A stretch of 64,000 nt of DNA from Candidatus Latescibacterota bacterium. GTDB lineage: Bacteria; Latescibacterota; UBA2968; GCA-2709665. A program made the translations under genes and the position numbers. Positions within the stretch are counted from its first letter, which is position 1; the number at the start of each line of letters is the position of its first letter. Of the stretch, positions 1 through 64,000 are shown piece after piece. The DNA lies in the NCBI GenBank assembly GCA_965198095.1, contig OZ240239.1:118641-182640 (forward strand), in the 5' to 3' direction. The notes beneath the pieces were generated by a model, which ran no database searches, was not told where the DNA came from, and was given only the letters and a program-made list of their open reading frames with translations.

Positions 1-1040
1 AGCTGACCGAGGAGCTCGGCGCCGTCCACGTTGCAGGTCGGGTTGTGGTTGAAATTGAAGATGTAGATGCCGTCCACGCCCTGGTGCCAGGCGTTGCAAG
101 CGGCACCGCGCAGGGCCTCCTTCGACGCGGGCACATACTGCGGACCGGGGCCGATTTGTTCAGACGGACAGGCGTAGACGTGACAGTCCTTGCCTCGGGC
201 CATCTCCACGAACCGGTCGAAGGGCGCGTCCGTGGCCGTATCCCAGTAGACGGAGGGCGAGATGCAGGTCACGGACCGCTGTTCGAGGACCGCCTCCAGG
301 TCCAAACCCATTTCGTGCGTGGCCTCCGGCGTCGCGGCCGTGCGGATCCCGAAACCGAGCGGCCGGCCCCTTTTTTCACCGATTCGGTCGAGCGCCGCGC
401 GGCAGTCGGCCAGGAATTCGGTCAGGATGGGACGGCCTGCTTCGATGTCGGTGAAGCTGACCATCGGCTCCCGCATCAGGTCCAGCTCGAATCCATCCAC
501 GTCATACCGGGTGCAGACCTCTTCCATCAGCCTGATCTTCCAGGCGCGGACCTCGGGCAACGCGTAATTCAGGCCCCGTGGCCCACCGGCCACGCCGTAT
601 CTGCCCTCGGTGCAGTCTTTCGGGATGTTGTATTCCGGGTGGCGCGTTCGCCATTCGGTCAGCCAGGCGAACCGCTCGCCGTGCCGGTCGTTGAAGCGGG
701 TCCCCGGCCAGAACTCCATCCCGGCGTCGTGCGCTGCCTGGACGGCCATCTCCCAGACATCCACGTCCAGGGACCAGAGGTGATGCAGGTTCTCCTGGAC
801 CCGATATTCCTGAAGATTGGTGTAGGTCGTGTTCCTGGGCGGCCTCGCCTCCGGGATCTCCGTCTTGTACCACGGCAGCGCGTCGCCAAGTCCGAACAGG
901 TTGCAGATCACCCGACCCACCTGCGTGCCGATCACCCGCCCGACGGCCTCGTAGACAAACTCATCCGGGCTCATCGGCGGCGCTGTTTGGAGCAGGAAGC
1001 TCCCGTCGTTGTTGTAGATCAGTCGCGGCGCTTCAGACAT
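1..1040 (-). CDS. TIM-barrel glycoside-hydrolase-like protein, subfamily B (N-terminal part; gene runs off the window start)
   Basis: Absent from the ORF track because it has no stop in the window. Reverse complement from ATG 1040-1038 reads MSEAPRLIYNNDGSFLLQTAPPMSPDEFVYEAVGRVIGTQV...YDVDGFELDLMREP...WHQGVDGIYIFNF with no stop down to nt 3. Collinear with the products of 17702-19255 and 19949-21517. Confidence 0.85.
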   Translation of the reverse strand, partial: MSEAPRLIYNNDGSFLLQTAPPMSPDEFVYEAVGRVIGTQVGRVICNLFGLGDALPWYKTEIPEARPPRNTTYTNLQEYRVQENLHHLWSLDVDVWEMAVQAAHDAGMEFWPGTRFNDRHGERFAWLTEWRTRHPEYNIPKDCTEGRYGVAGGPRGLNYALPEVRAWKIRLMEEVCTRYDVDGFELDLMREPMVSFTDIEAGRPILTEFLADCRAALDRIGEKRGRPLGFGIRTAATPEATHEMGLDLEAVLEQRSVTCISPSVYWDTATDAPFDRFVEMARGKDCHVYACPSEQIGPGPQYVPASKEALRGAACNAWHQGVDGIYIFNFNHNPTCNVDGAELLGQ

Positions 1041-1090
1041 CGAGGTTGCAGGCATCTTTCCTCCCGGGCTCTGTTCAGAACGCTGTCGGT

Positions 1091-1912
1091 CTATGCGCCT
1101 CCTGGACCGACCATGGTGTAAGGTGCAGCTTCGTGGATATAGGTGAATTCGATATCGAGAAAGGATCTGTCGAGGTGGTTGTAGAGCGATTCGATCGAGG
1201 CGCACTCACTCACCCCGTGGTTGACGTGGACGAGCCCCATACCCGTGTCGAGGGCATAGCCAGCCATCTCCCACCAGCAGAACTCTGTTGCTACGAAGGC
1301 GTCCGCGCCGTAGCGATCTCTGGCCTCCACCAGACACTCCGGATTGCTGCCCCAGGCGCCGACGTTCGTCGCCAGGCGTTGCACAGGCATATCCGTGCTG
1401 CCCACGACGGCCACGTACTGCTGGCCTAAATCAGCGGTCTTCTCAGCGATCAGAATGCCGATCTCCCCAAGCGTCGTTCCTGCTGCCATCCGGCAGAGGG
1501 CAAAAATCGTTCCCGCCTCGTAGCGTTCGACCGTGTAGTCCGTCAGCCCAAGCGACTTCGGCCACCACTCGCATACGCCCAGCTCTGGATACCGGTCCCA
1601 GAGGTCGTGACACCTGATCGCCGTGATGCCGAGTTCATCCAGGAGCTCACGCTTGGCGTCAGAGCGTGTCCGGTCGAACGATTCCTCGTCGCGATCCTTC
1701 CTCTGCCAGATGATCGGCTCGTGAACGATCACGAGCTGACACTCTTGTTCAGCGGCTTTTCGGATCGCGCGCGTCGTGCCCATCCAGGTCACCGCCGCTT
1801 TCATCACCTCCCGATCGGCAGGCCCGTGTGTGATCCGATCGACCGTGGACTCCGGATCGACCCATCCCTTGCCCATCGCGTGGAGCTGTTGCAGAATCTC
1901 TTTCGCTGTCAA
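1091..1912 (-). CDS. NIF3-family (DUF34 / YbgI-like) dinuclear-metal protein
   Basis: 273 aa. N-terminal VIVHEP and C-terminal DAFVATE...VNHGVSE match the NIF3 metal-ligand pattern (HHP ... TGE ... GHxxSE). Confidence 0.7.
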   Translation of the reverse strand: MTAKEILQQLHAMGKGWVDPESTVDRITHGPADREVMKAAVTWMGTTRAIRKAAEQECQLVIVHEPIIWQRKDRDEESFDRTRSDAKRELLDELGITAIRCHDLWDRYPELGVCEWWPKSLGLTDYTVERYEAGTIFALCRMAAGTTLGEIGILIAEKTADLGQQYVAVVGSTDMPVQRLATNVGAWGSNPECLVEARDRYGADAFVATEFCWWEMAGYALDTGMGLVHVNHGVSECASIESLYNHLDRSFLDIEFTYIHEAAPYTMVGPGGA

Positions 1913-1954
1913 GGCAGAATCCTCGCCAAATGTTGTTGGACCAGCGTGGGACGC

Positions 1955-2947
1955 TCAAACCCAGACCGTTTCAAACAGTCGCATCAGATTCCCTCCCATG
2001 ATCTTCTTCGCGTCGGATTCCGAGTAACCCCTCTTCAGAATGGCACGCGTGACATTGGGAAATTCCGCCGATGACCGAATGCCCTCGGGATTGACGATCG
2101 GAAAATCTACCTTTGCGATCGGACCTTTCCGGCTTTTGCCGATCAGGAGCCAGTCGAAGAACGATTCGGGCCGGCCTTCCGTGAAATCGGTCCCGATCGA
2201 CACGTGATCGATCCCCACGACCTTCACCAGGTAACCGATCACATCCACGAAATCCTCGAGGGTAGACTTGGACCCCGCCGCCAGGAACGGGGGAAAGATG
2301 TTGGCCCCGACGAGTCCCCCCTTCTTGACCAGGGCGAGGAGCTGTTCATCCGTCTTGTTGCGGGGATGATCACACAGAGCGCGCGGATTGGCGTGGGTGA
2401 ACGCGACCGGTTGGGACGATGCCTCAATCGCCTCCATCGTCGTCTGATAACCGACGTGAGAGAGATCGATCAGCAGACCGAGCCGGTTCATCTCTTCGAT
2501 CACCTCCAGACCGAATCGGCTCAGTCCCACATCGGTCCGCTCCAGACACCCGTCCCCCACGTAGTTTCGCTCCATATACGTAAGCTGAATCACGCGCACG
2601 CCGAGCGTCTTGAACGTGGAGAGCAGACGCGAGTCGTGTTCGATCGGCGCGGTATCCTGAAAGCCGAAGATGATACCGACCTTTCCCGCCGACTTGGCCG
2701 CTCTGATGTCGTCCGTGGTCCTCACCGGCATGATCAGGGAGCCGTGGGCCTCGAACATCTCGTTCCATCTCTCGATCTTCTCCACGGTCTCCTGGAAATT
2801 TTCGTGCACCGCGACCGTCGCGTTGATCGCCGTCAGCCCTCCCTGGACGAGAGAACGGAATACCGGTTCACCCCATCGGCTGACCTGCAATCCGTCGATG
2901 ATAATCGAGGCCTCGTGCAAACCCGATGCCCGATCTTCCGCCATCAC
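1955..2947 (-). CDS. Membrane (renal-type) dipeptidase, peptidase family M19
   Basis: 330 aa with IIDG...LIDLSHVG...FTHANPRAL.DHPRNKTDEQL...GGLVG...SIGTDFTEG...IMGGNLMRLF, the typical M19 strand-end motifs. The first His-x-Asp is replaced by DGLQ. Confidence 0.8.
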   Translation of the reverse strand: MMAEDRASGLHEASIIIDGLQVSRWGEPVFRSLVQGGLTAINATVAVHENFQETVEKIERWNEMFEAHGSLIMPVRTTDDIRAAKSAGKVGIIFGFQDTAPIEHDSRLLSTFKTLGVRVIQLTYMERNYVGDGCLERTDVGLSRFGLEVIEEMNRLGLLIDLSHVGYQTTMEAIEASSQPVAFTHANPRALCDHPRNKTDEQLLALVKKGGLVGANIFPPFLAAGSKSTLEDFVDVIGYLVKVVGIDHVSIGTDFTEGRPESFFDWLLIGKSRKGPIAKVDFPIVNPEGIRSSAEFPNVTRAILKRGYSESDAKKIMGGNLMRLFETVWV

Positions 2948-2969
2948 GCCCCACCTTCGGTGACGTCAG

Positions 2970-4091
2970 CTACTTTCGGACGGACACGCTTTCAAGCTTT
3001 GCTTTGTCCAGCTCGACCCCGATGCCTGGCCCTTCGGCCGGCACACTCGCAAATCCATCCCTGACACGCAGAGGCTCACGGGTGATGTCTGCGGCGAGCC
3101 ATCCGTCCGAGCCAAGCGGAAAATCGCCGCCAATCACATTCCAGGTTGCGGCGTAGAAGTGAGCGGCCGTCGCGGCACCCACGCTCGTGGAAGGCTGTCC
3201 TCCAGCATACAGAGGAATGCCTGCCGCATCCGCGATGGCGGCGATCTTTCGAGCCGTGTAGATACCGCCAATCTTCGCCAACTTGATGTCGATGATGGAT
3301 GCCGACTTCTGCTTTACCAGGTCCGTCACCGCGTGGATCGAATTCGCACTCTCGTCTGCCATAATCGGCACCGAGAGCGCCTCTGAGAGACGGGCCATAC
3401 CGTCCAGATCCCAGATGGCCAAGGGTTGCTCCACGAACTCCAGGCCGTAAGGCTCGACCATACGCTTCAGCCTCGAAAGGGCCTCGCTGTATCGCATTCC
3501 TGCGTTTCCATCCACGCGAAACGCGACATCGGGACCCAGGGCCTCTCTCACGGCTGCCGTGTTTCGGACATCGGTCTCCGCATCGGGCGCCCCGATCTTG
3601 CACTTCAGAAGGAAATAGCCTCGATCGGCCTGTCGTTTGGCTTCATCCGCCATCTCGCTTGCCGGTTTCATCCCGATCGACCAGACACAGGAAATCTTGT
3701 CCCGGAAGCACCCCCCAAGCAGGTTGTAGAGCGGCACGTCGAGTGCTCGGGCAGCCAGGTCGTAGACGGCGTCGCTCACCGAGGTCCGGGCGTAGCTGCC
3801 CCCGTTCACCGCTCGCTCCATGTCCTGGTTCAGCTTTTCGATGTCGAAAGGGCTGCGCCCCAGGATCAGCGGCGTGTAAACGTTGCGGATCAGCGACAGG
3901 ATCGTGTCCTGCGTCTCACCGCAGCCCTGAAAGCACGGGATCGGCTGTGTCTCTCCAAGCCCGATCGTTCCGTCATCCGCCGTGACGCGCACGAGGACGT
4001 TCTCCTGCACCTCCAGCGTCCCCGTGGCGATCACCACAGGGATCTTGTAGGGGATGTCGATCGCAATCGCTTCGATCTTCGCGATCTTCAT
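2970..4091 (-). CDS. Enolase-superfamily enzyme, muconate-lactonizing subgroup (dipeptide epimerase or cycloisomerase-like)
   Basis: 373 aa with KCKIG (KxK), FRVDGN, FVEQP, IMADES and IDIKLAKIGG, the MLE-subgroup ligand and base pattern. Lies directly upstream of the M19 dipeptidase. Confidence 0.8.
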   Translation of the reverse strand: MKIAKIEAIAIDIPYKIPVVIATGTLEVQENVLVRVTADDGTIGLGETQPIPCFQGCGETQDTILSLIRNVYTPLILGRSPFDIEKLNQDMERAVNGGSYARTSVSDAVYDLAARALDVPLYNLLGGCFRDKISCVWSIGMKPASEMADEAKRQADRGYFLLKCKIGAPDAETDVRNTAAVREALGPDVAFRVDGNAGMRYSEALSRLKRMVEPYGLEFVEQPLAIWDLDGMARLSEALSVPIMADESANSIHAVTDLVKQKSASIIDIKLAKIGGIYTARKIAAIADAAGIPLYAGGQPSTSVGAATAAHFYAATWNVIGGDFPLGSDGWLAADITREPLRVRDGFASVPAEGPGIGVELDKAKLESVSVRK

Positions 4092-4158
4092 CTCGCCATC
4101 ACCATAGGACTCAAGCAGTTGATTGCGCGAAACTCCGTCGCGAGAATGACCGTTTTAC

Positions 4159-4187
4159 GGTACCCGTGTTTTGGTTGCCCGGTACCC
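4159..4187. repeat. GGTACC-box copy 1 (GGTACCCGTGTTTTGGTTGCCCGGTACCC)
   Basis: Two GGTACC palindromes 22 nt apart. Ends 5 nt after the stop of the 4193-5146 gene and 68 nt before the start of 2970-4091. Confidence 0.8.
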
Positions 4188-4192
4188 ATCGT

Positions 4193-5146
4193 TCAAAATC
4201 CGGCGCCCTTGTCACAGACGTAGAGAAACGGCTCTCCGGCCAGATACCTTCTCAGATTCTCTTTCAACCCATCGGCCCGTCCTCTCCACAGCCGGTCTGA
4301 CACCGAAGAGACGTGCGCCGTGAGGAGCACGTTCTCCATGTCCCAGAGCGGGTTGTCCGGAGGAAGGGGTTCTTGCGCCGTCACATCCAGCCCCGCGCCT
4401 CGAATCCGACCTGAACGCAGCCCGTCGATCAGCGCGGGCTCGTCCACAATGCCTCCACGGGAAATCACGATGACGTATCCGCCCGCCTTCAGCTTCCCCA
4501 GCTTCTCCCGATCGATCAAACCGCGCGTCTCCGGCGTCAACGGGGCCGTGACGACAAACCAGTCGGAAATCTGAAGCAGATCGTCCAGCCGATCCAGGCC
4601 CCACACCGCCTTGACCTCGGCCGGAGGATCGAACGGCCGGACGTCGACGGCAACCACCTCCATCCCGAATCCGTGTGCGCGGCGAGCCACGGCCCTCCCG
4701 ATGTCTCCCAGGGCCAGGATGCCCATGGTCGCCTCGTTCAACTCCACGAACCGGTTGTCGTAGTGCCGCCAGTCCCAGCGGTGCGCCGCCTGATCGGCCC
4801 AGAGGTCGCGTCCGCGGTGGGCAAGCGTCAGCATGAACAGGAAGACGTGATCGGCCATCGGGTTGGCGTGCGGACCCCGGACGTTCGTGAGCACGACGTC
4901 GCTCTCGACCAGTTCCGGGATGGCGGTCACCCGATCCACCCCGGTCCCCAGGATCTGAACCCACTTCAGTTTTTCGGCCGCCAGGAAAGATTCCCGTGAA
5001 AGCTCTCCAAACAAGGCGTCCGCATCCCGAACCTGCTCGATCTCCTCTTCAGGTGTGGCCGCAGGCACAAAATCGATCTCCGGAAACTCCTCGCGAAGCT
5101 CGCCCAGAAACTTGTCCCGCACGTGGCCGGTGACGACAATCTTCAT
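4193..5146 (-). CDS. D-isomer-specific 2-hydroxyacid dehydrogenase family (NAD-binding)
   Basis: Track ORF 4193-5212 trimmed to MKIVVTGHV at 5146, which has GGGAGGAG 7 nt upstream and lies 1 nt after the upstream stop. Motifs GILALGDIGRAVARRA, ISRGGIVDE and HVSS. Confidence 0.85.
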   Translation of the reverse strand: MKIVVTGHVRDKFLGELREEFPEIDFVPAATPEEEIEQVRDADALFGELSRESFLAAEKLKWVQILGTGVDRVTAIPELVESDVVLTNVRGPHANPMADHVFLFMLTLAHRGRDLWADQAAHRWDWRHYDNRFVELNEATMGILALGDIGRAVARRAHGFGMEVVAVDVRPFDPPAEVKAVWGLDRLDDLLQISDWFVVTAPLTPETRGLIDREKLGKLKAGGYVIVISRGGIVDEPALIDGLRSGRIRGAGLDVTAQEPLPPDNPLWDMENVLLTAHVSSVSDRLWRGRADGLKENLRRYLAGEPFLYVCDKGAGF

Positions 5147-5147
5147 C

Positions 5148-6458
5148 TCACGCTCCTCCCTGTTCGTTGTCCGACGTGAACCTGACCTGCCTGAATCGAT
5201 TCGCCAGGTCACGCACCCTTCTTCTGACCTGCTCAGGATCCTCCTCTTTTAGAGCATCCACGATACAGTCCGCGACCTCGGGCACGTCCGCCGCCGTCAT
5301 CCCGGTCCGCGTGAGCTCCTGGACACCCATGCGTATGCCATGGCTTCCGACCTCCCGAGGAATCGCCATCGCCCCCGCGATGATGTTGCACGCCTCAAGC
5401 CTGTCCGCGACCGCCTTGCCCTCGCCGAACGCATCCACGACCAGAAGCAACGTGTGCGTCTCCGTGTAACCCAACGCTTCTCCGATGAGGGGAACCCCGC
5501 GTTCGTGCAGCGCGGCACCCAGCGCCTTCGCATTGCCGATGACCGCGCTCGCGTGCGCTTCGCCGAACTCGATCCACTCCAGGAAGGTGGCTGCGAGGGC
5601 CGGGATGCGTCCGAGATGGTGATTGCTCTCCAGGAGCGGCGCAATCGCAGGGCCGATCTGCTCCGCCAGCGACTCGTCATTCGTCAGGACCAGACCCCCC
5701 TGAGGGCCGGCCAGCGTCTTGTGGGTACTGGAGATCACCACGTCGGCCCCCTCCTCCAGCGGGGATGGGAACCGCTTTCCGGCAATCAGGCCGATGACGT
5801 GGGCCGCGTCGAAGATCAGGCAGGCATCCGGAACATACCGGTCCATGGCCTCTCTGATCGCCCTCACCGGCTGCCGAAACAGGAAGACCCCCGACCCGAT
5901 CGTCACCAGCCTGGGTCTCTCCCTTTCGATGAGCGAGACCGTCTTTTCGAGATCGATGTTGTATCGCGGCCCGTCCCACGGAATCGAGATCGACTTGAGG
6001 TCGATCTCGAGCGGCGTCTCGGACAGCTTCTTGGCGTATTCGTGTCCGTTGAACACCTCCAGGGCCGTGTCCCCGGGTCTGGCGAGTGCGAAGGTCGTTG
6101 CAATACCGGCCAGGTTTCCCGACAGGGGACGCAGGTCGACGTAGGCCGCTCCGAAAAGCTCCTTCGCCAGCTCGTGCGCCAGCGCCTCGATCTCCGCGAT
6201 GTACCGATTTCCCTGGTAATGCCGGTGAAACAGGTCGATGCCGATGTAGTTGCCATACCGGTGATTCAGCTCGTGAGCGAACAGCCGATCCACGAGCGCG
6301 CTCGGGTGATTCTCGGAGGCGATGAGATTCAGGCTGTTCTCCCTGAATTCGCTGTGTCGATCGATCAGGGCATCAATCTGTTGGACTCTCGATTCGAAGT
6401 TCACGTCTCTCCTCGCTGGTAAAAATGTCCTGGTTGTCTTCTGGCCTGAATCATTCAT
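5148..6458 (-). CDS. Serine hydroxymethyltransferase-fold PLP enzyme (divergent SHMT-like)
   Basis: 436 aa with NLIASENHPS, RYGNY..., SSTHKTLAGPQGGLVLT (PLP lysine motif) and HHLGRIPALA. Diverges from canonical GlyA in the folate and substrate loops. Confidence 0.7.
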   Translation of the reverse strand: MNDSGQKTTRTFLPARRDVNFESRVQQIDALIDRHSEFRENSLNLIASENHPSALVDRLFAHELNHRYGNYIGIDLFHRHYQGNRYIAEIEALAHELAKELFGAAYVDLRPLSGNLAGIATTFALARPGDTALEVFNGHEYAKKLSETPLEIDLKSISIPWDGPRYNIDLEKTVSLIERERPRLVTIGSGVFLFRQPVRAIREAMDRYVPDACLIFDAAHVIGLIAGKRFPSPLEEGADVVISSTHKTLAGPQGGLVLTNDESLAEQIGPAIAPLLESNHHLGRIPALAATFLEWIEFGEAHASAVIGNAKALGAALHERGVPLIGEALGYTETHTLLLVVDAFGEGKAVADRLEACNIIAGAMAIPREVGSHGIRMGVQELTRTGMTAADVPEVADCIVDALKEEDPEQVRRRVRDLANRFRQVRFTSDNEQGGA

Positions 6459-6552
6459 GAATTGTCACGGATAGCTGCTTTATTCGCGAATCAATCAACT
6501 CCACCTCGGCACAATGGCTTGTCGAGCGGTTGAGGAAGCGTGTGTGAAGGTG

Positions 6553-6574
6553 GGGCAGACATTCCTGTCTGCCC
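6553..6574. repeat. Perfect 9-bp hairpin GGGCAGACA-TTCC-TGTCTGCCC with an outer GTGAAGG/CCTTCAC extension
   Basis: Read directly. Lies in the 238-nt spacer between the AKR stop (6697) and the SHMT-like start (6458). No U-tract follows on either strand. Confidence 0.5.
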
Positions 6575-6696
6575 TTCACATTGTCCTTCTGCCGGAATGC
6601 ACACAGAAGAAAGGCTTGCGCCGCCCTTATAGAGCCAATACTCGTCGTCGGACGAGAGTTGTATCGAGGGGTCGGTTTTCGCAATGTGCCTCGGAT

Positions 6697-7680
6697 CTAT
6701 CCAATCCAGCCCGGTGTCGTGATCGTATCTGCGATCTCGAAGACACGCTTCAGTTCCTCATCGGAGAGTGACGCCACATCACATACCGCCACGTTCTCCT
6801 CGATCTGTCCGCGGGTCTTCGCACCCGCGATCACGCACGACACCCCCGGGTGGTCCAGAACGAACCGGAGCGCCGCCTGCGCCATCGTCCGACCCGGACG
6901 GGCGATAAAGTCGAGTTGAGGAAGCTTCTTCAGCGCGTCGACCGATTCCGGCCGGTTGAATCGCTCGAACCGCACGTCTTCTTTCGTGAGGGTCTTGGCG
7001 TCCGGGCCGTGGTAGTTTCCGCTCAGCCACCCCTTGGCAAGGGGGACTCGAATCAGCGTCCCGATCTCCTGCGCCTTTGCCCAGTGGAGCAGCGCATCGG
7101 CATCCCGCTCGATCAGGTTATAGCCAATCTGCAGGACGTCGATCGGCCCCAAAGCCCGCAGCTTGTCAATGGCCTCCCGATCGTTGATCGAAATCCCGTA
7201 CCATCTCACCTTCCCCTCCCGCTTGAGCGCCTCCAGCGTCTCCATCACCGCCGGCATGGCCCATTCGTGAGGCACGGCGTGGAGCTGATACAGGTCGATC
7301 CAATCTGTTTTCAACCGCTCCAGGCTGCCTTCACACGCCTCACGGATCCGCCTTCGGACCGACGCTTCGTCCACCTGCCCCTCTTCGATCCCCTGATTGG
7401 GCGCAACCTTCGTGGCGATGATCCATTTCTCCCTTCGGCCCTTCAGGGCCCTTCCGGCCAGGACCTCGCTGTGTCCGCCTCCGTAGCCTTCCGCCGAATC
7501 GATCAGGTTCACGCCCAGCTCCTCGGCCCGGTGAAGAAGCGCGATCGACTCCTCGTCATTCGTTCCCGTCCACCCGTAGAACGATCCATCCTCCCGCTTG
7601 CGCAGTCCCGCGATCGGGAAGGCCCCGAGGCCGATCTCCGACACCTGCAGTCCGGTCTTTCCGAATGTCCGATATTTCAT
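6697..7680 (-). CDS. Aldo/keto reductase
   Basis: MKYRTFGKTGLQVSEIGLGA...DSAEGYGGGHSE...YQLH are typical AKR motifs. Start chosen at the canonical MxYR; the track start at 7701 is also possible. Confidence 0.85.
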   Translation of the reverse strand: MKYRTFGKTGLQVSEIGLGAFPIAGLRKREDGSFYGWTGTNDEESIALLHRAEELGVNLIDSAEGYGGGHSEVLAGRALKGRREKWIIATKVAPNQGIEEGQVDEASVRRRIREACEGSLERLKTDWIDLYQLHAVPHEWAMPAVMETLEALKREGKVRWYGISINDREAIDKLRALGPIDVLQIGYNLIERDADALLHWAKAQEIGTLIRVPLAKGWLSGNYHGPDAKTLTKEDVRFERFNRPESVDALKKLPQLDFIARPGRTMAQAALRFVLDHPGVSCVIAGAKTRGQIEENVAVCDVASLSDEELKRVFEIADTITTPGWIG

Positions 7681-7704
7681 ACGCCAGCACTTCGATGACA
7701 TCGG

Positions 7705-9288
7705 TTATCCGCGATTGTCCTCACCTGAACAAGAGATACGCACGTGCACGTTCTTCACGACGATACCCCTGTTGGAAGGGTCCCGGTTGATCATCCTGAT
7801 CCTGTTCGACCCCTTCAGAATCTGCTCCGGCTCGACGCTGAAGCTGACCCATTCGCCATTCAGCGAGCCGCCCGAAACATCGCGGTCGTTCAGCCTCACC
7901 TCCACGCCCTCCGCAACGCTCAGTCCGTCGGCCTGAATGCTGAGCGTCACATCAGGTCTTTGACCCCGCCGATCGCCCGACGGATCCTCGCCGATCGTCA
8001 TGGTCACCGTGAAAGGCCGTGTGGGCTCGAGCTTCGCGGGACATTCCGGGTCCAGCACGGTGGGCAGCTCACAAAAACGAAGGAGATCTCGAATCTCTCG
8101 CCCCAGGAGAAACCGAAAATGCCCGTCCGAGAAATAGTCCTTGTCGAGCCGTGACAGGAAATCGGGGTCCCCCATCTCTCGCCACCCCGAGCTTTCGGGA
8201 TCGTCCGGCTGGCGTCTCTGTCCTCTCATTCCCGGTCGATTGGGGACGAGGTCGAAGTAGTTGAAGGTATAGACCCCGTCGGCGCCCGAGTGCCAGACAT
8301 TCATAGCGCGAGCGCGGAAATTTCTCATCGGAAGGCCGTCCTGAACGTCGGCCGGTCCCTCACGCCGTTTGGACCCGGACCAGCTCAGGCAGGGATAAAC
8401 CGTCACGCCGTGGCTGCGGCCCAGCGCCACCCACGCATCCCAGGGCGCCAACTCCCACTCGCCCGGAATCAGCAGGTCCACGAGCCCCTGTTCCAGCCAC
8501 GCCCTCACGTCCAGGCCGATCGCCTCGCAGCACGAAACCGAAGCGGGAATCCGCACCGCGACGAGGATCGGGCGCCTCCGCTCCAGGCCGATCCGTTCCG
8601 TCATGTCCCGAACCCGGCGAAGCAGGTCGGTCATCACATCCCGCTCCGCCTGCGTGCAGTCCTTCCCGTTCGCGTTGCACCTGAAGTGAGGCGGGTGGCG
8701 CATCCAGTCCATCTCGATCCCGTCCACGTCGTACCGCTTGCAGACATCCTCCTGCATCCCGAACGCTTTCTCCCGGACCTCCGCCTCGTCGTAGGCCGCC
8801 CCGGACCAGAATCCGAAGGCAGGAGGATCCTCGAGAGACCCGAACAGGAGCTGAGGGTTGTCCCCCTTGAACTGAGACCCCAGCATGTGCCACAGCGGGT
8901 AGGCGTCGTGGATGTCGTTCATCCGCATCGACCAGAAGACCTCGATCCCGTTCGCCCTGCAGAAGTCGACCATGATCTCCAGCGGGTCCAGACCGGCCTC
9001 GTGAAACGCCTTCGTCCGGTTCGCCTCGAACACGCCCTCTCTGGAAACGAACGGCTCGGAGACGTCGCTCATATGGGTCGCCATCCCCAGGCCGGCGCTC
9101 GTGCAGTAGAAGATCGAATCCACGTGCGTGCCGAGGAGGGGCGTCGTTCGGTCGGCCAGGAGCGCCTCGCGACTGATATCCTTGTCGCCAAGCCTATACA
9201 TAATAGTATTGCCGTCGTTATTGAAGATCACGCGCCGCCTGCGATGGGTGGCCTGCTCACGTCTCCTTCTGAGTTCGTCGAGTTGCAC
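7705..9288 (-). CDS. TIM-barrel glycoside-hydrolase-like protein, subfamily A
   Basis: 527 aa with a GTG start. VIFNNDGN...GIEVFWSMRMNDIHD...YDVDGIEMDWMRHPPHF...W.SGADGVYTFNYF. Tandem paralog of 9310-10821. No signal peptide. Family assignment is by pattern only. Confidence 0.8.
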   Translation of the reverse strand: MQLDELRRRREQATHRRRRVIFNNDGNTIMYRLGDKDISREALLADRTTPLLGTHVDSIFYCTSAGLGMATHMSDVSEPFVSREGVFEANRTKAFHEAGLDPLEIMVDFCRANGIEVFWSMRMNDIHDAYPLWHMLGSQFKGDNPQLLFGSLEDPPAFGFWSGAAYDEAEVREKAFGMQEDVCKRYDVDGIEMDWMRHPPHFRCNANGKDCTQAERDVMTDLLRRVRDMTERIGLERRRPILVAVRIPASVSCCEAIGLDVRAWLEQGLVDLLIPGEWELAPWDAWVALGRSHGVTVYPCLSWSGSKRREGPADVQDGLPMRNFRARAMNVWHSGADGVYTFNYFDLVPNRPGMRGQRRQPDDPESSGWREMGDPDFLSRLDKDYFSDGHFRFLLGREIRDLLRFCELPTVLDPECPAKLEPTRPFTVTMTIGEDPSGDRRGQRPDVTLSIQADGLSVAEGVEVRLNDRDVSGGSLNGEWVSFSVEPEQILKGSNRIRMINRDPSNRGIVVKNVHVRISCSGEDNRG

Positions 9289-9309
9289 GTCCCGAATCTC
9301 CGTGAAGGA

Positions 9310-10821
9310 TCAACCCGAATGGGCAATTCGCACGTGAACGTCCTTCAGAAGGACTTTGTTCGACGGATCCCGGTTGATCACCTTGATGGTGTTCGCCCCT
9401 TTTCGGATCCGCTCCGGCTCGACGCCGTAGCTGACCCATTCCTCCTGGAGATCGCCGTTCGAAAGAGCGCGGTCGTTCAGCCTGACTTCCAGACGGTCCG
9501 CTTCGGTCAGACCGTCGACGCGGACGCTCAGCGTCACGCTGGGATTGGATCCCGAGTCCTTTCCGGGCAGGTCTTCGCCAATCGTCACAATCGCCGTGTG
9601 AGGCCGGGTCGGTAAGAGCATCACGGGACTTCCCGGGTCCAGCGCAGTCGGATACTCGTAAAACCGAAGCAGGCCTTTGATCTCCCGCCCCAGCAGAAAC
9701 CGAAAATGACCGTCCGGGAAGTAGTCCTTGTCCAGTCCGGCCAGGAGCTCGGGGTCGCCCACCTCCCGCCAGGCCGCGCTCGATGGGTCGAACAGATTGT
9801 AGGTGTGGATCCCGTCCGCACCCGCGTGCCAGACGTACATCGCCCTGGCGCGGAAGTTCCTGAGCGCGATCCCGTCCTGCACGTCGGGCGGCCCCTGACG
9901 CCGCCTGGATCCTGACCAGGTCAGATCCGGATAGACCGGCACGCCGTGCTCCCGGCCCAGCTTTACCCAGGTCTCCCACGGCGCCAGCTCCATCTCCCCG
10001 GGGACCAGCAGATCCACGAGATCCTCCTTCAGCCACGCCCTCACGTCCAGGCCCATCACTTCGCAGCACCCGACAGAGGCGGGAAGGCGCTCCGCCACGA
10101 GCATCGGGCGGCCGCGCTCCAACCCGACCTGCTCCGTCATCTCGCGAATACGGCGGTGCAGGCCCGTCATGATCTCCCGCTCCACCTGCGTGCAGTCCTC
10201 CCCATTCGTGCCGCATTTGAAATGAGGCGGGTGGCGAAGCCAGTCCAGCTCGATGCCGTCCACGTCGTACCGCTTGCAGACATCCGCAAGCAGCTCGAAC
10301 GCCCGTTCCTGAACCTCCGGTTCGTCGTAATTCAGTCCTGACCACATTCCGTACTCGGATGGGTCTTCCAGCGATCCGTGCAGAACCTCGGGGTGGTCCT
10401 TCTTGAACTGAGGAATCATCTCAGACCACCGCGGCTGGCCGTCGTGGGTATCGTTCATCCGCATAGACATGAAAATCTCGATCCCGTTCTCCCTGCAGAA
10501 GTCGATCATAATCTGAAGAGGGTCCAGACCCGCCTCGTGGAACGCCTCGATCATGTTCGGCGCGAACACACGCGTCTTCGCGAGGAACGGTTCCGCGACA
10601 TCGCTGATGTAGGACACGTGACCCAGCCCTGCGCTCCAGGGGCAGTAGAAGATCGAGTCGACGTGCGATCCGATCAGCCCTGTCGTGCGGTCCGCAAGGA
10701 GAGCTTCGCGGCTCACCTCCTTGAGGTTGTAGACAATATCGCAGCCGTCGTTGTTGAAAATGATCCGACGTTTTCGGTGTTTGGCCTGCTCTCGCTGTTC
10801 CCTCAGTCGTTTCAATTCCAT
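9310..10821 (-). CDS. TIM-barrel glycoside-hydrolase-like protein, subfamily A (tandem paralog)
   Basis: Track ORF trimmed to MELKRLREQ at 10821, which has GAGGAG 9 nt upstream and aligns with the start of the paralog. IIFNNDGC...YDVDGIELDWLRHPPHF. Confidence 0.8.
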   Translation of the reverse strand: MELKRLREQREQAKHRKRRIIFNNDGCDIVYNLKEVSREALLADRTTGLIGSHVDSIFYCPWSAGLGHVSYISDVAEPFLAKTRVFAPNMIEAFHEAGLDPLQIMIDFCRENGIEIFMSMRMNDTHDGQPRWSEMIPQFKKDHPEVLHGSLEDPSEYGMWSGLNYDEPEVQERAFELLADVCKRYDVDGIELDWLRHPPHFKCGTNGEDCTQVEREIMTGLHRRIREMTEQVGLERGRPMLVAERLPASVGCCEVMGLDVRAWLKEDLVDLLVPGEMELAPWETWVKLGREHGVPVYPDLTWSGSRRRQGPPDVQDGIALRNFRARAMYVWHAGADGIHTYNLFDPSSAAWREVGDPELLAGLDKDYFPDGHFRFLLGREIKGLLRFYEYPTALDPGSPVMLLPTRPHTAIVTIGEDLPGKDSGSNPSVTLSVRVDGLTEADRLEVRLNDRALSNGDLQEEWVSYGVEPERIRKGANTIKVINRDPSNKVLLKDVHVRIAHSG

Positions 10822-10856
10822 ATCGCGAAACTCCTCATCTAACGCGTGCGCGAAAC

Positions 10857-10997
10857 AAATCCCCCCTGCCCCTCCCTCGACTCGCAAGCTCGCTCGGGAC
10901 AGGCCTTTGCTAAAGGGGGGAGACTACTCGTACCGACATACTACCCATCAAGAAACGGAATCCTCCCCCTTTGGAAAAGGGGGACTGAGGGGGATTT
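10857..10997. repeat. 141-nt element bounded by imperfect inverted repeats (AAATCCCCCCTGCCCC ... GGGGACTGAGGGGGATTT), MITE-like
   Basis: Terminal IRs read directly. Internal palindrome CCCCCTTT-GGA-AAAGGGGG (10965-10983). The left half recurs at 19704-19742. Confidence 0.55.
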
Positions 10998-11038
10998 CGT
11001 TCGGAATAAAGCATTCTGGTCAGGAACTCATACCGCAA

Positions 11039-13063
11039 TCACACCGCCGTATAAGAAAAATACCGCGCGTCGTTCGCGTCCAGCTCCACCGGAAGACCCT
11101 TCGCCATCAAATCCTTTCCAGAGTACTCGTCCGCCTCGCCCGACTTCTCGTTGGTCACACGATAGGTGCTCCCCGAATCGAGCGACCTCATCCGAATCTC
11201 CAGCCGATCCGTTGTGCCGTAATACCGGAAGACAAGCACGATCCCCTCTTTCGTCCCGTCACGGAACTGTCCGGCGTCCCAATCCGCCTCGTCCTGCGGC
11301 TGCGGCGTCAGGTGATGGTAGTCCTTCATCAGCAGATGCCGAAACCGCTTGTAGACCCCGATCCAGTGCTTCAGGTTCGCCAGCGGCACCGCCTCGATCT
11401 CGTCCATCCTGGCGCTGATGAAGAGCATCCCCGCCATACGGCTGATGCAGGACAGGTCCGAGATCTCCTCGTCCATCCCGATGTGACCCTTCAGCGGCTT
11501 GGGCGCCAGGATCGTCCCGAGGTGACTCGCGGGCAGGAAGGTGTTCCCGCTCAGCTGCATCCGCCGGCAGCGATGAGGATCGCCGCTGAACTCGTTGGCC
11601 CAGCATCCGTGGGACCGCCTCACCACGCCCAGATCGAGTCGGTGCGCCCCGACGGAATTGTTTTGAATGAAGACGTCAGGGTGCCGCTCGAGCAGCCGCT
11701 CCCACACCGAATACAGCCCCTCGTAATACGCGAACTGGATCTTCCCCGTCGGGTCCACGGCCTGCCACGTCGGCAAAGGTCCCTGGTCGCACTCCCAGTG
11801 GATGTATCTCAGCTTCAGTCGCTCGATCACGCCACTGACCAGTTCGAACACATAGTCGCACGCCTCGCGAAGCGCATAGTTCATCAGGCGATATCTGATT
11901 ACCACGAATTTCCAATCGCTCGCACCCTTCGGTGCGTCCGGGAAGAGCAGGTGGGGTTTCTCGTTCCAGATCTTCGTCCCCTCGGAGATCACTTCCAGGT
12001 CGAGGAACAACCCCATACCGATCTCCCTGGAGCGGAGATGTTCCGCCAACGCCTCCATGCCGCGAGGCCACTTCTGCGGGTCTTCAGGCCAGTTCCCAAA
12101 ACCCGTCGCGTGGAGACCCTTGAACCACATGACCACCAAGTCCGCCATCTCTACACCCAGTTCGGCGTTCACATCCGCGTGCAGAAAGAGCTCGTCCTCT
12201 TCAAAGGGCTCCCGGTTTCCCGGCCAGTAGGAATAGGTCACAGGAGGGAGCGCGGCGCCATGGAGCGGAGGGATCAGATGACCCGCGATATACCTTCGCA
12301 GGGCGTTGCTGCCCGCGTCGATGTCGCCCTCGAAGAAGCCGACGTGAACACGCGGAAGCTTCAGGCGCTCGCCCGGCTCCAGGACCAGTCCGTCCACTCC
12401 CGGACCGAGCTTCAGACTCAGGCCAGGTTCAAAGCCCGTGTAAGGCCGTTTCTCATCCGTCCGTTCCTCCGCCTGGACCCGATTCAAGACCTTGAAGTGA
12501 CCGTGCCACAGCCCCGACCACTCGAGGCCGAGAAAGAGTCCGGGTGCGTCCGACCGGGCGCCCGCCGTGGCCAGAAAGATCGGCAGATCCTGGTCCGAGG
12601 AAACGCCGTCTGCCGGCCCGTGGCTGAACTCCGGACCGAACCCCGCCATCGGCATATCCGTGCGCACCCAGTAGACCTCCCTACCCGGATAGCCCAGAAG
12701 CTTCCCGTAGGCACCACCAGAGCTGCTCACGATCTTCGGTATGCCTTCGAACCCGAACAGCGTCATGCTCAGCGCCCACAGGTCTGAAATCGGCTTGGAG
12801 CGCTCCGACGAGGTGTTCGTCAGCGAGAGCTGGTACTCCACCGCACCATAGTCAGGAACAACCTCCACGTGGCAGATCGCATCCAGGCCGGCGTCGCTGC
12901 CGAACCCGAGCTCCCAGCTGTCTTCCGACACCTGCTCGACCCCGTCCTCTGCCCACGTAACAGCGGCATCTTCCATCACGACCGAGAACAGCTCGGTTCG
13001 TTCGATGAACCGGGCCAGTGAAGGCGGGGCCGGCTTCAAGAATGCGTCGAATGTGGCTTGCAT
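11039..13063 (-). CDS. GH36-like (clan GH-D, alpha-galactosidase-like) glycoside hydrolase
   Basis: Start set at MQATFDAF to match the paralog start. Architecture is an N-terminal beta-sandwich followed by a barrel. IHWECDQ sits in the place of the GH36 KWD nucleophile motif, and NSVGAHRLDLG in the place of GGGRxD. Family call is tentative. Confidence 0.75.
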   Translation of the reverse strand: MQATFDAFLKPAPPSLARFIERTELFSVVMEDAAVTWAEDGVEQVSEDSWELGFGSDAGLDAICHVEVVPDYGAVEYQLSLTNTSSERSKPISDLWALSMTLFGFEGIPKIVSSSGGAYGKLLGYPGREVYWVRTDMPMAGFGPEFSHGPADGVSSDQDLPIFLATAGARSDAPGLFLGLEWSGLWHGHFKVLNRVQAEERTDEKRPYTGFEPGLSLKLGPGVDGLVLEPGERLKLPRVHVGFFEGDIDAGSNALRRYIAGHLIPPLHGAALPPVTYSYWPGNREPFEEDELFLHADVNAELGVEMADLVVMWFKGLHATGFGNWPEDPQKWPRGMEALAEHLRSREIGMGLFLDLEVISEGTKIWNEKPHLLFPDAPKGASDWKFVVIRYRLMNYALREACDYVFELVSGVIERLKLRYIHWECDQGPLPTWQAVDPTGKIQFAYYEGLYSVWERLLERHPDVFIQNNSVGAHRLDLGVVRRSHGCWANEFSGDPHRCRRMQLSGNTFLPASHLGTILAPKPLKGHIGMDEEISDLSCISRMAGMLFISARMDEIEAVPLANLKHWIGVYKRFRHLLMKDYHHLTPQPQDEADWDAGQFRDGTKEGIVLVFRYYGTTDRLEIRMRSLDSGSTYRVTNEKSGEADEYSGKDLMAKGLPVELDANDARYFSYTAV

Positions 13064-13116
13064 TTCAGCTCCCGCTTCCTGCAGCAACTACGTCACCATA
13101 CACTTCAGATGCGCAT

Positions 13117-13277
13117 GTCATTCCGAGGAGCCTCTGCAGAGTCAGATCACGCTTTGCCAAAAACTTGGCGTATTTGCGGCGACGAGGAATCTCAAAAGGG
13201 CATTACTCATTGACTATCTCTTGAAGTATCAGCTGCTGCGTAGACTGTTGCGATTCCTGGCTCACGCTCGGAATGAC
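13117..13277 (-). repeat. 161-nt nested inverted-repeat element in the leader of the GH36-like gene
   Basis: Outer arms GTCATTCCGAG (13117-13127) and CTCGGAATGAC (13267-13277) are perfect complements. An inner GAGGAATC / GATTCCTG pair is also present. Homologous to 15379-15541. Confidence 0.7.
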
Positions 13278-13312
13278 AGATTAGGTTGCGAGGTTCCTGT
13301 CGAAAAAGGTGA

Positions 13313-15337
13313 TCACAACTTTTTGTAGGAGAAAAACCTGGCATCATTGGCCTCCAGCTCCGCCGCAAGGCCCTGCGCCATCAAGTCCTTACCCGAACAC
13401 TCCTCCGCTTCGCCCGATTTCTCGTTCGTCACACGATACTGGCTCTTCGGATCGAGCGATCTCATCCTTATCTCCTGCCGTCCTGTCCTGCCGTAAAACC
13501 GGAAGACCAGCACGATTCCCTCCTTCGTCCCGTCACAGAACTGCCCGGCGTCCCAGTCCGCCTCGTCCTGCGGCTGCGGCGTCAGGTGATAGTAGTCCTT
13601 CATCAGCAGATGCCGGGACCGCTTGAAGACCCCGATCCAGTGCTTCAGGTTTGCCAGGGGCGCCGCCTCGATCTCGTCCATCCTGGCGCTTACAAAAAGC
13701 ATCCCCGCCATTCGGCTGATGCAGGACAGATCCGAGATCTCCTCGTCCATCCCGATATGGCCCTTCATCGGCTTGGGCGCCAGGATCGTCCCGAGGTGAC
13801 TCGCGGGCAGGAAGGTGTTCCCGCTCAGCTGCAACCTGCGGCACCGGTGTGGATCGCTCATGAACTCGGTGGCCCATCCGCCGTGGGAACGCTTGATCAC
13901 TCCCAGGTCGAGCCGGTGCGCCCCGACCAGGTTGTTCTGAATGAAGACGTCGGGGTGCCGCTCCAGCAGCCGCTCCCACACCGAGTACAGCCCCTCATAG
14001 AACGCGAACTGGATCTTCCCGGTCGGATCGACGGCCTGCCACGTCGGCAGGGGTGCCTGGTCACACTCCCAGTGGATATACCTCAGCTTCAGGCGCTCGA
14101 TCAGTCCGCTGACCATCTCCAAGACCGTATCGCACGTTTCCGGAAGCGCATAGTTCATCAGGCGGTATCTGAATCCCGCGAACTTGAAGTCGTGCGCCCC
14201 CTTCTTTGGATCCGGGAAGAGCAGGTGCGGTTTTTCGTTCCAGAAATCCGTCCCCTCGGCAACCACCTCCATTTCGATGAACAGCCCCAAACCGATCCCC
14301 TTCGCGCGGGCGTGTTCCGCGAAGGCCTCGATCCCGCTCGGCCACTTCTCCGGATCTTCCGGCCAGTTTCCGTGACTCCTGGGATGGTGACCCCTGACCC
14401 AGGCGACGTCCACGTTTGCCGTCTCGATACCGAGTTCCGCGCTCACGTCCATGTGTTGGCACAACTCATCCTCTGTAAATGGATCCCGGTTCCCCGGCCA
14501 GTAGGAATAGGTCACCTGAGGGAGCGCCATCCCCTCGAGTGGAGGGATCAGATAACCTGAAATGTAGCGGCGAAGGGCGTTGCTGCCGGCGTCGATGTCC
14601 CCCTCGAAGAAGCCGACGTGAACGCGCGGAAGCTTCAGGCGCTCGCCCGGTTCCAGGACCAGTCCATCCACTCCGGGGCCGAGCTTCAGACTGAGGCCGG
14701 GTTCAAAGCGCGTATAACGCCGTTTTTCGTCCGTCCGTTCCTCCGCCTGGCCCAGGTTTAGCGTCTTGAAGTGCGCGTGCCACAGCCCGGACCACTCCAG
14801 GCCCAGAAAGAGTCCCGGTGCGTCCGACTGGGCGCCGGCCGTGGCCAGAAAGATCGGCAGGTCCTGGTCTGAAGACACGCCGTCCGCCGGCCCGTGGCTG
14901 AACTCCGGTCCGAACCCCGACATCGGCATATCCGTCCGCACCCAGTACACCTCCCTACCCGGATAGCCCAGAACCTTCCCGTAGGCACCGCCGGAGCTGC
15001 TCACGATCTTTGGAAGACCTTCGAACCCGGACAGCGTCAGGCTCAGCGCCCACAGGTCCGAAATCGGCTTGCAGCGCTCCGACGAGGTGTTCGTCAGAGT
15101 GACCTGATACTCTACGGCACCATACTCTGCAACAACCTCCACGTGGCAGATCGCATCCAGCCCGGCGTCGCTGCTGAACCCGAGCTCCCAGGTATGCTCC
15201 GATACCTGCTCGACCTGGTCCTCCGTCCACGAAACGGCCGATGCTTCCATCATCACCGAAAACAGCTCCGTTCGCTCGATGAACTCGGCCAGTGAAGGTG
15301 GAGCCGGCTTCAGGAATGCATCGAATGTGGCCTTCAT
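13313..15337 (-). CDS. GH36-like glycoside hydrolase (tandem paralog of 11039-13063)
   Basis: 674 aa, alignable end to end with the neighbouring paralog and highly similar by eye. Same IHWECDQ and LVGAHRLDLG motifs. Confidence 0.8.
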   Translation of the reverse strand: MKATFDAFLKPAPPSLAEFIERTELFSVMMEASAVSWTEDQVEQVSEHTWELGFSSDAGLDAICHVEVVAEYGAVEYQVTLTNTSSERCKPISDLWALSLTLSGFEGLPKIVSSSGGAYGKVLGYPGREVYWVRTDMPMSGFGPEFSHGPADGVSSDQDLPIFLATAGAQSDAPGLFLGLEWSGLWHAHFKTLNLGQAEERTDEKRRYTRFEPGLSLKLGPGVDGLVLEPGERLKLPRVHVGFFEGDIDAGSNALRRYISGYLIPPLEGMALPQVTYSYWPGNRDPFTEDELCQHMDVSAELGIETANVDVAWVRGHHPRSHGNWPEDPEKWPSGIEAFAEHARAKGIGLGLFIEMEVVAEGTDFWNEKPHLLFPDPKKGAHDFKFAGFRYRLMNYALPETCDTVLEMVSGLIERLKLRYIHWECDQAPLPTWQAVDPTGKIQFAFYEGLYSVWERLLERHPDVFIQNNLVGAHRLDLGVIKRSHGGWATEFMSDPHRCRRLQLSGNTFLPASHLGTILAPKPMKGHIGMDEEISDLSCISRMAGMLFVSARMDEIEAAPLANLKHWIGVFKRSRHLLMKDYYHLTPQPQDEADWDAGQFCDGTKEGIVLVFRFYGRTGRQEIRMRSLDPKSQYRVTNEKSGEAEECSGKDLMAQGLAAELEANDARFFSYKKL

Positions 15338-15378
15338 CTCAGCCCCGTTCTACATCACGATACACTTTGCAGGAACCT

Positions 15379-15541
15379 GTCATCCCGAGGAGCCTTTACG
15401 GAGTCAAATCATGCCTTTCTTAAAAACCCTGGCGAATTACGGCGACGAGGAATCTCAGGAAGAAAGTATTCACTTAACAATATCTTGAAGACGTAGCTGC
15501 TCCGTCATGTGTTGAGATTCCTCGCTCGCGCTCGGAATGAC
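15379..15541 (-). repeat. 163-nt nested inverted-repeat element in the leader of the second GH36-like gene
   Basis: Sense strand reads GTCATTCCGAGCGCGAGCGAGGAATCTC ...57 nt... GAGATTCCTCGTCGCC ... GGCTCCTCGGGATGAC. The inner helix is 10 bp and perfect (15447-15456 with 15514-15523). The outer helix has one U-G position. Confidence 0.7.
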
Positions 15542-15595
15542 AAATCGGGTTGTGGACCTTGGTGATACACGCCCATCCGAAAGCCAAATACGTCA

Positions 15596-16783
15596 TCACC
15601 AGCTGGCGATGAATTCCTCCACGTCGAAATCTTCCGGCAAGTCCTGGCAGACGTACTCCATCGGCCCGGACTGGAAGCCCGGAACAAACTGCTCTTCATC
15701 AGATCTGAGCCTCGCGTCCAGCGCAGAGAAACGCTGCCACAGGGTATCGATCTCTTTCTGCGAAAATCGAGGGCCGACAACCTCGTGCTGAGTCCAATCA
15801 CGGAGATAGTTTCTTTGCTTCGGGTGAGAATCGAACCGGAGCTTGTAGACCAGTTTCGAGATGAGGATCAGACAGACGATCCGCGCAGGTTCGGCTGGGT
15901 GAAGCCTTGCAAGTGCATCCTGAAAAGGCTCAACATCCTTGTCCAAAACGGCGCGGAGCAGCGACGTGATCGTATCGCACTCCTCCGCATAAAACGCCGC
16001 GAGTCGATCGTAGACCCGGCGGCCGGATTCCGACAGATATCGGGTGAATCCGAGATCTCGAACAAACCCGGGGACGTACGGAAAGACCGGGCCTCCGAAT
16101 GAACGGTAGCCCAGATGGACTGTCCTGCGCAGCTTGGTCCCGTAGTTGCTGCCCCAGTGGAGAATCGTATTCGTATACACCACCCCGTCGCCCGCTTTCA
16201 ACTCCACCTGAAGGCCATTGGGGAGGGGGACACAGGGGTCCTCGTCCAGCAGGCAGTTCTCCTCGTCGGTATTCGATCGACGGTGACTTCCGGGAATGAC
16301 CCACAGCACGTCGTCGTCGTAGAGCGGGATGTTCCACTGCAGATAGCCCGGAGCGTTTTCCAGCAGGTCGATCTGCAGGCCGCGAAGCGGCCCTTCGTCC
16401 ATCGGATGGATGTCGCGATGCCACTTCGCCGGCCCGTGGTCGCGCACCGGGTTGCACATCATGAAGATGCCTGTGTTCGACGCTTCCTCAGCTTGCATCA
16501 ATTGGCGGTTGACGCCCCTCGTGTTTTCGTGAAGGCAGAACTCCATCGTGTCGGCAGTCGTTTCGTCGATCAGGTTCTGCCATCCCCTCAGCCGGGGCTG
16601 GGGATCGGCCTCCCACACCCCGCCCGGCGGGTCTCCCGGTTCGCGGTCACGGGCCCAGATCTCCCGCTGCCGATCGACAAGCGTCTCGAAATTTTTCCTC
16701 AGCCCCTCGAGTTGATCCGGCGGAATCACCTCACGCAGGATGATGAACCCATCTTTTTTCAGTTGCCCGAGGTCTACATTCAT
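15596..16783 (-). CDS. Phytanoyl-CoA dioxygenase (PhyH) family Fe(II)/2-oxoglutarate oxygenase
   Basis: 395 aa with WHRD (HxD), VIPGSHR and ILHWGSNY (distal His), plus the KDGFIILREV N-terminus typical of PhyH. Confidence 0.75.
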   Translation of the reverse strand: MNVDLGQLKKDGFIILREVIPPDQLEGLRKNFETLVDRQREIWARDREPGDPPGGVWEADPQPRLRGWQNLIDETTADTMEFCLHENTRGVNRQLMQAEEASNTGIFMMCNPVRDHGPAKWHRDIHPMDEGPLRGLQIDLLENAPGYLQWNIPLYDDDVLWVIPGSHRRSNTDEENCLLDEDPCVPLPNGLQVELKAGDGVVYTNTILHWGSNYGTKLRRTVHLGYRSFGGPVFPYVPGFVRDLGFTRYLSESGRRVYDRLAAFYAEECDTITSLLRAVLDKDVEPFQDALARLHPAEPARIVCLILISKLVYKLRFDSHPKQRNYLRDWTQHEVVGPRFSQKEIDTLWQRFSALDARLRSDEEQFVPGFQSGPMEYVCQDLPEDFDVEEFIASW

Positions 16784-16801
16784 CTACAGCAGTCCTGTTC
16801 T

Positions 16802-16825
16802 CCCCCTTCCCTTTAGCGAAGGGGG
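16802..16825. repeat. Perfect 8-bp G/C hairpin CCCCCTTC-N8-GAAGGGGG
   Basis: Read directly. Lies 19 nt upstream of the PhyH start (16783) and 21 nt after the isochorismatase-like stop (16846). Confidence 0.55.
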
Positions 16826-16845
16826 CTGGGGGGTTAGGTCCGTTT

Positions 16846-17517
16846 TCACGCCTTCAGTATGGCCGAAAGCTGCTCCGTCCTCACCAGATCCGCCCAACGC
16901 GATCCGATCAGACAGGGCATGATGTCCTTCGTCCCCTGCGTCTGGAAGAGCACCGCGTCTTCCACCCAGCTGTTTTTGTAACCGTATTCCCGGCTCTGGA
17001 TCAGCGTATAGAACACGCAGGCGTCCCCGAACTGGCCGCAGAGCACGTTGTGCTCGATCCCCGCGTTGCGCAGCATGAAGTCCAGCCCGGTCCCCGTAAA
17101 CGAGGAGCTCGTCGGCTTCTGAATCACGATCTCGCCCTCGATCGGCGCCAGCTCATCGATCACCGACATCGGTTTGCTGCCCACGAGGTCGTAATCCCGG
17201 CCTTTCATGTAGGGCACCATGTCCCGCCCGTCTTTCGTTCGCCTCGCCATTTCCATAAACACCACCGTCCCGCCCGCTTTGCGAAAGACATCCAGCACCA
17301 GCCTGATCCTCGGGATGATCTCCGCCAGCTCCTTCTCGAAGAACGCCCGCCGCTCCTCCAGCGCTTCGGCTTTCAGCCCGGTCTGTCCCGTGACCCACCA
17401 GTCCGGGTCACAGAATCGATTCATCATGTCCACGATAATCAGCGCCGTCCGATCTGGCGGAAGTTGGTCCGCCTCACTCAACCGCGACACCGTGAACTGG
17501 TCCAAATCCACGAGCAT
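16846..17517 (-). CDS. Isochorismatase-family cysteine hydrolase
   Basis: 223 aa with TALIIVDMMNRF and GQFGDACVFYT, the catalytic Asp and Cys motifs. Confidence 0.8.
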   Translation of the reverse strand: MLVDLDQFTVSRLSEADQLPPDRTALIIVDMMNRFCDPDWWVTGQTGLKAEALEERRAFFEKELAEIIPRIRLVLDVFRKAGGTVVFMEMARRTKDGRDMVPYMKGRDYDLVGSKPMSVIDELAPIEGEIVIQKPTSSSFTGTGLDFMLRNAGIEHNVLCGQFGDACVFYTLIQSREYGYKNSWVEDAVLFQTQGTKDIMPCLIGSRWADLVRTEQLSAILKA

Positions 17518-17630
17518 CGGTCTCTCCTTTGCTTTTCGTTTTTCTCAATCTTCTCTGCGACCTCTGCGCCTCGGATCACAATCCTTTGGGGGCAGGCGGT
17601 GATTCTTGGTTCTTGATTTTCCCGATCCCC

Positions 17631-17659
17631 GGTACCCGTGTTTTGCTTTCCCGGTACCC
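17631..17659. repeat. GGTACC-box copy 2 (GGTACCCGTGTTTTGCTTTCCCGGTACCC)
   Basis: Lies 42 nt after the stop at 17702 and 114 nt before the start at 17517. Confidence 0.8.
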
Positions 17660-17701
17660 GGATTTCCATTCCGCAATCCCAAATTCGCAATCCGCAATTG
17701 G

Positions 17702-19255
17702 CTAGCCTCTCATCGGCAGAATCCGGTAATTGATCTCCAGGTTCACGTCGTGGAGCACGAATTCCGTCTCCACCCGCGGATTCCGTTTCCTCAGCACCGC
17801 TTCCACCTCATTCCATCCCTGCTTGATCCAGCCCCCCGCCCTTACATCATATCGAAGCGCATAGTTCCCCTGAAAGGCATTGGGGCCGGGACCTACGGTG
17901 TATTTCTGCGGAACGTCCAGCGGGACGGTCTGCGGCAGGGCTTTTCCATTCAGCTTGAACTCGTATTCGTCCTCCGAGGTCACGCCCACGAGGATCAGCT
18001 CGAGGGTCACTGCATCCACGATCCCCCGCTCACCGGCCTTCTCCAGATCGTCGCTCACCAGAAAACGGATCGTCTCTCCGGAATTCTCCTCCAGCGCAAA
18101 CGGAAGCGGATAGTCACAGCCCTCATAAGCTTCTGGCGAAGGCCACGAGCGGACAGAGCCGAAGGCGGGTGTGACCACATAAAGCTTGTCCCTGAACTCA
18201 AGCGTGGCCGGATCCCCGAGCTGCGACAGGATCTCGCGGTCATCCATCTTCGCCATCGTCTGGTGATGGAAGTTGAACAGGTAGATGCCGTCCACGCCCT
18301 GCCGCCAGGCGTTGAGCGCCCCGGCCCGCAGGGCCGCTTTCGGCGGGCGGCTGTGGCCCCCGGGCCCCACTTGCTCGGAGGTACTGCCCAGGATGCGGCA
18401 GTCCGTGCCCTCGGCCATTTCCAGGAACGACTCGAACGGAAGGTAGGTCACGGTATCCCAGTAGCATGAGGGTGAGACGAAGTCGACGAGCCCCTCCTTG
18501 ATCCATGTCCCTACCTCCAGACCGAGCTCGTGACATTTCTCCGGTGTACCGGCAACGCGAACGCCGAACCCTACAGGACGGCCCCGCGCCTCGCCGATAC
18601 GATTCAGCAGCGCCCGCGCCTCTCGCATGTATTCGGTAAGCATCGGCCGGGCTTCGTCCATGTCGGGATAGTGGTAGCCGGGGTGACGGATGAAGTCCCA
18701 CTCGAACCCGTCCGTGTCGTAGCGCGTGCATGCCTCCTCCACCAGCGCCAGACGATGGGCGCGTACCTCCGGAATCGCAAAGTTCAGACCGGTACTCTGT
18801 TTGTCTGAACGGGGCATCGGGGCGGCGGCCTTGTCGCCCAGCTCGTACTCCGGATGGCTGACCCGCCATTCACTCTTCCACTGGTAACGGGAGCCGTGCA
18901 GGTCGTTGAACCGGTTCGCGATCCAGTACTCCATCCCGGCCTCGTGGGCCGCCTCCAGCGCCACCTTCCAGGGGTCTACCCCTTCCGCCCAGAGCCTCAG
19001 CATAATCTCCTGCTGCCGCCACTCGCTCACATAGCCGACCGTCTCCATGTCGATGCCCTTGGCGCCGGGTACCTCGGTCGGCCACAGCGGAACCGCGTCG
19101 CCGAACCCGAACTGGTGGCAGACCACCGCGTCCACCTGTGTGCCGATAAACCTGCCTACCGACTCGTAGACGAACTCCTCCGGCGTCATCGGCGGTGCGC
19201 AGTAGAGCAGAAAGCTTCCGTCATTGTGGTAGAAAAATTTCGGTGGCTTGGCCAT
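17702..19255 (-). CDS. TIM-barrel glycoside-hydrolase-like protein, subfamily B
   Basis: 517 aa. MAKPPKFFYHNDGSFLLYCAPPMTPEEFVY...YDTDGFEWDFIRHPGY...WRQGVDGIYLFNF. AGGAGGGAG lies just upstream of the ATG. No signal peptide. Confidence 0.85.
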   Translation of the reverse strand: MAKPPKFFYHNDGSFLLYCAPPMTPEEFVYESVGRFIGTQVDAVVCHQFGFGDAVPLWPTEVPGAKGIDMETVGYVSEWRQQEIMLRLWAEGVDPWKVALEAAHEAGMEYWIANRFNDLHGSRYQWKSEWRVSHPEYELGDKAAAPMPRSDKQSTGLNFAIPEVRAHRLALVEEACTRYDTDGFEWDFIRHPGYHYPDMDEARPMLTEYMREARALLNRIGEARGRPVGFGVRVAGTPEKCHELGLEVGTWIKEGLVDFVSPSCYWDTVTYLPFESFLEMAEGTDCRILGSTSEQVGPGGHSRPPKAALRAGALNAWRQGVDGIYLFNFHHQTMAKMDDREILSQLGDPATLEFRDKLYVVTPAFGSVRSWPSPEAYEGCDYPLPFALEENSGETIRFLVSDDLEKAGERGIVDAVTLELILVGVTSEDEYEFKLNGKALPQTVPLDVPQKYTVGPGPNAFQGNYALRYDVRAGGWIKQGWNEVEAVLRKRNPRVETEFVLHDVNLEINYRILPMRG

Positions 19256-19306
19256 GCTCCCTCCTGTATTTGGCTTGGTTTCGATTTCCAGACTACCCTT
19301 TGACGG

Positions 19307-19530
19307 CTAAAGCGCCGCGTAGTCTGGATACAGCTTTCTCAGTTTGATCCGAGCATCGTTTGTCGTGAACCGCCAATGGACAGCCTTGCTTTTGTTGTTG
19401 CGATCGTTCGACCAGGCGGAAGTCTGCTCTTTGAGTCGTACGGCCGCTGATAGACGTCCAAGACATCCTCTATAGCGGCGACAAACGCGGCGTTCTGCTT
19501 GGGCGGAATCACCCAGCACGTTCTCAGGTG
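19307..19530 (-). pseudogene. IS630-family transposase remnant with the catalytic core deleted
   Basis: One frame reads WVIPPKQNAAFVAAIEDVLDVYQRPYDSK, a mid-protein IS630 motif. The adjacent frame reads ...NDRNNKSKAVHWRFTTNDARIKLRKLYPD, the IS630 C-terminus. The DDE domain that should separate them is missing. Confidence 0.6.
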
Positions 19531-19538
19531 AGCTTACG

Positions 19539-19639
19539 TTCGCCAGCAGGAGCTGGCTCCTACCTTATGAACGGCTTGTGAATATTACCTGATTCCAAAC
19601 GCCGGTAAATCCGGTAGGAGCCGCCTCCCGGCGGCGAAC
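19539..19639. repeat. REPIN (inverted REP doublet), stems GCCAGC/GCTGGC and GCCGCC/GGCGGC
   Basis: TTCGCCAGCAGGAGCTGGCTCCTACC ...46 nt... CCGGTAGGAGCCGCCTCCCGGCGGCGAAC. Same unit as the array at 42353-42967. Confidence 0.85.
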
Positions 19640-19703
19640 ACTTCACCCCGATACTCTCAACCGACGGCCTAGAGCACCCGGATACTTGAGGCTTGGTGCT
19701 GTG

Positions 19704-19742
19704 AAATCCCCTCAATCCCTCCCTCGACGCGCAGGCTCGCTC
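19704..19742. repeat. Partial copy of the left half of the 10857-10997 element
   Basis: AAATCCCCTCAATCCCTCCCTCGACGCGCAGGCTCGCTC compared with AAATCCCCCCTGCCCCTCCCTCGACTCGCAAGCTCGCTC. Confidence 0.55.
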
Positions 19743-19913
19743 ACCTCGGTACGGCCGGGAGCCTACGCGGTGCAGGCGGGAAGGGCCTTTTTCAAAGGGG
19801 AAGGTTGCCTATTTGCTTTACGAACGACGAACAACGATCCACGATTTACTCCGCGCCTCTGCGGCGGACTATGCCTTTTCGAATCCGCAATTGAGTGGCG
19901 TTACCGGCTCTGC

Positions 19914-19941
19914 GGTACCCGTGTTTTGCTTTCCCGGTACC
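19914..19941. repeat. GGTACC-box copy 3
   Basis: GGTACCCGTGTTTTGCTTTCCCGGTACC, ending 7 nt after the stop at 19949. Confidence 0.8.
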
Positions 19942-19948
19942 AGGCCCT

Positions 19949-21517
19949 TCATCCTCGCATGGGTAGAATCCGGTAGTTGATCTCGAGGCTCAGGTCGTGG
20001 AACACGAAGTCGGTCTCGATCCCGGAATTCCGCTTCTTGAGCATCGCCTCCACCTGGTTCCAGCCCTGACGGACCCAGTCGCCTACCCTGACATCGTACC
20101 GGAGGGCATAGTTCCCGTGATAGGCATTCGGGCCGGGGCCCACCCGGTAGTGTCGGTTCAGAGCGACGAGGGCCGTCTCGGGCAGCGCCCTGCCGTTCAG
20201 CTTGAACTCGAACTCATCCTCCGAGGTCAGAGAGACCACGATCAGCTCCAGCGTTACGGCATCCAGAATGCCTCTTCTGGCAGCGGTCTCCAGGTCATCG
20301 GCCACCCGGAAACGGACCGTGGTTCCCGATCCCTCCTGCAGCGTCACCGGCAGCTGATGCTCCCATCCCGCGAAAATCGACGTCTCGTGAGGGACCCGCT
20401 TCAAGGCATCAAAAGTACCGGCGATCACATAAAGTTTGTCCTTGAACGCCAGCGTCTCCAGATCTCCGAGTTGTGACAGCACATCCGAATCATCCACGTT
20501 GTAGGTGGTCTGGTGATGGAAGTTGAACACGTAGACGCCGTCCACCCCCTGCTGCCAGGCGTTCATCGCTCCGGCGCGCAGGGCGCCCGCGGGTGGGAGG
20601 GGATGCTGGCCGGGCCCGACCTGCTCCGACGTACAGCCCAGAACGCGGCATTCCGAGTCTTTCGCGATGTCCACAAATTCCTCGAACGGCGAATCGGTCG
20701 CGCTGTCCCAGTGGGGCGCAGGGGAGATGTAGTCCACGAGCCCCTCCGCGATCCACGTCTCCAGCTCCAGACCGATGGCGTGACACTTCTCCAGGGTGAC
20801 TGGACAACGCACACCGAAACCGAGCGGGCGGGCCCGACGGTCGCCGATACCGTTCAGCTTTGTTCTGGCCTCGCGCACGTAGGCGGTCAGGATCGAACCG
20901 TTTTCAGGGAGGTTGGGCACGCTGTGTCCTGGTTCCCGCTGAAAGTCCCACTCGAACCCGTCCACGTCATAGCGCTCGCAGGCCTCCAGCACGATCGCCA
21001 GACGATGAGCGCGCACTTCAGGGATCGCATAGTTCAGACCTGTACACCGCTCGCCGTAAACGCTTCCAGGGCCGTGCAGCCCCGAACCGCACTCATCGCC
21101 CAGCTCATACTCGGGATGCTGCGCGCGAAACTCGCTCCGCCACTCGTAGCGCGGGCCGTGCAGGTCGTTGAACCGCTTCCCAACCCAGTACTGCATCCCC
21201 GCCTCGTGGGCCGCCTCCAACGCCAGCTTCCACGGATCGATCCCCTCCGCCCACAGCCGCTTCATAATCTGCTGCTGCCGCCACTCGCTCACGAAGCCGA
21301 CCTTCTCCCGCTCGATTCCCTTGGCGCCCGGGACCTCCGAAGGCCAGAGCGGCACCGCGTCGCCGAAGCCGTACATGTGACAGACCACGGCGTCCACCTG
21401 GGTGCCGATGAAGCGCCCGACCGCTTCGTAGACGAACTCCTCGGGCGTCATCGGCGGGGCGCAGTAGAGCAGAAAGCTCCCGTCGTTGTTGTAGAAGAAC
21501 TTCGGAAAGGCCACCAT
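19949..21517 (-). CDS. TIM-barrel glycoside-hydrolase-like protein, subfamily B (paralog)
   Basis: 522 aa. MVAFPKFFYNNDGSFLLYCAPPMTPEEFVY...YDVDGFEWDFQREPGH...WQQGVDGVYVFNF. Collinear with 17702-19255. Confidence 0.85.
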   Translation of the reverse strand: MVAFPKFFYNNDGSFLLYCAPPMTPEEFVYEAVGRFIGTQVDAVVCHMYGFGDAVPLWPSEVPGAKGIEREKVGFVSEWRQQQIMKRLWAEGIDPWKLALEAAHEAGMQYWVGKRFNDLHGPRYEWRSEFRAQHPEYELGDECGSGLHGPGSVYGERCTGLNYAIPEVRAHRLAIVLEACERYDVDGFEWDFQREPGHSVPNLPENGSILTAYVREARTKLNGIGDRRARPLGFGVRCPVTLEKCHAIGLELETWIAEGLVDYISPAPHWDSATDSPFEEFVDIAKDSECRVLGCTSEQVGPGQHPLPPAGALRAGAMNAWQQGVDGVYVFNFHHQTTYNVDDSDVLSQLGDLETLAFKDKLYVIAGTFDALKRVPHETSIFAGWEHQLPVTLQEGSGTTVRFRVADDLETAARRGILDAVTLELIVVSLTSEDEFEFKLNGRALPETALVALNRHYRVGPGPNAYHGNYALRYDVRVGDWVRQGWNQVEAMLKKRNSGIETDFVFHDLSLEINYRILPMRG

Positions 21518-21534
21518 TTCCTCCCAAGGTAAAT

Positions 21535-21615
21535 TTCGCCGTCCGGAGACGGCTTTCGGTTGACAGAGACGGCCGCCGTGATCGGATTCGTCGCCGTCTG
21601 GAGACGGATCCTACC
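21535..21615. repeat. Two REP-like hairpins with stem GCCGTC/GACGG(C) in direct orientation
   Basis: TTCGCCGTCCGGAGACGGC (21535-21553) and TCGCCGTCTGGAGACGGATCCTACC (21591-21615). Confidence 0.6.
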
Positions 21616-21722
21616 ATATGAATAGACGTCTGAAACGGTTCAACAACGAACCCACGGTACTCCTGTTCTGATTCCCGGGTGCTCGCCTTCACGATCCACG
21701 AACAACGGTTTTTACGATCCCC

Positions 21723-21751
21723 GGTACCCGTGTTTTGCTTTCCCGGTACCC
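21723..21751. repeat. GGTACC-box copy 4
   Basis: GGTACCCGTGTTTTGCTTTCCCGGTACCC, 17 nt after the stop at 21769. Preceded by CACGATCCACGAACAACGGTTTTTACGATCC. Confidence 0.8.
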
Positions 21752-21768
21752 GAACTAAGCCCTGCTTC

Positions 21769-24243
21769 TCACGATGCCACCCTGAACGCGTATAGCCTCG
21801 CCCCTTCCAGCACCACCTTCAGCCGGACCACCCGCCGGTATACTTCCTCCAGCCGCACCCGCTTCCATCGCACCTCGTGGGCCACGCGGTCTCCCGAGAA
21901 TGGAATACAGTCATCCAGACCCAGCTCCGGAAACAGATTGCCCTCCGCATCCTGCACCTCCACGCGGATGCTGCCGCCCGGGTCGGTCTGTCCGTTCAGG
22001 AGCAGGCGACTCCCTTCCACGACGAGGGGCAGCGTCGTGAACGTTCCTTTGGATCGGATCGGTTCCACGTGCGCGAGCCTGCCCGCCTTGCACTTCGCCA
22101 GGCCGGGCACGACACGGTGCCGCTTCGTCTCCTCGAAAAAGTCCTCCCAGCTCGTGAAAAAGGGCGCGAGCTCGAAGTAGGGGAGCTTGGCCTTGAACGC
22201 TTCCAGCGTGTCGGCAGTGAGATACCCGCCCAGCATATAACGCGTATTTGTCCCCCCGAAGGGGAACCACCACTCCTCTTCCCCGTCGGCGTTCGTGATC
22301 GGCGTGTATTCATTCAGACCGCTGGAGCTGGTATTCCAGCTCCCTATGGGTCCGTTTTCCAGAAGGGGCTTTCGATTCGCCCCGAACTTGCTCCAGTGGA
22401 TCAGGTCCCGGCTCCACAGCAGGTGCTGCCGGTTCTGCTGTGTCGAAAAGTCCCAGTTCAGCAGCGCACCCAGATAGAGCTGGCCGTCCGTGTCGCTCAG
22501 TTCCTTCCCCTCCGGCCTCAGAAACCCGAACCCGTAGAGGGTCGTACCGGGTGGATCGTGTTCGTCCGGTACCGTCTGGTGACGCCGTTCCCAGTTGAAC
22601 CCGTCCCGCGTCCACATCACGGCGCGCGTGCGGATGGCCGCCACGCTGTGCCAGAGGTAAAAGGGCAGCCCCGTGGGCGGATAGGCCGGCGCGTCCGGCC
22701 GGTAGTAATAGAAGAAGGTCTTGCTCTTCCGATCGTAAAACGTGGCCGTGGACCGGCCGCCGGCCTGGAAGAGCGCAAACGGTTCTCCCTCGAACGGATA
22801 GGTGGACGCTCGCTCGTTCGTAGACGTGAGCCTCATGCCGCGCGCGCCGGTCAGGACGGGCCGTCTCGTCAGGGCAAGGAAGGTGTCTCCCCGCCGCTCG
22901 AAGCCCCAGAACTCCCGGTGCTTCGGTTTGAATCCACCCAGGAACTGCTTCGCCGCCTCCATGTTGGCCTTCAGGAAGACCCGGAACACGAAGTTGTCCA
23001 TATCTATCGGTCCGTCCTTCTTGGGATCGTAGAACCGGTAGCGGTACTTCCTCGGAAACGGACGCTCCTTCACGAACGCCGGAAAGCTGTCGAACTCTCC
23101 CGACAACAGGAAATCTTCACCAGACTTGTCCCTCAGAATATTGTTGTTCTTGGATCCCTTGTAGTCCACGATGCCCAGGTCCGGCTTCTCCCACGTCACC
23201 CCATCGTTCGAAACCGTGAGACACAGATACCGGATCGAATACGCCGTGATCGTCGATCGCACACCCATCTTCCACAGCCGTTCGTCCTCGGTAAGCGGAC
23301 CGGCGTAATAGGTGGCGCGAAATTGTCTCGCTTCTTTGTCATACGAGAAAGAGTTGATCTGCAGCTGATCAGGCCCCTCCTCCCAGGGGCGGTCGAGCAC
23401 CGCGATCGGCCCGTCCGACAGGACCTCCAGCTGGTCGGGCGCGTGCTGGAGCCCGGAGGAGGATCCGCAGATCCAGCCGTCCACCATGTACTGGGGCATC
23501 TGCCCGACTCTCAGCGGATTCAACGGGCGCTTCGGCTTGTTGGGCGTCTCCAGGTTGATCTGGCGCACCATGTAGGGCCCCACCGCCTTGCCGCCCTGCT
23601 GGGCCCTCACGCGAAGCCAGAACTCCCCGCGTCCCCATCCCGCCCCGTCGAACGTACACCGCCGTACCTGGCCGTTCAGTTTCAAATCCAGAGGGCCCGC
23701 GAGGCGCTTGTGTCCCTTCGGGTCCACCACATCCACCTTCACCGAGCAGGTCTCTACGCGATCGGGCAGCGTCCGGATCGTGAAGGCCACCTCGGTCTTG
23801 TCGATAAACGCGGCCCGCTCCGGACAACACTCGATGAACTGCCGGAGCGAGTCCACCTGCCCCAGCTTCATCCCGCCGATATCCCCGAAGAAATCGTTCG
23901 CGTCCAGCCTCAGGACGCCCGATCCCACCCGCCTCCCGCCCGCCCTCAGCGTGAGGTCGAACCTGTAGCCACCCAGCGCCCACATCGCTCTCCCCTCGGA
24001 ATCGGTGGCCAGGCTCGGACCATACCGCCCTTCGTCCACGAGCGGATACGTGATCACGACCTCACCGCGGTCGCCCACCCGTTCGGCGTTACCGGTCAGC
24101 TCCTGTTCGAACCCATAGGGCTGCGTCACCTGGACGGTGGCTCGAACAGCCCCCGATTTGAGCCCTGAAGGCCAGCGAAACGTCAGCGCCTGCCTGAAGT
24201 AGCCCCTGTGCTCGAGCTTCAGCCTCAATCTTGACCCATTCAT
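21769..24243 (-). CDS. Large beta-propeller glycoside-hydrolase-like protein with an extra ~290-aa N-terminal region
   Basis: 824 aa. The central and C-terminal part aligns with 51668-53194 and 61192-62712, with repeated S.DG..W blades and a C-terminal ...VRLKVVLEGARLYAFRVAS sandwich. GGAGGAGG lies upstream of the ATG. No signal peptide. Confidence 0.75.
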   Translation of the reverse strand: MNGSRLRLKLEHRGYFRQALTFRWPSGLKSGAVRATVQVTQPYGFEQELTGNAERVGDRGEVVITYPLVDEGRYGPSLATDSEGRAMWALGGYRFDLTLRAGGRRVGSGVLRLDANDFFGDIGGMKLGQVDSLRQFIECCPERAAFIDKTEVAFTIRTLPDRVETCSVKVDVVDPKGHKRLAGPLDLKLNGQVRRCTFDGAGWGRGEFWLRVRAQQGGKAVGPYMVRQINLETPNKPKRPLNPLRVGQMPQYMVDGWICGSSSGLQHAPDQLEVLSDGPIAVLDRPWEEGPDQLQINSFSYDKEARQFRATYYAGPLTEDERLWKMGVRSTITAYSIRYLCLTVSNDGVTWEKPDLGIVDYKGSKNNNILRDKSGEDFLLSGEFDSFPAFVKERPFPRKYRYRFYDPKKDGPIDMDNFVFRVFLKANMEAAKQFLGGFKPKHREFWGFERRGDTFLALTRRPVLTGARGMRLTSTNERASTYPFEGEPFALFQAGGRSTATFYDRKSKTFFYYYRPDAPAYPPTGLPFYLWHSVAAIRTRAVMWTRDGFNWERRHQTVPDEHDPPGTTLYGFGFLRPEGKELSDTDGQLYLGALLNWDFSTQQNRQHLLWSRDLIHWSKFGANRKPLLENGPIGSWNTSSSGLNEYTPITNADGEEEWWFPFGGTNTRYMLGGYLTADTLEAFKAKLPYFELAPFFTSWEDFFEETKRHRVVPGLAKCKAGRLAHVEPIRSKGTFTTLPLVVEGSRLLLNGQTDPGGSIRVEVQDAEGNLFPELGLDDCIPFSGDRVAHEVRWKRVRLEEVYRRVVRLKVVLEGARLYAFRVAS

Positions 24244-24743
24244 GACGCTTTCTTCCTCCTCCTTGCGCCGTCGCGATGACGCCGTGGGCGTACAAACAGG
24301 TGATGAGATTCGGTCCTTACGATCCGAGATTCACCGGGGTGAACGACGCCCGCCGTGACTCCTGCAGGAGTTTCAGGACTTGCCTCTCCCTCCACAGCAC
24401 CTGTACATATTGAGAGCCGCGCTGCTTATGCAGGCGGCTCGCCATAGACCGCTCCTCCGCCGTTGGATCGCGCCGTTTGCGGCTGCCGGCGAGGGCCAAG
24501 ATACGGTCTGAAAATCAGGCCGTCAACCGAAAAAATTGCGCCGGATGACCCCTCCCCCGGCCACGCCCGGCCCTCAGCGCGAGAATGAAATGTCCGTGCC
24601 GAGAGAATCGGGACGTCCCGCTCTGTCGGACTCGTCTACAGACTCATCCGATGCAAGCCAACAAATCGACTCGTCTTTCGGGTGCCGCTGTCGTCGGCTA
24701 CGCTTTCCTAAAGTCACGTTACGGGACTTCGCGCAGTTTCGTA

Positions 24744-24782
24744 ATATAAGACAAGCCGCCCGGAGCAATTGCTCCGGGCGGC
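24744..24782 (-). terminator. Rho-independent terminator after the PorV-like gene
   Basis: 12-bp stem GCCGCCCGGAGC / GCTCCGGGCGGC with loop AATT, followed on the minus strand by TTGTCTTATATT. Confidence 0.7.
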
Positions 24783-24841
24783 CGCCTTATCCTTCGACTT
24801 CGACGCACCCGATCTCTCACCGGGTGCCTGCTCTGTCCGCT

Positions 24842-25888
24842 TTAGAAGGACCCGCTCACCGTAAACCGGATCGGCTTGTGGTCGAGCAGTTCATCCAGCT
24901 CAGAATACGACACGTCGGCCATGATGCTCCGACTACCGCCGAACGTGCCCTTGACACCCGCGCCCACGCTCCAGCTCTGAGCATCATACTTGAACCGGTT
25001 CCCGGCGCGCAGGGCGAGCATGTTGTTGAACCACAGCTCCGCGCCCACGTGATACCGCTGCCAGGAGTCTGTGTGATAGGCGCCCTCGAAGGCCACCGTC
25101 ACATACGTCGGGTCGCCTATGTTGCCCATCACCTCCCCGGCCAGGCCGAGGTTGAAGATCACGGGCTGAGACGACTCGAAGATGTCGATCGCGCTGACGT
25201 CGTTCCCCAGGTTCTTGATGCCCATGCCGATCCTCAGACTCTCGAACCCCGTGTGCATCAGCGTGCCCGCGCTCAGCAGCACCGCGGTGACCTCTTCGTC
25301 CAGACCCAGCTCGGACTTCACGTAACGCAGCTGGACGCCCGCCCCCAACTTGTCGGTCATCTGATAGGCATAGTGAAAACCGATGCCCGTGTCGCCCAGA
25401 TCCAGCATCTGACCCGTGCCTTCCGGGGCCAGGGACGTGGTCTGCTCGACGTCCGGAAAGCTCAGCGTGATCACCGAAAGCCCGACCACGCCGATCGGGG
25501 TGTTGACCGCAACGGCGCCCGTGCGGTAATCCATCTCGCCGAACCACCGCATCCCGCCGAACGACCACCCGAAGTTCTCGATGCCGGCGATCCCGGCCGG
25601 GTTGTAGTAGATCGCGTCCATCCCGTCCGCCACCGCCGTGAAGGCCTCACCCATCGACTCCAGTCGGGCCGTGGGCGCGATCTTCAGGAAGTGGAACGTG
25701 GACGGATTCTGCTTCGTAAAGCGATCGAAGTCCGACAACGTCTCGTCCGAGAGCGACGCCTTCGGATCGAAGGGGATGTCCTGGAAGTCTGTCGTTACGA
25801 TTTCGGCCTGGGCCCATGCCGGGGCAGATGCAAACGGGAGAGCCGCAGCCAGCGCCAGGACGGTTAGCGTGCATACAATCCATTTCAT
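24842..25888 (-). CDS. Outer-membrane beta-barrel protein, PorV/PorQ-like
   Basis: 348 aa. Signal peptide MKWIVCTLTVLALAAALPFASAPAWA. LKIAPTARLESMGEAFTAVADGMDAIYYNPAGIA motif. Alternating beta-strand pattern and a C-terminal ...FTVSGSF ending in Phe. Confidence 0.6.
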   Translation of the reverse strand: MKWIVCTLTVLALAAALPFASAPAWAQAEIVTTDFQDIPFDPKASLSDETLSDFDRFTKQNPSTFHFLKIAPTARLESMGEAFTAVADGMDAIYYNPAGIAGIENFGWSFGGMRWFGEMDYRTGAVAVNTPIGVVGLSVITLSFPDVEQTTSLAPEGTGQMLDLGDTGIGFHYAYQMTDKLGAGVQLRYVKSELGLDEEVTAVLLSAGTLMHTGFESLRIGMGIKNLGNDVSAIDIFESSQPVIFNLGLAGEVMGNIGDPTYVTVAFEGAYHTDSWQRYHVGAELWFNNMLALRAGNRFKYDAQSWSVGAGVKGTFGGSRSIMADVSYSELDELLDHKPIRFTVSGSF

Positions 25889-25928
25889 AGCGTGTTTCCC
25901 TTTATGAATGAGGTTGTTCTCGTCCGTC

Positions 25929-28280
25929 CTACCTGTGGATGACCAGGTAACCGCTCTGCGTCTTCCCGCGGTTTGAGGGAAGCAGGCTCTCCACCACCCA
26001 GTAGTAGACCCCCGTCATCAGCTCGCTGGTGAGTGTAGCGTTCTTCAGCGTGAATTTGGCCTCGCCGGAGGTGCTATTTCTGTGGTAGAGCGTCGAGACC
26101 AGGTCGCCGCCCACGCTGAAGATCGAGATCTTGGCCTGGGTGGGAACGCCCACGAACCGCATCTTGAGCGCCCCGGCGTAGCTCTGGTCGTCCGCCCGGA
26201 TGTTCAGCGGGTTGGGGACCACGCGGATCTGAGTCTCCAGCGCGTCGGCGGCCGCCGTCGGAGGCTGGCTCGGCACAAAATCTTTCAGCGTCCTCTGCTC
26301 GGGTGCCGAATAGCCGCCCTCCATCCCGCCGGTCACGTGAGACGACATCTGCGCGGGCAGATCCGCAAGGGTCTTTGACCCCTCGCTCCAGTCCGACTTC
26401 GCAGAGGCCACGGCCCGCACGTTGTAGAAGTTGGCGAACCCGGCCAGGGACTCCGAATCCGTCCAGGCGTAGGAGGTGCCCGCCCCGGTGGCCGCGACCT
26501 CCTCCTTCAGGATCCAGGGTCCATATTCCGCATAGACCGACTGGTAGACCCGGTAGGCCGTCACGTCGGTCGTCCCGTAGTCAGGATTGATCGCGCTTTC
26601 AGGCGCGCCGGTCCATTCGACCAGGTTTTGAGCCGAATCGCTGTTCTTCACCGTGAAATCGACATCGGGCGGTGTGTTGGGGATCTGCCACTCGTTCGAG
26701 TAGGCGAACAGCGCGTGGCTGATGTTCGTCCACAGCCCTTCGTGGCCCTTGGCCAGCTCGGCATTGCGGAACGCGTCGTCCGTCCCCTTCGACCCGACCG
26801 TGTTCATCGCCCAGCCTGTCGGGTCTATAGGATATCCCGTCTGGGAGTTGATCGTGACGTGGGAGCCGGTGCCCACCACATTCGCCATCACCAGCTTCAC
26901 CTGGTCCCCCGGGTCCATCGTGTAGGGCCCATACAGCAGGTCGACGAAGCCCAGCTCCACTTGCGAAGGCGGCGCGTGGGAAGCCGCCGTCCAGGCGTCG
27001 TAGCGGTCGGCGTTTGAGACCGGGCCTAATCCATCCGCCGGGTCCACGACATCGTTCCCGGACTCTTGCTTCCAGAAGTGCCAGAGCGGCTCTCCCGCGG
27101 GCTCCACATACCCCGCGGCCGCGTCCGCCGCGTTCCAGGCCCCGGTGCCGCTGCTCCTCCAGGCCAGGGCGCCGTACCCGACGTAGTCCGGAGAAAGCGG
27201 CATGCCGTTCGGCCGTAGGCTCGCGTTCAGCCAGCTCGGGTCGACGCAGGCAGCAAGGATGCAGACCTCCGCAATGAACGGGTCGCCCGTGTCGTCGTCA
27301 GGCGTCAACGGGAGGTCCCCGTCCCACTGCACGTGCCAGTTCCGCCCGACAAGATTGGCGTTGCCTTTGAACCCGGCGGCCTCGGAGTAGTCGATCCACT
27401 CGTCCGAATCATCGTCTCTGAAATAGTGCCGGCCGCCGTGGTAGCCGAAGCGGGAGGTGTTGCCGGTCTGGTTGATGTTGAAGCCGTTGATTCCCCCGAA
27501 GTAGGCCCCCGTGATCTGCGAGTCGGAGGTGTTCGTCCAGACCAGCTCGTGGACGAGCATGTCGTCCAGGTCCTGGTTGCTCCAGGCCAGCACTCTCCGC
27601 TTGGCCGTGAGCACGTTGGACCCGCCGTGCTCGTTCGACTCCCACTCCGAGATCATGATCGTCTCGGCCGTATTCTGCAAAGGCGAGTAGATCCCGTAGT
27701 CGTAGTTGTGGATCTCATACGGGTGCTGGGTCGTCGGATCGCCGGATAGCGGCACCGCCCCCGGCCACCAGTTGGACGTGCTCTCTCCGGGTTTCTTAGC
27801 ATCGGATTTACTCGACTTCGTGTTGATGCCCCAGGTCGCCTCGGGGCTGTTCTCGATATCGTAGGTGTGGGGGAGGACCTCCGGGGTGGTCTGCCGCGGC
27901 CCCGTAAAGGAGGCATACTTTTCGCCCCCCACCTGTGTCAGCGAGATCAGGCCCTCGCTCACAGAAAACATCGTGCCCTCGTAGGCCCCGCAGTGCCCCG
28001 TTGGCTTGACACTCCAGTACCAGTCCACCTGAGGGGCCGCGCACGAGCTCGCCGGGGTGCCCGGGAAGCTCAGCATCCACATCCCCCGGTTGCCCTTCCC
28101 TGGGAAGGCCGAGCTGGTGACGCCGTTGTTCGCGAACCCGTTCCAGACGTTTGCCCGGTCCAGGTTGCGCCTCGAGGTCATCATGTTGATCTGGGCGGAG
28201 GCGCTGAACGTGTCTGCGGCAAGCAACGCAGCCGCAGCCAAGCCGAGCACCGCCCATCTCTTCAACTGATTACCGAACAT
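25929..28280 (-). CDS. Secreted protein with an FN3-like domain and a T9SS-type C-terminal sorting domain; function unknown
   Basis: Trimmed to MFGNQLKRWAVLGLAAAALLAADTFSASAQ, a signal peptide with AAGGAG 9 nt upstream. FN3-like PPDVDFTVKNS...VEWTG...YRVYQS. C-terminus VVPNPLN...ISIFSVGGDLV...GVYYWVVE...GYLVIHR. Confidence 0.75.
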   Translation of the reverse strand: MFGNQLKRWAVLGLAAAALLAADTFSASAQINMMTSRRNLDRANVWNGFANNGVTSSAFPGKGNRGMWMLSFPGTPASSCAAPQVDWYWSVKPTGHCGAYEGTMFSVSEGLISLTQVGGEKYASFTGPRQTTPEVLPHTYDIENSPEATWGINTKSSKSDAKKPGESTSNWWPGAVPLSGDPTTQHPYEIHNYDYGIYSPLQNTAETIMISEWESNEHGGSNVLTAKRRVLAWSNQDLDDMLVHELVWTNTSDSQITGAYFGGINGFNINQTGNTSRFGYHGGRHYFRDDDSDEWIDYSEAAGFKGNANLVGRNWHVQWDGDLPLTPDDDTGDPFIAEVCILAACVDPSWLNASLRPNGMPLSPDYVGYGALAWRSSGTGAWNAADAAAGYVEPAGEPLWHFWKQESGNDVVDPADGLGPVSNADRYDAWTAASHAPPSQVELGFVDLLYGPYTMDPGDQVKLVMANVVGTGSHVTINSQTGYPIDPTGWAMNTVGSKGTDDAFRNAELAKGHEGLWTNISHALFAYSNEWQIPNTPPDVDFTVKNSDSAQNLVEWTGAPESAINPDYGTTDVTAYRVYQSVYAEYGPWILKEEVAATGAGTSYAWTDSESLAGFANFYNVRAVASAKSDWSEGSKTLADLPAQMSSHVTGGMEGGYSAPEQRTLKDFVPSQPPTAAADALETQIRVVPNPLNIRADDQSYAGALKMRFVGVPTQAKISIFSVGGDLVSTLYHRNSTSGEAKFTLKNATLTSELMTGVYYWVVESLLPSNRGKTQSGYLVIHR

Positions 28281-28314
28281 GGGTAAGACTCCTTCTGTGT
28301 GAATGCGCTGCCAT

Positions 28315-31300
28315 TTAGAACGACAGGCGTGCACCGAGGACGAACAGGCGCGGCTGTTCCCCTACGCCACCGCCGGTAGGCGCGCCGTAGGACTCTGCCT
28401 GCCCGAGTGAATACCGGGTCATGTCGCGGTAGTCCCCGTACTTCAGGAAGTTCGCGTCGTCGGGCTCAAACGCCGACAGCCCGTAGAGGACGTAGTTGGA
28501 CGTCGTCGGCAGCTCGTCCTTCTGGTTGAACAGGTTCCGGATCTCGACGAAGGCCGTGGCCGTCCCGGACTGGCCGAAGCTGAAGTCCTTCTCCACGTTC
28601 AGGTCGGTCACCGTGTTGATCGGCGAGTTGCGAAGCTGCGTCGGTGCGTCAGGCGGCGTGTAATTATAGGGCGTGCCGCCCTGGACCCGGTAGAGCATCG
28701 TCACACGGCTCCCGGCCAGGGCCTTCATTTTGTAATCGGCCGGGGCCGAGAACAGGAACTGAAGCGCCGCGTAGTTGCGCCGGTCGATCCCGTTCGTCGG
28801 CTTCGGGAGCCGGTAGACATTCCGGTGGCTCGCAAACGTCTGGTCATACCCCTCGACCCGCAACGGCTGCAGCACGTAGCCCTGGGGCCCGTTGTCCGCG
28901 CCCACACCGGCGAGGTGTGCGTCGTAATTCGCCTGTGCGCGAGCCTTGTAGTCGGCCCGTTCCGCGGCCGTCGGGACCCTGGGCGTCTCCGTTCCGTCGG
29001 AATTCGAGTCTACGCCCAGGAAAAAGTCCGGGCCATCCACGAAGGACGGGTCGTGGAAGAAGACCACCGTCCACGTCCCCTGACCCGCCTTCAGCCACTG
29101 CGTGTTCCAGGACAGGTTGAACGAGGTCATCTGGCTGAACATCTTCTTGAATGAGAGCTCGAACCCGCGGGAGGTCTTCACCGTCGAGATGTTGCCCGAC
29201 CGGAAGGAGTTGTCCTTCGTCACGCCGTCCGGCCACAAGTCGGTGTTGGCCACCCAGTAATACCGCCGCTGCATGATCTGCCCCTCCAGGTCCTTGAAGT
29301 AGGCCGTGGAGCTGAGCACGTAGTCGCCGGCGAAGTTCCAGTCTATCCCGGCTTCGAACGTGACCGTGCGCTGGGGGTCGAGGTCCGTCGTGGCATACCG
29401 CTGGTTGTGCGGCTGCTCGAGCGAGTTGCCGAGTTCCGTCTGGTCGATCTGCCCGTTGTCGTTCACATCGGTGTCCACGGTGCGCGACCTGAACCCGCGG
29501 TCGTAGAGGAACTGCTTGGAGGGCATCTCGTGAAGCACGCCGCTGTAGAACCGGATCGTGGAGCGCTCCGTAATCGGGTGCGAGATGCCGAGCCGCGGGC
29601 TCACGTTCGTGATCCAGTCGGTCGACCGGAACGGCACGTTCTCGAAGCGCCGCATCCGCCACCAGTGCCACCACTGCTGGCCGTCCTGCACCCAGATGTC
29701 GCCCGCGTGCAGGGCGTCCGCCCGGAGGCCCGCGTTGATCACCAGGCCCTCGAACTCCATCTTGGTCTGGACGTAGCCCCCGACCTGCTTCGGGTTGAAG
29801 GACTCCCAGCCATCGTATATGTTGCCCTTGCCGGCCATGCGGATCCGCCGCTCATTCCCACCCGGCCTCAGGTCGTGATATTCAAACGCCAGCAGGTCAT
29901 AACGGTAGGCCTCCAGCCCGGCCTTAGCCAGGATCTGCTTGGCCACCTGGCTCGTCACGTCCGCCTTTAACGAGATGCGTTTGCGATCGTGATCCATAAG
30001 CGCATAGACACTGTATTGCTGGGTAAACCCGTAGTCATCCCTCGATTTGGACTCCGACGAGCCCTCCGCAGCGGCAACGTCGGTAGTGGTCCTCGAATTC
30101 TGCCAGGAGACCCGGATGTCGTAGAAGGTCGTCGGCGAGATCGTATGCGTGGCGGTCAAATAGGCGGCACTCTCCTTGAAGGTATGCACGCCGTGGGAAG
30201 CAAACCCCTCCGGCAGGAACATGGCGGAGGCATCCGTGGCGTTTGTCCCCCCCCCAAAATAAAAACGTTTACCAATGAAGGGACCCCGACGGAAATAGCC
30301 CAACTGGTCCCCATCATACTGGTCGCGGGTGGAATGAATACCGCCCACCTTGAACTTCATTGTGCCGCCCGAGCGGAAGGTGAAGCTCCCCATCCCCGAG
30401 AAGTTGCCCGGCGGACCCATGTTGGCGTTGGGGGTGACGGGCGCCGTCCGGTCGGTCTTGGCATTCACGAAGAACCCGGCGTTGTCAGACAGCGGGCCGT
30501 GAACCGAACCTTCGATCCAGTGACCTGTCTTTTCGTCGTAGTCGGTCCGGCTGTGGGACGATGTAAAGTCCGAATCGGACCAGGGGTTGGCCAGCCCGAT
30601 GTAACGCTTGAGCCAGCCGCTGTCGTAGATGTTGGGCCCGAAGTGCTTCACCCCCGGCGGCTCAAACCGGTACTCCAGCTGGCCACCGAATCGGGATCCG
30701 GACTCCCTGGTGACCATGCTGATCACGCCGCCAGAGGCGCCGCCATACTCGGCGTCCATCCCGCCTACGGTCACCACCACCTCCTGCAGTGCGCCCTTGT
30801 TCAGCGGGATCCACTGCTCGTAGTCGAGGTAGGTGTCGTCGTTGAGCATCTTGACGCCGTCCACCTCGTAATACTGCTGAGGCGCGGAGTTGGTCTCTGC
30901 GGTGTCGCTGCCCCGGAGGCGCACGTTGCCGTCCACCGACACCCCGGGCTGCAGCTCGAGCAGGTCATCGGTGTCCCGCGCCAGCGGCACGCTCTGAATG
31001 TCGAAGATGTCGACGACGTAACGGCTCGTCGTCTTGTCGGGTTCCACCGGAGGACGCCGTGCCGTCACCACCATCTCGGCGGCCTCCAGCGTAGCTTCCG
31101 TCATCGTGAAATTCAGTCTGGTCGTGAAGTCCGACTGCACCGACACTTCCTCCTGAGTCGAGGTGACATACCCCACCATCGACGCCGTTACCCGAACGAG
31201 GCCGGGGTCTACCGCAAGGATCAGGTAGTAACCCTCGGCATCGGTCGTGGCGCCGCGCCGGGTGCCCTCGATCACGACGTTGGCCCCCGGAAGCGGATTG

Positions 31301-31422
31301 CCGTCCGCGTCGGCGACCACGCCCTGGACCTTCCCGTACGTGCTGGCCATCACGCTGTCCGGACTGAACACCACCAGCAGCCCGGTCAACAGAAAGCAGA
31401 CGAAACTGAGTAGATATCTCAT
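28315..31422 (-). CDS. TonB-dependent-receptor-like outer-membrane barrel with an N-terminal carboxypeptidase-regulatory-like domain
   Basis: 1035 aa. Signal peptide. GKVQGVVADADGNPLPGANVVIEGT..GATTDAEGYY (CarboxypepD_reg). Plug-like LLELQPGVSV...RLRGS...EVDGV. Terminal ...GARLSF. AGGAGGAG lies 5 nt upstream of the ATG. Confidence 0.8.
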   Translation of the reverse strand: MRYLLSFVCFLLTGLLVVFSPDSVMASTYGKVQGVVADADGNPLPGANVVIEGTRRGATTDAEGYYLILAVDPGLVRVTASMVGYVTSTQEEVSVQSDFTTRLNFTMTEATLEAAEMVVTARRPPVEPDKTTSRYVVDIFDIQSVPLARDTDDLLELQPGVSVDGNVRLRGSDTAETNSAPQQYYEVDGVKMLNDDTYLDYEQWIPLNKGALQEVVVTVGGMDAEYGGASGGVISMVTRESGSRFGGQLEYRFEPPGVKHFGPNIYDSGWLKRYIGLANPWSDSDFTSSHSRTDYDEKTGHWIEGSVHGPLSDNAGFFVNAKTDRTAPVTPNANMGPPGNFSGMGSFTFRSGGTMKFKVGGIHSTRDQYDGDQLGYFRRGPFIGKRFYFGGGTNATDASAMFLPEGFASHGVHTFKESAAYLTATHTISPTTFYDIRVSWQNSRTTTDVAAAEGSSESKSRDDYGFTQQYSVYALMDHDRKRISLKADVTSQVAKQILAKAGLEAYRYDLLAFEYHDLRPGGNERRIRMAGKGNIYDGWESFNPKQVGGYVQTKMEFEGLVINAGLRADALHAGDIWVQDGQQWWHWWRMRRFENVPFRSTDWITNVSPRLGISHPITERSTIRFYSGVLHEMPSKQFLYDRGFRSRTVDTDVNDNGQIDQTELGNSLEQPHNQRYATTDLDPQRTVTFEAGIDWNFAGDYVLSSTAYFKDLEGQIMQRRYYWVANTDLWPDGVTKDNSFRSGNISTVKTSRGFELSFKKMFSQMTSFNLSWNTQWLKAGQGTWTVVFFHDPSFVDGPDFFLGVDSNSDGTETPRVPTAAERADYKARAQANYDAHLAGVGADNGPQGYVLQPLRVEGYDQTFASHRNVYRLPKPTNGIDRRNYAALQFLFSAPADYKMKALAGSRVTMLYRVQGGTPYNYTPPDAPTQLRNSPINTVTDLNVEKDFSFGQSGTATAFVEIRNLFNQKDELPTTSNYVLYGLSAFEPDDANFLKYGDYRDMTRYSLGQAESYGAPTGGGVGEQPRLFVLGARLSF

Positions 31423-31980
31423 CTATTCTCCTCCTAATGCTATCTCGCGAGAAAACTGCGCGGCAGTTGCGACATGGCCTCGTCGATTTGATGATGGCCT
31501 AACGCCGAAGCAATTTGCAACAACGGTGTTGCCGTGCTTACCGTAGAAACGTTAAACGCCATTCAGACAAGGCACCACCTCCTTGAACCTGAAGCGATAA
31601 CAAAAACTGTGAAATACACCCGCGGATTTAGAACTAGATAAACTACGCAGTATACGCTCGGCGTGTCAAGAAAATTCTCAGCTTCAAAAACAGACAGGTT
31701 GGGTAGCCTATTTTTCACGAACGACGCGTTGACTCTTCTCCGGCCCCGACGCGCGGGATGATTGAATTCCCGCGCTCAGAGAAACGGACCGTCTTCCTGC
31801 GTCGGACGCGCGTCTATGAACCTATCCGATGCAACATCAAAGGCCAACACATCGACTCTGTCTTTCCGGTTGTCGTTGTCACAGGCGAGGCTTTTCTGAA
31901 GGCGCGCCAACTCACGTTGCAAACTTCGTGACATGAAACAAGCCGCCCGGAGCAGGATGCGCGGCGTGACATCCGATCTC

Positions 31981-33258
31981 TCACCAGGTGCCGGCTCTGC
32001 CCGCTTCAGAAGGGCCCCTATAGACGGGCTCGAACGTGTCGTCGTCGTCCGCGCCGAACCCCGTGGGCGGATGCACGACGCGCGACGCGCGTTGCAGGAC
32101 ATAGACCACCTTGAGGCTTGAATTCCGAATCACAACCCAGGCAAGCTGGGCGTCATCCCGGGGTCTCAAGGCCACGCCGCGATTGGGGATGGCTCCGGTC
32201 GTCCATCCGTTCACGAGGGCACGATCCAGGGGGAGGCCCACAGTGCCGGTTTGGTCGATGGACGTAAACCGGCTGCTGTCGTAGGTCGTGTAGTGCAACC
32301 GCCCGGATTCTGCACTTGCATCTACGCGGTCGATCTGAAAGGGAAAGACATCGAAAAAGGAAAGGTCCGGATCGACCTCGACCTCCAGCTCAGCGGAATA
32401 GACGGTCCGCCGGGTCAGGTTCGGGACGTCGAATCGGAGGAGCGACCCATACCGGATGCCGGAGGCCACCATCAGCTGATCGGTCTCCGGACGGTCGTCC
32501 GTGCGCGCTCCCCAGTAGGTGTCGTCAACCGCACCGGTCTCAAATCGGTGTGCCTCTCCGCCAAGGGTAAACAGGAACTCGAGCTTGGGGCGCCGCCCCT
32601 CTGTTCCCGGCCTCGAGGCATCCCCCGACGTGAGCACGGTGAGAAACTCCGATCCGGCCGCCGGATGCAGCATCACCTCCAGAAACGGCGCGGCGGCGTC
32701 GGCATCCAGCGCGTCGTCCAGAATCAGTCCGGGAAGGTCGACCGTCAGGCGGCCGGCGCCATCGTCCGTGACAGTGGCGCCGGGTAACGCCGAAGCCGGA
32801 AGGTCGACGTGTGCGGCAGGATCCCGTCTGCTCACGAACGTGCTCGTTTCATCCCAAACCCCCTCCGGGCGGCTGATTTGCAGGTCCGGGATGCCGCGAC
32901 CGCCACCATCCGCGTGCGTCCGGAGATGCATCCGGAGCGATATCATGACAAGGTCGCGAGCGCTGTTGCCGCCCGCCGCGCGAGCCATGGAATCGGCAGG
33001 CATCCGGAAGCGAAGCAAAGACCTCAACACGATCCCGTTCATCCGCCCAACCCGCAACTCGTCAGACTTCCCGTGGACGAGTGGCACGATGCCCTCGAAC
33101 GTCGACTTACCCTCCGAAAGGGCGAGTGGATCCAGTTCTGTCAGGAGCGGCTCGGACGAGACCTCCGACAGCCTTACGACGTCGCCGGACTTCCCGCAAG
33201 AGACGATGGATGCGAACGCCAGAAGAGGCAGTGCGAGGAGGGATTTTGAGAAGGTCAT
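31981..33258 (-). CDS. Lipoprotein of unknown function with two ..SLLRF(R/D)(M/V)P.. beta-sandwich-like repeats
   Basis: Trimmed to MTFSKSLLALPLLAFASIVSCGK, a lipobox with Cys. The last ~10 codons lie inside the duplicated 3' module, so the true stop is uncertain. Confidence 0.65.
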   Translation of the reverse strand: MTFSKSLLALPLLAFASIVSCGKSGDVVRLSEVSSEPLLTELDPLALSEGKSTFEGIVPLVHGKSDELRVGRMNGIVLRSLLRFRMPADSMARAAGGNSARDLVMISLRMHLRTHADGGGRGIPDLQISRPEGVWDETSTFVSRRDPAAHVDLPASALPGATVTDDGAGRLTVDLPGLILDDALDADAAAPFLEVMLHPAAGSEFLTVLTSGDASRPGTEGRRPKLEFLFTLGGEAHRFETGAVDDTYWGARTDDRPETDQLMVASGIRYGSLLRFDVPNLTRRTVYSAELEVEVDPDLSFFDVFPFQIDRVDASAESGRLHYTTYDSSRFTSIDQTGTVGLPLDRALVNGWTTGAIPNRGVALRPRDDAQLAWVVIRNSSLKVVYVLQRASRVVHPPTGFGADDDDTFEPVYRGPSEAGRAGTW

Positions 33259-33403
33259 GGGTCTTCCGGTGCTGCCGCGTCTTCCGTGAACCTTGAATTC
33301 CCTTCGTAAAGCTACGGAAAAGTGGGAAAAAGTAAAGCCTTCCAGGGGTGGTTCTCCAAACGGAATCGGCATTGGGATGGCATACACACACGTCGTCATC
33401 CGC

Positions 33404-34238
33404 GGCTTCGCCAACAGAGTTGGCGATTGGATTGGCGCACCCTAAGTCGCCGTCTGTGGCTTCGCCAACAGAGTTGGCCATAGGATTGGCACATCTTAAA
33501 TCGCAATCTGTGGCTTCGCCAACAGAGTTGGCGATTGGATTCGTGCACCCTAAATCGCAATCTGTGGCTTCGCCAACAGAGTTGGCTCCTACCGGATTTG
33601 GGACGTTATGACATCGGTGAATCCAATAGGCCCAATAATCCGGTAGGAGCCGTCTCCCGACGGCGAACCATCTGATCGCAGTGTGGTGCCTCTGCTGAAC
33701 CTATGGGTGGCGATTGGATTCGTGCACCCTACGTCGCCGTCTGTGGCTTCGCCAACAGAGTTGGCTCCTACCGGATTCGGGACGTTTTGATATCGGTGAA
33801 TTCAATTCACCGGAAAATACGGTAGGAGCCGTCTCCCGACGGCGAACCATCTGATCGCGGTGTGGTGCCTCTGCTGAACCTATGGGTGGCGATTGGATTG
33901 GCGCACCCTAAGTCGCCGTCCATGGCTTCGCCAACAGAGTTGGCAATTGGATTGGCGCACCCTAAGTCGCCGTCCATGGCTTCGCCAACAGAGTTGGCTC
34001 CTACCGGATTCGGGACGTTTTGATATCGGTGAATTCAATTCACCGGAAAATACGGTAGGAGCCGTCTCCCGACGGCGAACCATCTGATCGCGGTGTGCGC
34101 CTCTGCTGAACCTATGGGTGGCCATAGGATTGGCGCACCCTAAATCGCAATCTGTGGCTTCGCCAACAGAGTTGGCCATGGGATTGGCGCACCCTAAATC
34201 GCAATCTGTGGCTTCGCCAACAGAGTTGGCTCCTACCG
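33404..34238. repeat. Hierarchical repeat array: 9 copies of a 54-nt sub-repeat interleaved with 3.5 REPINs (stems GCCAAC/GTTGGC and GCCGTC/GACGGC)
   Basis: TTCGCCAACAGAGTTGGC occurs at 33407, 33461, 33515, 33569, 33748, 33927, 33981, 34159 and 34213. Full 100-nt REPINs are at 33569-33668, 33748-33847 and 33981-34080. A half REPIN is at 34213-34238. Confidence 0.9.
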
Positions 34239-34341
34239 GATTTGTGGCGTTATGACATTGGCGCTACGGAGCGCAAAATACGTGCCGCCAGCAGCTCGGC
34301 TGCCCGCGGCGTTGCGCGCTTCTTCGTGTCACTCCGCGATA

Positions 34342-34380
34342 CGAAAAACAAGCCGCCCGGAGCGCCTGCTCCGGGCGGCT
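34342..34380 (-). terminator. Rho-independent terminator after the SDR gene
   Basis: 13-bp stem AGCCGCCCGGAGC / GCTCCGGGCGGCT with loop GCCT, followed on the minus strand by TGTTTTTCG. Confidence 0.75.
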
Positions 34381-34418
34381 GCTCATTGCCGCGATATGAT
34401 TTCGCCATTTGGAACCGA

Positions 34419-35192
34419 TCAAACCTGGGTCGTGCCGGCCATGGATCCGCCATCAACCGCGATGGTCTGACCGCTGACGTATCGGGATTCGTCAGAGGCC
34501 AGGTAGACCGCCAACTCGGCGATATCTTCGGGCCGACCGAGCCGCCCCAGGGGGACGGCCGCCGCGTTCACGCTCCGTTTCGCCTCGCCGTCTTCGGTCG
34601 ACGCGTAGTAGCGCGCGAGCATGGGCGTATCGGTCGCGATCGGGCAGATCGCGTTGGCGCGAATGGCCTCCTTCGCGAAGTCGATTGCGAGGGACCGGGT
34701 GAGGGCGGTCACGGCCCCCTTCGAGGCGGCGTACAAGGGCATATCGGGCCGGACCCGCAGCGCGGTGAGCGAGGCGATATTGATGATCGAGCCGCCTCCG
34801 CTCTCGATCATCAGCGGAATAGCCTGTTTGCACACGAGCAGGACCGCCAGGACGTTCAGATTCATCGTGCGATGGAAATCGGCCTCGGCCGTCTCCAGCA
34901 GGGGCTTGAGCTCGCAGATCCCGGCGTTGTTGTCCAGGACGTCCAGTCTTCCATACTCGGACCGAATGGCCGCCACTGACTGCCGCACATCGGCCTCGGA
35001 GGTCACGTCCGCCTCCAAGGCCAAGGCGGTTCCGCCCTGGCTCCGGATCCGGTCCGCGACCTTCGACCCGTTCTGCGCATCGATGTCCACGACCACCACC
35101 TTGGCCCCTTCTCTGGCGAAGGCCAGCGCAGTGGCCTGTCCGATGCCGGCTCCGCCGCCGGTGATCAGCGCAACCTTATTCCGTAAACGCAT
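34419..35192 (-). CDS. Short-chain dehydrogenase/reductase (SDR)
   Basis: [18 protein letters not shown]...NNAG...YAASKGAV, the classical SDR motifs. Start trimmed to the canonical position. Confidence 0.9.
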
Positions 35193-35323
35193 AGCCTTGT
35201 CTCGCGGATGATGCATTTGTAGGGGCGAACACGAGGTCCACCCCTACCGATCTGTCTTCCGAATACCATCATTCGATCCGGTCCCCGATAAGACGAACGA
35301 CGATCCAAGGTTTTAAAGTCCGC

Positions 35324-35352
35324 GGTACCCGTGTTTTGATTTCCCGGTACCC
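35324..35352. repeat. GGTACC-box copy 5 (GGTACCCGTGTTTTGATTTCCCGGTACCC)
   Basis: Ends 5 nt after the stop at 35358. Preceded by GACGAACGACGATCCAAGGTTTTAAAG. Confidence 0.8.
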
Positions 35353-35357
35353 GATGC

Positions 35358-36296
35358 TCACGTTTCTCTATAGATCGGCACGTTGGCGACGGCCGCTTCG
35401 ATCTGATCGGGACCGTAGGTCGCCTGATCCGAGCTCGGTACCAGCCGGCTGTCCATACCGGTCATCTCCGCCCGCAGGCCCGTTCTCGCCGCCTTGATCT
35501 CCCGCATTCGAGCCAGCCATCGCGCCCGCGTGAGATGCCCGTCGGGGTTCGAATGCCAGCTGCCAGGGAAGACATCGGGATCGTCCCACGGCGCCGTCTC
35601 TTTCGGTTCGTTGATGATCAACTGCCAGCGGGTGGCCTCCATCTCCGCTTCGGTTTCCGGATACTTGTAGAACCCGACGCGACACATTCTGCGGTCCACG
35701 AAGCCGCCCCAACTGGCGTGCCACAGCCGAACGTCGAAGGCCACGACGTCGCCCGGATCCGCCTCGCAGGCGTAGGCGGGGACGTGCTCCACGCCCCCGA
35801 GCGCCCGCTTGATCGGGTGCGATCCGCCCAGCTTCTGTTTGGCCCTCACGTCGCGCAGCACATCGTGAAACGGATTCTGGTGTGAGCCCGAAATCACCCG
35901 AAGCGCGCCCCTGTCCGCCCGGACCGGCTGGAGATAGAAGAGAAAGCTCACGCCGGACTGGTTGATGTTCACCGTGTCGGGGTGCCATTTGGTGCCTGGG
36001 TTCACGAAGCGCATTACGCTGCACGGCCCGATCGCGAAGACGTCTTCGCCGAACATCCGCTCCGCCGTCCCGACGAACCTCGGGTCTTCGGTCAGCCCGG
36101 AAAGAAACGGCCCGTCCTGGACCCTGAAATAGAAGCCCTGCCGCTTGCTGCCGTCGAACGCGTCATACCGAGAAACGCGCTCGGCCGCGCGCTCGAACTC
36201 GGCGTTGATTGCCTCCACCTCGTCCCGCGTGAACAGGCTTTTCAGGATTACGAATCCGAACGTCCTGAAGTGCGAAAGCTGCTCCTGGGTCAACAT
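35358..36296 (-). CDS. Phytanoyl-CoA dioxygenase (PhyH) family oxygenase
   Basis: Trimmed to MLTQEQLSHFRTFGFVILKS, with AAGGAGGG 8 nt upstream. WHPD, ALRVISGSHQ and RLWHAS. Confidence 0.75.
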   Translation of the reverse strand: MLTQEQLSHFRTFGFVILKSLFTRDEVEAINAEFERAAERVSRYDAFDGSKRQGFYFRVQDGPFLSGLTEDPRFVGTAERMFGEDVFAIGPCSVMRFVNPGTKWHPDTVNINQSGVSFLFYLQPVRADRGALRVISGSHQNPFHDVLRDVRAKQKLGGSHPIKRALGGVEHVPAYACEADPGDVVAFDVRLWHASWGGFVDRRMCRVGFYKYPETEAEMEATRWQLIINEPKETAPWDDPDVFPGSWHSNPDGHLTRARWLARMREIKAARTGLRAEMTGMDSRLVPSSDQATYGPDQIEAAVANVPIYRET

Positions 36297-36351
36297 GAGC
36301 CTTCCCTCCTTTTGCAGCGTCCCCCGTCCCCGCAAAAGACATGCCGTGTGG

Positions 36352-36439
36352 CACCGGCAGCAAGCTGCCGGTGGATCATGATGAGCCTGTTGTGTTTCTT
36401 AGCGTGAGGAATCTTGCACGGGCAGACAAGCTGCCCGTG
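36352..36439. repeat. Doublet of perfect hairpins CACCGGCAGC-AA-GCTGCCGGTG and CACGGGCAG-ACAAG-CTGCCCGTG
   Basis: Hairpins at 36352-36373 and 36417-36439 with mirrored flanks GTGTGGCA.. and ..TGGCACAC. They lie 56 and 121 nt upstream of the PhyH start at 36296. Confidence 0.7.
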
Positions 36440-36517
36440 GCACACGTGACTGGATTCGCGATCTCACGCGCAGAACCACCGGCGATCCGATTCAGTCTTT
36501 CGAACGACGGTTTTTTC

Positions 36518-36543
36518 GGGACACCTGTTTTGATTTCCGCTAC
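36518..36543. repeat. GGTACC-box copy 6 (degenerate: GGGACACCTGTTTTGATTTCCGCTAC)
   Basis: The central TGTTTTGATTTCC is retained but both GGTACC arms are mutated. Ends 4 nt after the stop at 36548. Preceded by TCGAACGACGGTTTTTT. Confidence 0.55.
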
Positions 36544-36547
36544 TCTC

Positions 36548-38164
36548 TCATGCGGTAATTTTCTGCAGCCCCAGCTTTACCGGCACCTCGATCAGCGTCG
36601 GCTTTTCACTCTCAAGCGCCGCCTCGATCGCCGGGCCTATCCCATCAAGCCGCTCCACCCGGACCGCGTCCGCACCAAACGCCTTTCCCAGGGCTACGAA
36701 GTCGGGGTTCACGAGATCCACCTCGCTCCTTTGGCCGAAACGATCGTCCTGTTGAATCCGAAGGATGCCGTAACCCCGGTCGTCAAAGACCAGAATCACG
36801 ACCGGGAGGCCGTACTGTACCGCAGTCGCCAGTTCCTGACAGGTCAGCATGAAGCCCCCGTCTCCGCAGATGGCGACCACCGGCCGGTCCGGATGGGCAA
36901 CCTTGGCCCCCAGGGCAGCGGGAAGGCCGTAGCCCAGCGTGCATCCGCCCATCGGGTAAAGATAGGTGCGCGGCGCATAGATATCCAGCATCTGCCAGCC
37001 CAGGTTGGTGCACACCGTCACATCCATGGCAAAGATCGTTTCCCTCGGGAGCGCGGAACGGACGTCCTGGATCATCCGGGTTTCAACGGGAAGCGCCTCC
37101 TGCCAGAGGCTCCGGACCTCCGCCTTCAGGTCGGCCACCTCGGCTTGACGGCCTTGCCGCGGCAATGAATCTGTCGAAAGCTGACCCAGGATCGCTTCGA
37201 GCGTCGCCGCCGCATCCCCCGCGAGAGGCAGGGCTGCCGGATAGTTTTTTCCGATCATCTCCGGATCGATATCGATATGGATGACCGTCTCCGGAAGCTG
37301 CAGCGTCCACTTATCGGTGGCCAGGTAAGAAAATCGCGTCCCGACGGCCAGCAGCAGGTCGCAGCCCTTGAGATAGTCGCGCACGGGTCGCTGCCCGAGG
37401 AGGTAACCCAGGTGCAGGGGATGATCGGCCGGCAGTGCGCCCTTGCCCAGATTCGTCGTCAGCACAGGGGCCTGGAGCGTTTCGGCGAGCTGTGCAAGCT
37501 CGGCACAGGCCCCGCCGCTCACGACGCCGCCGCCCGCCCAGAGGATCGGGCGCTTCGACTGTTCGATCAGGTCAACCGCTTTCTCGATTCCATCCCGGCT
37601 CGGTGCCGGTCGCGACGGTTGCGAGGCTGCCGGGATCGCCACTTCGTCCGCGGCGTCCAGGACATCTACGGGCAGTTCCAGTGCAACAGGCCTTGGACGA
37701 CCCGACAAAGCGCTGCGAATCGCCGCCCGTAGTTCGGGAACGATCTCCGCGACGCCCGACGCCCTCGCGCTGAAGCCAGTCACTCGCTCCAGCATCCCCA
37801 GCTGGTCGGGCACTTCGTGATAGACGCCTTTGCCGGCGTCGATGTACGCCGAGGGGATCTGCGTGCACAATAGCAGGACGGGGCACGAGTCGCCGTAAGA
37901 TGTAGCAAGCGCCCCGAGCGTATTCAGCGCGGCCGGTCCCGTCGTGGTCAGACAGACGCCGAGCCTGCCCGTCGACCGGGCGTAGCCGTCGGCCATGAAT
38001 GCGGCGCCCTGCTCGTGGCGAACCAGGACGTGACGAATCTCCGGCACGTCCAGCAGCGCGTCATAGATCGACAGGGAGTGGCTGCCCGGGATGCCGAAGA
38101 CGGTATCCACCCCTTCCGCCAGGAGCGTTTGGACAACCGCCTGCCCCCCGGTTAGACGCGGCAT
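36548..38164 (-). CDS. Thiamine-diphosphate-dependent enzyme (acetolactate-synthase large-subunit-like fold)
   Basis: 538 aa with LTGGQAVVQTLLAEGVDTVFGIPG, HEQGAAFMADGYAR and GDGGFM...N (ThDP motif). Confidence 0.85.
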   Translation of the reverse strand: MPRLTGGQAVVQTLLAEGVDTVFGIPGSHSLSIYDALLDVPEIRHVLVRHEQGAAFMADGYARSTGRLGVCLTTTGPAALNTLGALATSYGDSCPVLLLCTQIPSAYIDAGKGVYHEVPDQLGMLERVTGFSARASGVAEIVPELRAAIRSALSGRPRPVALELPVDVLDAADEVAIPAASQPSRPAPSRDGIEKAVDLIEQSKRPILWAGGGVVSGGACAELAQLAETLQAPVLTTNLGKGALPADHPLHLGYLLGQRPVRDYLKGCDLLLAVGTRFSYLATDKWTLQLPETVIHIDIDPEMIGKNYPAALPLAGDAAATLEAILGQLSTDSLPRQGRQAEVADLKAEVRSLWQEALPVETRMIQDVRSALPRETIFAMDVTVCTNLGWQMLDIYAPRTYLYPMGGCTLGYGLPAALGAKVAHPDRPVVAICGDGGFMLTCQELATAVQYGLPVVILVFDDRGYGILRIQQDDRFGQRSEVDLVNPDFVALGKAFGADAVRVERLDGIGPAIEAALESEKPTLIEVPVKLGLQKITA

Positions 38165-38167
38165 GTG

Positions 38168-38956
38168 TCATTCCGCCGTGGGCGGCGTGGGAAAGGGACG
38201 GCCGATCGGGTTGCCCGCAATCAACCCGCCGTCGACGCACAAGACGTGTCCGGTGATGTAGCTGGATTCGTCGGAGGCCAGGAACAGGACCGCATTCGCC
38301 ACTTCGCGGGGCAATCCCCATCGCCCCATCGGGACCAGGTAATTCCCCAGGGCATACTGGTCGCCCCCGACGCGCCAGGAGGTCATCTCGGTCTCGGTCA
38401 TTCCCGGCGCCACGGCGTTCACGCGTATGTTCCGGTCCGCCAGATCGATCGCCAGCGTACGGGTGAGCGCGACGGCGCCGCCCTTGCTCGCCATATACGG
38501 CTCGCGAAGGTGGGATGACTGGATGGCGCCGATCGAGGCGATGTTCACGATGTTGCCCTGCCCGCGCTCCAGGAAATGATCCAGCACGTAGCGGCAGGTG
38601 AACCAGACGCCGTTCAGGTTGACGCCGATCACCTTGTGCCAGTCTTCGTCCGTGAATTCGTTCGGAAATTTGTAGAGGTTGATCCCGGCGTTGTTGACCA
38701 CGATGTCGATCTGACCGAACGTCTCCAGCGTCTTCGCGATGGCAGCCTGCACCGCCTCCGACCGTGAGACATCCGTCTGGGTAACGAGCGCCCGACGTTT
38801 CAGCTCCCGGATCGACTCAGCCGTCTTGTGGGCCCCTTCCTGATCGATCTCGAAGATGGCGACGTCCGCCCCCTCTTCGGCGAATCGGATCGCAGTCGCC
38901 CGGCCGATCCCGCTCCCCGCGCCGGTCACGATGGCCACCTTCTCTTGCAGTCTCAC
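38168..38956 (-). CDS. Short-chain dehydrogenase/reductase (SDR)
   Basis: 262 aa with KVAIVTGAGSGIG, NNAG and YMASKGGV. GTG start overlaps the upstream stop (GTGA). Confidence 0.9.
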   Translation of the reverse strand: MRLQEKVAIVTGAGSGIGRATAIRFAEEGADVAIFEIDQEGAHKTAESIRELKRRALVTQTDVSRSEAVQAAIAKTLETFGQIDIVVNNAGINLYKFPNEFTDEDWHKVIGVNLNGVWFTCRYVLDHFLERGQGNIVNIASIGAIQSSHLREPYMASKGGAVALTRTLAIDLADRNIRVNAVAPGMTETEMTSWRVGGDQYALGNYLVPMGRWGLPREVANAVLFLASDESSYITGHVLCVDGGLIAGNPIGRPFPTPPTAE

Positions 38957-39885
38957 GGGGACCGATGCCCCTTCCGCACGACGCGATTCCGAAGCACGCC
39001 GATCCGTTCGATCTCCAGCTCCACGACGTCCCCCGGCTGCAGCCAGCGATCCAGCTCCAGACCGCAGCCGCCCCCCACGGTGCCGCTCCCGAAAAGCTCC
39101 CCGGGATGGATCGTCTCCCCCATCGAAACGTGGGCGACGAGCTGCCCGAATGTCCAGTAGGATGTACCGGAGCGGTTGTCCGACCAGGTCTCGCCGTTGA
39201 TCCTGGCCGTCATGCGCAGGTCGTAGGGATCCACCTCGTCAGCCGTCACGATGCACGGTCCGATCGACGTCGCGAAGTCCTTCCCTTTGGCCGGCCCGAG
39301 CTTGCACGCCATCTCCCTGCGCTGAATGTCCCGCGCGCTCCAGTCGTTCAACACGGTGTAGCCGAAGATGTGATCCTCGCCCCGCTCCGCCGGGATATCC
39401 CGACCTCCCTTTCCGATGATGATCCCCATCTCCAGCTCGTAGTCCAGCTTCTCGGTGTAGGAGGGCCAAACCAGGTCTTCCTCCGGGCCGATCATCGCCA
39501 GTGCATTCCCCTTGTAATAGGTCGGCATCTCGCGCCAGATCTCGGGCAGCGGTTCCCCGCGAAGCTTCCAGGCGGTCCGCACGTGCTGTTCGAAGATCCA
39601 GAAGTCACGGAACGATCTCGGCCGAGGAAGGGGCGGCAGTAGTTTCACTTCATCCGGTTCGTGCCAGTAGCACGGGTCGTTGTTCGCCAGGGCAGAGTCG
39701 AAGGCCGATCTGGCCGCATCGAGGCCGGCCTCTCCGGCGTCGATCAACGCCAGCATATCCTGGGCGAAGTCTCCCCGGCCCGCATCAGACGCCGCCGCGG
39801 CTGCCAGGTCGAGCACCCGCCCGGCATCGTCCAGCGCCCCCAGGCAAGTCCGGGACGCGCCATCTGTGAAGGTCACGAGCTTCAC
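38953..39885 (-). CDS. Fumarylacetoacetate hydrolase (FAH) family protein
   Basis: 310 aa with FGYTVLNDWSARDIQ and GPAKGKDFATSIGP. GTGA overlap with the upstream gene. Confidence 0.85.
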   Translation of the reverse strand: MKLVTFTDGASRTCLGALDDAGRVLDLAAAAASDAGRGDFAQDMLALIDAGEAGLDAARSAFDSALANNDPCYWHEPDEVKLLPPLPRPRSFRDFWIFEQHVRTAWKLRGEPLPEIWREMPTYYKGNALAMIGPEEDLVWPSYTEKLDYELEMGIIIGKGGRDIPAERGEDHIFGYTVLNDWSARDIQRREMACKLGPAKGKDFATSIGPCIVTADEVDPYDLRMTARINGETWSDNRSGTSYWTFGQLVAHVSMGETIHPGELFGSGTVGGGCGLELDRWLQPGDVVELEIERIGVLRNRVVRKGHRSP

Positions 39886-40838
39886 GTCCGATCCAACCCT
39901 CCGCCGGCCGTCTGCTTGAAGATCTTCAGAAGGGCCAGATCCCGCGCTTTGAGGATCTGCCGCGGTGTCTTGCCGTCGTAATCGTAAAAGCCTTTCCCGG
40001 TCTTGACCCCCATATGTCCCGCATCCACCAACCTCTGCATCGTGCTGTAGGCGGGCATAGCCGAAAGCCGTTTGGCCATCTCCTTCTGGATCGCCAGACT
40101 CACGTCCAGGCCGGTAAAGTCGTAACGTTGCGCCACCCCCACAACGACCATTCGTGGGGCCAGCGAGGCCTTCACCGCCTCATCCAGCTGTTCGGGCGTG
40201 GCCAATCCCCTGTCCAGAAGGTCGTTGACCTCCCGGCCGATCGCCACCTGAAGCCGGTTCACCAGGTAGCCCTGAATAAACCGATCGAGCACCACCGGCT
40301 TCTTGCCCAGGCGCGTCAGAAGTCGGGCGACACGGTCCGCCGTGTCGTCGGACGTCTCGGGGCCTTTGACCACGTCGACGAGCGGAATGATGTAGGGCGG
40401 CGCATACCAGTGCGCGATGCAGAACCGTTCGGGGTTGCGGATGCGTACGATCTCGAACAGGTTCAGGCTGGACGTGTTGGAAAGCAGAATCGTATCCGCC
40501 GGGCAGGCCTCGGCCAGGCGGACGAACAGATCCCGCTTGACTTCCGGGTCTTCAGGAACGGCCTCGAGCGCGAGGTCAACGTCACGGGCCGAAGCCTCCA
40601 GGTCTGTGCTCGTCCCGATGCGTTCGAGGATCGGATCGATCTCCGTGCGGTCCAGCGCCTCCGCTTCGGCCATCATCTCCAGATTGGACCGGATCTGCCT
40701 GAGCGCGCGCCCCAGGATCGACGCGCTCACGTCGACCAGCTGGACGTCGTACCCCCCCGAAGCAAACACCTGGGCCAGACCGTGGCCCATCGTTCCAGCC
40801 CCGACCACGAGCACCCTGTCGCGTTCGGAAGAGGCCAC
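39882..40838 (-). CDS. 3-hydroxyacyl-CoA (3-hydroxybutyryl-CoA) dehydrogenase family
   Basis: VLVVGAGTMGHGLAQVFA Rossmann motif plus the C-terminal dimerisation domain. Start placed at GTG 40838, 1 nt after the upstream TAG. The track start at 40886 would overlap the upstream gene by 47 nt. Confidence 0.8.
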   Translation of the reverse strand: MASSERDRVLVVGAGTMGHGLAQVFASGGYDVQLVDVSASILGRALRQIRSNLEMMAEAEALDRTEIDPILERIGTSTDLEASARDVDLALEAVPEDPEVKRDLFVRLAEACPADTILLSNTSSLNLFEIVRIRNPERFCIAHWYAPPYIIPLVDVVKGPETSDDTADRVARLLTRLGKKPVVLDRFIQGYLVNRLQVAIGREVNDLLDRGLATPEQLDEAVKASLAPRMVVVGVAQRYDFTGLDVSLAIQKEMAKRLSAMPAYSTMQRLVDAGHMGVKTGKGFYDYDGKTPRQILKARDLALLKIFKQTAGGGLDRT

Positions 40839-40839
40839 G

Positions 40840-41604
40840 CTACGCCTCGTCCACGATGGCCACGACTCTCGCGAGCGAACCGTCACCCATCCAGTAACGG
40901 ATCGGAAAGGCGGCGATCGTGACCCGCATCCCGGTCACCTCGTCGATATCTCCGCCCACGTTCTCGATCAGGCCGATGCCGTTCATCAGCATCTTGTTGT
41001 GGGCATACTCCTGAGAAGGGTGCTCCGGCGGGTCGAACTGTTTCGGAAAATCGTCCAACAGCTCCCGTCCCGTCACTTTCTTGTACTTGTCATACACCCA
41101 CGGCGTGCGGTCCGGACCCTTCGTGCACAAGAAGATATCGTTCGCCTGCGTGTCGTGGCCGACACATTTGACACCCTTCTCGACGAACCAGTCCGCGGCC
41201 TCTTTCCACATCCCCGGAGAGAACTGAAAGTATTTCGTGTTGTTTCCCCAGTACTGGTGCCAGCCCGTGTTGATGATGACGATGTCGTCCTTCTGGATCT
41301 CCGGCCTGGCGTGCTCGAGATCCTCGGCCGTGATCAGTTCCCAATCGTTCTTTGGAATGCTCACCACGACGCCTGTCCCATAGTATGTATCCAGCGGAAC
41401 CTCGTCCATGTCGCACCCGTTCTCGTTCACGTGAATCGGAGCGTCCACGTGGGTGCCCACGTGCATGGAGTGTTTGATCATCGTCGTCGTCTGGCCGTTA
41501 TGCTGGGGCATGGAGATCCGCTCGATGATGAGGTCGGGGCTGCCCGGCCAGACCGGCATGCCAAAACCGAACGGGTGCGACAGGTCAACCAGTCGTCTCG
41601 GCAT
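40840..41604 (-). CDS. Cyclase-family protein (kynurenine-formamidase-like)
   Basis: 254 aa with LSHPF...MPVWPG and HVGTHVDAPIH. AAGGAGGG lies 9 nt upstream. Confidence 0.85.
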   Translation of the reverse strand: MPRRLVDLSHPFGFGMPVWPGSPDLIIERISMPQHNGQTTTMIKHSMHVGTHVDAPIHVNENGCDMDEVPLDTYYGTGVVVSIPKNDWELITAEDLEHARPEIQKDDIVIINTGWHQYWGNNTKYFQFSPGMWKEAADWFVEKGVKCVGHDTQANDIFLCTKGPDRTPWVYDKYKKVTGRELLDDFPKQFDPPEHPSQEYAHNKMLMNGIGLIENVGGDIDEVTGMRVTIAAFPIRYWMGDGSLARVVAIVDEA

Positions 41605-41654
41605 CTTGATACGCCCTCCTTGTCCTGAAAGTCCGTCCGCCCATCGCGCTGAGA

Positions 41655-41805
41655 CAAGCCCGGCAAATCCGGTAGGAGCCTTACCTTCGCCAGCAGGAGC
41701 TGGCTCCTACCTTATGAACGGCTTGTGAGTATTACCTGATTGCAAGCCCGGTGAATCCGGTAGGAGCCGCCTCCCGGCGGCGATCCATTCACGCCGATAC
41801 TCGCC
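41655..41805. repeat. REPIN unit preceded by a truncated half unit, flanking the RAYT 3' side
   Basis: CAAGCCCGGCAAATCCGGTAGGAGCC is joined directly to TTACCTTCGCCAGCAGGAGCTGGCTCCTACC ... CCGGTAGGAGCCGCCTCCCGGCGGCGA. Relative to array units, 37 nt carrying one hairpin are missing at a GCC microhomology. Confidence 0.85.
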
Positions 41806-41888
41806 TTGCTTGATCTTACCAATCCGGGAAAAGACACGAGAACGGCCAATCTTCTGGGGTTGCAACATATCTTTTTCTCACCGGATTT

Positions 41889-42323
41889 TCATGGATGTAT
41901 CCGATTTTCATGGATGTATCCGAGATGTCGAGCAAACGCCTCTTTGTTACGAAGCTTATGATCATAGAACCCGCGCTGCCAGAACCTTCCCGTCCTGCAT
42001 TGTAGTCTGTTGATTCCTCTAGCTGTATGGCTTCCGAATGAAGCCATCACGCTGGAAAGATCCTGATCCTCTCCCAAGGCCACGATCAAATGCAAGTGAT
42101 CAGGCATCAGGACGTATCCTTCACATCTGAGACGCTCATTTTCATGAAGCCAGCGCAAACACCGAACGATGAGCTCCGGCACTTCAGATTCCTCTTTCGG
42201 ATTCATTGGGTCGCGAACCAGTGGACCTGTAGTATCGTCCACGCACTTTGTTATGGAGTAGATGGATCCGGGCAAGGAATTACGCCATTTCCTCAGAGCC
42301 GATTGATGGAACCCTCTTTCCAT
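41889..42323 (-). mobile_element. REP-associated tyrosine transposase (RAYT / TnpA_REP, IS200/IS605-type Y1 HUH family) with a frameshifted 3' end
   Basis: 144 aa. HUH motif YVLMPDHLHLIV and RFWQRGFYDH. The catalytic-Tyr motif GYIHEN is followed by a premature stop. Removing one copy of the 19-bp duplication (41884-41921) extends the frame to TAA at 41816, giving ...YIHENPVRKRYVATPEDWPFSCLFPDW. Visibly lower GC than the neighbouring genes. Confidence 0.85.
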
Positions 42324-42352
42324 TTTTTTACACGTATCAACCGACGGCCGAG

Positions 42353-42967
42353 CTTACCTTCGCCAGCAGGAGCTGGCTCCTACCTGATGAACGGCCTGTG
42401 AGTATTGCCTGATTGCAAGCCCGGTGAATCCGGTAGGAGCCGCCTCCCGGCGGCGAACACTTCACCTCGATCCTCGCCTTACCTTCGCCAGCAGGAGCTG
42501 GCTCCTACCTTTTGAACGGCTTGTGAGTATTGCCTGATTGCAAGCCCGGTAAATCCGGTAAGAGCCGCCTCCCGGCGGCGAACACTTCACCTCGATCCTC
42601 GCCTTACCTTCGCCAGCAGGAGCTGGCTCCTACCTCATGAACGGCTTGTGAGTATTACCTGATTTTTCAAACCCGGTAAATCCGGTAGGAGCCGCCTCCC
42701 GGCGGCGAACACTTCACCTTGATCCTCGCCTTACCTTCGCCAGCAGGAGCTGGCTCCTACCTCATGAACAGCTTGTGAGTATTACCTGATTTCAAACCCG
42801 GTAAATCCGGTAAGAGCCGCCTCCCGGCGGCGAACACTTCACCTCGATCCTCGCCTTACCTTCGCCAGCAGGAGCTGGCTCCTACCTCATGAACAGCTTG
42901 TGAGTATTACCTGATTGCAAGCCCGGTAAATCCGGTAGGAGCCGCCTCCCGGCGGCGAACACTTCAC
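42353..42967. repeat. Tandem array of five REPIN units (period 125-127 nt)
   Basis: Units start at 42353, 42478, 42603, 42730 and 42855. Each unit is TTCGCCAGCAGGAGCTGGCTCCTACC + 47-nt spacer + GGTA(G/A)GAGCCGCCTCCCGGCGGCGAAC + linker. The array starts 29 nt upstream of the RAYT ATG. Confidence 0.95.
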
Positions 42968-43186
42968 TTCGCAGAAAGCAAGTATTGGGTGTGCCGTTTT
43001 GTCGTCAAAAGCCGATCGGAGACTAAGTTGTTGAATTTCACGCACCTGAAGCGAGTCTCGTCGCGGGTGTGGATCGATCTGCAAAAACCGGTCTGGGAAG
43101 ATAGGTAGGTAGGGCTTGAACGCTAAAACGTTCTTGGAGGAAGGAGACAGGATCGGTCGGCTGGCGCGCCCACTCTTGCCTCAAGG

Positions 43187-44212
43187 TCAACTCGTGTCGA
43201 TCCGCTCCGCCATCTCCGACATCGTCTGCGCATCCACGGACCGACGGTGCAGGATCGTCTCGAGATTGCCCATATGATCCGAGTGTTCGGGAACCGCCTC
43301 CAGCGCTTCACGAACCTCTTCCCAGGTACATCCGATCTGCCGGGGCTTGTAGCGGGTGCCGCAGGCCTTGAGCATCTCCACGGCCTTCTCGAAGTGCGTC
43401 TCGCAGAGATGACAGGTGATCAGCGTCCCAAGGGCGACGATCTCGCCGTGCAGCGGTTGCTGACCGTGCACCCAGTAAAAGGCGGGGTCCATGGGATGAT
43501 CGATGCTGTGATTCACGTTCTGCTTCATCACCGGGAGGTCCCACCGCTCCCGGCTGATCTCCGCGCAGGTCCGAATGGCCGGGGGTCCGGGCCTTCCCTC
43601 GACGTCCAGATCGGAGGCGTAGCGTTCCACGCGCTCCGATATCCAGGTCTCTATCTCTTCCTGTGCGGCCGTATTCCAAGAATCGCCCGGCAGTCCCTGA
43701 TCCGTCCACCACTTCCAGGCGGCCGCTGCGGCCAGGAAGCAGACGCACTCGCCCATGCCGGCCGCGTTGAGGTAGGGCGGCGCGGCCCAGATCACGTCGG
43801 TGTCCAACAGCACACACTCGGGCACCAGCGTATCTATAATCGCGAGCTTGCCGTCCCGCCGAAGCGGATATGTCAGCTGAAAAATGGCACCGGTCGACAC
43901 GACGGTCGGGATCTGGATGAGCCTGGCCTTCTTCTTCAGGGCGACGTATTTGGCGGCGTCCAGGGCCCTCCCGCCTCCAATTCCGAGGACGTGGGACGTC
44001 TTCGGAAGTTTCTTCACGAGGTCGTTGGAATAGCCTTCCTCCTGGCTGGTCACATATGCCAGGCCCTTGGGCTCGCCCGGCAGCTTTTCCCGAACTGCCT
44101 CCCAGGCCGAGGGCGAGGTCAAAACGACATAACCCTTGAGATCCCGGCATCCGTCCTCGATCACGCGCGTTCCGTAATGGGTAACCCAATCTTTCAATGG
44201 TTTCGTGGCCAT
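43187..44212 (-). CDS. Iron-containing alcohol dehydrogenase / glycerol-1-phosphate dehydrogenase-like (DHQS-like superfamily)
   Basis: 341 aa with GIGGGRALDAAKYVA and IPTVVSTGAIF, followed by a His-rich metal region. Confidence 0.6.
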   Translation of the reverse strand: MATKPLKDWVTHYGTRVIEDGCRDLKGYVVLTSPSAWEAVREKLPGEPKGLAYVTSQEEGYSNDLVKKLPKTSHVLGIGGGRALDAAKYVALKKKARLIQIPTVVSTGAIFQLTYPLRRDGKLAIIDTLVPECVLLDTDVIWAAPPYLNAAGMGECVCFLAAAAAWKWWTDQGLPGDSWNTAAQEEIETWISERVERYASDLDVEGRPGPPAIRTCAEISRERWDLPVMKQNVNHSIDHPMDPAFYWVHGQQPLHGEIVALGTLITCHLCETHFEKAVEMLKACGTRYKPRQIGCTWEEVREALEAVPEHSDHMGNLETILHRRSVDAQTMSEMAERIDTS

Positions 44213-44408
44213 TTATGGCTCCAGTATCGAACGAAATGCGTGATTCCAGACCGGCAGGACAGCCGTAACGGAATGTTAATGCTATAGGATAGCGAATTCG
44301 CACAAAATCTCCAAGCCTTTTCGAGCCTTTGCCGGGGTCCAAACGAGCCGACTTCCGGAATGCCACCGGGAGGATCTGCGACCTTGGGTCCGCACGTTTT
44401 GGCTGACC

Positions 44409-46340
44409 CTACGAAGCACTCACCCACGTCAGAAAGGGTGAGGCGCCGCGATTTCCCCACGCATAGAAAGGGATCGCCGTCACCGGCGCGGCGGTCCCAC
44501 CCTCCCCGCGAAGGACAACGGTCTGGCCCAGGAGGCCTTCCTCCAGGTCGGTTTCGAACCCGGGCAGTTCCCCCACAGGCGCGTAGAGCCCCTCCCCTTG
44601 TCTTGAACGCGCCCCTGTCCCAACACAGATCTCCCACAGGTCGAGACCGGGATTGTCCGCCCCTTCGAAGCAGTAGACGAGGGGCCCCCGCATCAAGGCC
44701 AGTCTGCGTCGCAGGACCTTCACTCGGGGATCCGCCTGTACGCCGACGACCGGCATCGGCAGGTCCAGAATCACGCGGTCTCCCGGGCTCCACTCTCTGT
44801 GGATTCGGCAGTAGGATCCAGGTTCGACCCCACTGACAGCTGTACCGTTGACTTCAACCTTTGGGTTCGAACACCAACCGGGGATGCGCAGGTTCAGATC
44901 GAAGCTCGCGGGTTTCTGGGAAGAAACCTCGAGCTCTACGAGGCCCTCCCACGGATACTGCGTCTTTTGCGAAAGGGCGATCTCCGTACCATCCGGCAGG
45001 TGCCAATCTACGCGGCTGTTGTCGTAGAGGTGGACCCAGAAGCCACTTTCGGACGTGCTATAGATATAGCCGGGAACCGACGCGATCGTACAAAGCACGT
45101 TCGGGGGACAACAGCTGGGCGACAGAGACGCCCAGGTCGTTCTCGGAGGATGATCCCCGAGTGAAGCCAGGGGCACGAGGTAGGAGAAAGTGGTGTGGTC
45201 CAGCGAGACACCCGCCAGGATCCCGTTGTAGAGAATCCGCTCGAAAAGATCGGCATACACCGCCTCACCCGTCACGGCGAGCATCCGCCAGTTCCAGTAG
45301 GCGTTGCCGATCGTCGCGCAGGTCTCCATCCCGGTCGACCCGGTCCAGCCCCATACCCCCTGGGACAGGTCGAAGGCCTCTTCAACTGCCACTTCGGCTT
45401 CCCCGCGTTTGACCGCGATCGATCCAACAATATGCATCTTCCTCTTGGTGACGTCGTTCCAGATCGCGTCCAGCTTGTCCAGGTAGGCCTTATTTCCGGT
45501 TTCCGCGAAGGAGTCCGCGCCGCCGCACATCAGATAGGTCTGGCGAACGAGGTGTGCGGAACGACGGACGCCTACATTCGACCCGATCGCGACGCTCGGA
45601 CCGATTACGGGCGGCTGTCTGAGCAGAGGCGTCAGGAAATGCTCGGCGCCGCGCAGGTAGCGTTCATCGCCGGTCGAACGATACAACTCTACGAGCGCCA
45701 TCTCTATGGCGGGGTGCCCCGCGAACTCCTCGCCTCCGAATTTCGCGCAGACCCGGTCCGCAACGCCCATCGCGCATTCCAGGAATTTATCTTCACCGGT
45801 CGCGCGATGGTGGGCGATGGCCGTCTGGATCAGGTGGCCCGGAGTTGCGAGCCCATACGAGAGCTCGAAATTCTCGCCATAATAGATGTTGAAAAAATCT
45901 TCATTCTGATGTGCCGCGACGAAACCGGCCGCAAGGTCGTTGACCAGACCGCGGATCTCATCATCCTCACCCGACTGAAGCACGAACGCGCACGCTTCCA
46001 GCCACTTCGTCGCGTTCGCGCGCCATGTGTAGGACAGTCCGAGTTTGTTCTGGCCTCTATAGTTCTTGTCCAGAATCTCGAGGGCGGCCCCAATTTCCGG
46101 ACCGTCCGTAGACTGGGAGAATGTCCGGAACGGGCTGATCTGATCGTCCCTGTCGAGCCAGGAGAGGAAGGCCGGAATGCCCGCCCTGCGGCTGGCCTCC
46201 ATTCGCGGCCGCCAGAATCCCGCCTCCATCGTAACGGCCTGAATCGGGACCGGTCTTAGAATGGCGTGGGGGCTCTGAACGGTGGAAACGACGCCCGCCT
46301 CGTTCCAAGCCGGGAGGGTCTTACCTTCCTTGGTACTCAC
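44409..46340 (-). CDS. Glycoside hydrolase family 127 (beta-L-arabinofuranosidase-like, DUF1680)
   Basis: 643 aa with METCATIG (Glu-x-Cys) and SPSCCPPNV (Cys-Cys), matching the GH127 Zn and nucleophile motifs. Confidence 0.8.
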   Translation of the reverse strand: MSTKEGKTLPAWNEAGVVSTVQSPHAILRPVPIQAVTMEAGFWRPRMEASRRAGIPAFLSWLDRDDQISPFRTFSQSTDGPEIGAALEILDKNYRGQNKLGLSYTWRANATKWLEACAFVLQSGEDDEIRGLVNDLAAGFVAAHQNEDFFNIYYGENFELSYGLATPGHLIQTAIAHHRATGEDKFLECAMGVADRVCAKFGGEEFAGHPAIEMALVELYRSTGDERYLRGAEHFLTPLLRQPPVIGPSVAIGSNVGVRRSAHLVRQTYLMCGGADSFAETGNKAYLDKLDAIWNDVTKRKMHIVGSIAVKRGEAEVAVEEAFDLSQGVWGWTGSTGMETCATIGNAYWNWRMLAVTGEAVYADLFERILYNGILAGVSLDHTTFSYLVPLASLGDHPPRTTWASLSPSCCPPNVLCTIASVPGYIYSTSESGFWVHLYDNSRVDWHLPDGTEIALSQKTQYPWEGLVELEVSSQKPASFDLNLRIPGWCSNPKVEVNGTAVSGVEPGSYCRIHREWSPGDRVILDLPMPVVGVQADPRVKVLRRRLALMRGPLVYCFEGADNPGLDLWEICVGTGARSRQGEGLYAPVGELPGFETDLEEGLLGQTVVLRGEGGTAAPVTAIPFYAWGNRGASPFLTWVSAS

Positions 46341-46358
46341 TGGGTGACCTCCCCGACG

Positions 46359-47240
46359 TTATACCGGCATTGTGCGTTTGGTGTGGGCCCGCCCGATCTT
46401 GGCAGGCACTTCTCCCGCAGGCCCACAGGAGCCGATCATCAGGCCCTCGTCGATCATTTCAACCACGGTGTCCGGGAATACAAGATCGAGGAAAAAGACG
46501 TGCGCCTCCTGAAGGGCCGCCTTCACACGCTGGCGGGCCTGCGAGACCGCTTCGGGATAAGGAGGGTCGTGAGCGTCGGGATAACCGAACGACATCGCCA
46601 TGTCGCCGGCGCCCCACTCCCCACAGATGATGCCAGGCACCTTCGCAATCGACTCTGCGTTTTCCAGGGCACGTCTGTTTTCGATCTTGATTCCGAGCAT
46701 GATCTCGCCCACGGGATTCAGCGGCCAGACATCGGCCCGCTTCAAGTATTCCTGGACAGGAAGGCCCCACACTTCCGACGCGGATGCCTGCCCCTTATGA
46801 CCCCTGCGACCGGGATCCAGACCCTGTCCTACACCGAGCTGCTGGAAGGAGTAACGGCAGGATTCGACGAAGGCCTTGACGGCCTCCGGCGTTTCGGCAT
46901 GGGGCAGCGCGACGCCGTGGACCCCCTGCGCGAGGACCTGTTTGATCATCCAGGCGTTCGCCCGGACCACGGCTTCGCTCGTGCCGTCCGTCGGAATGGT
47001 CACGGACACGGCCGGCGTCCGGTGCCCGCTCCGGGTCGGACCGCCATCCACCAGGCCACGCATGAACTCGCCGATGGCGTGGACATCGAACGGATCGTGT
47101 TCCGTCTCGATCCTGATGTAGTCGGCCCACGTACCGGCCATCTCCCGGCCGGCTTCGTAAGAAACCTCCTGTGGATCGATATAGTAAATCGGCTGCCCCT
47201 GCTCGAGCAGTTCGATCGCCCTGTTGATCCGTTTCGGCAT
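46359..47240 (-). CDS. HpcH/HpaI aldolase / citrate-lyase-beta family
   Basis: 293 aa with DYIRIETEHDPFD and the (beta/alpha)8 aldolase pattern. Confidence 0.65.
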   Translation of the reverse strand: MPKRINRAIELLEQGQPIYYIDPQEVSYEAGREMAGTWADYIRIETEHDPFDVHAIGEFMRGLVDGGPTRSGHRTPAVSVTIPTDGTSEAVVRANAWMIKQVLAQGVHGVALPHAETPEAVKAFVESCRYSFQQLGVGQGLDPGRRGHKGQASASEVWGLPVQEYLKRADVWPLNPVGEIMLGIKIENRRALENAESIAKVPGIICGEWGAGDMAMSFGYPDAHDPPYPEAVSQARQRVKAALQEAHVFFLDLVFPDTVVEMIDEGLMIGSCGPAGEVPAKIGRAHTKRTMPV

Positions 47241-47265
47241 CTCTCACCTCCAAAAGATTCACGCT

Positions 47266-48330
47266 TTACACAATGCGCCACCGCGTGCCCATCAGGCAGG
47301 TCTTCTCGTCCAGTTGGTCCTTCTGGTAGTAGACTGTCCAGATCGATTCATCAGCCAACTGAACCGAGGCCGGGTAGCCCAGGTCTGCGTCGTGCGATGC
47401 GCAGACGAGCCCTTCGTTTCCGGCCTCCCAGCTCCTCCCCTCGTCCTTGCTGATACAGGCATACTCTCCGTACGGTGGCCTCCGCTTCCCGTAAACGACA
47501 AGCAGCCATCCGTTGTGCAATCGAATCAAGTGGGGAGGATAACCCCAGATCGAAGTCGGCGCCGCCACTGTCCAGGTCGCCCCGCCGTCCTCACTCAGCG
47601 ACTGCCGCAGAAAGTGCTGCGCTCGGTCTTGGGGTACGTAGCGAAACATCGCGACGAGGCGCCCGTCTTCCGTCTCGACGGCGTGGGGTTCGTGGTAGTG
47701 ATCGATCGATTCATCGGGAGGGATCTCGATCCGACCCAGAAGCACCCAGGAACGGCCGTCGTCCTCCGACTGCTCTACCAGGAGCGCCTCCTCGTCGTGA
47801 AAGATCGTCCTGCCCACGTAGAGGAGCCGTCCGTCACTCAATTCAATTGGACCGTGAGGCGCGCTCTCCTGCGTTCGAACCGGCGCCTCCCAGGTCTTTC
47901 CTCCGTCCCCCGACCGCCGCACCCAGTGCCCCAGCCAGTCACGCCTGTCTTCCTGTGTAAGCGAATCAATAGTCGCCTGCCACCGGTCTGCCGTCTCGTC
48001 GCCGTACTGCTCCCGGTATCTCAGCATCCGCGCTTCCGAAGCGACGCCGGTAAACCAGCTCACCACGATCGCGCCAGATCGAGTCACAATGATCCCCGCA
48101 TCCCGATCATCCACGGGCGTGTCGTTGATCGTCTCCGGGGTACTCCAGTTCGCGCCGCTGTCGGAGGACCGCACGAGCTGCGTCTTGCCGTAGGGACAGA
48201 CGTGTGAATCGCGGTCTCCTGAAAAGGCGACAAGCAATTCTTCTTGTGCCGTCTTCGCGATCGTCGGCCAACCGATGTAGCGACCGGGTTGTTTGCAGAT
48301 CACCTGCGTTGACAATACTTCGATTTCCAC
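47266..48330 (-). CDS. BNR/Asp-box repeat protein (sialidase-like, GH33-type beta-propeller)
   Basis: 354 aa with five Asp-boxes: SSDSGANWS, SGDGGKTWE, SEDDGRSWV, SEDGGATWT and SKDEGRSWE. Confidence 0.8.
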   Translation of the reverse strand: MEIEVLSTQVICKQPGRYIGWPTIAKTAQEELLVAFSGDRDSHVCPYGKTQLVRSSDSGANWSTPETINDTPVDDRDAGIIVTRSGAIVVSWFTGVASEARMLRYREQYGDETADRWQATIDSLTQEDRRDWLGHWVRRSGDGGKTWEAPVRTQESAPHGPIELSDGRLLYVGRTIFHDEEALLVEQSEDDGRSWVLLGRIEIPPDESIDHYHEPHAVETEDGRLVAMFRYVPQDRAQHFLRQSLSEDGGATWTVAAPTSIWGYPPHLIRLHNGWLLVVYGKRRPPYGEYACISKDEGRSWEAGNEGLVCASHDADLGYPASVQLADESIWTVYYQKDQLDEKTCLMGTRWRIV

Positions 48331-48367
48331 GAATTTCCTCCCGTAGAGACGCCCCTGCGGGGCGTCT

Positions 48368-49474
48368 CTACCCGACGCGATGTTCTTCCAGCAATTCGTA
48401 GTTCGGTTCCATCCCCAGGCCGGGCCGATCCGGCACGGTCACATACCCATCCTTGTCCAGGACGAGCGGATCCTTGAAGATGCGGCCGCGCAACGGGTCT
48501 ACCGTTTCGCGATAGAACTCCAGAATCAGACCGTTCGAAATCGCCGCAACGAGGTGGATGTGGACCTCCTGCGCACCGTGCGGGGCGATGCGCAGATCGT
48601 GGGCGGCCGCCAGGGCGGCGACCTGCATGAACTCGGTCACGCCTCCGAGGATCTGGGCATCCGCGTTGAAGATCGCGGCGCTGTCGTGGTCGATCAGGTC
48701 GCGGAATCCATAGCGCGTGTACTCATTCTCGCCCGTGGCAATCGGAATCACCGTCGCCTGCGCAACCTGCGCGTGTCCGCGGTAGTCATCCGGCGCCACA
48801 GGCTCCTCGAACCAGAACGGATCGTAGGGCTCCATCTTGCGGGCCATGTCGATCGCCTCGTAGGCCGCGTAGGCGTTGTTGGCATCCACGAGCAGCTTGA
48901 TGTTGGGCCCGATCGTCTCCCTCACGACACGTACCCGCTCCACGTCCTCGGGGATCGACACGCCGCCCACCTTCATCTTCACCGCTTTCGCCCCCAGGTC
49001 CAGATTTTCCTCCATTTCCCGGGCCAGTTCCTTCAACCCTTTGCCCCCTTCGTAGTAGCCGCCCGCGATATAGGTCGGGATGCGGTCCGTGTAGCCGCCG
49101 AGCAGCTTGTGCACGGATTTGCCCAGAATCTTGCCCATCAGGTCCCACAACGCGATGTCGATCCCACTGATCACCTGCGTCGACATTCCGCGGCGGCCCA
49201 CGATCTTGGGTGTCCACATCCGCTCCCAGATGCGCCGATAGGCGAACGGATCCTCGCCGATCAGGGCCTGCTTGAAATGGTCGACCAGGGCGCTTGTCAC
49301 CTCGCCCGGACGACCCGCCGCGGTGCCCCCGCCCCATCCGATCCCGGTAATGCCCTCGTCCGTCGCGATTCGGATCAGGTTCAGACCGACCGTCGTGTAC
49401 GTATACTTCCCGTTCCGAATCGGTCGGGGGCGCGGCCAGGCGTAGCGCTGCACGGTCACATCGGTAATCTTCAT
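48368..49474 (-). CDS. Enolase-superfamily enzyme, mandelate-racemase subgroup (acid-sugar dehydratase-like)
   Basis: 368 aa with VKMKVGG, LLVDANNAY, FWFEEP, IATGENE and IAPHG. Confidence 0.8.
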   Translation of the reverse strand: MKITDVTVQRYAWPRPRPIRNGKYTYTTVGLNLIRIATDEGITGIGWGGGTAAGRPGEVTSALVDHFKQALIGEDPFAYRRIWERMWTPKIVGRRGMSTQVISGIDIALWDLMGKILGKSVHKLLGGYTDRIPTYIAGGYYEGGKGLKELAREMEENLDLGAKAVKMKVGGVSIPEDVERVRVVRETIGPNIKLLVDANNAYAAYEAIDMARKMEPYDPFWFEEPVAPDDYRGHAQVAQATVIPIATGENEYTRYGFRDLIDHDSAAIFNADAQILGGVTEFMQVAALAAAHDLRIAPHGAQEVHIHLVAAISNGLILEFYRETVDPLRGRIFKDPLVLDKDGYVTVPDRPGLGMEPNYELLEEHRVG

Positions 49475-49565
49475 CCAAGAATCTCCTTACCGATTCTCTT
49501 CGTCAATGACGCAATCTATTGACTATCGTTTCCTTTCTCCGGGCGTTCCCGCCTCCGCCGTCATC

Positions 49566-49619
49566 TTTTGACTTCCCGGTACCCCGTGTCTTGTTCTCCC
49601 GGAACCCGGTACCCGGTAG
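49566..49619. repeat. GGTACC-box copy 7 (expanded)
   Basis: TTTTGACTTCCCGGTACCCCGTGTCTTGTTCTCCCGGAACCCGGTACCCGGTA, ending 8 nt after the stop at 49627. Confidence 0.7.
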
Positions 49620-49626
49620 CTCGCTG

Positions 49627-50547
49627 TTACGCCACGTCACCCAAGATCTGCGCGACGACATCCAGACCCACGAGCTCGCTCCACGCCTGCTGCAGCCTGC
49701 CGCACGCCGGTCCCGGCTTTCCGTTACCGATCGCCATGTTGTTGATCCGCGTCACCGGCCTGAGGCAGAATGGGGTCGAGCTCTCAAAGGCCTCGTCCGC
49801 GTTGCAGACGTCGAACACCTGGAAGTCTCTTTCCACGAACGGAATCTCGAGTCTGTCTGCCAACTCGATCACGGTCTGCCGGCTGATCCCCGGAAGGGCG
49901 TTGCGCAGCGTCGGGGAAACGATCGTTCCCTCCTGAACGATCAGCAGGTTCCCGCCGCTGAACTCGGCCACGTTCCCATCCAGGTCCAGCATCAGCACTG
50001 CTGCCTTCGGGTCGACCATCCTCGCCTCTTTCTCCGCCAGCCAGTAATGCATTCGGCTTCGATATTTCATCTTGGGGTCGATACACTGCGGTGGCACGTG
50101 ACGGGTGGACGGCGTTACCGCGTGCACGCCGTCCCGCACCCCCTCGGTCCAGAAGTGCAGGGGCAGAGCGAAGGTGTGAACACAGACCGTCGGTGCCATC
50201 TCCTGCGTCCCGGCGGAGGTGCCGGCGTAGACCGAAAACGATCCGGCCGTGACGAAGTGGATCACGCCCAGCTCCTTTTCCTTCGGAAGCAGCGCGGCGT
50301 TGTGGTCGATCACCTTCATGGTGATGTCGATCATCTCCTTCGGGCTGATCTCTGTCTGGAAACGGGCGTAGTTCATCGACCGGTAGAGCCGGTCCACGTG
50401 CTCGCCGAGCTTGAACGGCTTCTGGTTGAACGTCCGGGTCATCTCGGTGACCGTTGCGCCCAGCACGACACCGGCGTCGTAGACCGGCAACGCAGCCTCC
50501 GCGTAGGGTATGAATTTTCCCTTCAGGTAGGCGATGGGCTCTTTCAC
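49627..50547 (-). CDS. Class IV (branched-chain / D-amino-acid) aminotransferase
   Basis: 306 aa with LDLDGNVAEFSGGNLLIVQEGTIVSPTLRNALPGISRQTVIELA, typical of fold-type IV enzymes. Confidence 0.8.
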   Translation of the reverse strand: MKEPIAYLKGKFIPYAEAALPVYDAGVVLGATVTEMTRTFNQKPFKLGEHVDRLYRSMNYARFQTEISPKEMIDITMKVIDHNAALLPKEKELGVIHFVTAGSFSVYAGTSAGTQEMAPTVCVHTFALPLHFWTEGVRDGVHAVTPSTRHVPPQCIDPKMKYRSRMHYWLAEKEARMVDPKAAVLMLDLDGNVAEFSGGNLLIVQEGTIVSPTLRNALPGISRQTVIELADRLEIPFVERDFQVFDVCNADEAFESSTPFCLRPVTRINNMAIGNGKPGPACGRLQQAWSELVGLDVVAQILGDVA

Positions 50548-50782
50548 GTCCGATACCCTCCCGCGACGATCTACAAAATACAGCCGCTCATAGCCACATT
50601 ACGCGCGATTGTCCCATCTCAACATACGGAATGTTACACTCCGGCGCGACGCAAATCGGCCCTAGTGACGAATCCTCAGCCGATCGCGCTCTACGGATTC
50701 GAACCACGCCTCCCAGTCATCCTCCGAATGGCGATCCACGATCCGGTCGTCTCTTTTGGGACACGATCGACGAGCGACAGAT

Positions 50783-51553
50783 TTATCTTACGCAGCCCGG
50801 AAAGCACCGCCCCTTGACCCGAAAGTATTCAGGCCCGGGGCCTTCTCGCGTGTAGCGAGATTGGGCGCTCATGTAGGACAGGGCGCTGGCGCGGCGCCAC
50901 CGGTCGGAGCGGTTGGGCGACGTATAGTGGGGCAGCAACGAGTGAAAGAAGAGGCCCGCACCCGCAGGAATGGGGACAACCCTCAACTCGCCGAGTTCGG
51001 CCTGGATTTCATCGTCGATGACGAAATCGTCCGTCACCTGATGATGCGGGAGCGGACCCCGCTTGTGCCCTCCAGGAAGGACCTGCATACACCCGTTTTC
51101 TTCGTCGGTATCGTCAAAGGCGAACCAGCAAGAAACCAGGGCCATCGGTTCGATCGGCCAGTAGGGAGAATCCTGGTGAAACCCTTTGGCCGATCCCACG
51201 CCCGGCGGCTTGGCCAGCAGCGAATTTCGAAACATCTTGATATCAGGTCCCAAGATGCCCTCGACCTTGGAGACGATGGCGGGGTGGGTGCCAAGGCTGC
51301 GAAAGCGGTCATCCCCTTCCACGAGCCCGTCGACCTTCCGAATCCCGTCCCCCGGATGGTCGACGCCGATCTCGCCGCGGGCCACCCTGGGCTCTGTTTG
51401 GAAACGCACGTCGCCCCGGTCCCGGCCTCCGTGCGTGTACGCGCGGAACCGCTCCAGCAAACCTTCGATTTGTTCTCGAGGGAGCAGATGCTCGACAACG
51501 AAGAACCCGTCACGGTCATACGCCACGCGCTCTTTCTGTGTGAGACCCTGCAT
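50783..51553 (-). CDS. Phytanoyl-CoA dioxygenase (PhyH) family oxygenase
   Basis: Trimmed to MQGLTQKERVAYDRDGFFVVEHLL, with AAGGAG 7 nt upstream. FHQD, VLPGGHK and HSLLPHYT. Confidence 0.75.
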   Translation of the reverse strand: MQGLTQKERVAYDRDGFFVVEHLLPREQIEGLLERFRAYTHGGRDRGDVRFQTEPRVARGEIGVDHPGDGIRKVDGLVEGDDRFRSLGTHPAIVSKVEGILGPDIKMFRNSLLAKPPGVGSAKGFHQDSPYWPIEPMALVSCWFAFDDTDEENGCMQVLPGGHKRGPLPHHQVTDDFVIDDEIQAELGELRVVPIPAGAGLFFHSLLPHYTSPNRSDRWRRASALSYMSAQSRYTREGPGPEYFRVKGRCFPGCVR

Positions 51554-51584
51554 TTTCACTCCTTGTATATCGCCAGTCAGAATC

Positions 51585-51606
51585 CACCGGCAGCAAGCTG
51601 CCGGTG
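51585..51606. repeat. Perfect hairpin CACCGGCAGC-AA-GCTGCCGGTG (third copy)
   Basis: Identical core to 36352-36373, followed by CCACAC. Lies 32 nt upstream of the PhyH start at 51553. Confidence 0.7.
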
Positions 51607-51667
51607 CCACACCACACAACATCGATTACGAGACTATATCACCCGCGCCACGGGCACGCTCGAGGCT

Positions 51668-53194
51668 TCAAGATCCGACTCTGAAAGAATAGAGCTCAGC
51701 GTCCTTCATCACAAACCGAAGACGAATCGGCGCTCCTTCCAGTCCCTGTATCGCCCGACGCTCCTTCCACTGCACCTCGTGGTCGATCGCATCGCCTGCG
51801 AACGGAACGGCATCCTCGCGAGAGAAACCCGTGAGCGGCTCCGCGTATTCGTCCAGTACCTCCACCGCCACGCTTCCTCTCGCGGCGCGCGCATTCACGA
51901 ATACTTTCTTTCCTCTCCCCGGATCGAACGGCCGCGTCAACAGTTCTCCCCCGGCGTCCCCGGCGTTCACCGAAACAAACCCGTCCAGGCGAAGCGTGGC
52001 CAGGCCCACCGCCCCCGTGACCTCGCGGCCTTCCACGATCGTATCCCTCACGCGAGAGAGACGCTGTCCGTGGCCCCTGACCTTTCCGGAGTAATAGATC
52101 TTCAGCTCATCGCCGCGTTCGACCATGCCTGTCGGATAGATCTCCATTTCATCCCAGTCTCCGGCCTTCCCGCAGGCCATCAACAGCTGTCGGTCGCATA
52201 CCCGCGTCCAGGCGTGACCGTCCCGACTGAAGGCCAGCTGCGCGTCCATCAGCTTGTCGAGCCCCTCGGCGTCCGAAGGCCTGCCTCCGGTCTCCGGGTC
52301 GGTATTTCCGGTGTGCGTATAGTTGTAGTAGATCCACAGGAACCCGATGTAACAGTCCTCGTACTCGAAAAACGGCATGTTGTAGAACTCAATCCCCGTA
52401 TCATCCTGATCATCCGGCACGAGCACGACGTCATCCTGGGGCAGCGTCCAATGGATGAAGTCCGGACTCGTGCATCGGCCCAGGACCCGAATCCCGCGCG
52501 GCCCCCGCTCGGGGTAGACCAGCCAGGGCATCGGTCTGAAGTAGCCGACATAGGCGTTCAGCCGCGCATCCCAGATCACCCTTCCCGCGCCCAGACCCCG
52601 GTCGAGTACCGGATTTTCCGGGTGGTCGGTCCAGTGGAGCCCGTCTGGCGAGAAGGCAACCCCCACGCGCTGCGATCGGTCCCCCGTGCCGATCACCGCT
52701 TTGAACCGCTTCTGCGGATCCGCGTCGTGTGGATCATACATGGCCGGCTTGCGCGGACACAGATTCGTCTTCTCATCCGAACCGGGAAAGGGCGCCAGGC
52801 CCAAGGGCGGTTTCTCGAAGTGGACGCCGTCCGTCGATACGGCGTAACAGTGGGAATAGACGTTCAAGGGGCCACCCTTTCGCTGCCGAATGTCCAGCCC
52901 GGGCACCTCGACCGAATCGTTTCCGTGAACCCCGTCAACCTTTTCCAGATCCTCGAACCCGGGCAGAGAGTCGTGCACCTTGAAGCAGGTGTACCACAGC
53001 TTGTACAGCCCGTCGTTCTCGTCGTAGATCACCATGTGAGGCGAGGCACCCGTGCCTTCCCACGGATCTTCCGGAACCAGAATGGGATTCTCCGGGTGTT
53101 TTTCGGGCTGATGAAGCACCCGGTAGACATTATCCATCCGGCCGATCAGGTGGTCATCCAGGAAAAGCTGTCGCTTCAACCCGATCTCGATCAC
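51668..53194 (-). CDS. Five-bladed beta-propeller glycoside-hydrolase-like protein with a C-terminal beta-sandwich
   Basis: Start set at in-frame GTG 53194, with AAAGGAG 6 nt upstream. This aligns VIEIGLKRQLFLDDHLI with the paralog ...VGTRKQLFVDDHII. C-terminus ...IRLRFVMKDAELYSFRVGS. Confidence 0.75.
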   Translation of the reverse strand: MIEIGLKRQLFLDDHLIGRMDNVYRVLHQPEKHPENPILVPEDPWEGTGASPHMVIYDENDGLYKLWYTCFKVHDSLPGFEDLEKVDGVHGNDSVEVPGLDIRQRKGGPLNVYSHCYAVSTDGVHFEKPPLGLAPFPGSDEKTNLCPRKPAMYDPHDADPQKRFKAVIGTGDRSQRVGVAFSPDGLHWTDHPENPVLDRGLGAGRVIWDARLNAYVGYFRPMPWLVYPERGPRGIRVLGRCTSPDFIHWTLPQDDVVLVPDDQDDTGIEFYNMPFFEYEDCYIGFLWIYYNYTHTGNTDPETGGRPSDAEGLDKLMDAQLAFSRDGHAWTRVCDRQLLMACGKAGDWDEMEIYPTGMVERGDELKIYYSGKVRGHGQRLSRVRDTIVEGREVTGAVGLATLRLDGFVSVNAGDAGGELLTRPFDPGRGKKVFVNARAARGSVAVEVLDEYAEPLTGFSREDAVPFAGDAIDHEVQWKERRAIQGLEGAPIRLRFVMKDAELYSFRVGS

Positions 53195-53237
53195 ACGTCG
53201 CTCCTTTCGCCCCTTGACTCGAAACCCGAAACTGATG

Positions 53238-54773
53238 CTATCCGAACTGTTGCGGAATAATCCCCCCCGTGGCATCGGGCACGACGGAGAGCCAGCGTGC
53301 ATCGTAAAGGGCGCCCTCGGCATCGAAGACCCGTCCGTCGGGAAGCATGTACTGGTTCGGCGTCGTCGGCTTCTGTCCGGATTGGAATTCCGACGACCGG
53401 GCCCTGTCCGCGGCCATCTGCTGGTGGACCCGCTCCCAGCTGAATCCCTCGAAAAGGGCCTCGCGCATCTTCCGACATCGGGTGGCTTGATGGGGGCTTT
53501 CGGCCAGGTTCGTCTCCTCGTCCGGGTCGTTCACCATATCGAACAGCAGCCGGTCTCCCTTCTCGATATCCACGTACTTCCAGTCCCGGCTCCTCACGAC
53601 ACGCATGGCAGCCGCCGCTTCCTGCTTCGCCGTCTGTTTGTAGTTGATCCTCACGCCATAGTGACAATAGCCCGCGGTCACGTACTCCCGGGGCGCTTCC
53701 GCATCCTCAGGGTCCGCCAGCAGGCCGCTGAAGTCCTTTCCGTCCAGCCCTTCCGGAATCGGAAGACCGGCCAGACCGCAGGTCGTCGGATACAGGTCGA
53801 TGAGCGAAATCGGGTGCGGAACCGGGTGATGTCCTTCCCGTATTCCGGGGCCGCGGATCAGAAGCGGGACCCCGATCGAAGGATCGTAGTAGTTGCCCTT
53901 ACCCCAGAGACCGTGCAGGCCGGCCATCTCTCCGTGATCACTCGTGTAGATGACGACCGTATTCTCCAGCAGGCCGGCATCGCCCACACCCTTCAGGAGT
54001 TCGCCGATGCAGTCATCCGCGAAATCCACGCAGGCGTAGTAGCCTTCCCGTCCGCGCCGGGTTTCCTCAGGCGTAAACTCACGCCAGAGACGTCGCGCGA
54101 AAGGCTCCAGCTTCTCCGCAAAGCCGGAGGGCGGATCGATCGGCGGCAGTCGGTCTCGGTAATACCGGATGTAGCGACCCGGGGCCGTAAAGGGACTGTG
54201 AGGCCGGGAATAGGAGGCACACACGAACCAGGGCGTCTCCGGCTCGCGGCTCTGGTGCTCGAGCAAGAGGGCGATTGTCTCCCTCGTGACGACCACGTCC
54301 TGCAGAAGACTCTCGGGGATCTCGGTGATCCCCCCGCTTGTGGCCGAATGATACGAGGGAAACAGGTCGATCGGCTCGGGCTGATGGCTCAAGCCGTGCC
54401 GAAGATCGCCGTAGGGCCGGACCTGGAATCCCTGCATCTGGTCTCGACCGCCGAAGTGCATCTTGCCGACCAGGCCGGTGCGATACCCGTGCGCCGCGAA
54501 GTGGGCCGGCCAGGTTACGTGCTCGGGAAAAATGATCCAATGGTTGCTCCACGCCGCGCATCGGAAATCATCTTTGCCCGTGAGCAGGCACATCCTCGAG
54601 GGGGTGCAGACCGGCGACGCGCAGAAGGCGTTGTCGAACTGGACCGACCGGCCGGCCAGGTCGTCCAGATGCTGCGTGCGGACGTGCTCATCTCCCGAAA
54701 ACCCGGCTACCTTGGGCGCGTGTTCGTCGGTGAGGATAAGGAGAATGTTCGGTTTGTTTGAGTTTCCGCTCAT
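53238..54773 (-). CDS. Sulfatase (Cys-type, formylglycine-dependent), no signal peptide
   Basis: MSGNSNKPNILLILTDEH...CASPVCTPSRMCLLTGK... plus the downstream GKMHFG and TSDHGE motifs. Confidence 0.9.
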   Translation of the reverse strand: MSGNSNKPNILLILTDEHAPKVAGFSGDEHVRTQHLDDLAGRSVQFDNAFCASPVCTPSRMCLLTGKDDFRCAAWSNHWIIFPEHVTWPAHFAAHGYRTGLVGKMHFGGRDQMQGFQVRPYGDLRHGLSHQPEPIDLFPSYHSATSGGITEIPESLLQDVVVTRETIALLLEHQSREPETPWFVCASYSRPHSPFTAPGRYIRYYRDRLPPIDPPSGFAEKLEPFARRLWREFTPEETRRGREGYYACVDFADDCIGELLKGVGDAGLLENTVVIYTSDHGEMAGLHGLWGKGNYYDPSIGVPLLIRGPGIREGHHPVPHPISLIDLYPTTCGLAGLPIPEGLDGKDFSGLLADPEDAEAPREYVTAGYCHYGVRINYKQTAKQEAAAAMRVVRSRDWKYVDIEKGDRLLFDMVNDPDEETNLAESPHQATRCRKMREALFEGFSWERVHQQMAADRARSSEFQSGQKPTTPNQYMLPDGRVFDAEGALYDARWLSVVPDATGGIIPQQFG

Positions 54774-54902
54774 ATGACGACCTCGCCTTCAAAGACTGGA
54801 TACGAACAACCCGAGAAGCGCGATCCCGGTCGCGGCCAGCACACCCAGAATCAGCGGCCGACAATGTCAGTAACGCGACTGGCGATGCGGCCCTGCATAA
54901 GC

Positions 54903-55097
54903 TCACTCCTTCTCGCTCAGTTTCCGAACAACGCCTCGTCCGTTCTCAAATAGCGCCCTGCTGCATCCTCGTTGAGATCGATTTCCAATCCCGGTGTCTC
55001 CGGCACCTCCCTCCCTGGCCTGAGTGTTCGTGGGCCGCGAAAGGTAGAGCATGAAGCTTCCGTCGTTGTTGTAGAAAAACCGGGGCGGCTTCGCCAT
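54903..55097 (-). pseudogene. Remnant of a subfamily-B TIM-barrel hydrolase-like gene
   Basis: Retains GGGAGG + ATG + MAKPPRFFYNNDGSFMLY and then loses the frame. An EVPETPGLEIDLNE segment, equivalent to PTEVPGAKGIDME, appears in another frame. The rest of the ~520-aa gene is absent. Confidence 0.7.
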
Positions 55098-55214
55098 GCC
55101 TCCCTTTCCATTCGGTGATGAGAACGCCGTGATACGTAGCTCTTTCATCAGCAGAAAGACGCCGGCGGACAGGGTCGTTACCGGCGTCTTTCTGAACAGC
55201 TGGCTTCCGCTGCG

Positions 55215-55949
55215 CTATTTCTTCACTGAAAGGTCGATCATCCTGAACGCATAATCGGCCGGATATCGTGTAATATGGGTTCCCGGATCTTCGTAGTCCA
55301 GGCCTCCGCCGCGAATGACCACCTTGTAAGCGGTGTGCTCCGGACGTGTCGTGTCGCCGATTCTGAAGGTGGTCGTGTTTTCGTAGAGCCCGCTTATGAA
55401 ACTGCCTGGCACGTTGCACCCAGCCGTCATGTTGTAGAAGATGTTCTGAATTCGTTGGATGTGGTTTCGCGCCTCTTCAACCGTCTCGAAATCCGGGATC
55501 GCCTGAGTCAGCGCACTCTGGACAAAGGCATTGTGCTGCCCTTGCAGGTTGCCCACCCGCTGGCGCTTGATCAACTGCCCGGCGTGGGTCCGTCTCACCG
55601 TTTTGAGGCTTTCGCCCGGCCCCCACCAGTCCACCGTGTTGTAGTTGCTTCCAGAGCAGCCCGATCCGACGATCATAACCGAAACGATCGGTTTTTCTTC
55701 CTCAATCGTGATAGACCCGACCTCTCCCTCGATTTCCATCCCTTTGTGGTTGTATTCCAGCCAGTTTTCCACCTTCACATTCCTGTAATGAAACGGAAAC
55801 GTGTAGACGTGATGTTCCGTCTCGAACACTTCCACCTCCTGCAAGTCACCCATCTTGTCCGCGTCAGCTTCCGAGGAATAGCGGGCCAGGTTCTCTGAGA
55901 CCAGCGTGTAGTTGGGACTCCCATCTTCTCTTTCGTTCACCCAGTTCAT
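55215..55949 (-). CDS. Hypothetical protein with no family recognised
   Basis: Trimmed to MNWVNEREDGSPNY, with GAGGAG 8 nt upstream. 244 aa of non-repetitive, non-shadow composition. Visibly less GC-rich than the neighbours. Confidence 0.6.
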   Translation of the reverse strand: MNWVNEREDGSPNYTLVSENLARYSSEADADKMGDLQEVEVFETEHHVYTFPFHYRNVKVENWLEYNHKGMEIEGEVGSITIEEEKPIVSVMIVGSGCSGSNYNTVDWWGPGESLKTVRRTHAGQLIKRQRVGNLQGQHNAFVQSALTQAIPDFETVEEARNHIQRIQNIFYNMTAGCNVPGSFISGLYENTTTFRIGDTTRPEHTAYKVVIRGGGLDYEDPGTHITRYPADYAFRMIDLSVKK

Positions 55950-56094
55950 GCTGTCGCTCCTCTGTCTTCGGGTTGGAACAACGACCGAGTCTTTCTCGAA
56001 TGGTTCTCGTAAGATAGTATTGATGCTTCGAGGCGGGCCAAAAGTCAATCAGAATCCGAATTGATGGCACACTTTGGGTGACGATTCCACCGAT

Positions 56095-56985
56095 TCAACT
56101 CAGACACGCCTCGAGATATTCACGAGCCCGGTTGACCTCCACCGCCACCTCTGCTATGGGTTCCCGAATCGGAATCCCACGCGGCGCAGGATGCATGAAC
56201 ACCTCGGTCCAGCCCGCATATTCGATCTCCTTCAAGGCCGAAACAATCGGAGCGAAATCGAGCGGCCCACGGCCCGGCATCTGCAGCAAGATCTCCTCCG
56301 GCTTCAGCGCCCCGTGACTCCCTTTCCCGTGCTGCCAGGCATAGAAGAGAAACAGCTTGTCGTCGAGGTCGCGGATGAGCTGAGCGACCCGCTCAGGATC
56401 GTCCGGCAGATGATAGGGTGCGAGGGCAATGCCCAGGGGTCTCGACCCGGCGAACTCGGCCAGCCACCGCATCGAGTCGAGCGAGTCGACGATCCAGCTG
56501 GCGTGGTTCTCGATCCCGATCCGGACGCCGAGCGCCTCTGCCAGGTCCAACTGAGGCTGCTGGCGCGCCACAAACTGCTTTACGGCGCGCCTTAAGTCTT
56601 CGCCCTCCAGGTCGGCCGGTCCCCCGCTTCCGCAGACGACAAGCTCGGCATCGAATGCCCTCAAGAAACGGATCTCGTCGTCAAGACCGAAAGGGCCCAG
56701 GTCAAACCGGGTAGAGACGCCCAGCTTGACGCCGTGCGTTTCCAGCATCTCCAAAAATGCATCGTGGCCCATGGCTTCGGCCTGCTCCCGCTGGTTCCCG
56801 TGTACGCGAGGCCAAATGTCCAGATGTTTCGCCCCGACCTTTGGAACCTCGGGAAGGACCCGCGCGAGAGGGGTCGTGCCGTACAGCGAGGACGCGAGCA
56901 GATACCGGAATTGGAAGGGCGGGTCACAACCCATCTTTTTTCCCGTCGAATCGCCGGCGGTGAGGGTCAAACAGAAGGGCGGCAC
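56095..56985 (-). CDS. Sugar-phosphate isomerase/epimerase (xylose-isomerase-like TIM barrel)
   Basis: HLDIW...GVKLGV...IGIENH...EVFMHP pattern. The track start at 56985 is GTG. ATG at 56934 (MGCDPPFQFRYLLASS) is an alternative start. Confidence 0.7.
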   Translation of the reverse strand: MPPFCLTLTAGDSTGKKMGCDPPFQFRYLLASSLYGTTPLARVLPEVPKVGAKHLDIWPRVHGNQREQAEAMGHDAFLEMLETHGVKLGVSTRFDLGPFGLDDEIRFLRAFDAELVVCGSGGPADLEGEDLRRAVKQFVARQQPQLDLAEALGVRIGIENHASWIVDSLDSMRWLAEFAGSRPLGIALAPYHLPDDPERVAQLIRDLDDKLFLFYAWQHGKGSHGALKPEEILLQMPGRGPLDFAPIVSALKEIEYAGWTEVFMHPAPRGIPIREPIAEVAVEVNRAREYLEACLS

Positions 56986-57036
56986 GCGCGCCGCCCTTGA
57001 ACGGATCTTTGAACGAAATCGTGTTCGAGTCCCGCG

Positions 57037-57747
57037 TCAACCGGGCGCCGCCGGATATTCGCCGCACAGATAGCGGGTTCTTGCGACGTCCTCGTCCAGC
57101 TCGGGAAACCGGGTCATCGGTTCAAGAAAAAAATTGTCTGCCAGGTCATCGCAGACGCTGCTGACTTCCCCGCTCACGGTGTATTGCACGCCATCGACTT
57201 CGAGGCCGGTGCCCTCTTCGCCCCAGAACTGGTGAATGGTCCGCGCAGGAAGGCAGACGCTTCGGCCGGGCTCCAGGCAGACCCGGTCTCCCGGATTCAA
57301 CGCAACCGTCTGACCGTCTACCTGCAACGTAAAGGGTTCGTCCGATCGCTTCCCGTCGTCCGTCGCCTTGCAGACCTCCACGAGGATATTGCCGCCGCTC
57401 CGGTTGATGATATCCTCCCGCTTCGAAAGGTGGAAATGTGCCGGGGCGCGCTGGTTTTCAGGGTCCAGAATGAGTTTTTCCGCATAGGTCTTCGGATAGT
57501 TCGCGTTCTTGGCCGACCCGTTCCGGAGCGTCAGCAGCGTCCGACCGATTTCCTTGAACCGCCCGCTTCCGAAATCGGTCACGTCCCAGCCCAACATGCA
57601 GTCGCGAATCTCGTCGGCTTCGGGACCCTTCTTCTGCCAGTCCTCCACGTTCCAGAACGCGAACGGCGGCAGATGAAACCCGAAGTGTTGGAAGACCTGT
57701 ATCGCGGTCTCGACAGATCGCTCTATTTCAGACCGCTTTAATAGCAT
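57037..57747 (-). CDS. D-lyxose/D-mannose isomerase-like cupin
   Basis: 236 aa with KTYAEKLILDPENQRAPAHFHLSKREDIINRSGGNILVEV, the D-lyxose ketol-isomerase signature. Confidence 0.7.
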   Translation of the reverse strand: MLLKRSEIERSVETAIQVFQHFGFHLPPFAFWNVEDWQKKGPEADEIRDCMLGWDVTDFGSGRFKEIGRTLLTLRNGSAKNANYPKTYAEKLILDPENQRAPAHFHLSKREDIINRSGGNILVEVCKATDDGKRSDEPFTLQVDGQTVALNPGDRVCLEPGRSVCLPARTIHQFWGEEGTGLEVDGVQYTVSGEVSSVCDDLADNFFLEPMTRFPELDEDVARTRYLCGEYPAAPG

Positions 57748-57764
57748 TCTCTACCTCCATCGCT

Positions 57765-59270
57765 CTAGCTTTCTTTCGTCTCTCGCCTTTTAACGATCTC
57801 CGACCACGGAACGCCCTTTTCGATGTCCCTGATTTCCCGGGAGAAGGCCTCGTGGTGATAACCCGGCACGGAGGCGAACCTCACCCCTTCGGGCAGCGCT
57901 CCGTGCAGCAGCGGCGGACAAGACCGGTAGCGCAAGAGGTCCATCAGCAGGGCCTCCCGAATCTCCCGGTAGTCGGGGTCGTGCCACCTGTTGTAAATCT
58001 CTCCCGGATCCGTCCGGTGGTCGTAGATCTCGCTCTCGTCCCCTGTCAAATCGAAGGTGATGCGGAAGTCTTCTGTCCGCATCGACATGTGGTGATAGTC
58101 CTTCACGTGTTCGCATAGGACCGCCCGTTTGTTCCACTCCTCCTTGCCCAGAATCGCTGGGACGAGGCTCCGTCCCTGAACCGTGTTCGGCGTCTCAAGG
58201 CCGAGCAGTTCAGTTAGCGTCGGATAGAGATCCACAGACTCCACGAACTTGCCGAACTCCTCTCCCGAAGGCAGCCCACTCGGGTAGCGAATAATCAGGG
58301 GAACCTTGTGAACGCATTCGTAAAACCCGAGGTTCTTCCAGATCAGTCCGTGCTCACCCGCGAAGTCTCCGTGGTCGGAGGCGTAGATGACGATCGTATC
58401 TTCCAGGATGCCCTGGGCCTCCAGCTCCGCAAGCATCCTTCCGATCTGCTCATCGATCAGGGTGACGAGCGCGTAGTAGTAAGCGATACACTGTCTCAGG
58501 TGCGCGTCGTCCCTCGGCCGGTAGGGGTACCAGAGTTCGCCACGCATCGACTGCTGTTGCCGCTCTGACTTGCCCTCAAACGGGTCTTCGGCATTCGCAG
58601 GGACCGTTACCTCATCCGGATCGTAGAGGCGGTCATACGGCTCGGGCACGGTGAGCGGATCGTGAGGCCGTTCGAAACAGACGTAGGCGAAGAACGGCTT
58701 GCCTTTGTCTCGCTCGCGGAGGTATTTCACTGCCTCGTCTCCGCACCAGACCTCCATCGAGTGTTCCAGTGGCAAGGGCGACGTGACCGCGCAGTCGGGG
58801 TGCTGCTTCCATTTGCTCGTATTGTCGTAATCGTCCGCCACCCCTGCGTCAACCAGGCTTCGGAAGTAGTCGCACGTGAGCGGGTCGTCCGGCAGCGCAT
58901 CGGTGTTCGTGCTGAAACAGGTAGTGTCGAACTCTCGTCGGGGCCAGTGCACCCCGATATGTCCCTTTCCGATGAGCGCCGTCTCGTATCCGGCCTGCCT
59001 CAGGGTCGCCGTGATCGGATTCAGGTGGTCTGGCGGCTCATCGATGTTGCCGTGACGCCGATGCCAGTGTTCGTAGATCCCGGTCAGGTAAGAGATGCGC
59101 GATGGGCCGCAGTGCGCGCTGTTGGCGTAGGCCCTGGCGAATCGAATGCCCTCCCGCGCGAGCCGGTCCATGTGGGGCGTCTGGAGCAGAGGCTCGCCCG
59201 CGCAGGACATACAGCGCGCATTATGCTGGTCGCTCAGTACAAAGAGGATGTTGGGCTGTCCGGAAGCCAT
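57765..59270 (-). CDS. Sulfatase (Cys-type), no signal peptide
   Basis: MASGQPNILFVLSDQH...NSAHCGPSRISYLTG...GKGHIG...ASDHGD. Confidence 0.9.
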   Translation of the reverse strand: MASGQPNILFVLSDQHNARCMSCAGEPLLQTPHMDRLAREGIRFARAYANSAHCGPSRISYLTGIYEHWHRRHGNIDEPPDHLNPITATLRQAGYETALIGKGHIGVHWPRREFDTTCFSTNTDALPDDPLTCDYFRSLVDAGVADDYDNTSKWKQHPDCAVTSPLPLEHSMEVWCGDEAVKYLRERDKGKPFFAYVCFERPHDPLTVPEPYDRLYDPDEVTVPANAEDPFEGKSERQQQSMRGELWYPYRPRDDAHLRQCIAYYYALVTLIDEQIGRMLAELEAQGILEDTIVIYASDHGDFAGEHGLIWKNLGFYECVHKVPLIIRYPSGLPSGEEFGKFVESVDLYPTLTELLGLETPNTVQGRSLVPAILGKEEWNKRAVLCEHVKDYHHMSMRTEDFRITFDLTGDESEIYDHRTDPGEIYNRWHDPDYREIREALLMDLLRYRSCPPLLHGALPEGVRFASVPGYHHEAFSREIRDIEKGVPWSEIVKRRETKES

Positions 59271-59355
59271 GTTCGATAAAATCTCGCAGATGACACGGAG
59301 AGACGACCGATTCCATTACTAAGGAATCAGGTTTCACTGTCAAGCAGTAATTCGA

Positions 59356-59805
59356 TCATCGCTCGACTTGGACCCTCCTTGACGTGCCTTTTCTCGGAGT
59401 GACACGGACGACGCCCCGGTCCGCATCCACCACCACCCGATCCCCCGTCGCGATGGTCGAAAACGGGTCACGCTCCAGGTCCGTCATCATCGGGATGCCG
59501 TTCACGATGCACCCGAGGGCGGCCAGGCTGTCGACCTCCACGTTCACGAACGCCACCGGGGCATTTCCTTCCAGCCGGGCCAGGTTCAGCGTCATCGGCG
59601 TCCCGGAAGATCCCTTGGTCGAGCGGATCACGAGCACCCGATCCCTCAGTGATTCACCCTCCAGCGGATGTCCGGAGCCGATCACTTTCCCGGTAATCGC
59701 ATCCACCTCGCCCCAGAAAGAGAGCGTGGCGTCCGCCACCAGCGCCGTCCCCTCGGCCCTTCCCATCACCACCCCTCTGCCCTTGATTTCGATCGTCTCA
59801 GCCAT
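59356..59805 (-). CDS. Aconitase X swivel-domain subunit (DUF126)
   Basis: GRAEGTALVADATLSFWGEVDAITGKVIG..HPLEGESLRDRVLVIRSTKGSSG...APVAFVN. ATG 59805 overlaps the large-subunit stop by 8 nt (ATGGCTGA). Confidence 0.8.
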   Translation of the reverse strand: MAETIEIKGRGVVMGRAEGTALVADATLSFWGEVDAITGKVIGSGHPLEGESLRDRVLVIRSTKGSSGTPMTLNLARLEGNAPVAFVNVEVDSLAALGCIVNGIPMMTDLERDPFSTIATGDRVVVDADRGVVRVTPRKGTSRRVQVER

Positions 59806-61051
59806 CTCCCATCCACTTCCCGGCAACGGCCGCCCGAATGCACGGTTCGGTCTCCGCGATAATCATTTCTGCCCCCAGCATCCCCCGGGCATAATGCGCC
59901 TGTTTGAACCCGTGGGTTACGATGCGCTTGGCCGGGATCCGCATGTTCGTTGGGCAAGTGTCGCACAGGATCCGGCCGCCCGCAGCCTCGATCGCCTCCG
60001 TGTATCCCATCGCGTCCGCGTTCCCCTTGGTTCCCCGGGCCGTATCCACCCAGAGCCTCACCCCCTGGGCGATCTTTTTCCCCCTCAGTAGGCCAGCAAT
60101 CTCAGAAATTTCCTGGATAGACGCGTGAGGACAGCCAAGGATCACGGCGTCGATTTCGTCTCCGGTGTGGGTCCGAAGCGATTCATAGGTCTCCCTCAAG
60201 GCGGCATCGTCAAACACCGTCTCGGGCTCGGGCACATCGCCCTGAAACGCGGCCTCCAGTGTGGGAGCCTCGGGCGTCACGCCCGCGATGTGACACATCG
60301 TCACGCCCCCTGACGTCGCGAGCGCGGCGCACAGCTGCTTCGCCTCATCCTGTGACGGGCGTTCCACGCCGTTGAACACCGGAATACCCAAACCAGCCAA
60401 CTTTCCCGAATAGTAACCGAGCGCCCCCCAGTCCGTCGGGCTGTCCAGGTCTGCGGTCACGTCGATCCGCAGCGTCCCCTTCCGGTTCTCGTCCAGTAGG
60501 ACACCGAACTCGGGTACCAGTCCTAGAAGCGACGCCGCGATCGCGCTCTCCGTCCCGTGCCGCACGGTTCTCGCCCCCAGGATCGAGTTGGCGTAGACCA
60601 CCGCTGAAGACTCGGTCCAGGCGCAGACCTCCCCCTTCAGCGGAACGTTTCCGACGAGATACGGCGCGCACGTGAACGTCGGGATGAATCCGGCCTCAGC
60701 CGCCATGTCTGCCAGTTCCTTCTGCATCCGCACCTGCTCCGGATCGTTTTCAGGCACATCCTGATGGCCCTCCAGTGTGACGAAAGCGGCGTGGACTGTG
60801 CAGGTGCATCCCGGGTGCGTCTGGTGCGCGCAGGCCTCCTTCAGATCTTCCATATACCGGTCGAGTGTTTCCCGGGAAGCCCCTCTGGCCATCAGGTTGG
60901 GAACCGGCAGCAGCGCGTGCGTGTTCTCCACGCGCACCAGCCGCTGCGCACCCATCGCCTCGCCCCACGCGACCAGCCAGCGCATGCACTTGGCCAGGTA
61001 GTCGCCCTTGGCGCCGTCCAGAATGGCCTGCTGTTCTTCAGTAAGATCCAT
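59798..61051 (-). CDS. Aconitase X catalytic subunit (DUF521); the family includes cis-3-hydroxy-L-proline dehydratase
   Basis: 417 aa with N-terminus LTEEQQAILDGAKGDYLAKCMRWLVAWGEAMGA..LV.V...H and conserved Cys positions. Paired with the DUF126 gene. Confidence 0.7.
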   Translation of the reverse strand: MDLTEEQQAILDGAKGDYLAKCMRWLVAWGEAMGAQRLVRVENTHALLPVPNLMARGASRETLDRYMEDLKEACAHQTHPGCTCTVHAAFVTLEGHQDVPENDPEQVRMQKELADMAAEAGFIPTFTCAPYLVGNVPLKGEVCAWTESSAVVYANSILGARTVRHGTESAIAASLLGLVPEFGVLLDENRKGTLRIDVTADLDSPTDWGALGYYSGKLAGLGIPVFNGVERPSQDEAKQLCAALATSGGVTMCHIAGVTPEAPTLEAAFQGDVPEPETVFDDAALRETYESLRTHTGDEIDAVILGCPHASIQEISEIAGLLRGKKIAQGVRLWVDTARGTKGNADAMGYTEAIEAAGGRILCDTCPTNMRIPAKRIVTHGFKQAHYARGMLGAEMIIAETEPCIRAAVAGKWMGDG

Positions 61052-61084
61052 ACGACTCTAATTTTCTTATCACCAGAGTAACAA

Positions 61085-61157
61085 TCGCCGCCGGGAGGCG
61101 GCTCCTACCGGATCAATGAGTGCGATGTATCTGGTAGGAGCCAACTCCCGTTGGCGA
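61085..61157. repeat. Short-spacer REPIN with mixed stems (GCCGCC/GGCGGC and GCCAAC/GTTGGC)
   Basis: TCGCCGCCGGGAGGCGGCTCCTACC ...23 nt... GGTAGGAGCCAACTCCCGTTGGCGA. Confidence 0.85.
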
Positions 61158-61191
61158 CGAAATGACTCACGGTGATTGCATACGGTTTTCC

Positions 61192-62712
61192 TTACTGTTT
61201 AGGAATCTGCAACGCATAAAGCTTCGCGTTGTCCATGGTAAAACGAACTCTGACCGGGAGATGCGCTCCGATATCCGAGTTTCCCCTCCACGTGAACGTA
61301 TGCGCCAGGCTGTCCCCCTTGAAGGTATCACAGTCCTCTCTGGAAAAGCCATCAACAACGTATCCATCCGAGGTTAGAAGTTCGGCGTCAATATAACCTC
61401 CGGACGCAACGGCGTTGACGACAAGTCGATTGCCCGGCGATTGAAGCGGTTTCGTCAACAGTGTAGGCGGGTAATTATTCTTGGTGCTTCTGTGCGAATT
61501 GTCGATCGCGTCGATGGAGACGAATCCGTCCAGCCGCAGCTTGGCCAGCCCGAGCTTTGTGTTACCACCCGCGTCGTGGCGGTTGTCCGTCCCGGTATAG
61601 TAAACCCAGTGCTCATCCCCGACCCGCATCGGGGCCTGTAACATTGCGCACATGCCCCACTCCCAGCTTCCATCCGGACCGAGGGGCAGAAAAGGCCCGG
61701 TTCTCAGCCGTTCCCAGTGGAAACTGTCCCTGCTGTGCGAAAGGTACATATCCATCGTGTCGTGCGCCGTGTGATGTGTCCTCACGAAGCCGAGGTAGAT
61801 GCTCTCGTAGTAGAACGCCTCCATGCCGTAGAAGTCCGTATCGAACGGATCCAGCGCGTCCTTGTCGATCACGGGCGCAGACATCGACCAGTGGATCAGG
61901 TCGTTGCTCTGCATCCTCTGGATCGATCGCTCCGTCCTGTGCACCAGCATCGGACTTGGATAGGGATTTCGACAAAATCCAAGGTACTTCTTGCTCACGG
62001 GATCATACATGATACTAAGCGTCTCGTCTCCTCGCCCGGCACTGATCGGCCCCGGGTCCGGCGTCCAGTGGATCCCGTCGGGGGAATGGAAGACCGCCGG
62101 CTGTCCTCCTCCGTGACCCATCTTGTAGCGTCTGGACGGATCGGCCTCAGGATCCTTCACGACGTATTGACACTTGGTCTCGTAAACGATGTTCGTGTCG
62201 CTGCCATCGGTGTGTTTCACCACGCCCAGCGGCGGCGTTTCCCACTTGATGCCGTCCTCCGAGGTGGCATACAGGATCCTATAGTTATAGCTTCGCACGG
62301 GCACACCTTCTACCGTCAGGCCGTTGTACCACATCTTCCAGATCCCGTCTTCTTCGTCGTAGAGGATCCTTGCCGGCCACGGCGCAGACCTGCCCTCCCA
62401 GTCGTGCGACCGCTGCATGATCGGATTGCCTTCGTACCGCACGGGCTGATTCACCGTCCGCGTCACGAAGGCGGTCGCCCTGAGCAGATGCCCTGGTACG
62501 TCCGCTTCGATCTTGTCGGTTGCCTCGCTCCATCCGTCCAGGTTCGTTCGCTCCTCGGCTGACGCCGGTATCCGCGGCTGTACCCATCGGGCCGTCTCCG
62601 CGAGACGAGGAGAAATCCAGCGCGTCGTCTCGATAATGTGGTCGTCCACAAAAAGCTGCTTGCGTGTACCGACATCAACGATCAGTTCTGATCCTGGAAC
62701 CTGTAACCTCAT
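61192..62712 (-). CDS. Five-bladed beta-propeller glycoside-hydrolase-like protein with a C-terminal beta-sandwich
   Basis: 506 aa. AAGGAGG lies 7 nt upstream. Repeated S.DG..W blades. LAKLRLDGFVSIDA. C-terminus ...VRVRFTMDNAKLYALQIPKQ. Confidence 0.8.
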   Translation of the reverse strand: MRLQVPGSELIVDVGTRKQLFVDDHIIETTRWISPRLAETARWVQPRIPASAEERTNLDGWSEATDKIEADVPGHLLRATAFVTRTVNQPVRYEGNPIMQRSHDWEGRSAPWPARILYDEEDGIWKMWYNGLTVEGVPVRSYNYRILYATSEDGIKWETPPLGVVKHTDGSDTNIVYETKCQYVVKDPEADPSRRYKMGHGGGQPAVFHSPDGIHWTPDPGPISAGRGDETLSIMYDPVSKKYLGFCRNPYPSPMLVHRTERSIQRMQSNDLIHWSMSAPVIDKDALDPFDTDFYGMEAFYYESIYLGFVRTHHTAHDTMDMYLSHSRDSFHWERLRTGPFLPLGPDGSWEWGMCAMLQAPMRVGDEHWVYYTGTDNRHDAGGNTKLGLAKLRLDGFVSIDAIDNSHRSTKNNYPPTLLTKPLQSPGNRLVVNAVASGGYIDAELLTSDGYVVDGFSREDCDTFKGDSLAHTFTWRGNSDIGAHLPVRVRFTMDNAKLYALQIPKQ

Positions 62713-62753
62713 TGATAAGCCTCCTTATCTCGATCCACGATTAGCGGGTTTGC

Positions 62754-62787
62754 GGTACCCGGTACCCGTATTTGACTTCCCAGTACC
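62754..62787. repeat. GGTACC-box copy 8 (GGTACCCGGTACCCGTATTTGACTTCCCAGTACCC)
   Basis: The left arm is duplicated and the right arm reads AGTACC. Ends 6 nt after the stop at 62794 and 42 nt before the start at 62712. Confidence 0.7.
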
Positions 62788-62793
62788 CGGTCT

Positions 62794-64000
62794 CTACTCT
62801 TGCGGAATTTGCAGGGCGAAGAGTCTCGCGTTATCCATGTAAAACCGAACTCTGATGGGAATGCAGCCACCTATATCCGCGTTTCCTTTCCAGGTGAACG
62901 TATGCGCCAGACTGTCCCCGTTGAACGTATCGCAGTCTTCCCTGGAATGCCCGTCGATCACGTTTCCATCTGTTGTCAACAACTCGGCGTCGAGATATCC
63001 CCCGGAAGCGACCGCGTTCACGACGAGCCGGTTTCCCGGCGATTGTAGCGGTTTGGTCAACAGCGTCGGCGGGTAGTTCCTTCCCGCGCGTCGGTGCGCG
63101 TTGTCGATCGCGTCGATCGACACGAACCCGTCCAGGCGAAGCTTCGCCAGCCCCAGACCCGCAGCATCACCATCCCCACCATCGTGCAGTCCCGCTACGC
63201 CCGTATAGTAGAACCAGAGCTCATCACCGACCCTCATCGGGGCCTGAAACATCTGGGCCATGCCCCATTCCCAACTCCCGTCTGATCCTCGAGGCAGAAA
63301 AGGTCCGGTCCGTATCCGCTCCCAGTGGAAACTGTCTCTGCTGTGGGACAGCCACACCTCCATGTGATCAGGGCCCGTTCGGTGAATGTTCACAAATCCC
63401 AGATACATACTCTCATAGTACATCCCCTGCAAACCGTAAAAGTCGGTGTCGAAAGGATCCAGCGGGTCCTTGTCGATGATGGGGGCCGATATCGACCAGT
63501 GGATCAGATCATTGCTCTGCAGCCTCTGGGTCGATCGCTCCGTCCGGTGGGTCAGCCACGGTTCAGGATAGACGTTTCGGCAGAACCCGAGATATTTCTT
63601 GCTCACGGGGTCATACATGATGGACAGGGTCTCGTCCCCTCGGTCGCTCTGGGTCGGACCCGGGTCGGGCGTCCAGTGGATTCCGTCGGGGGAATGGTAG
63701 ACCGAGGCATCGATCGGGGGGTCCCAGTGGAGCAACGGACCGTGACCCATCTTGTAACGCCTGGAAGGGTCTGCGTCTTTGTCCTTCACAACGTACTGAC
63801 TCTTGCATTCGTTCACGATATTCGTGTCGTTCCCATCTCTGTCTTTCGCGACCCCCAGCGTCGGTCTTTCCCACGTGATGCCGTCTTCAGACGTGGCATA
63901 CATCGTGTTGTACACGATCTTCCGTTCAGGGAACTCGTCGACGGTCACGCCGAGGTACCACATCTTCCAGATCCCGTCTTCCTCATCGTACATAATGTCC
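62794..64000 (-). CDS. Beta-propeller glycoside-hydrolase-like protein (tandem paralog; N-terminus beyond the window end)
   Basis: The frame stays open upstream of the track Met (..DIMYDEEDGIWKMWY aligns with internal ..RILYDEEDGIWKMWY of 61192-62712). Collinear to the C-terminus ...IRVRFYMDNARLFALQIPQE. Confidence 0.85.
   Translation of the reverse strand, partial: DIMYDEEDGIWKMWYLGVTVDEFPERKIVYNTMYATSEDGITWERPTLGVAKDRDGNDTNIVNECKSQYVVKDKDADPSRRYKMGHGPLLHWDPPIDASVYHSPDGIHWTPDPGPTQSDRGDETLSIMYDPVSKKYLGFCRNVYPEPWLTHRTERSTQRLQSNDLIHWSISAPIIDKDPLDPFDTDFYGLQGMYYESMYLGFVNIHRTGPDHMEVWLSHSRDSFHWERIRTGPFLPRGSDGSWEWGMAQMFQAPMRVGDELWFYYTGVAGLHDGGDGDAAGLGLAKLRLDGFVSIDAIDNAHRRAGRNYPPTLLTKPLQSPGNRLVVNAVASGGYLDAELLTTDGNVIDGHSREDCDTFNGDSLAHTFTWKGNADIGGCIPIRVRFYMDNARLFALQIPQE

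Follow-up and report, generated by a model that had tools for sequence, protein, structure and literature searches.

A nested REP/REPIN array in an uncultured bacterium is probably a RAYT home locus that has lost its transposase gene

A GTAG-type REP/REPIN array, tandemly repeated at two nested levels, occupies the 1160-nt spacer that separates an SDR gene from a lipoprotein-like gene. It lies in the window, by which we mean the whole 64-kb stretch of DNA that was analysed. Our reading, which we hold with a probability of roughly 0.8, is that the block is the array of a REPtron, the home locus of a gene that we call RAYT-1, that the gene has been deleted in this strain, and that slippage or unequal exchange shaped the array. 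An earlier reading of the window, made from the sequence only, had presented the block as free-standing and as an undescribed behaviour of REP/BIME elements. Neither view stands: in every complete sister allele the array borders a RAYT (TnpA-REP) gene, and REPtrons, tandem REPIN clusters with their flanks and tandem REP singletons have all been described in the published sources drawn on below.

Anatomy of the array in the window

Both flanking genes are encoded on the minus strand. The spacer runs from the SDR stop codon at 34419 to the lipoprotein-like start codon at 33258, the array begins approximately 145 nt upstream of the latter, and a strong predicted intrinsic terminator of the SDR gene separates the array from the SDR stop codon (Table 1). 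The lipoprotein-like gene has no Pfam match. Another neighbour encodes a TPP enzyme, whose closest named homologues, from a Planctomycetes MAG and a Bacillota MAG, are approximately 52% identical to it.

The array is assembled from a 21-nt hairpin (H, GGCTTCGCCAACAGAGTTGGC), the full REP-A, REP-B with its REPIN, an inner spacer, a 42-43-nt linker and a 33-nt segment (S). H, which folds into a 6-8 bp stem with the loop AGA, is present in nine copies with no mismatch between 33404 and 34238, starting at 33404, 33458, 33512, 33566, 33745, 33924, 33978, 34156 and 34210; a tenth match with at most three mismatches is found nowhere in the 64 kb, and none is expected by chance. The start-to-start distances of 54, 54, 54, 179, 179, 54, 178 and 54 nt place the copies in runs of 4, 1, 2 and 2, and Tandem Repeats Finder recovers periods of 54, 179 and 233 nt. 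Four of the nine copies extend into TCCTACC and form a full REP-A, and three of these are paired with an inverted REP-B (GGTAGGAGCCGTCTCCCGACGGCGAAC, which matches exactly at 33642, 33821 and 34054). The other five are headless, meaning that they carry no TCCTACC/GTAG head, and are followed directly by S, yielding 54-nt units. After every REPIN comes the linker and then S. As single strands, the three inverted pairs fold at -25 to -27 kcal/mol (z = -4.9 to -5.6).

These observations bear out much of the sequence-only reading. Every element that it described in the block filling the spacer is present where it was placed, far beyond chance, and its 54-nt sub-repeat in runs of 4, 1, 2 and 2 agrees with the nine exact hairpins and their spacings. 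Other details needed revision. The three REPINs exist, but they are not all exact copies of a 100-nt element, as only REPINs 2 and 3 are identical (over 103 nt) and the inner spacer of REPIN 1 differs; the gap between the arms is 48 nt in all three, not 46-47 nt. The conserved linker is present three times and, counted with its terminal TGGC, measures 43, 43 and 42 nt, as against the uniform 42 nt first given. The palindrome CGGTGAATTCAATTCACCG does occur in two REPIN spacers (33794-33812 and 34027-34045), but its exact form is found in 4 of 23 REPINs and is a minority variant, not a conserved feature.

Table 1. Features of the window, with positions counted from its first letter
Feature	Position	Strand	Details
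Degenerate S copy (S0)	33371-33403	+	Lipoprotein-proximal edge of the array, before the first hairpin; edge common to all complete alleles; based on 61% identity of 33338-33424 to the reference unit in the repeat listing
Three headless 54-nt units (H 21 nt + S 33 nt)	33404-33457, 33458-33511, 33512-33565	+	Count varies by allele
REPIN 1	33566-33668	+	REP-A 33566-33593 (GGCTTCGCCAACAGAGTTGGCTCCTACC), inner spacer 33594-33641, REP-B 33642-33668 (GGTAGGAGCCGTCTCCCGACGGCGAAC); as single-stranded DNA -26.6 kcal/mol, z = -5.5
Linker 1 + S4	33669-33744	+	Linker 33669-33711, ending in TGGC; S4 33712-33744
REPIN 2	33745-33847	+	REP-A 33745-33772, palindrome 33794-33812 within the inner spacer, REP-B 33821-33847; fold z = -4.9 (+ strand), -5.6 (- strand)
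Linker 2 + S5	33848-33923	+	Linker 33848-33890; S5 33891-33923
Headless 54-nt unit	33924-33977	+	H 33924-33944; S6 33945-33977
REPIN 3	33978-34080	+	Identical to REPIN 2 over 103 nt; palindrome 34027-34045, REP-B 34054-34080
Linker 3 + S7	34081-34155	+	Linker 34081-34122, 1 nt shorter; S7 34123-34155; unit length 178
Headless 54-nt unit	34156-34209	+	H 34156-34176, then S8
Terminal REP-A singlet	34210-34283	+	REP-A 34210-34237, inner-spacer remnant, no REP-B; edge identical in all alleles
Predicted intrinsic terminator of the SDR gene	34351-34380	-	13-bp stem with 11 G-C pairs, T-rich tail TGTTTTTCGT
RAYT-2 gene	41816-42323	-	Own REP variant; frameshifted here by a perfect 19-bp tandem duplication at 41884-41923
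RAYT-2-type REPIN tandem array	42353-42971	+	Period 125 nt, 4.9 copies; adjoins RAYT-2
Other REPIN	19536-19640		GGTAGGAGCC-core site
Other REP singlet	21585-21615		GGTAGGAGCC-core site
Other REPIN and tandem array	41671-42971		Period 125 nt, approximately five REPINs; brackets RAYT-2
Other REPIN	61084-61160		GGTAGGAGCC-core site

The repeats belong to the GTAG-type REPs. Read on the minus strand, REP-A is GGTAGGA-GCCAAC-TCT-GTTGGC-GAAGCC, with its GTAG head, and REP-B is GGTAGGA-GCCGTC-TCCC-GACGGC-GAAC. Both qualify as GTAG-type REPs, their inverted pairing qualifies as a REPIN, and their location is extragenic. The five copies that consist of H only fall outside the GTAG-REP definition because they contain no GTAG. 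Cores of the sequence GGTAGGAGCC number 25 in the window, compared with 3.7 expected, and related REP variants occupy four other sites (Table 1). Within the 64-kb window and the retrieved flanks from sister genomes, the H-type REP is restricted to the array. The 19-nt hairpin core returned four single matches each from a genome-representative and a metagenome collection, and approximately four chance matches to a 19-mer are estimated for the 596-Gb genome collection; the single match that was inspected (L001) has neither a REP tail nor a nearby GGTAGGAGCC core. As the matches are at chance level, the source species is absent from both collections scanned.

A functional element other than a REP array, such as a CRISPR-like array, a structured RNA gene or an 18-codon coding repeat, is extremely improbable. 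Such readings are suggested by the alternation of constant 21-nt hairpins with variable 33-nt segments, by a period of 54 that is divisible by 3 and by the open reading frames that gene callers placed inside some alleles. However, the would-be 33-nt spacers are homologous to one another (approximately 78% identity) and not unique, failing the CRISPR definition, and the constant repeat is the hairpin of the REP that accompanies the adjacent RAYT. Among the genes called within 10 kb on each side, no Cas-related Pfam family was found. All reading frames through the array hold 6-11 stop codons, and the 176-179-nt units break the frame. Finally, Rfam gave no match at E <= 1 on either strand of 32500-35000, and the unit number is not conserved between strains. 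On these grounds we rejected the CRISPR-like, coding-repeat and structured-RNA readings.

Sister alleles carry RAYT-1 within the array

Sister contigs were retrieved by exact look-up of the 257-aa SDR protein, which has the likelier start codon, and four further contigs were reached via closely related SDR variants; exact look-ups of the 265-aa longest SDR open reading frame and of the lipoprotein gave no match. Nine contigs of related populations hold the same modular array between the same two flanking genes. Their spacers measure 1750-2194 nt, compared with 1160 nt in the window, and the flanks are collinear and near-identical. Unit numbers vary (Table 2): ten alleles show nine unit patterns, L019 and L020 being the sole match. 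The nested, repeated amplification proposed earlier thus finds support in two tandem levels and in this allelic diversity, and, judging by the allele patterns, gain and loss within the array is an ongoing process.

Table 2. Unit patterns of the window and sister alleles (h, headless 54-nt unit; AB, REPIN unit; AR, 612-nt RAYT unit; A, terminal REP-A)
Allele	Pattern
Window	h h h AB AB h AB h A
L005	h h h AB h AB h AR AB h h h A
L006	h h h h h AB h AR AB h h A
L007	h h h h h AB h AB AR AB h h A
L019, L020	h h AB h AB h AB h AR h h AB A
L021, L022	AR present; spacing more irregular

All seven complete sister alleles (L005, L006, L007, L019, L020, L021 and L022) contain the RAYT-1 gene, at the position where the inner spacer of a REPIN would be. 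The 612-nt unit with this Y1_Tnp gene begins immediately after GGCTCCTACC. RAYT-1 is an intact gene of 161 aa on the window's minus strand, and its TAG stop codon lies within the REP head. The protein has the motifs HVH and YIYENP and precomputed matches to PF01797, and its homologues bear source names such as "REP-associated tyrosine transposase" or "RayT". By its HUH motif and the tyrosine of its Y-x-x-x-N-P helix, RAYT-1 is a predicted RAYT/TnpA-REP transposase. On the 5' side of the RAYT unit the REP-B hairpin is absent (GTTC/GTACC, the slash here and below marking the junction), and a linker follows as in the REPIN units; linker 1 of the window is homologous to the sequence on this side of the gene, both in sister alleles and in the relative L014 discussed below. 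The REPIN inner spacer and the RAYT unit have their first 10 nt or so beside REP-B in common (GTATTTTC.GG). Because of these shared nucleotides, and because both abut the head of REP-A, the REPIN unit resembles a RAYT unit from which the gene has been deleted.

In the window, which represents one assembly, tblastn found no RAYT-1. A cognate RAYT is therefore present in the seven complete sister alleles and in L014 and missing from the window allele. The sister loci have the hallmarks of a REPtron, since the gene is bordered on both sides by REP pairs and unit numbers vary between strains; as the window has the bordering arrays but not the gene, its locus is a REPtron remnant and not a REPtron.

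It is very unlikely that repeat collapse or mis-joining during assembly produced the array or its copy numbers, or removed RAYT-1. Short JGI contigs L008 and L009 do break within the array, the end of L008 looking chimeric, and the irregular spacings of L021 and L022 (21x and 10x coverage, according to their names) may contain indel errors. A skip from one REP-A to the next would silently lose the 612-nt RAYT unit. However, contigs from other assemblies and samples, including ones of 4.29 Mb (ENA ERZ25072076, ctg246047), 804 kb and 240 kb, cross the same architecture, and between L019 and L020, each from a separate sample, a single nucleotide differs over 2050 nt. Moreover, the second array of the window (620 nt, 42353-42971) matches L005 unit for unit, and, as noted, flanks are collinear between alleles. 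We regard the array as unlikely to be an artefact in kind, while its copy numbers in the window and the lack of RAYT-1 there are the testimony of one assembly.

A second RAYT with its own REPIN array

The window holds another transposase gene, RAYT-2, which is 55% identical to RAYT-1. With the 19-bp duplication removed, it encodes a 162-aa protein that matches Pfam Y1_Tnp PF01797 at 32.7 bits (cut-off 23; E = 9e-8). Its best solved relative is the E. coli TnpA-REP (PDB 4ER8, E = 1.7e-11), with the other matched Y1 transposase chains at E = 0.2-0.5; RAYT-2 thus appears to be a Y1_Tnp/HUH protein closer to TnpA-REP than to the TnpA of IS200/IS605. The REPIN array at its side indicates that RAYT-adjacent REPIN arrays recur in the source genome. 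Each RAYT has a separate REP variant, with the stem AAC-AGA-GTT for RAYT-1 and AGC-AGGA-GCT for RAYT-2.

The modules predate the array

The closest other RAYT (P0002 on contig L014) is 74% identical to RAYT-1. There the gene order is SDR-RAYT-lipoprotein-like, and the two gaps measure only 241 and 327 nt. Within them are a full REP-A, a linker with REP-B, a segment resembling S and, approximately 55 nt from REP-A, a single headless hairpin (GCCAAC-TGCC-GTTGGC); an alignment of L014 with the window supports homology of the h-S-A succession. On the other side of this RAYT is a REP-B-type hairpin that is also headless, truncated at its foot (GAGACGGC/CATGGG). Around two more distant RAYTs (L015 and L017, 47-53% identity), REPs or short REPIN tandems lie alongside the gene, and no headless-hairpin tier was found.

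The L014 arrangement implies an ancestral RAYT at this site and modules, the headless hairpin among them, that are older than the split. Each module was thus already present once or twice beside the RAYT in the common ancestor with a related species. As L014 holds modules in only one or two copies, the large arrays are specific to the present lineage, and the window allele would represent a secondary loss. Judging by its synteny with L014, the RAYT appears to be inherited vertically at a fixed site. The sequence-only reading had proposed that a REP hairpin newly seeded a 54-nt satellite at this locus; the headless hairpin at about that distance from REP-A in a relative whose RAYT is 74% identical speaks against a new origin here.

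Near-invariant hairpins beside mosaic segments

Sequence diversity is distributed very unevenly among the modules. The mean pairwise difference is 0 for the full REP-A (28 nt), 0.006 for REP-B (27 nt) and 0.0045 for H (all 106 units, 101 of them identical); the inner spacer reaches 0.04, the linker 0.08 and S 0.22-0.26. Within the window, none of the 21 columns of H is variable, compared with 13 of the 33 columns of S. Variation in S is concentrated at approximately 13 dimorphic sites of intermediate frequency, arranged in small linked blocks, and all four allele combinations occur at 45 of 78 pairs of sites. By this pattern, S appears as a recombinant mosaic beside near-invariant hairpins. 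Neighbouring S units differ at 5.8 positions and distant ones at 6.05 (p = 0.32); since adjacent units are no more alike than distant ones, recent local duplication alone is too simple an account. TGGC directly precedes S in 53 of 55 cases, after a hairpin and after a linker alike. A conserved hairpin inside S was considered and rejected: GATTGGATT can pair with AATCGCAATC in some variants, and others carry uncompensated changes.

How the array may have formed

We propose two nested levels of amplification in this lineage, one of a 54-nt unit (S plus headless hairpin) and one of a 176-179-nt unit (REPIN, linker and S). The first 54-nt duplication may have occurred by slipped-strand misalignment of the TGGC tetranucleotides at the two ends of the unit, one forming the hairpin's 3' foot and the other closing the linker. 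Subsequent gains, losses and shuffling of S would have proceeded by unequal exchange or slippage between identical 21-28-nt hairpins. RAYT-1 could have been removed from the window allele by a like exchange between the direct repeats around the 612-nt RAYT unit, leaving no scar. It is the end products of such events that we see, and a 4-nt microhomology taken by itself is weak evidence for slippage or unequal exchange. Moreover, frequent exchange should homogenise S, yet 13 S sites are dimorphic while H is invariant, and the exchange model would therefore need an additional constraint on H or conversion of it. Invariance of the REP hairpin presumably comes from recognition by the RAYT or from gene conversion, while S would drift and recombine.

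A different possibility for the same REPtron array, which we consider unlikely, is that RAYT-1 itself built the 54-nt and 176-179-nt units, by cleaving single-stranded DNA at the hairpin foot and rejoining the strands, without host slippage or recombination. It would follow the primer-extension or rolling-circle models of BIME amplification of Ton-Hoang et al. (PMC3333891), whose account of E. coli TnpA-REP offers a precedent in cleavage at C/T beside iREP hairpins and within linkers, strand transfer and a proposed tandem assembly of BIMEs. The headless hairpins stop exactly at the C/T step of the full REP (GTTGGC/TCCTACC), and truncation at the hairpin foot recurs, because the REP-B-type hairpin of L014 is cut at the same foot. 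In addition, variability is greatest in the array whose RAYT is still intact in most strains; for the RAYT-2 array, five units were counted in each of the two strains compared, the window and L005. Yet RAYT-2 is intact in L005, and its array has the same count there as in the window. The partner junction (...GGGTGGC/GATTGG, /CATAGG or /AATTGG) is not a C/T step either, and with TGGC microhomology on both sides slippage is the simpler explanation.

The headless hairpins bear on the source of uniformity as well. RAYT recognition places no obvious constraint on them, because they have no GTAG, which E. coli TnpA-REP requires for cleavage (PMC3333891). They are nevertheless as uniform as the full REPs, and S is not homogenised. 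We give some thought, though little weight, to the idea that they are more than debris, and that either selection on the hairpin itself preserves them or a copy-and-correct process directed by the hairpin does so independently of the GTAG head. If this were true, the headless hairpins might serve as a binding platform for the RAYT or a host protein, or might insulate the lipoprotein promoter from the SDR terminator, and alleles with and without the RAYT in a single population would reveal how amplification and uniformity of REP arrays come about. Our preferred reading remains a REPtron array shaped by slippage or unequal exchange, which is most likely selfish or neutral DNA that performs no host function.

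Discussion

The locus brings together several published ideas on REP-RAYT systems, namely that REPINs resemble RAYT units minus the gene, that a RAYT can occupy a fixed, syntenic site within an array that varies between strains, and that the gene may be lost when the repeats on either side of it exchange. GTAG-REP/RAYT systems also gain a representative in an uncultured lineage that has been little sampled. For practical purposes, the array could be used as a marker for strain typing, and it is a cause of contig breaks and of spurious open reading frame calls. Together with a RAYT-2 that is broken only in this strain, the alleles with and without RAYT-1 offer a natural comparison for the transposase-dependence of array instability and REP uniformity, a question that is hard to pursue in an uncultured organism.

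The published systems drawn on here account for most of what we observe. REPtrons, RAYT genes bordered by variable BIME arrays, were described by Ton-Hoang et al. (2012, PMC3333891), who also reported that the number of tandem BIMEs differs between strains and proposed models for their amplification. As in their description, the sister alleles have a single-copy Y1/HUH RAYT with its own GTAG-headed REPs on both sides, in inverted pairs and in tandem, and the copy number at the locus depends on the strain. Unlike the REPtrons described there, the window allele has no RAYT, the arrays reach a greater size and repeat on two levels (54 nt inside 176-233 nt), a hairpin without GTAG forms a tier of direct repeats, and the host is an uncultured organism, not an enterobacterium. 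According to the RAREFAN preprint, several species have been seen to lose a RAYT, after which the REPIN population decayed.

Pseudomonas fluorescens SBW25, as described by Bertels & Rainey (2011, PMC3116915), has 16 tandem REPIN clusters organised as flank-REPIN-flank, the largest comprising four REPINs and one REP over more than 700 bp, with one cluster beside each RAYT and with evenly spaced tandem arrays of single REPs as well. Common to both systems are the head-to-tail flank-REPIN-flank order, a cluster for each RAYT and a REP variant for each RAYT. In contrast to that account, the REPIN tier and the single-hairpin tier are here interleaved at one locus, the two REPs of a REPIN differ in their stems, and the singletons are truncated at the hairpin foot.

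The BIME-2 and atypical BIME arrays of E. coli likewise feature tandem REP pairs with short linkers, copy numbers that vary between strains, and conserved REPs beside variable linkers. However, BIME-2 alternates y and z2 REPs in inverted orientation throughout, and a direct-repeat tier of headless hairpins was not found in the descriptions of it drawn on here. Clusters of the GTAG-tagged REP super-family (Di Nocera et al. 2013, PMC3733652) resemble the present array in having GTAG at the end of the stem-loop and in forming dimers in several orientations, whereas the reiterated singletons here are without the GTAG tag. Within the portions of the REP/BIME literature covered, this loss of the GTAG head in tandem singletons is the one detail that we did not find described, and it amounts to a modest twist. 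In its nested organisation, the window locus combines behaviours that these sources already report.

Decay of RAYT-2 and stability of its REPIN array

The strain represented by the window appears, from its sequence, to have lost both of its REP-associated tyrosine transposases, RAYT-1 via deletion and RAYT-2 via frameshift. RAYT-2, which is 55% identical to RAYT-1 and has its own REP variant, carries a perfect 19-bp tandem duplication (GATTTTCATGGATGTATCC x2) that shifts its reading frame. In the sister strain L005 (2029-3588), the duplication is missing and RAYT-2 is intact, encoding a 162-aa protein; the window strain would thus have lost RAYT-2 as well as RAYT-1. The array of RAYT-2-type REPINs (inverted REP pairs with an inner spacer) beside the gene counts five units in each of the two strains; across the full 1.58-kb RAYT-2 region, the window and L005 are separated by 21 substitutions and three short indels. 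The RAYT-2 array is stable in unit number between these two strains, in contrast to the RAYT-1 array.

Features in and around the REP arrays (positions in the window unless a contig is named)
Feature	Position	Remark
RAYT-2	41816-42323	minus strand; frameshifted by 19-bp tandem duplication at 41884-41923
Tandem array of ~5 RAYT-2-type REPINs	42353-42971	period 125 nt; one side of RAYT-2
REPIN and additional REP head	41671-41785	opposite side of RAYT-2
RAYT-2-type REPIN	19536-19640	GTAG-REP super-family
REP singlet	21585-21615	GTAG-REP super-family
Short REPIN	61084-61160	GTAG-REP super-family; arms with unlike stems, GCC-GGGA-GGC and AAC-TCCC-GTT
CCCGGTACCCG/CGGGTACCGGG repeat	21710-21770; L014 439-476 and 3666-3714	
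Perfect palindrome CGGTGAATTCAATTCACCG	33794-33812 and 34027-34045	REPIN inner spacer
ORFs within RAYT-1 array	33348-33611 (+); 33880-34179 (-)	
ORFs within RAYT-1 array	L020 5190-5456 and 5823-6548	
ORFs within RAYT-1 array	L005 11877-12140 and 12315-12584	
Extra PhyH paralogues / rve fragment region	L006 672-3910; L007 199-1198	compared with 36336-36547

Other repeats and the surroundings of the RAYT-1 array

REPs differ from one another in their stem sequences, where the changes are paired; the head (GGTAGGAGCC) and the tail (GGCGA[A/C]) are constant. A different small repeat, with the palindrome CCCGGTACCCG/CGGGTACCGGG, forms 22-nt tandem pairs that lie downstream of genes in the window as well as in L014, a more distant relative; it could represent a further family of conserved intergenic repeats or a terminator motif.

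ORFs of 76-241 aa appear inside the RAYT-1 array in several assemblies, in the output of gene callers and in mechanical ORF lists. The spacers of the sister strains L019 and L020 are one base apart, yet their gene calls there disagree. Most likely, the 54-nt (18-codon) periodicity has produced these ORFs as annotation artefacts.

In some sister strains, the stretch upstream of the PhyH-SDR pair contains additional PhyH paralogues together with an rve (integrase) fragment of 121 aa; in the window and L005, the TPP enzyme directly adjoins PhyH. This difference is strain-level structural variation adjoining the RAYT-1 array.

Palindrome in the REPIN inner spacer

Among the REPINs of the window and the sister alleles (L005-L022), only a minority carry the perfect palindrome CGGTGAATTCAATTCACCG; the majority have CGGTGAATCCAAACACCCG at this site, and the intermediates CGGTGAATCCAATTCACCCG and CGGTGAATTCAATTCACCCG are also present. 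L014, which is more distantly related, has another palindrome at the equivalent place, one with GAATTC as its core. Perfection of CGGTGAATTCAATTCACCG arises from several changes in combination, and this looks like quasi-palindrome correction through template switching.

Follow-up and report, generated by a model that had tools for sequence, protein, structure and literature searches.

The 64,000-nt stretch of bacterial DNA analysed here (the window) very probably carries a 'REPtron', a chromosomally fixed and vertically inherited gene for a HUH/Y1 single-strand DNA transposase (RAYT-1) that is bracketed by its cognate REPs. A RAYT gene among tandem copies of its own REPs is ordinary in kind, and here it is broken by a 19-bp duplication. 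The locus consists of the following features:

41655..41680, plus strand: truncated unit remnant, in which a 3' part of the spacer and 10 nt from the start of a REP head (GGTAGGAGCC) are joined straight to the next unit.
41681..41815, plus strand: one complete unit downstream of RAYT-1, with REPs at 41686-41711 (minus) and 41759-41784 (plus), a 47-nt spacer and a tail up to the ancestral stop.
41816..42323, minus strand: RAYT-1, a frameshifted REP-associated tyrosine transposase gene, assigned by Pfam and NCBIfam matches, a match to 4ER8 and invariant residues.
41884..41923, no strand assigned: perfect 19-bp tandem duplication GATTTTCATGGATGTATCC, 2.1 copies (TRF), shifting the frame directly after ...GYIHEN.
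42324..42352, minus strand: leader of 29 nt that separates the array from the ATG and holds the 13-mer TCAACCGACGGCC at 42337-42349.
42353..42971, plus strand: tandem array of 4.9 units of 125-127 nt (TRF period 125, 95% matches).
42981..43008, minus strand: match to a promoter-like consensus (TTGACG-16-AATACT), situated upstream of the array and directed toward RAYT-1 (a pattern match only).

The open reading frame of 144 amino acids (41889-42323, minus strand) had been recognised in the earlier note by the HUH and catalytic-tyrosine motifs of Y1 transposases, and both are present (PDHLHLIV and LGYIHEN). The profile search proposed there supported the assignment, with 33 bits for this frame against Pfam Y1_Tnp (cutoff 23), and 87 bits for the 144-aa form and 115 bits for the repaired form against NCBIfam NF047646 REP_Tyr_transpos (cutoff 80). 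Among solved structures, E. coli TnpA-REP (PDB 4ER8) was the best match in both sequence and fold. In the sequence comparison (E 1.7e-11), Y136 aligned to the catalytic Y115, and the HUH motif and an NPV...DWPFS segment aligned as well. An AlphaFold model of the orthologue P0001, which is 80% identical to RAYT-1, had a pLDDT of 86 and 4er8_A as its top Foldseek match (E 1.9e-8, TM 0.66), with a low identity of 22% over the structural alignment. H76, H78, Y136, N140 and P141 are invariant across 22-25 RAYT-1 homologues. As had also been noticed, the gene is richer in AT than its surroundings, with a GC content of 47-50% compared with 60-66% in the flanks and a GC3 of 0.51 compared with 0.78-0.82 in the adjoining genes. 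The promoter-like pattern occurred at 2 sites where 0.9 were expected. No terminator-like sites were found within 41500-43300, no known RNA family matched in Rfam at gathering thresholds and no tRNA was reported by ARAGORN.

RAYT-1 is most likely inactive because the frameshift costs it the conserved C-terminal NPV...DWPFS segment together with P141, which is invariant. The ancestral C-terminus lies in the other reading frame and runs down to a stop at 41816-41818. This stop, already proposed from the letters, proved real, and the repaired product of 162 amino acids is identical to the intact RAYT-1 of four close contigs (L001, L004, L005 and L006); the cause of the shift is the 19-bp duplication. 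The 19-mer is single-copy in every related contig carrying RAYT-1 (L001, L003-L006), and L002 has neither the gene nor the 19-mer. The cut maps to residue 119 of E. coli TnpA-REP, an enzyme that becomes severely defective on loss of 21 or 34 C-terminal residues (PMC8266576). From its sequence, the enzyme is thus probably dead in this strain, and RAYT-1 would then not be a current source of REPs.

The gene itself is old. It is syntenic in another Latescibacterota species with a dN/dS of 0.15, and is therefore regarded as vertically inherited; its dS of 0.74 in this comparison stands beside 0.59 for the neighbouring cyclase gene. In OZ252100.1 an orthologue has the same two neighbours, the Fe-ADH gene and the cyclase gene, on its two sides, and the upstream REP doublet and the downstream REPs are kept there and in TARA contigs. 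The closest genome among the matches listed is labelled Candidatus Latescibacterota and holds the RAYT-1 orthologue in the same synteny, in line with the FCB-type host that had been suspected before. In the sister species, which is about 15% diverged at the DNA level, the low GC3 of RAYT-1 is unchanged. The RAYT-1 locus was also considered as a recombination breakpoint and rejected, as the ADH side is divergent only within the GH127 gene, at least 1.5 kb away.

On both sides of RAYT-1 the same kind of repeat is found. The REP has 26 nt and consists of GGTAGGA, a 6-bp G+C-rich stem, a TCCY tetraloop, the complementary stem and GAA. An array unit comprises the REP TTCGCCAGCAGGAGCTGGCTCCTACC, a spacer of 47-49 nt and then GGTAGGAGCCGCCTCCCGGCGGCGAA, so that each unit is a tail-to-tail doublet with the GTAG heads inward, followed by a common tail of about 25 nt. 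Heads of the GGTAGGA and GGTAAGA types alternate among the units. The REPs nearest to RAYT-1 are arranged > gene <, with their heads outward. The picture of a gene between REP doublets with one flank amplified was borne out, since the 4.9 units start 29 nt from the ATG (42323) and about 1.5 units lie on the downstream side. The downstream units had been placed about 10 nt from the stop; this holds for the non-palindromic unit tail, which comes within a few nucleotides, whereas the REP hairpin ends 31 nt away.

The unit had been called a REPIN, and the term fits in layout only (two inverted REPs, a short spacer, a repeated unit). Within a doublet, 5 of the 26 positions are not shared by the two REPs, and no long doublet hairpin is therefore predicted. 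Minimum free energy folding of the unit as single-stranded DNA gave two independent 6-bp hairpins on both strands, with Z-scores of only -2.1 and -1.6, and together with an arm complementarity of 81% this gave no support to the long-hairpin REPIN fold. The doublet is more like the E. coli BIME than a strict REPIN: REPs of the GCCAGC and GCCGCC types alternate with gaps of 47 nt and 26 nt over 4.9 units, which is the arrangement of a tandem BIME.

REPs also occur elsewhere in the window. The REP head GGTAGGAGCCNNC was found 25 times where 1.2 were expected, a count reached in 0 of 100 shuffles. The matches lie at five separate intergenic places, and 24 of the 25 have a complementary stem; the remnant at 41655-41680 is the sole head without a hairpin. 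Four stem variants with compensatory changes are present, and doublets have spacers of 47-49 nt at three loci and of 23 nt at a fourth. Away from RAYT-1 the following copies were found:

19534..19669, plus strand: dispersed doublet with stems GCCAGC and GCCGCC, nearly a whole 125-nt array unit, then TCAACCGACGGCC, the only occurrence of this 13-mer outside the leader.
21590..21615, minus strand: single degenerate intergenic REP GGTAGGATCC with a stem of the GCCGTC type.
33404..34242, no strand assigned: another REP array, of greater complexity, in which GCCAAC and GCCGTC stems are accompanied by 54-nt sub-repeats.
61084..61158, no strand assigned: dispersed tail-to-tail intergenic doublet with a 23-nt spacer and stems GCCGCC and GCCAAC.

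The array at 33.4-34.2 kb marks the site of a second RAYT. In related contigs a paralogue 55% identical to RAYT-1 lies there, 7 kb from RAYT-1 and flanked by GCCAAC and GCCGTC stems. The window strain has only the REP array at this site, and the second RAYT is deleted in it. Between the two paralogous genes, contigs that are about 99.3-99.8% identical show what would be four independent lesions, namely two deletions, one inserted IS and the 19-bp duplication. In other related contigs RAYT-1 is either split by an IS with long terminal inverted repeats or, in one contig, deleted by recombination between direct REP doublets.

The 19.5-kb doublet is present and identical in the three related contigs compared with the window, and the 21.6-kb REP is present and unchanged in them. 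Identity of the 19.5-kb doublet in all four genomes gives no direct sign of recent movement. A comparison of relatives for presence or absence of units, recommended in the earlier note, therefore gave a divided answer: the array varies between 3 and 5 units (3, about 3.5 or 5 copies, although the nearby sequence of these contigs is 99.5-100% identical), but no insertion or excision polymorphism of single doublets was seen at the 19.5-kb and 21.6-kb sites among the three contigs. The sister species is without REPs at these two sites, but the region is rearranged there. Its chromosome carries REPs over 1.5-5.0 Mb, as expected for a dispersed population; confinement of the motif to the window had been named as evidence against the RAYT/REP reading. 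The suggestion that this locus is the source of the REPs in the window stands in part. REPs of the same kind are present at 19.5 and 61 kb, but those at 33.4-34.2 kb and 21.6 kb have other stems and RAYT-1 is most likely inactive now. With RAYT-1 probably dead and the second RAYT deleted, the REPs of the window are therefore probably immobile relics.

By analogy with TnpA-REP of E. coli, Stenotrophomonas and Marinomonas, an intact enzyme would bind single-stranded DNA at the GTAG head and the folded hairpin of a REP. Tyr136, held by a His76-x-His78 metal site, would cut nearby, and strand rejoining might occasionally copy or move REP doublets. The array beside RAYT-1 most likely expanded and contracted as its direct repeats recombined unequally or slipped during replication, and enzyme-driven insertion of each unit is less likely. 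Construction of the array by the transposase, through repeated insertion beside a REP or HUH-primed copying of a rolling-circle-like kind, is unlikely, even if several observations speak for it. The 125-nt unit spans almost exactly the sequence common to the 19.5-kb copy, so that near-complete elements stand head to tail; TCAACCGACGGCC lies 3' of that copy and 5' of array unit 1, which resembles a circular permutation; arrays adjoin both RAYT genes; and HUH enzymes leave a 3'-OH able to prime replication (PMC8266576). However, any phase-shifted copy of a tandem array also looks circularly permuted, and the only two copies of TCAACCGACGGCC that can be compared are accounted for just as well by such a copy of an older array. 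The units amplified in L001 and L004 are those with the REP head mutated to GTAA, and fourth-position mutations of GTAG abolish cleavage in tested systems (PMC8266576). Furthermore, a few shared variants recur among the units in mosaic fashion, shuffled as unequal exchange predicts, and recombination is evident from the partial units and from the loss of the gene between direct repeats. Tandem REPIN clusters with flanking sequence had already been attributed to a second, non-transpositional mechanism (PMC3116915).

Misassembly of repeats from metagenomic reads is a still less probable origin of the frameshift and of the differences in copy number. Every sequence comes from a metagenome assembly, coverage is low in some contigs (their names give 3x, 10x or 11x), the 19-bp duplication is found only in the window's assembly, and exact look-ups of the 144-aa frame and the Fe-ADH protein gave no second witness. 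On the other hand, a perfect 19-bp duplication is untypical of a consensus error, the arrays from several samples have distinct internal variant patterns and are not simple collapses, and an IS insertion and a clean deletion are structured events.

An autonomous insertion sequence of the IS200/IS605 type, with the flanking palindromes as its ends, would share the Y1_Tnp domain, a G+C content below that of the host, such as a recent arrival might have, and the Foldseek matches of the P0001 model to IS200, ISDra2 and IS608 transposases, but this is highly improbable for a gene that reaches only 21 bits against the IS200 equivalog NF033573 (cutoff 55) and passes the RAYT model, occurs once in the 64-kb window with no tnpB gene alongside, keeps its syntenic site in the species diverged by about 15% with a dS near that of its neighbour and unchanged low GC3, and has palindromes that recur without it at four other intergenic sites of the window.

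IS608 and ISDra2 have the same HUH/Y1 fold and recognise DNA hairpins with a 5' guide tetranucleotide (PMC8266576); elements of the IS200/IS605 family are multi-copy, autonomous and mobile together with their gene, in contrast to RAYT-1. Among the nearest known systems are those of Pseudomonas and Xanthomonas (GTAG-1/GTAG-2, group 3), whose REPs have a GT(A/G)G head, a GA dinucleotide, a short perfect palindrome and a 3-nt tail (PMC2817692, PMC3733652), the same layout as in the window. A parallel to enterobacterial REPs had been drawn from the GTAG next to the hairpin; the REP is indeed GTAG-tagged, and its type is the GTAG-GA known from Pseudomonas. The P. entomophila Pent2 REP GTAGGAGCCAGCTTGCTGGCGAA (Table 1 of PMC2817692) and the window's GTAGGAGCCAGCTCCTGCTGGCGAA differ in the loop alone. 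Tail-to-tail doublets are common in this type, and several paralogous RAYTs can coexist, each with its own REP flavour, likewise as here. In P. fluorescens SBW25, which has three RAYT genes, tandem REPIN clusters including flanking sequence adjoin the RAYTs (PMC3116915). The window departs from this type in its host, which is likely a member of the Latescibacterota and not a gammaproteobacterium, in its TCCY tetraloop and in its mismatched doublets, for which no long hairpin is predicted. Judged by REP architecture alone, membership of RAYT group 3 is suggested.

E. coli BIMEs share the inverted doublets of two REP types in tandem reiteration, whereas E. coli REPs are longer, with a bulged stem and GTAG directly at the stem, and TnpA-REP has 50 residues after the catalytic tyrosine compared with 26 in RAYT-1. 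REPtron Mb of Marinomonas sp. MWYL1 (group 3; PMC8266576) similarly has a small perfect palindrome of 5 bp with a 4-nt loop, 2 bases from GTAG, and a gene flanked by its own REPs. Its stem and loop sequences differ from those of the window, and CT/CA cleavage sites are known for Mb.

A description from 2010 held the GTAG-GA type to be unique to RAYTs of Pseudomonas and Xanthomonas. The labels of the genomes in which the REP core was found here cover at least eight phyla, including anammox Planctomycetota, Nitrospirota, Nitrospinota and Latescibacterota. Of 159 matches to the REP pattern in loci fetched from many phyla, 152 had complementary variable triplets. When the 8-nt head was the only anchor, 77% of cells paired compared with 58.6% in shuffles, and double-change cells numbered 160 compared with 53; none of 500 shuffles reached the observed values. 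A species-specific 36-mer had no match in a metagenome scan, and a second scan returned 18 contigs, all from other organisms. The earlier statement that RAYT/REPIN systems come mostly from proteobacteria needs qualification: the host of the window does lie outside the Proteobacteria, but RAYT/REP systems from such hosts, and tandem REPIN clusters beside RAYT genes, were already described (PMC3116915, PMC3733652, PMC5581495).

No new mechanism or new kind of element is revealed by this locus. It extends a well-described system of RAYT and REP/BIME array to an uncultured FCB phylum, and shows the Pseudomonas-type REP core to be far wider in distribution than the first descriptions stated. The near-identical contigs with intact, frameshifted, IS-disrupted and deleted alleles and varied array sizes form a small field data set on locus change and RAYT loss. 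A more tentative and rather doubtful reading is that a single REP-RAYT lineage, with a nearly invariant 25-nt core in at least eight phylum-level groups and a transposase at about 50% identity, has here been caught being lost, with its arrays changing and its dispersed doublets fixed. If true, the population would offer a natural experiment to tell whether host benefit is what maintains RAYTs.

The gene for a REP-associated tyrosine transposase, RAYT-1, lies between an Fe-ADH gene and a cyclase gene. The earlier note had described a transposase with flanking REP doublets and a 5-unit array on one flank, and both the sequence of the region 41600-43050 and repeat finding confirmed this layout. 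The features are as follows:

41889-42323, minus strand: RAYT-1 ORF of 144 aa, containing PDHLHLIV and LGYIHEN
41884-41923: perfect 19-bp tandem duplication (Tandem Repeats Finder)
42353-42971: tandem array of 4.9 copies of a 125-nt unit at 95% identity (Tandem Repeats Finder; a 252-nt period fits equally well)
33404-34242: second REP array, the exact site of a second, paralogous gene (RAYT-2) in related contigs

The proposed assignment to the RAYT/Y1 transposases with HUH and tyrosine motifs was borne out by profile searches. The 144-aa ORF matched Pfam Y1_Tnp and the NCBI curated RAYT equivalog NF047646 (87 bits as is and 115 bits once repaired by taking out the duplication, at a cutoff of 80), and scored far under the IS200/IS605 cutoff. 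The only solved structure well matched by its sequence was E. coli TnpA-REP (4ER8), in which the catalytic Y115 aligned with Y136 of RAYT-1 and the NPV...DWPFS segment was conserved. An AlphaFold model of the orthologue P0001, which is 80% identical to RAYT-1 and whose own sequence was modelled (pLDDT 86), retrieved 4er8_A first in a structure search, followed by the IS200, ISDra2 and IS608 transposases. H76, H78, W115, Y136, N140 and P141 were invariant in alignments of 22-25 homologues. The family comprises 14,293 cluster representatives at E <= 0.001 and just 19 at E <= 1e-30.

Removal of one 19-mer copy restored a 162-aa ORF ending at 41816-41818, where an ancestral stop had been suspected. 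Four related contigs (L001, L004, L005 and L006) carry a single copy and encode exactly this protein, and the two closest database homologues are likewise 162 aa long. The duplication was present in the window's assembly only. It shifts the frame directly after N140, and therefore the invariant P141 and the entire C-terminal segment are lost. In E. coli TnpA-REP, C-terminal deletions of 21 or 34 residues severely impaired binding and cleavage (PMC8266576), and the cut in RAYT-1, which corresponds to E. coli residue 119, lies further in than both. By this comparison the window's allele would be inactive. The intact gene in the Fe-ADH-cyclase intergenic region of the four contigs carries no public gene call, and its 162-aa product was not found in the protein collection; the missing calls are likely due to atypical codon usage (GC3 of 0.51 versus about 0.8).

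Each array unit consists of TTCGCCAGCAGGAGCTGGCTCCTACC, a spacer of 47-49 nt and GGTAGGAGCCGCCTCCCGGCGGCGAA, which are inverted copies of one motif with differing but internally complementary stems. On the 3' side of RAYT-1, one full unit is accompanied by a remnant, which breaks off after the first 10 nt of a REP head and there joins the next unit directly. The interpretation of the unit as a REPIN held for the inverted doublet layout but not for the fold: single-stranded DNA folding gave a separate 6-bp hairpin per REP on either strand, and one long doublet hairpin was predicted for neither strand of the unit. Because the two REPs carry different stems, the doublet arms are just 81% complementary. 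In this the unit is closer to an E. coli BIME, with its two REP types, than to a Pseudomonas REPIN. The 13-mer TCAACCGACGGCC occurs only twice, at 19657-19669 just 3' of a dispersed doublet and at 42337-42349 just 5' of array unit 1, by the RAYT-1 start, in a permuted arrangement compared with the 19.6-kb copy.

The REP motif reads GGTAG-GA-(6-bp stem)-TCCY-(stem)-GAA. The 64-kb window contains 25 matches to its head GGTAGGAGCCNNC versus 1.2 expected, with the full hairpin in 24 of these. The matches are scattered over five intergenic sites (at 19.5 kb, 21.6 kb and 33.4-34.2 kb, at the RAYT-1 locus and at 61.1 kb), and four stem versions with compensatory changes are present. In one genome per species, GGTAGGAGCCNNCTCNNGNNGGCGA was found in at least 115 stretches, and the record titles among the matches listed include Brocadiaceae, Scalindua, other Planctomycetota, Nitrospirota, Nitrospinota, Latescibacterota, Victivallales, Omnitrophota, Desantisbacteria, and gamma- and deltaproteobacteria. 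At the loci from the matches listed, the free triplets were complementary in 152 of 159. When anchored on the 8-nt head alone, 65 of 129 distinct 26-mers had a perfect stem, with 22 stem types; 77% of cells were paired versus 58.6% in shuffles, and double-change cells numbered 160 versus 53. None of 500 shuffles reached the observed value for pairing or double changes, and every slid register scored much lower. In the Planctomycetota MAG L095, a 50%-identical RAYT is flanked on both sides by doublets of the same REP core, arranged head to head.

Related contigs, chosen as those encoding an identical neighbouring cyclase, share 99.5-99.8% identity on the side of the cyclase and about 99-100% where they adjoin the locus on its opposite side. 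Only at the GH127 gene, at 44.8-46.6 kb, do they diverge strongly. This glycoside hydrolase gene (44409-46340; divergence noted over 44800-46600) is just 75-86% identical in L002, L004 and L005 and partly so in L006, in contigs that otherwise match at 99-100%; this looks like allelic replacement by recombination. The RAYT-1 locus itself is fast-changing:

State of the RAYT-1 locus (array upstream of the gene; gene)
Window: 5 units; frameshifted by the 19-bp duplication
L004: 5 units; intact
L001, L006: 3 units; intact
L005: about 3.5 units; intact
L003: about 3.5 units, the first with a truncated REP; split by an IS (3780-5420, about 1.6 kb, DDE_3 transposase, ~100-nt terminal inverted repeats, inserted at CTAG)
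L002: one doublet only; absent

The outer flanks of the L002 doublet correspond to the array's flank on one side and, on the opposite side, to the flank of the unit downstream of the gene. As the gene is present at this site in a more distant species, L002 has lost it through recombination between the direct doublets. A few shared variants recur in mosaic combinations among the array units, and the units amplified in L001 and L004 carry GTAA in place of GTAG in a REP head, which speaks against a need for an enzyme-competent REP in amplification. Array size is thus most likely driven by recombination or slippage. The expected polymorphism of units among relatives was found for copy number in the arrays beside RAYT genes, to which variation is confined, but not for the dispersed 19.5-kb doublet and single 21.6-kb REP, both of which three related contigs (~99.3% identity) carry without change. 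No REP was found by the orthologous gene in the sister species, where the region is rearranged by IS elements and thus offers no clean empty site. In L153, a related contig, a 16-nt deletion (4970-4990, versus about 19515-19530 in the window) abuts the end of the 19.5-kb doublet at the junction of CGTAAGCT and GGGTGATT. Another short repeat family, with a unit of about TTTTACATCCCCGGTACCCGTG and a 22-nt period, lies in the intergenic stretches 17615-17661 and 21647-21752 and recurs on the chromosome of the sister species (L081 2638-2745).

RAYT-2 is present in L146 (region 3775-5702), L147 and L148; L146 and L004 belong to the same 4.29-Mb contig. It encodes 161 aa, shares 55% identity with RAYT-1 and reaches 99 bits against NF047646. 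Its flanking REPs have the stems GCCAAC (TCT loop) and GCCGTC (TCCC loop), and the repeats at the site include 54-nt sub-repeats that bear a hairpin without a head. RAYT-2 ends in TGG TAG, and this final codon and stop fall within the GGTAG head of the REP that follows the gene (L146 4900-4940); RAYT-1 and its relatives all end in P-D/N-W-stop with TGGTAA. The 1004-nt gap in the window is the same as the start and end of the 1929-nt gap in L146; RAYT-2 was therefore deleted between repeats. With RAYT-1 probably disabled and RAYT-2 deleted, the window strain has lost the two RAYTs that its relatives carry.

The gene for P0001 is likewise placed between the Fe-ADH and cyclase genes, on the 5.66-Mb chromosome OZ252100.1, whose label is Candidatus Latescibacterota. 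A REP doublet lies upstream of it, and downstream there are three REP singlets in head-to-tail order. These singlets (L124 8497-8640) have a 58-nt period, and such an order is said to be uncommon among GTAG REPs. In TARA ocean contigs, a 77%-identical RAYT has its REPs arranged as around P0001. Between RAYT-1 and P0001, dN/dS is 0.15 and dS is 0.74, close to the 0.59 of the cyclase. The ORF is AT-richer than its neighbours, as noted before (47-50% G+C versus 60-66%), and in both species the gene has a GC3 of about 0.51 versus 0.77-0.82 for the neighbouring genes. Low G+C is therefore a stable trait of a long-resident gene and no mark of recent arrival. Further parts of the window align to OZ252100.1 with about 74-89% DNA identity, which makes a Latescibacterota the most likely host and agrees with the earlier guess of an FCB-type host.

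RAYTs have been reported in 24% of species with mostly vertical inheritance (Bertels et al. 2017, PMC5581495), and GTAG REPs from Proteobacteria, Cyanobacteria, Chloroflexi and the PVC group, including tail-to-tail doublets and tandem clusters with flanking DNA (Di Nocera et al. 2013, PMC3733652). In the same study, GTAG-1 and GTAG-2 were defined by a GA spacer and a 3-nt motif on the far side, exactly the spacer type of the window's REP. The GA dinucleotide between head and palindrome had been noted as particular to Pseudomonas and Xanthomonas RAYTs, and the P. entomophila REP GTAGGAGCCAGCTTGCTGGCGAA differs from that of the window in the loop only (Nunvar et al. 2010, PMC2817692). In the Marinomonas 'REPtron', two bases separate GTAG from a 5-bp palindrome (Corneloup et al. 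2021, PMC8266576), and tandem REPIN clusters have been described, with a cluster next to each of the RAYT genes in P. fluorescens SBW25 (Bertels and Rainey 2011, PMC3116915). RAYT-1 with its REPs is most likely a domesticated single-strand transposase system, and against this literature the window adds a new host to a known system.

Follow-up and report, generated by a model that had tools for sequence, protein, structure and literature searches.

A 19-bp tandem duplication frameshifts a REP-associated tyrosine transposase and probably creates a recent null allele in a Latescibacterota-related bacterium

The window described here, a stretch of DNA of 64,000 nucleotides (64 kb), comes from a bacterium related to a Candidatus Latescibacterota MAG and contains one chromosomal copy of a gene for a REP-associated tyrosine transposase (RAYT). 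RAYT is a monomeric HUH/Y1 single-strand DNA nuclease-ligase, and no other domesticated transposase that sustains a population of short mobile repeats in bacterial chromosomes has been studied as thoroughly as that of RAYT/REPIN systems. In the window the reading frame of this gene is interrupted by a short tandem duplication, and REP doublets lie on both sides of the gene. The features of the locus are as follows.

41667-41784, no strand assigned: one REP doublet (41686-41711 and 41759-41784) and a partial REP (41667-41680), 3' of RAYT
41816-41884, minus strand: 3' end of RAYT, now out of frame, encoding PVRKRYVATPEDWPFSCLFPDW*, the same sequence as in intact alleles
41884-41921, no strand assigned: perfect 19-bp tandem duplication, 2 x GATTTTCATGGATGTATCC, from the sequence, Tandem Repeats Finder and a repeat search
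41889-42323, minus strand: frameshifted RAYT (TnpAREP) ORF of 144 aa, from ORF translation, Pfam and NCBIfam
42353-42971, no strand assigned: about five tandem 125-bp units, each a REP doublet (REPIN/BIME-like), 5' of RAYT, from repeat search and folding

The RAYT ORF of 144 aa ends in ...GYIHENRIHP* with a TGA stop at 41889-41891, and all coordinates and translations of the preliminary description, this end included, proved accurate. Removal of one copy of the 19-mer gives a protein of 162 aa that ends in GYIHENPVRKRYVATPEDWPFSCLFPDW* with a TAA at 41816-41818; this repair, which had been proposed from the sequence of the window, corresponds to a real allele in four related contigs (L006, L009, L010, and L011). 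The HUH motif, H76-L-H78, is encoded at 42090-42098, and the catalytic Tyr136 and Asn140 are encoded at 41916-41918 and 41904-41906, so the motifs lie upstream of the frameshift, as had been claimed. Tyr136 and Asn140 are translated from the copy at 41903-41921, and the frame shifts where this copy meets the other one.

The earlier assignment of the gene to the RAYT family is borne out by profile, sequence, and structure comparisons. The protein matches Pfam Y1_Tnp with 33 bits against a cut-off of 23, and the repaired 162-aa protein matches the NCBIfam equivalog REP_Tyr_transpos (cut-off 80 bits) with 115 bits over profile positions 4-146 of 146. The best sequence match in the PDB is E. coli TnpAREP in complex with a REP hairpin, 4ER8 (1.7e-11), and the same entry is the top Foldseek match in the PDB (4er8_A, E 1.1e-9, TM 0.66) of an AF2 model of RAYT with a pLDDT of 87. 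H76 and H78 align to H59 and H61 of 4ER8, and Y136 and N140 to Y115 and N119; H76, H78, Y136, N140, and P141 are invariant in an alignment of 26 sequences. By homology and predicted fold, the gene is a RAYT. An IS200/IS605 insertion sequence was considered and rejected: the NCBIfam model transpos_IS200 scores 21 bits against a cut-off of 55, there is no neighbouring tnpB, there are no IS ends, and RAYT is single-copy and syntenic. The gene (41816-42323) has a GC content of 48.8% and a GC3 of 0.51, compared with a window mean of 61% GC and a GC3 of 0.73-0.86 in neighbouring host genes, and despite its low GC content it is syntenic across species. Gene callers left the ORF unrecorded in four public assemblies that hold the intact gene.

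Each 125-bp unit upstream of RAYT consists of two inverted REPs, 47 nt apart, and each REP combines GGTAG-GA with a GC-rich stem of 6 bp and a loop of 4 nt and folds at -7.5 to -8.4 kcal/mol. Within a doublet, the stems of the two REPs are distinguished by compensatory changes (GCCGCC/GGCGGC versus GCCAGC/GCTGGC), and both fold as predicted. The doublet on the 3' side of the gene is in direct orientation relative to the 5' units. The REP core, GGTAGGAGC, occurs 22 times in the 64-kb window, where 0.2 would be expected, and these cores are spread over four intergenic sites near 19.6, 33.6-34.2, 41.7-43.0, and 61.1 kb. The array between Fe-ADH and RAYT is a copy-number-variable tandem repeat, and the positions of REP cores give about three to five 125-bp units by strain in L006-L011, some of them with mutated REP cores. 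The REP clusters away from RAYT lie at 33400-34240, 19556-19638, and 61101-61141. The array at 33.4-34.2 kb belongs to a second REP subfamily with the GGTAGGAGC core and compensating stems GCCAAC/GTTGGC and GCCGTC/GACGGC, and it is interleaved with 54-bp sub-repeats that bear a hairpin without GTAG.

The duplication itself is read directly from the sequence. As first described, GATTTTCATGGATGTATCC is present twice, back to back, at 41884-41902 and 41903-41921, and on the plus strand the surroundings read ...CTCACCG[GATTTTCATGGATGTATCC][GATTTTCATGGATGTATCC]GAGATG... Tandem Repeats Finder reports 41884-41923 with a period of 19, 2.1 copies, and 100% matches, and a second repeat search recovers the identical pair. 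On the coding strand the unit is GGATACATCCATGAAAATC, that is, the codons for G-Y-I-H-E-N plus one extra base. A 2-bp microhomology, GA at 41922-41923, directly follows the second copy and equals the first bases of the unit, so that three registers are possible for the duplication (41884, 41885, and 41886). The chance expectation for such a 19-bp duplication is 64000 x 4^-19, or about 2e-7, and an exhaustive scan of the 64-kb window for other perfect tandem duplications with a unit of at least 10 bp found none. A hairpin that spans the unit (5-bp stem CGGAT/ATCCG) was considered as the cause of the duplication and is unsupported, since its folding energy is no better than that of shuffled sequence (z = +0.4).

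Relatives of the locus were found through the protein of the neighbouring cyclase, which is identical in many assemblies, and nine contigs of the same species were obtained in this way, with flanking genes 97.7-100% identical. The intact allele is present in L006, L009, L010, and L011, where the RAYT region is identical to that of the window at 532/532 nt except for a 19-bp gap, the 19-mer occurs once, and the intact ORF encodes exactly the predicted 162-aa protein. A search with the repaired protein returned two full-length orthologues of 162 aa with 80% and 77% amino acid identity, both with a single copy of the 19-mer. The 80% orthologue lies in the complete MAG OZ252100.1 of another species of Candidatus Latescibacterota and is syntenic, the gene order GH127 - Fe-ADH - RAYT - cyclase - 3HCDH being shared with the window; the order from Fe-ADH to 3HCDH is found in the sister strains as well. 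The 77% orthologue lies on TARA ocean contigs that are too short for synteny to be judged. The 19-mer is thus single-copy in 6/6 other sequences of the gene (L006, L009, L010, L011, L001, and L003). The comparison with orthologues that had been recommended with the first description therefore gives one copy in four same-species alleles and in two orthologues from other lineages, which indicates that the ancestral state is one copy and that the duplication is private to the genome of the window. Further searches for a second two-copy allele gave no additional case: metagenome contigs scanned with a protein pattern yielded no relatives, an exact DNA pattern that covers both the one-copy and the two-copy alleles had no match in the collection scanned, and a scan of genome representatives returned the other-species MAG OZ252100.1 only. 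For three products of the window, those of the 144-aa ORF, Fe-ADH, and GH127, exact look-ups in a protein collection gave no match. The intact 162-aa product is likewise absent from that collection, though its DNA is present in four contigs, and the absence of the 144-aa product is therefore uninformative.

RAYT carries no substitution relative to the intact alleles, while the divergence of neighbouring genes among these genomes is 0-2.3% (cyclase 0-0.13%, right flank 0.2-0.5%, and Fe-ADH 0.7-2.3%). The duplication is judged to be very recent, since outside it the gene matches the intact alleles of the sister strains at every position and so has undergone no later change. The two-copy state is read from one sequence, that of the window itself, and an artefact of assembly, polishing, or sequencing, in which the organism has one copy and the second 19-mer arose during consensus building, has to be weighed here. 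The two-copy allele is found in the window only, with one copy in 6/6 other sequences, and the strain of the window is absent from the collections searched, so that there is a single witness for two copies; in addition, the related public contigs are metagenome assemblies, some of low coverage (e.g., ctg571717_3x_l), and the source of the window may be similar. The duplicated unit is, however, a complex sequence, neither a homopolymer nor a short repeat, and a duplication absent from all co-occurring strains cannot arise by merging them. In an alignment of about 11 kb with L016, the closest strain (on the same contig as L006), the window has three indels, of 2 bp and 1 bp in REP regions and the 19-bp duplication, which is the only one in coding sequence and thus makes general assembly noise unlikely. 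The flanking genes have 0 gaps against up to seven contigs, and the window is densely filled with long ORFs that are free of breaks, every long ORF being intact. We therefore regard an artefact as unlikely, with enough left in its favour to keep some weight. The preliminary description had offered three options for the gene, namely fresh inactivation, phase variation, and mis-assembly. The first gains support from the lack of any other difference in 532 bp and from the lone coding indel, and mis-assembly fits the otherwise indel-free neighbourhood poorly and stays among the rivals at the weight just given.

Paired 1-bp gaps in GH127 against L015 were considered as possible sequencing errors in the window and rejected, being compensating alignment gaps in a divergent segment that are absent against the closer L016. 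GH127 (44409-47240, with HpcH) is only 85-90% identical to most same-species contigs but 90.9% to OZ252100.1, the other-species MAG. HpcH shares 96.8% identity with this MAG, other genes 80-89%. These values suggest that lineages have recombined and made the left flank a mosaic, one boundary of which lies close to the REP array.

Two further kinds of disrupted allele are found in the same population. In L007 and L013, which come from two independent data sets, RAYT and all but one REP unit are absent. The remaining unit is a hybrid with the left boundary of the upstream array and the right boundary of the downstream doublet, and the junction is as expected for recombination between direct repeats, with the 3' doublet at 41667-41784 as the recombination partner in both deletion alleles. 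An ancestral empty site in L007 and L013 is ruled out by the hybrid REP unit and by the presence of RAYT at the same syntenic position in another species. In L008, the RAYT allele is slightly divergent and is split at a CTAG site by a DDE_3 insertion sequence of 1.6 kb. This element, at 1790-3421 of the contig, encodes a DDE_3 transposase of 292 aa and has terminal inverted repeats of about 30 bp, and the RAYT allele that it interrupts has 9 substitutions, several of which are residues of the other-species orthologues. Taken together, the alleles indicate at least three independent routes to a disabled RAYT in one population, namely duplication frameshift, deletion between REP units, and IS insertion. 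Multiple null alleles fit the known dispensability and patchy loss of RAYTs.

Since 19 is not a multiple of 3, the reading frame is lost straight after Y136-x-x-x-N140. Four new codons (RIHP) follow Asn140 before the stop that limits the product to 144 aa, and the product lacks both the last part of the helix that bears the Tyr and the conserved tail of 22 residues, PVRK...DWPFS...W. The 22 codons of the tail have dN/dS values of 0.09-0.12 between the orthologues and the window species and of 0 between the two other orthologues, with a whole-gene value of about 0.15, which indicates purifying selection on the lost segment. N-P is kept in all 25 homologues recovered, nearly all of which continue with a DWPFS-type tail; RAYTs that end at ..HENR.. 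without the NPV tail, the case named beforehand as speaking against a frameshift, number 0/25. In the AF2 model, a helix at residues 127-143 bears Y136 and N140, and residues 144-162 are confidently modelled as the tail. In E. coli TnpAREP, the equivalent helix contributes Y115, N119, and H123 to the active or metal site (PMC3479197).

A real duplication with a 144-aa product that is still an active, possibly deregulated, nuclease would also be compatible with some of these observations. The HUH motif, Tyr136, and Asn140 are all upstream of the shift, the 144-aa protein scores 87 bits over positions 4-131 of 146 of REP_Tyr_transpos and so remains above the NCBIfam cut-off, and the E. coli TnpAREP delta-152 variant, from which residues 153-165 of an autoinhibitory extension are removed, has higher activity (PMC3479197). 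The E. coli cut, however, hits a distal extension that the window RAYT does not have, the alignment of the intact protein to 4ER8 ending at chain residue 138. The truncation in the window equals a cut of E. coli TnpAREP after N119, by which the rest of helix alpha-D, the H123 position, and DWPFS are gone, and the segment lost is the one under strong purifying selection and modelled with high confidence as part of the fold. Continued activity of the short protein is consequently held to be quite improbable, and most likely the 144-aa product would be non-functional or unstable. A programmed ribosomal frameshift that rescues the tail was rejected as well. A +1 shift would be needed in ...CGG ATA CAT CCA TGA A..., in which inspection finds no slippery site; tRNA-Pro on CCA cannot re-pair on CAU, there is no Shine-Dalgarno-like stimulator upstream, and even if a shift occurred, six residues would be added inside the catalytic helix. 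The frameshifted gene is most likely a newborn pseudogene.

The explanation that we favour, with good though not full confidence, is that a recent duplication by slippage or template switching at the 2-bp microhomology made a null allele of RAYT as a first step of its loss. A 19-bp stretch over the G-Y-I-H-E-N codons would have been duplicated head to tail in the genome of the window alone, replication slippage or template switching at the GA microhomology being a plausible route, and the frameshift would remove the tail and leave a null gene. Reversion is possible in principle by precise loss of one repeat copy. The event is most likely an ordinary knock-out of a dispensable domesticated transposase.

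The same repeat could also be seen as a phase-variation device, in which slipped-strand mispairing adds or removes the 19-bp copy and so toggles RAYT, and with it REP/REPIN mobilisation, and which is kept as bet-hedging. Within the species there are both on and off alleles that differ in nothing else. Perfect direct repeats that abut one another are inherently liable to lose one copy precisely through RecA-independent slippage, which makes reversion to the intact allele mechanistically easy. Classical contingency loci are multi-copy short tracts, conserved across strains, with varying copy number; here, the four same-species alleles and the two other-lineage orthologues are all one-copy, with no repeat tract in relatives. 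Only a 2-bp microhomology and no significant hairpin are available to drive recurrent duplication, and the other null alleles, a deletion and an IS insertion, are irreversible, which speaks for simple loss and against a switch. That altered C-termini may regulate RAYT activity was a speculation of the authors who solved the E. coli structure (PMC3479197). The phase-variable option of the preliminary description thus draws on general repeat instability only, and we consider it highly improbable. A broader version, in which the duplication is one state of a reversible RAYT switch and the population may be under active selection for RAYT silencing, reached by three routes, is a speculative suggestion to which we give little credence.

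How, and how often, RAYT is lost bears on whether the RAYT/REPIN partnership is beneficial. The locus offers a metagenomic snapshot in which four allelic states of RAYT coexist in a little-studied, Latescibacterota-related lineage. Annotations should call the gene a pseudogene or a frameshifted RAYT, not a short transposase. If RAYT silencing were under selection, the population would be a natural system in which the loss of the replicase from a REPIN population could be followed as it happens. The RAYT/REP system is known already, as are its structure and its evolutionary loss, and a single loss-of-function duplication is in itself an ordinary event of a known kind; what is new is the lineage, the regular 125-bp tandem array of REPINs at RAYT, and the population snapshot with four allelic states.

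The closest known system is that of E. coli TnpAREP/RAYT, which is said to be the subject of work by Nunvar in 2010 and by Ton-Hoang and Messing in 2012. The window RAYT shares with E. coli TnpAREP (4ER8) the HUH/Y1 fold, the HUH motif, the Y-x-x-x-N-P motif, and the DWPFS segment, as well as a single chromosomal copy at a conserved position. Both genes lie between REP/BIME-type doublets that have a 5' GTAG and a hairpin (PMC3479197). The two proteins are about 23% identical, and the window RAYT has a Lys at the position of the metal ligand H123. It lacks the C-terminal autoinhibitory extension of about 25 aa with E161 (Glu in the active site), the intact protein ending about 3 residues past the position aligned to E. 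coli 138, and the 162-aa orthologues are without this extension as well. Further differences from the E. coli system are the Latescibacterota-like host, the regular 125-bp tandem array of REP doublets, and the frameshifted copy. The IS200/IS605 TnpA proteins (Y1; IS608 and ISDra2), which account for ranks 2-30 of the structure matches, have the same fold and catalytic motifs, but the window RAYT falls below the IS200 model cut-off, is single-copy and syntenic, and has neither tnpB nor IS ends. In slipped-strand phase variation, a direct repeat in coding sequence likewise shifts the frame and can be lost precisely (review PMC11868660), whereas here the repeat, private to one genome, consists of only two copies of a long unit (19 nt), with no tract in relatives. 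With respect to RAYT loss and REPIN decay, cases in Pseudomonas, Stenotrophomonas, Neisseria, and E. coli have reportedly been treated by Bertels and Rainey, by Park et al. in 2021, and in the RAREFAN preprint. Loss of RAYT followed by decay of REPINs has been described in other bacteria (10.1101/2022.05.22.493013). Published cases share with the present locus a patchy presence and absence among close relatives, and here intact, frameshifted, deleted, and IS-disrupted alleles are found in one species-level population. The published losses are mostly clade-level absences, whereas the window would represent a first mutational step, in a gene otherwise identical to functional alleles.
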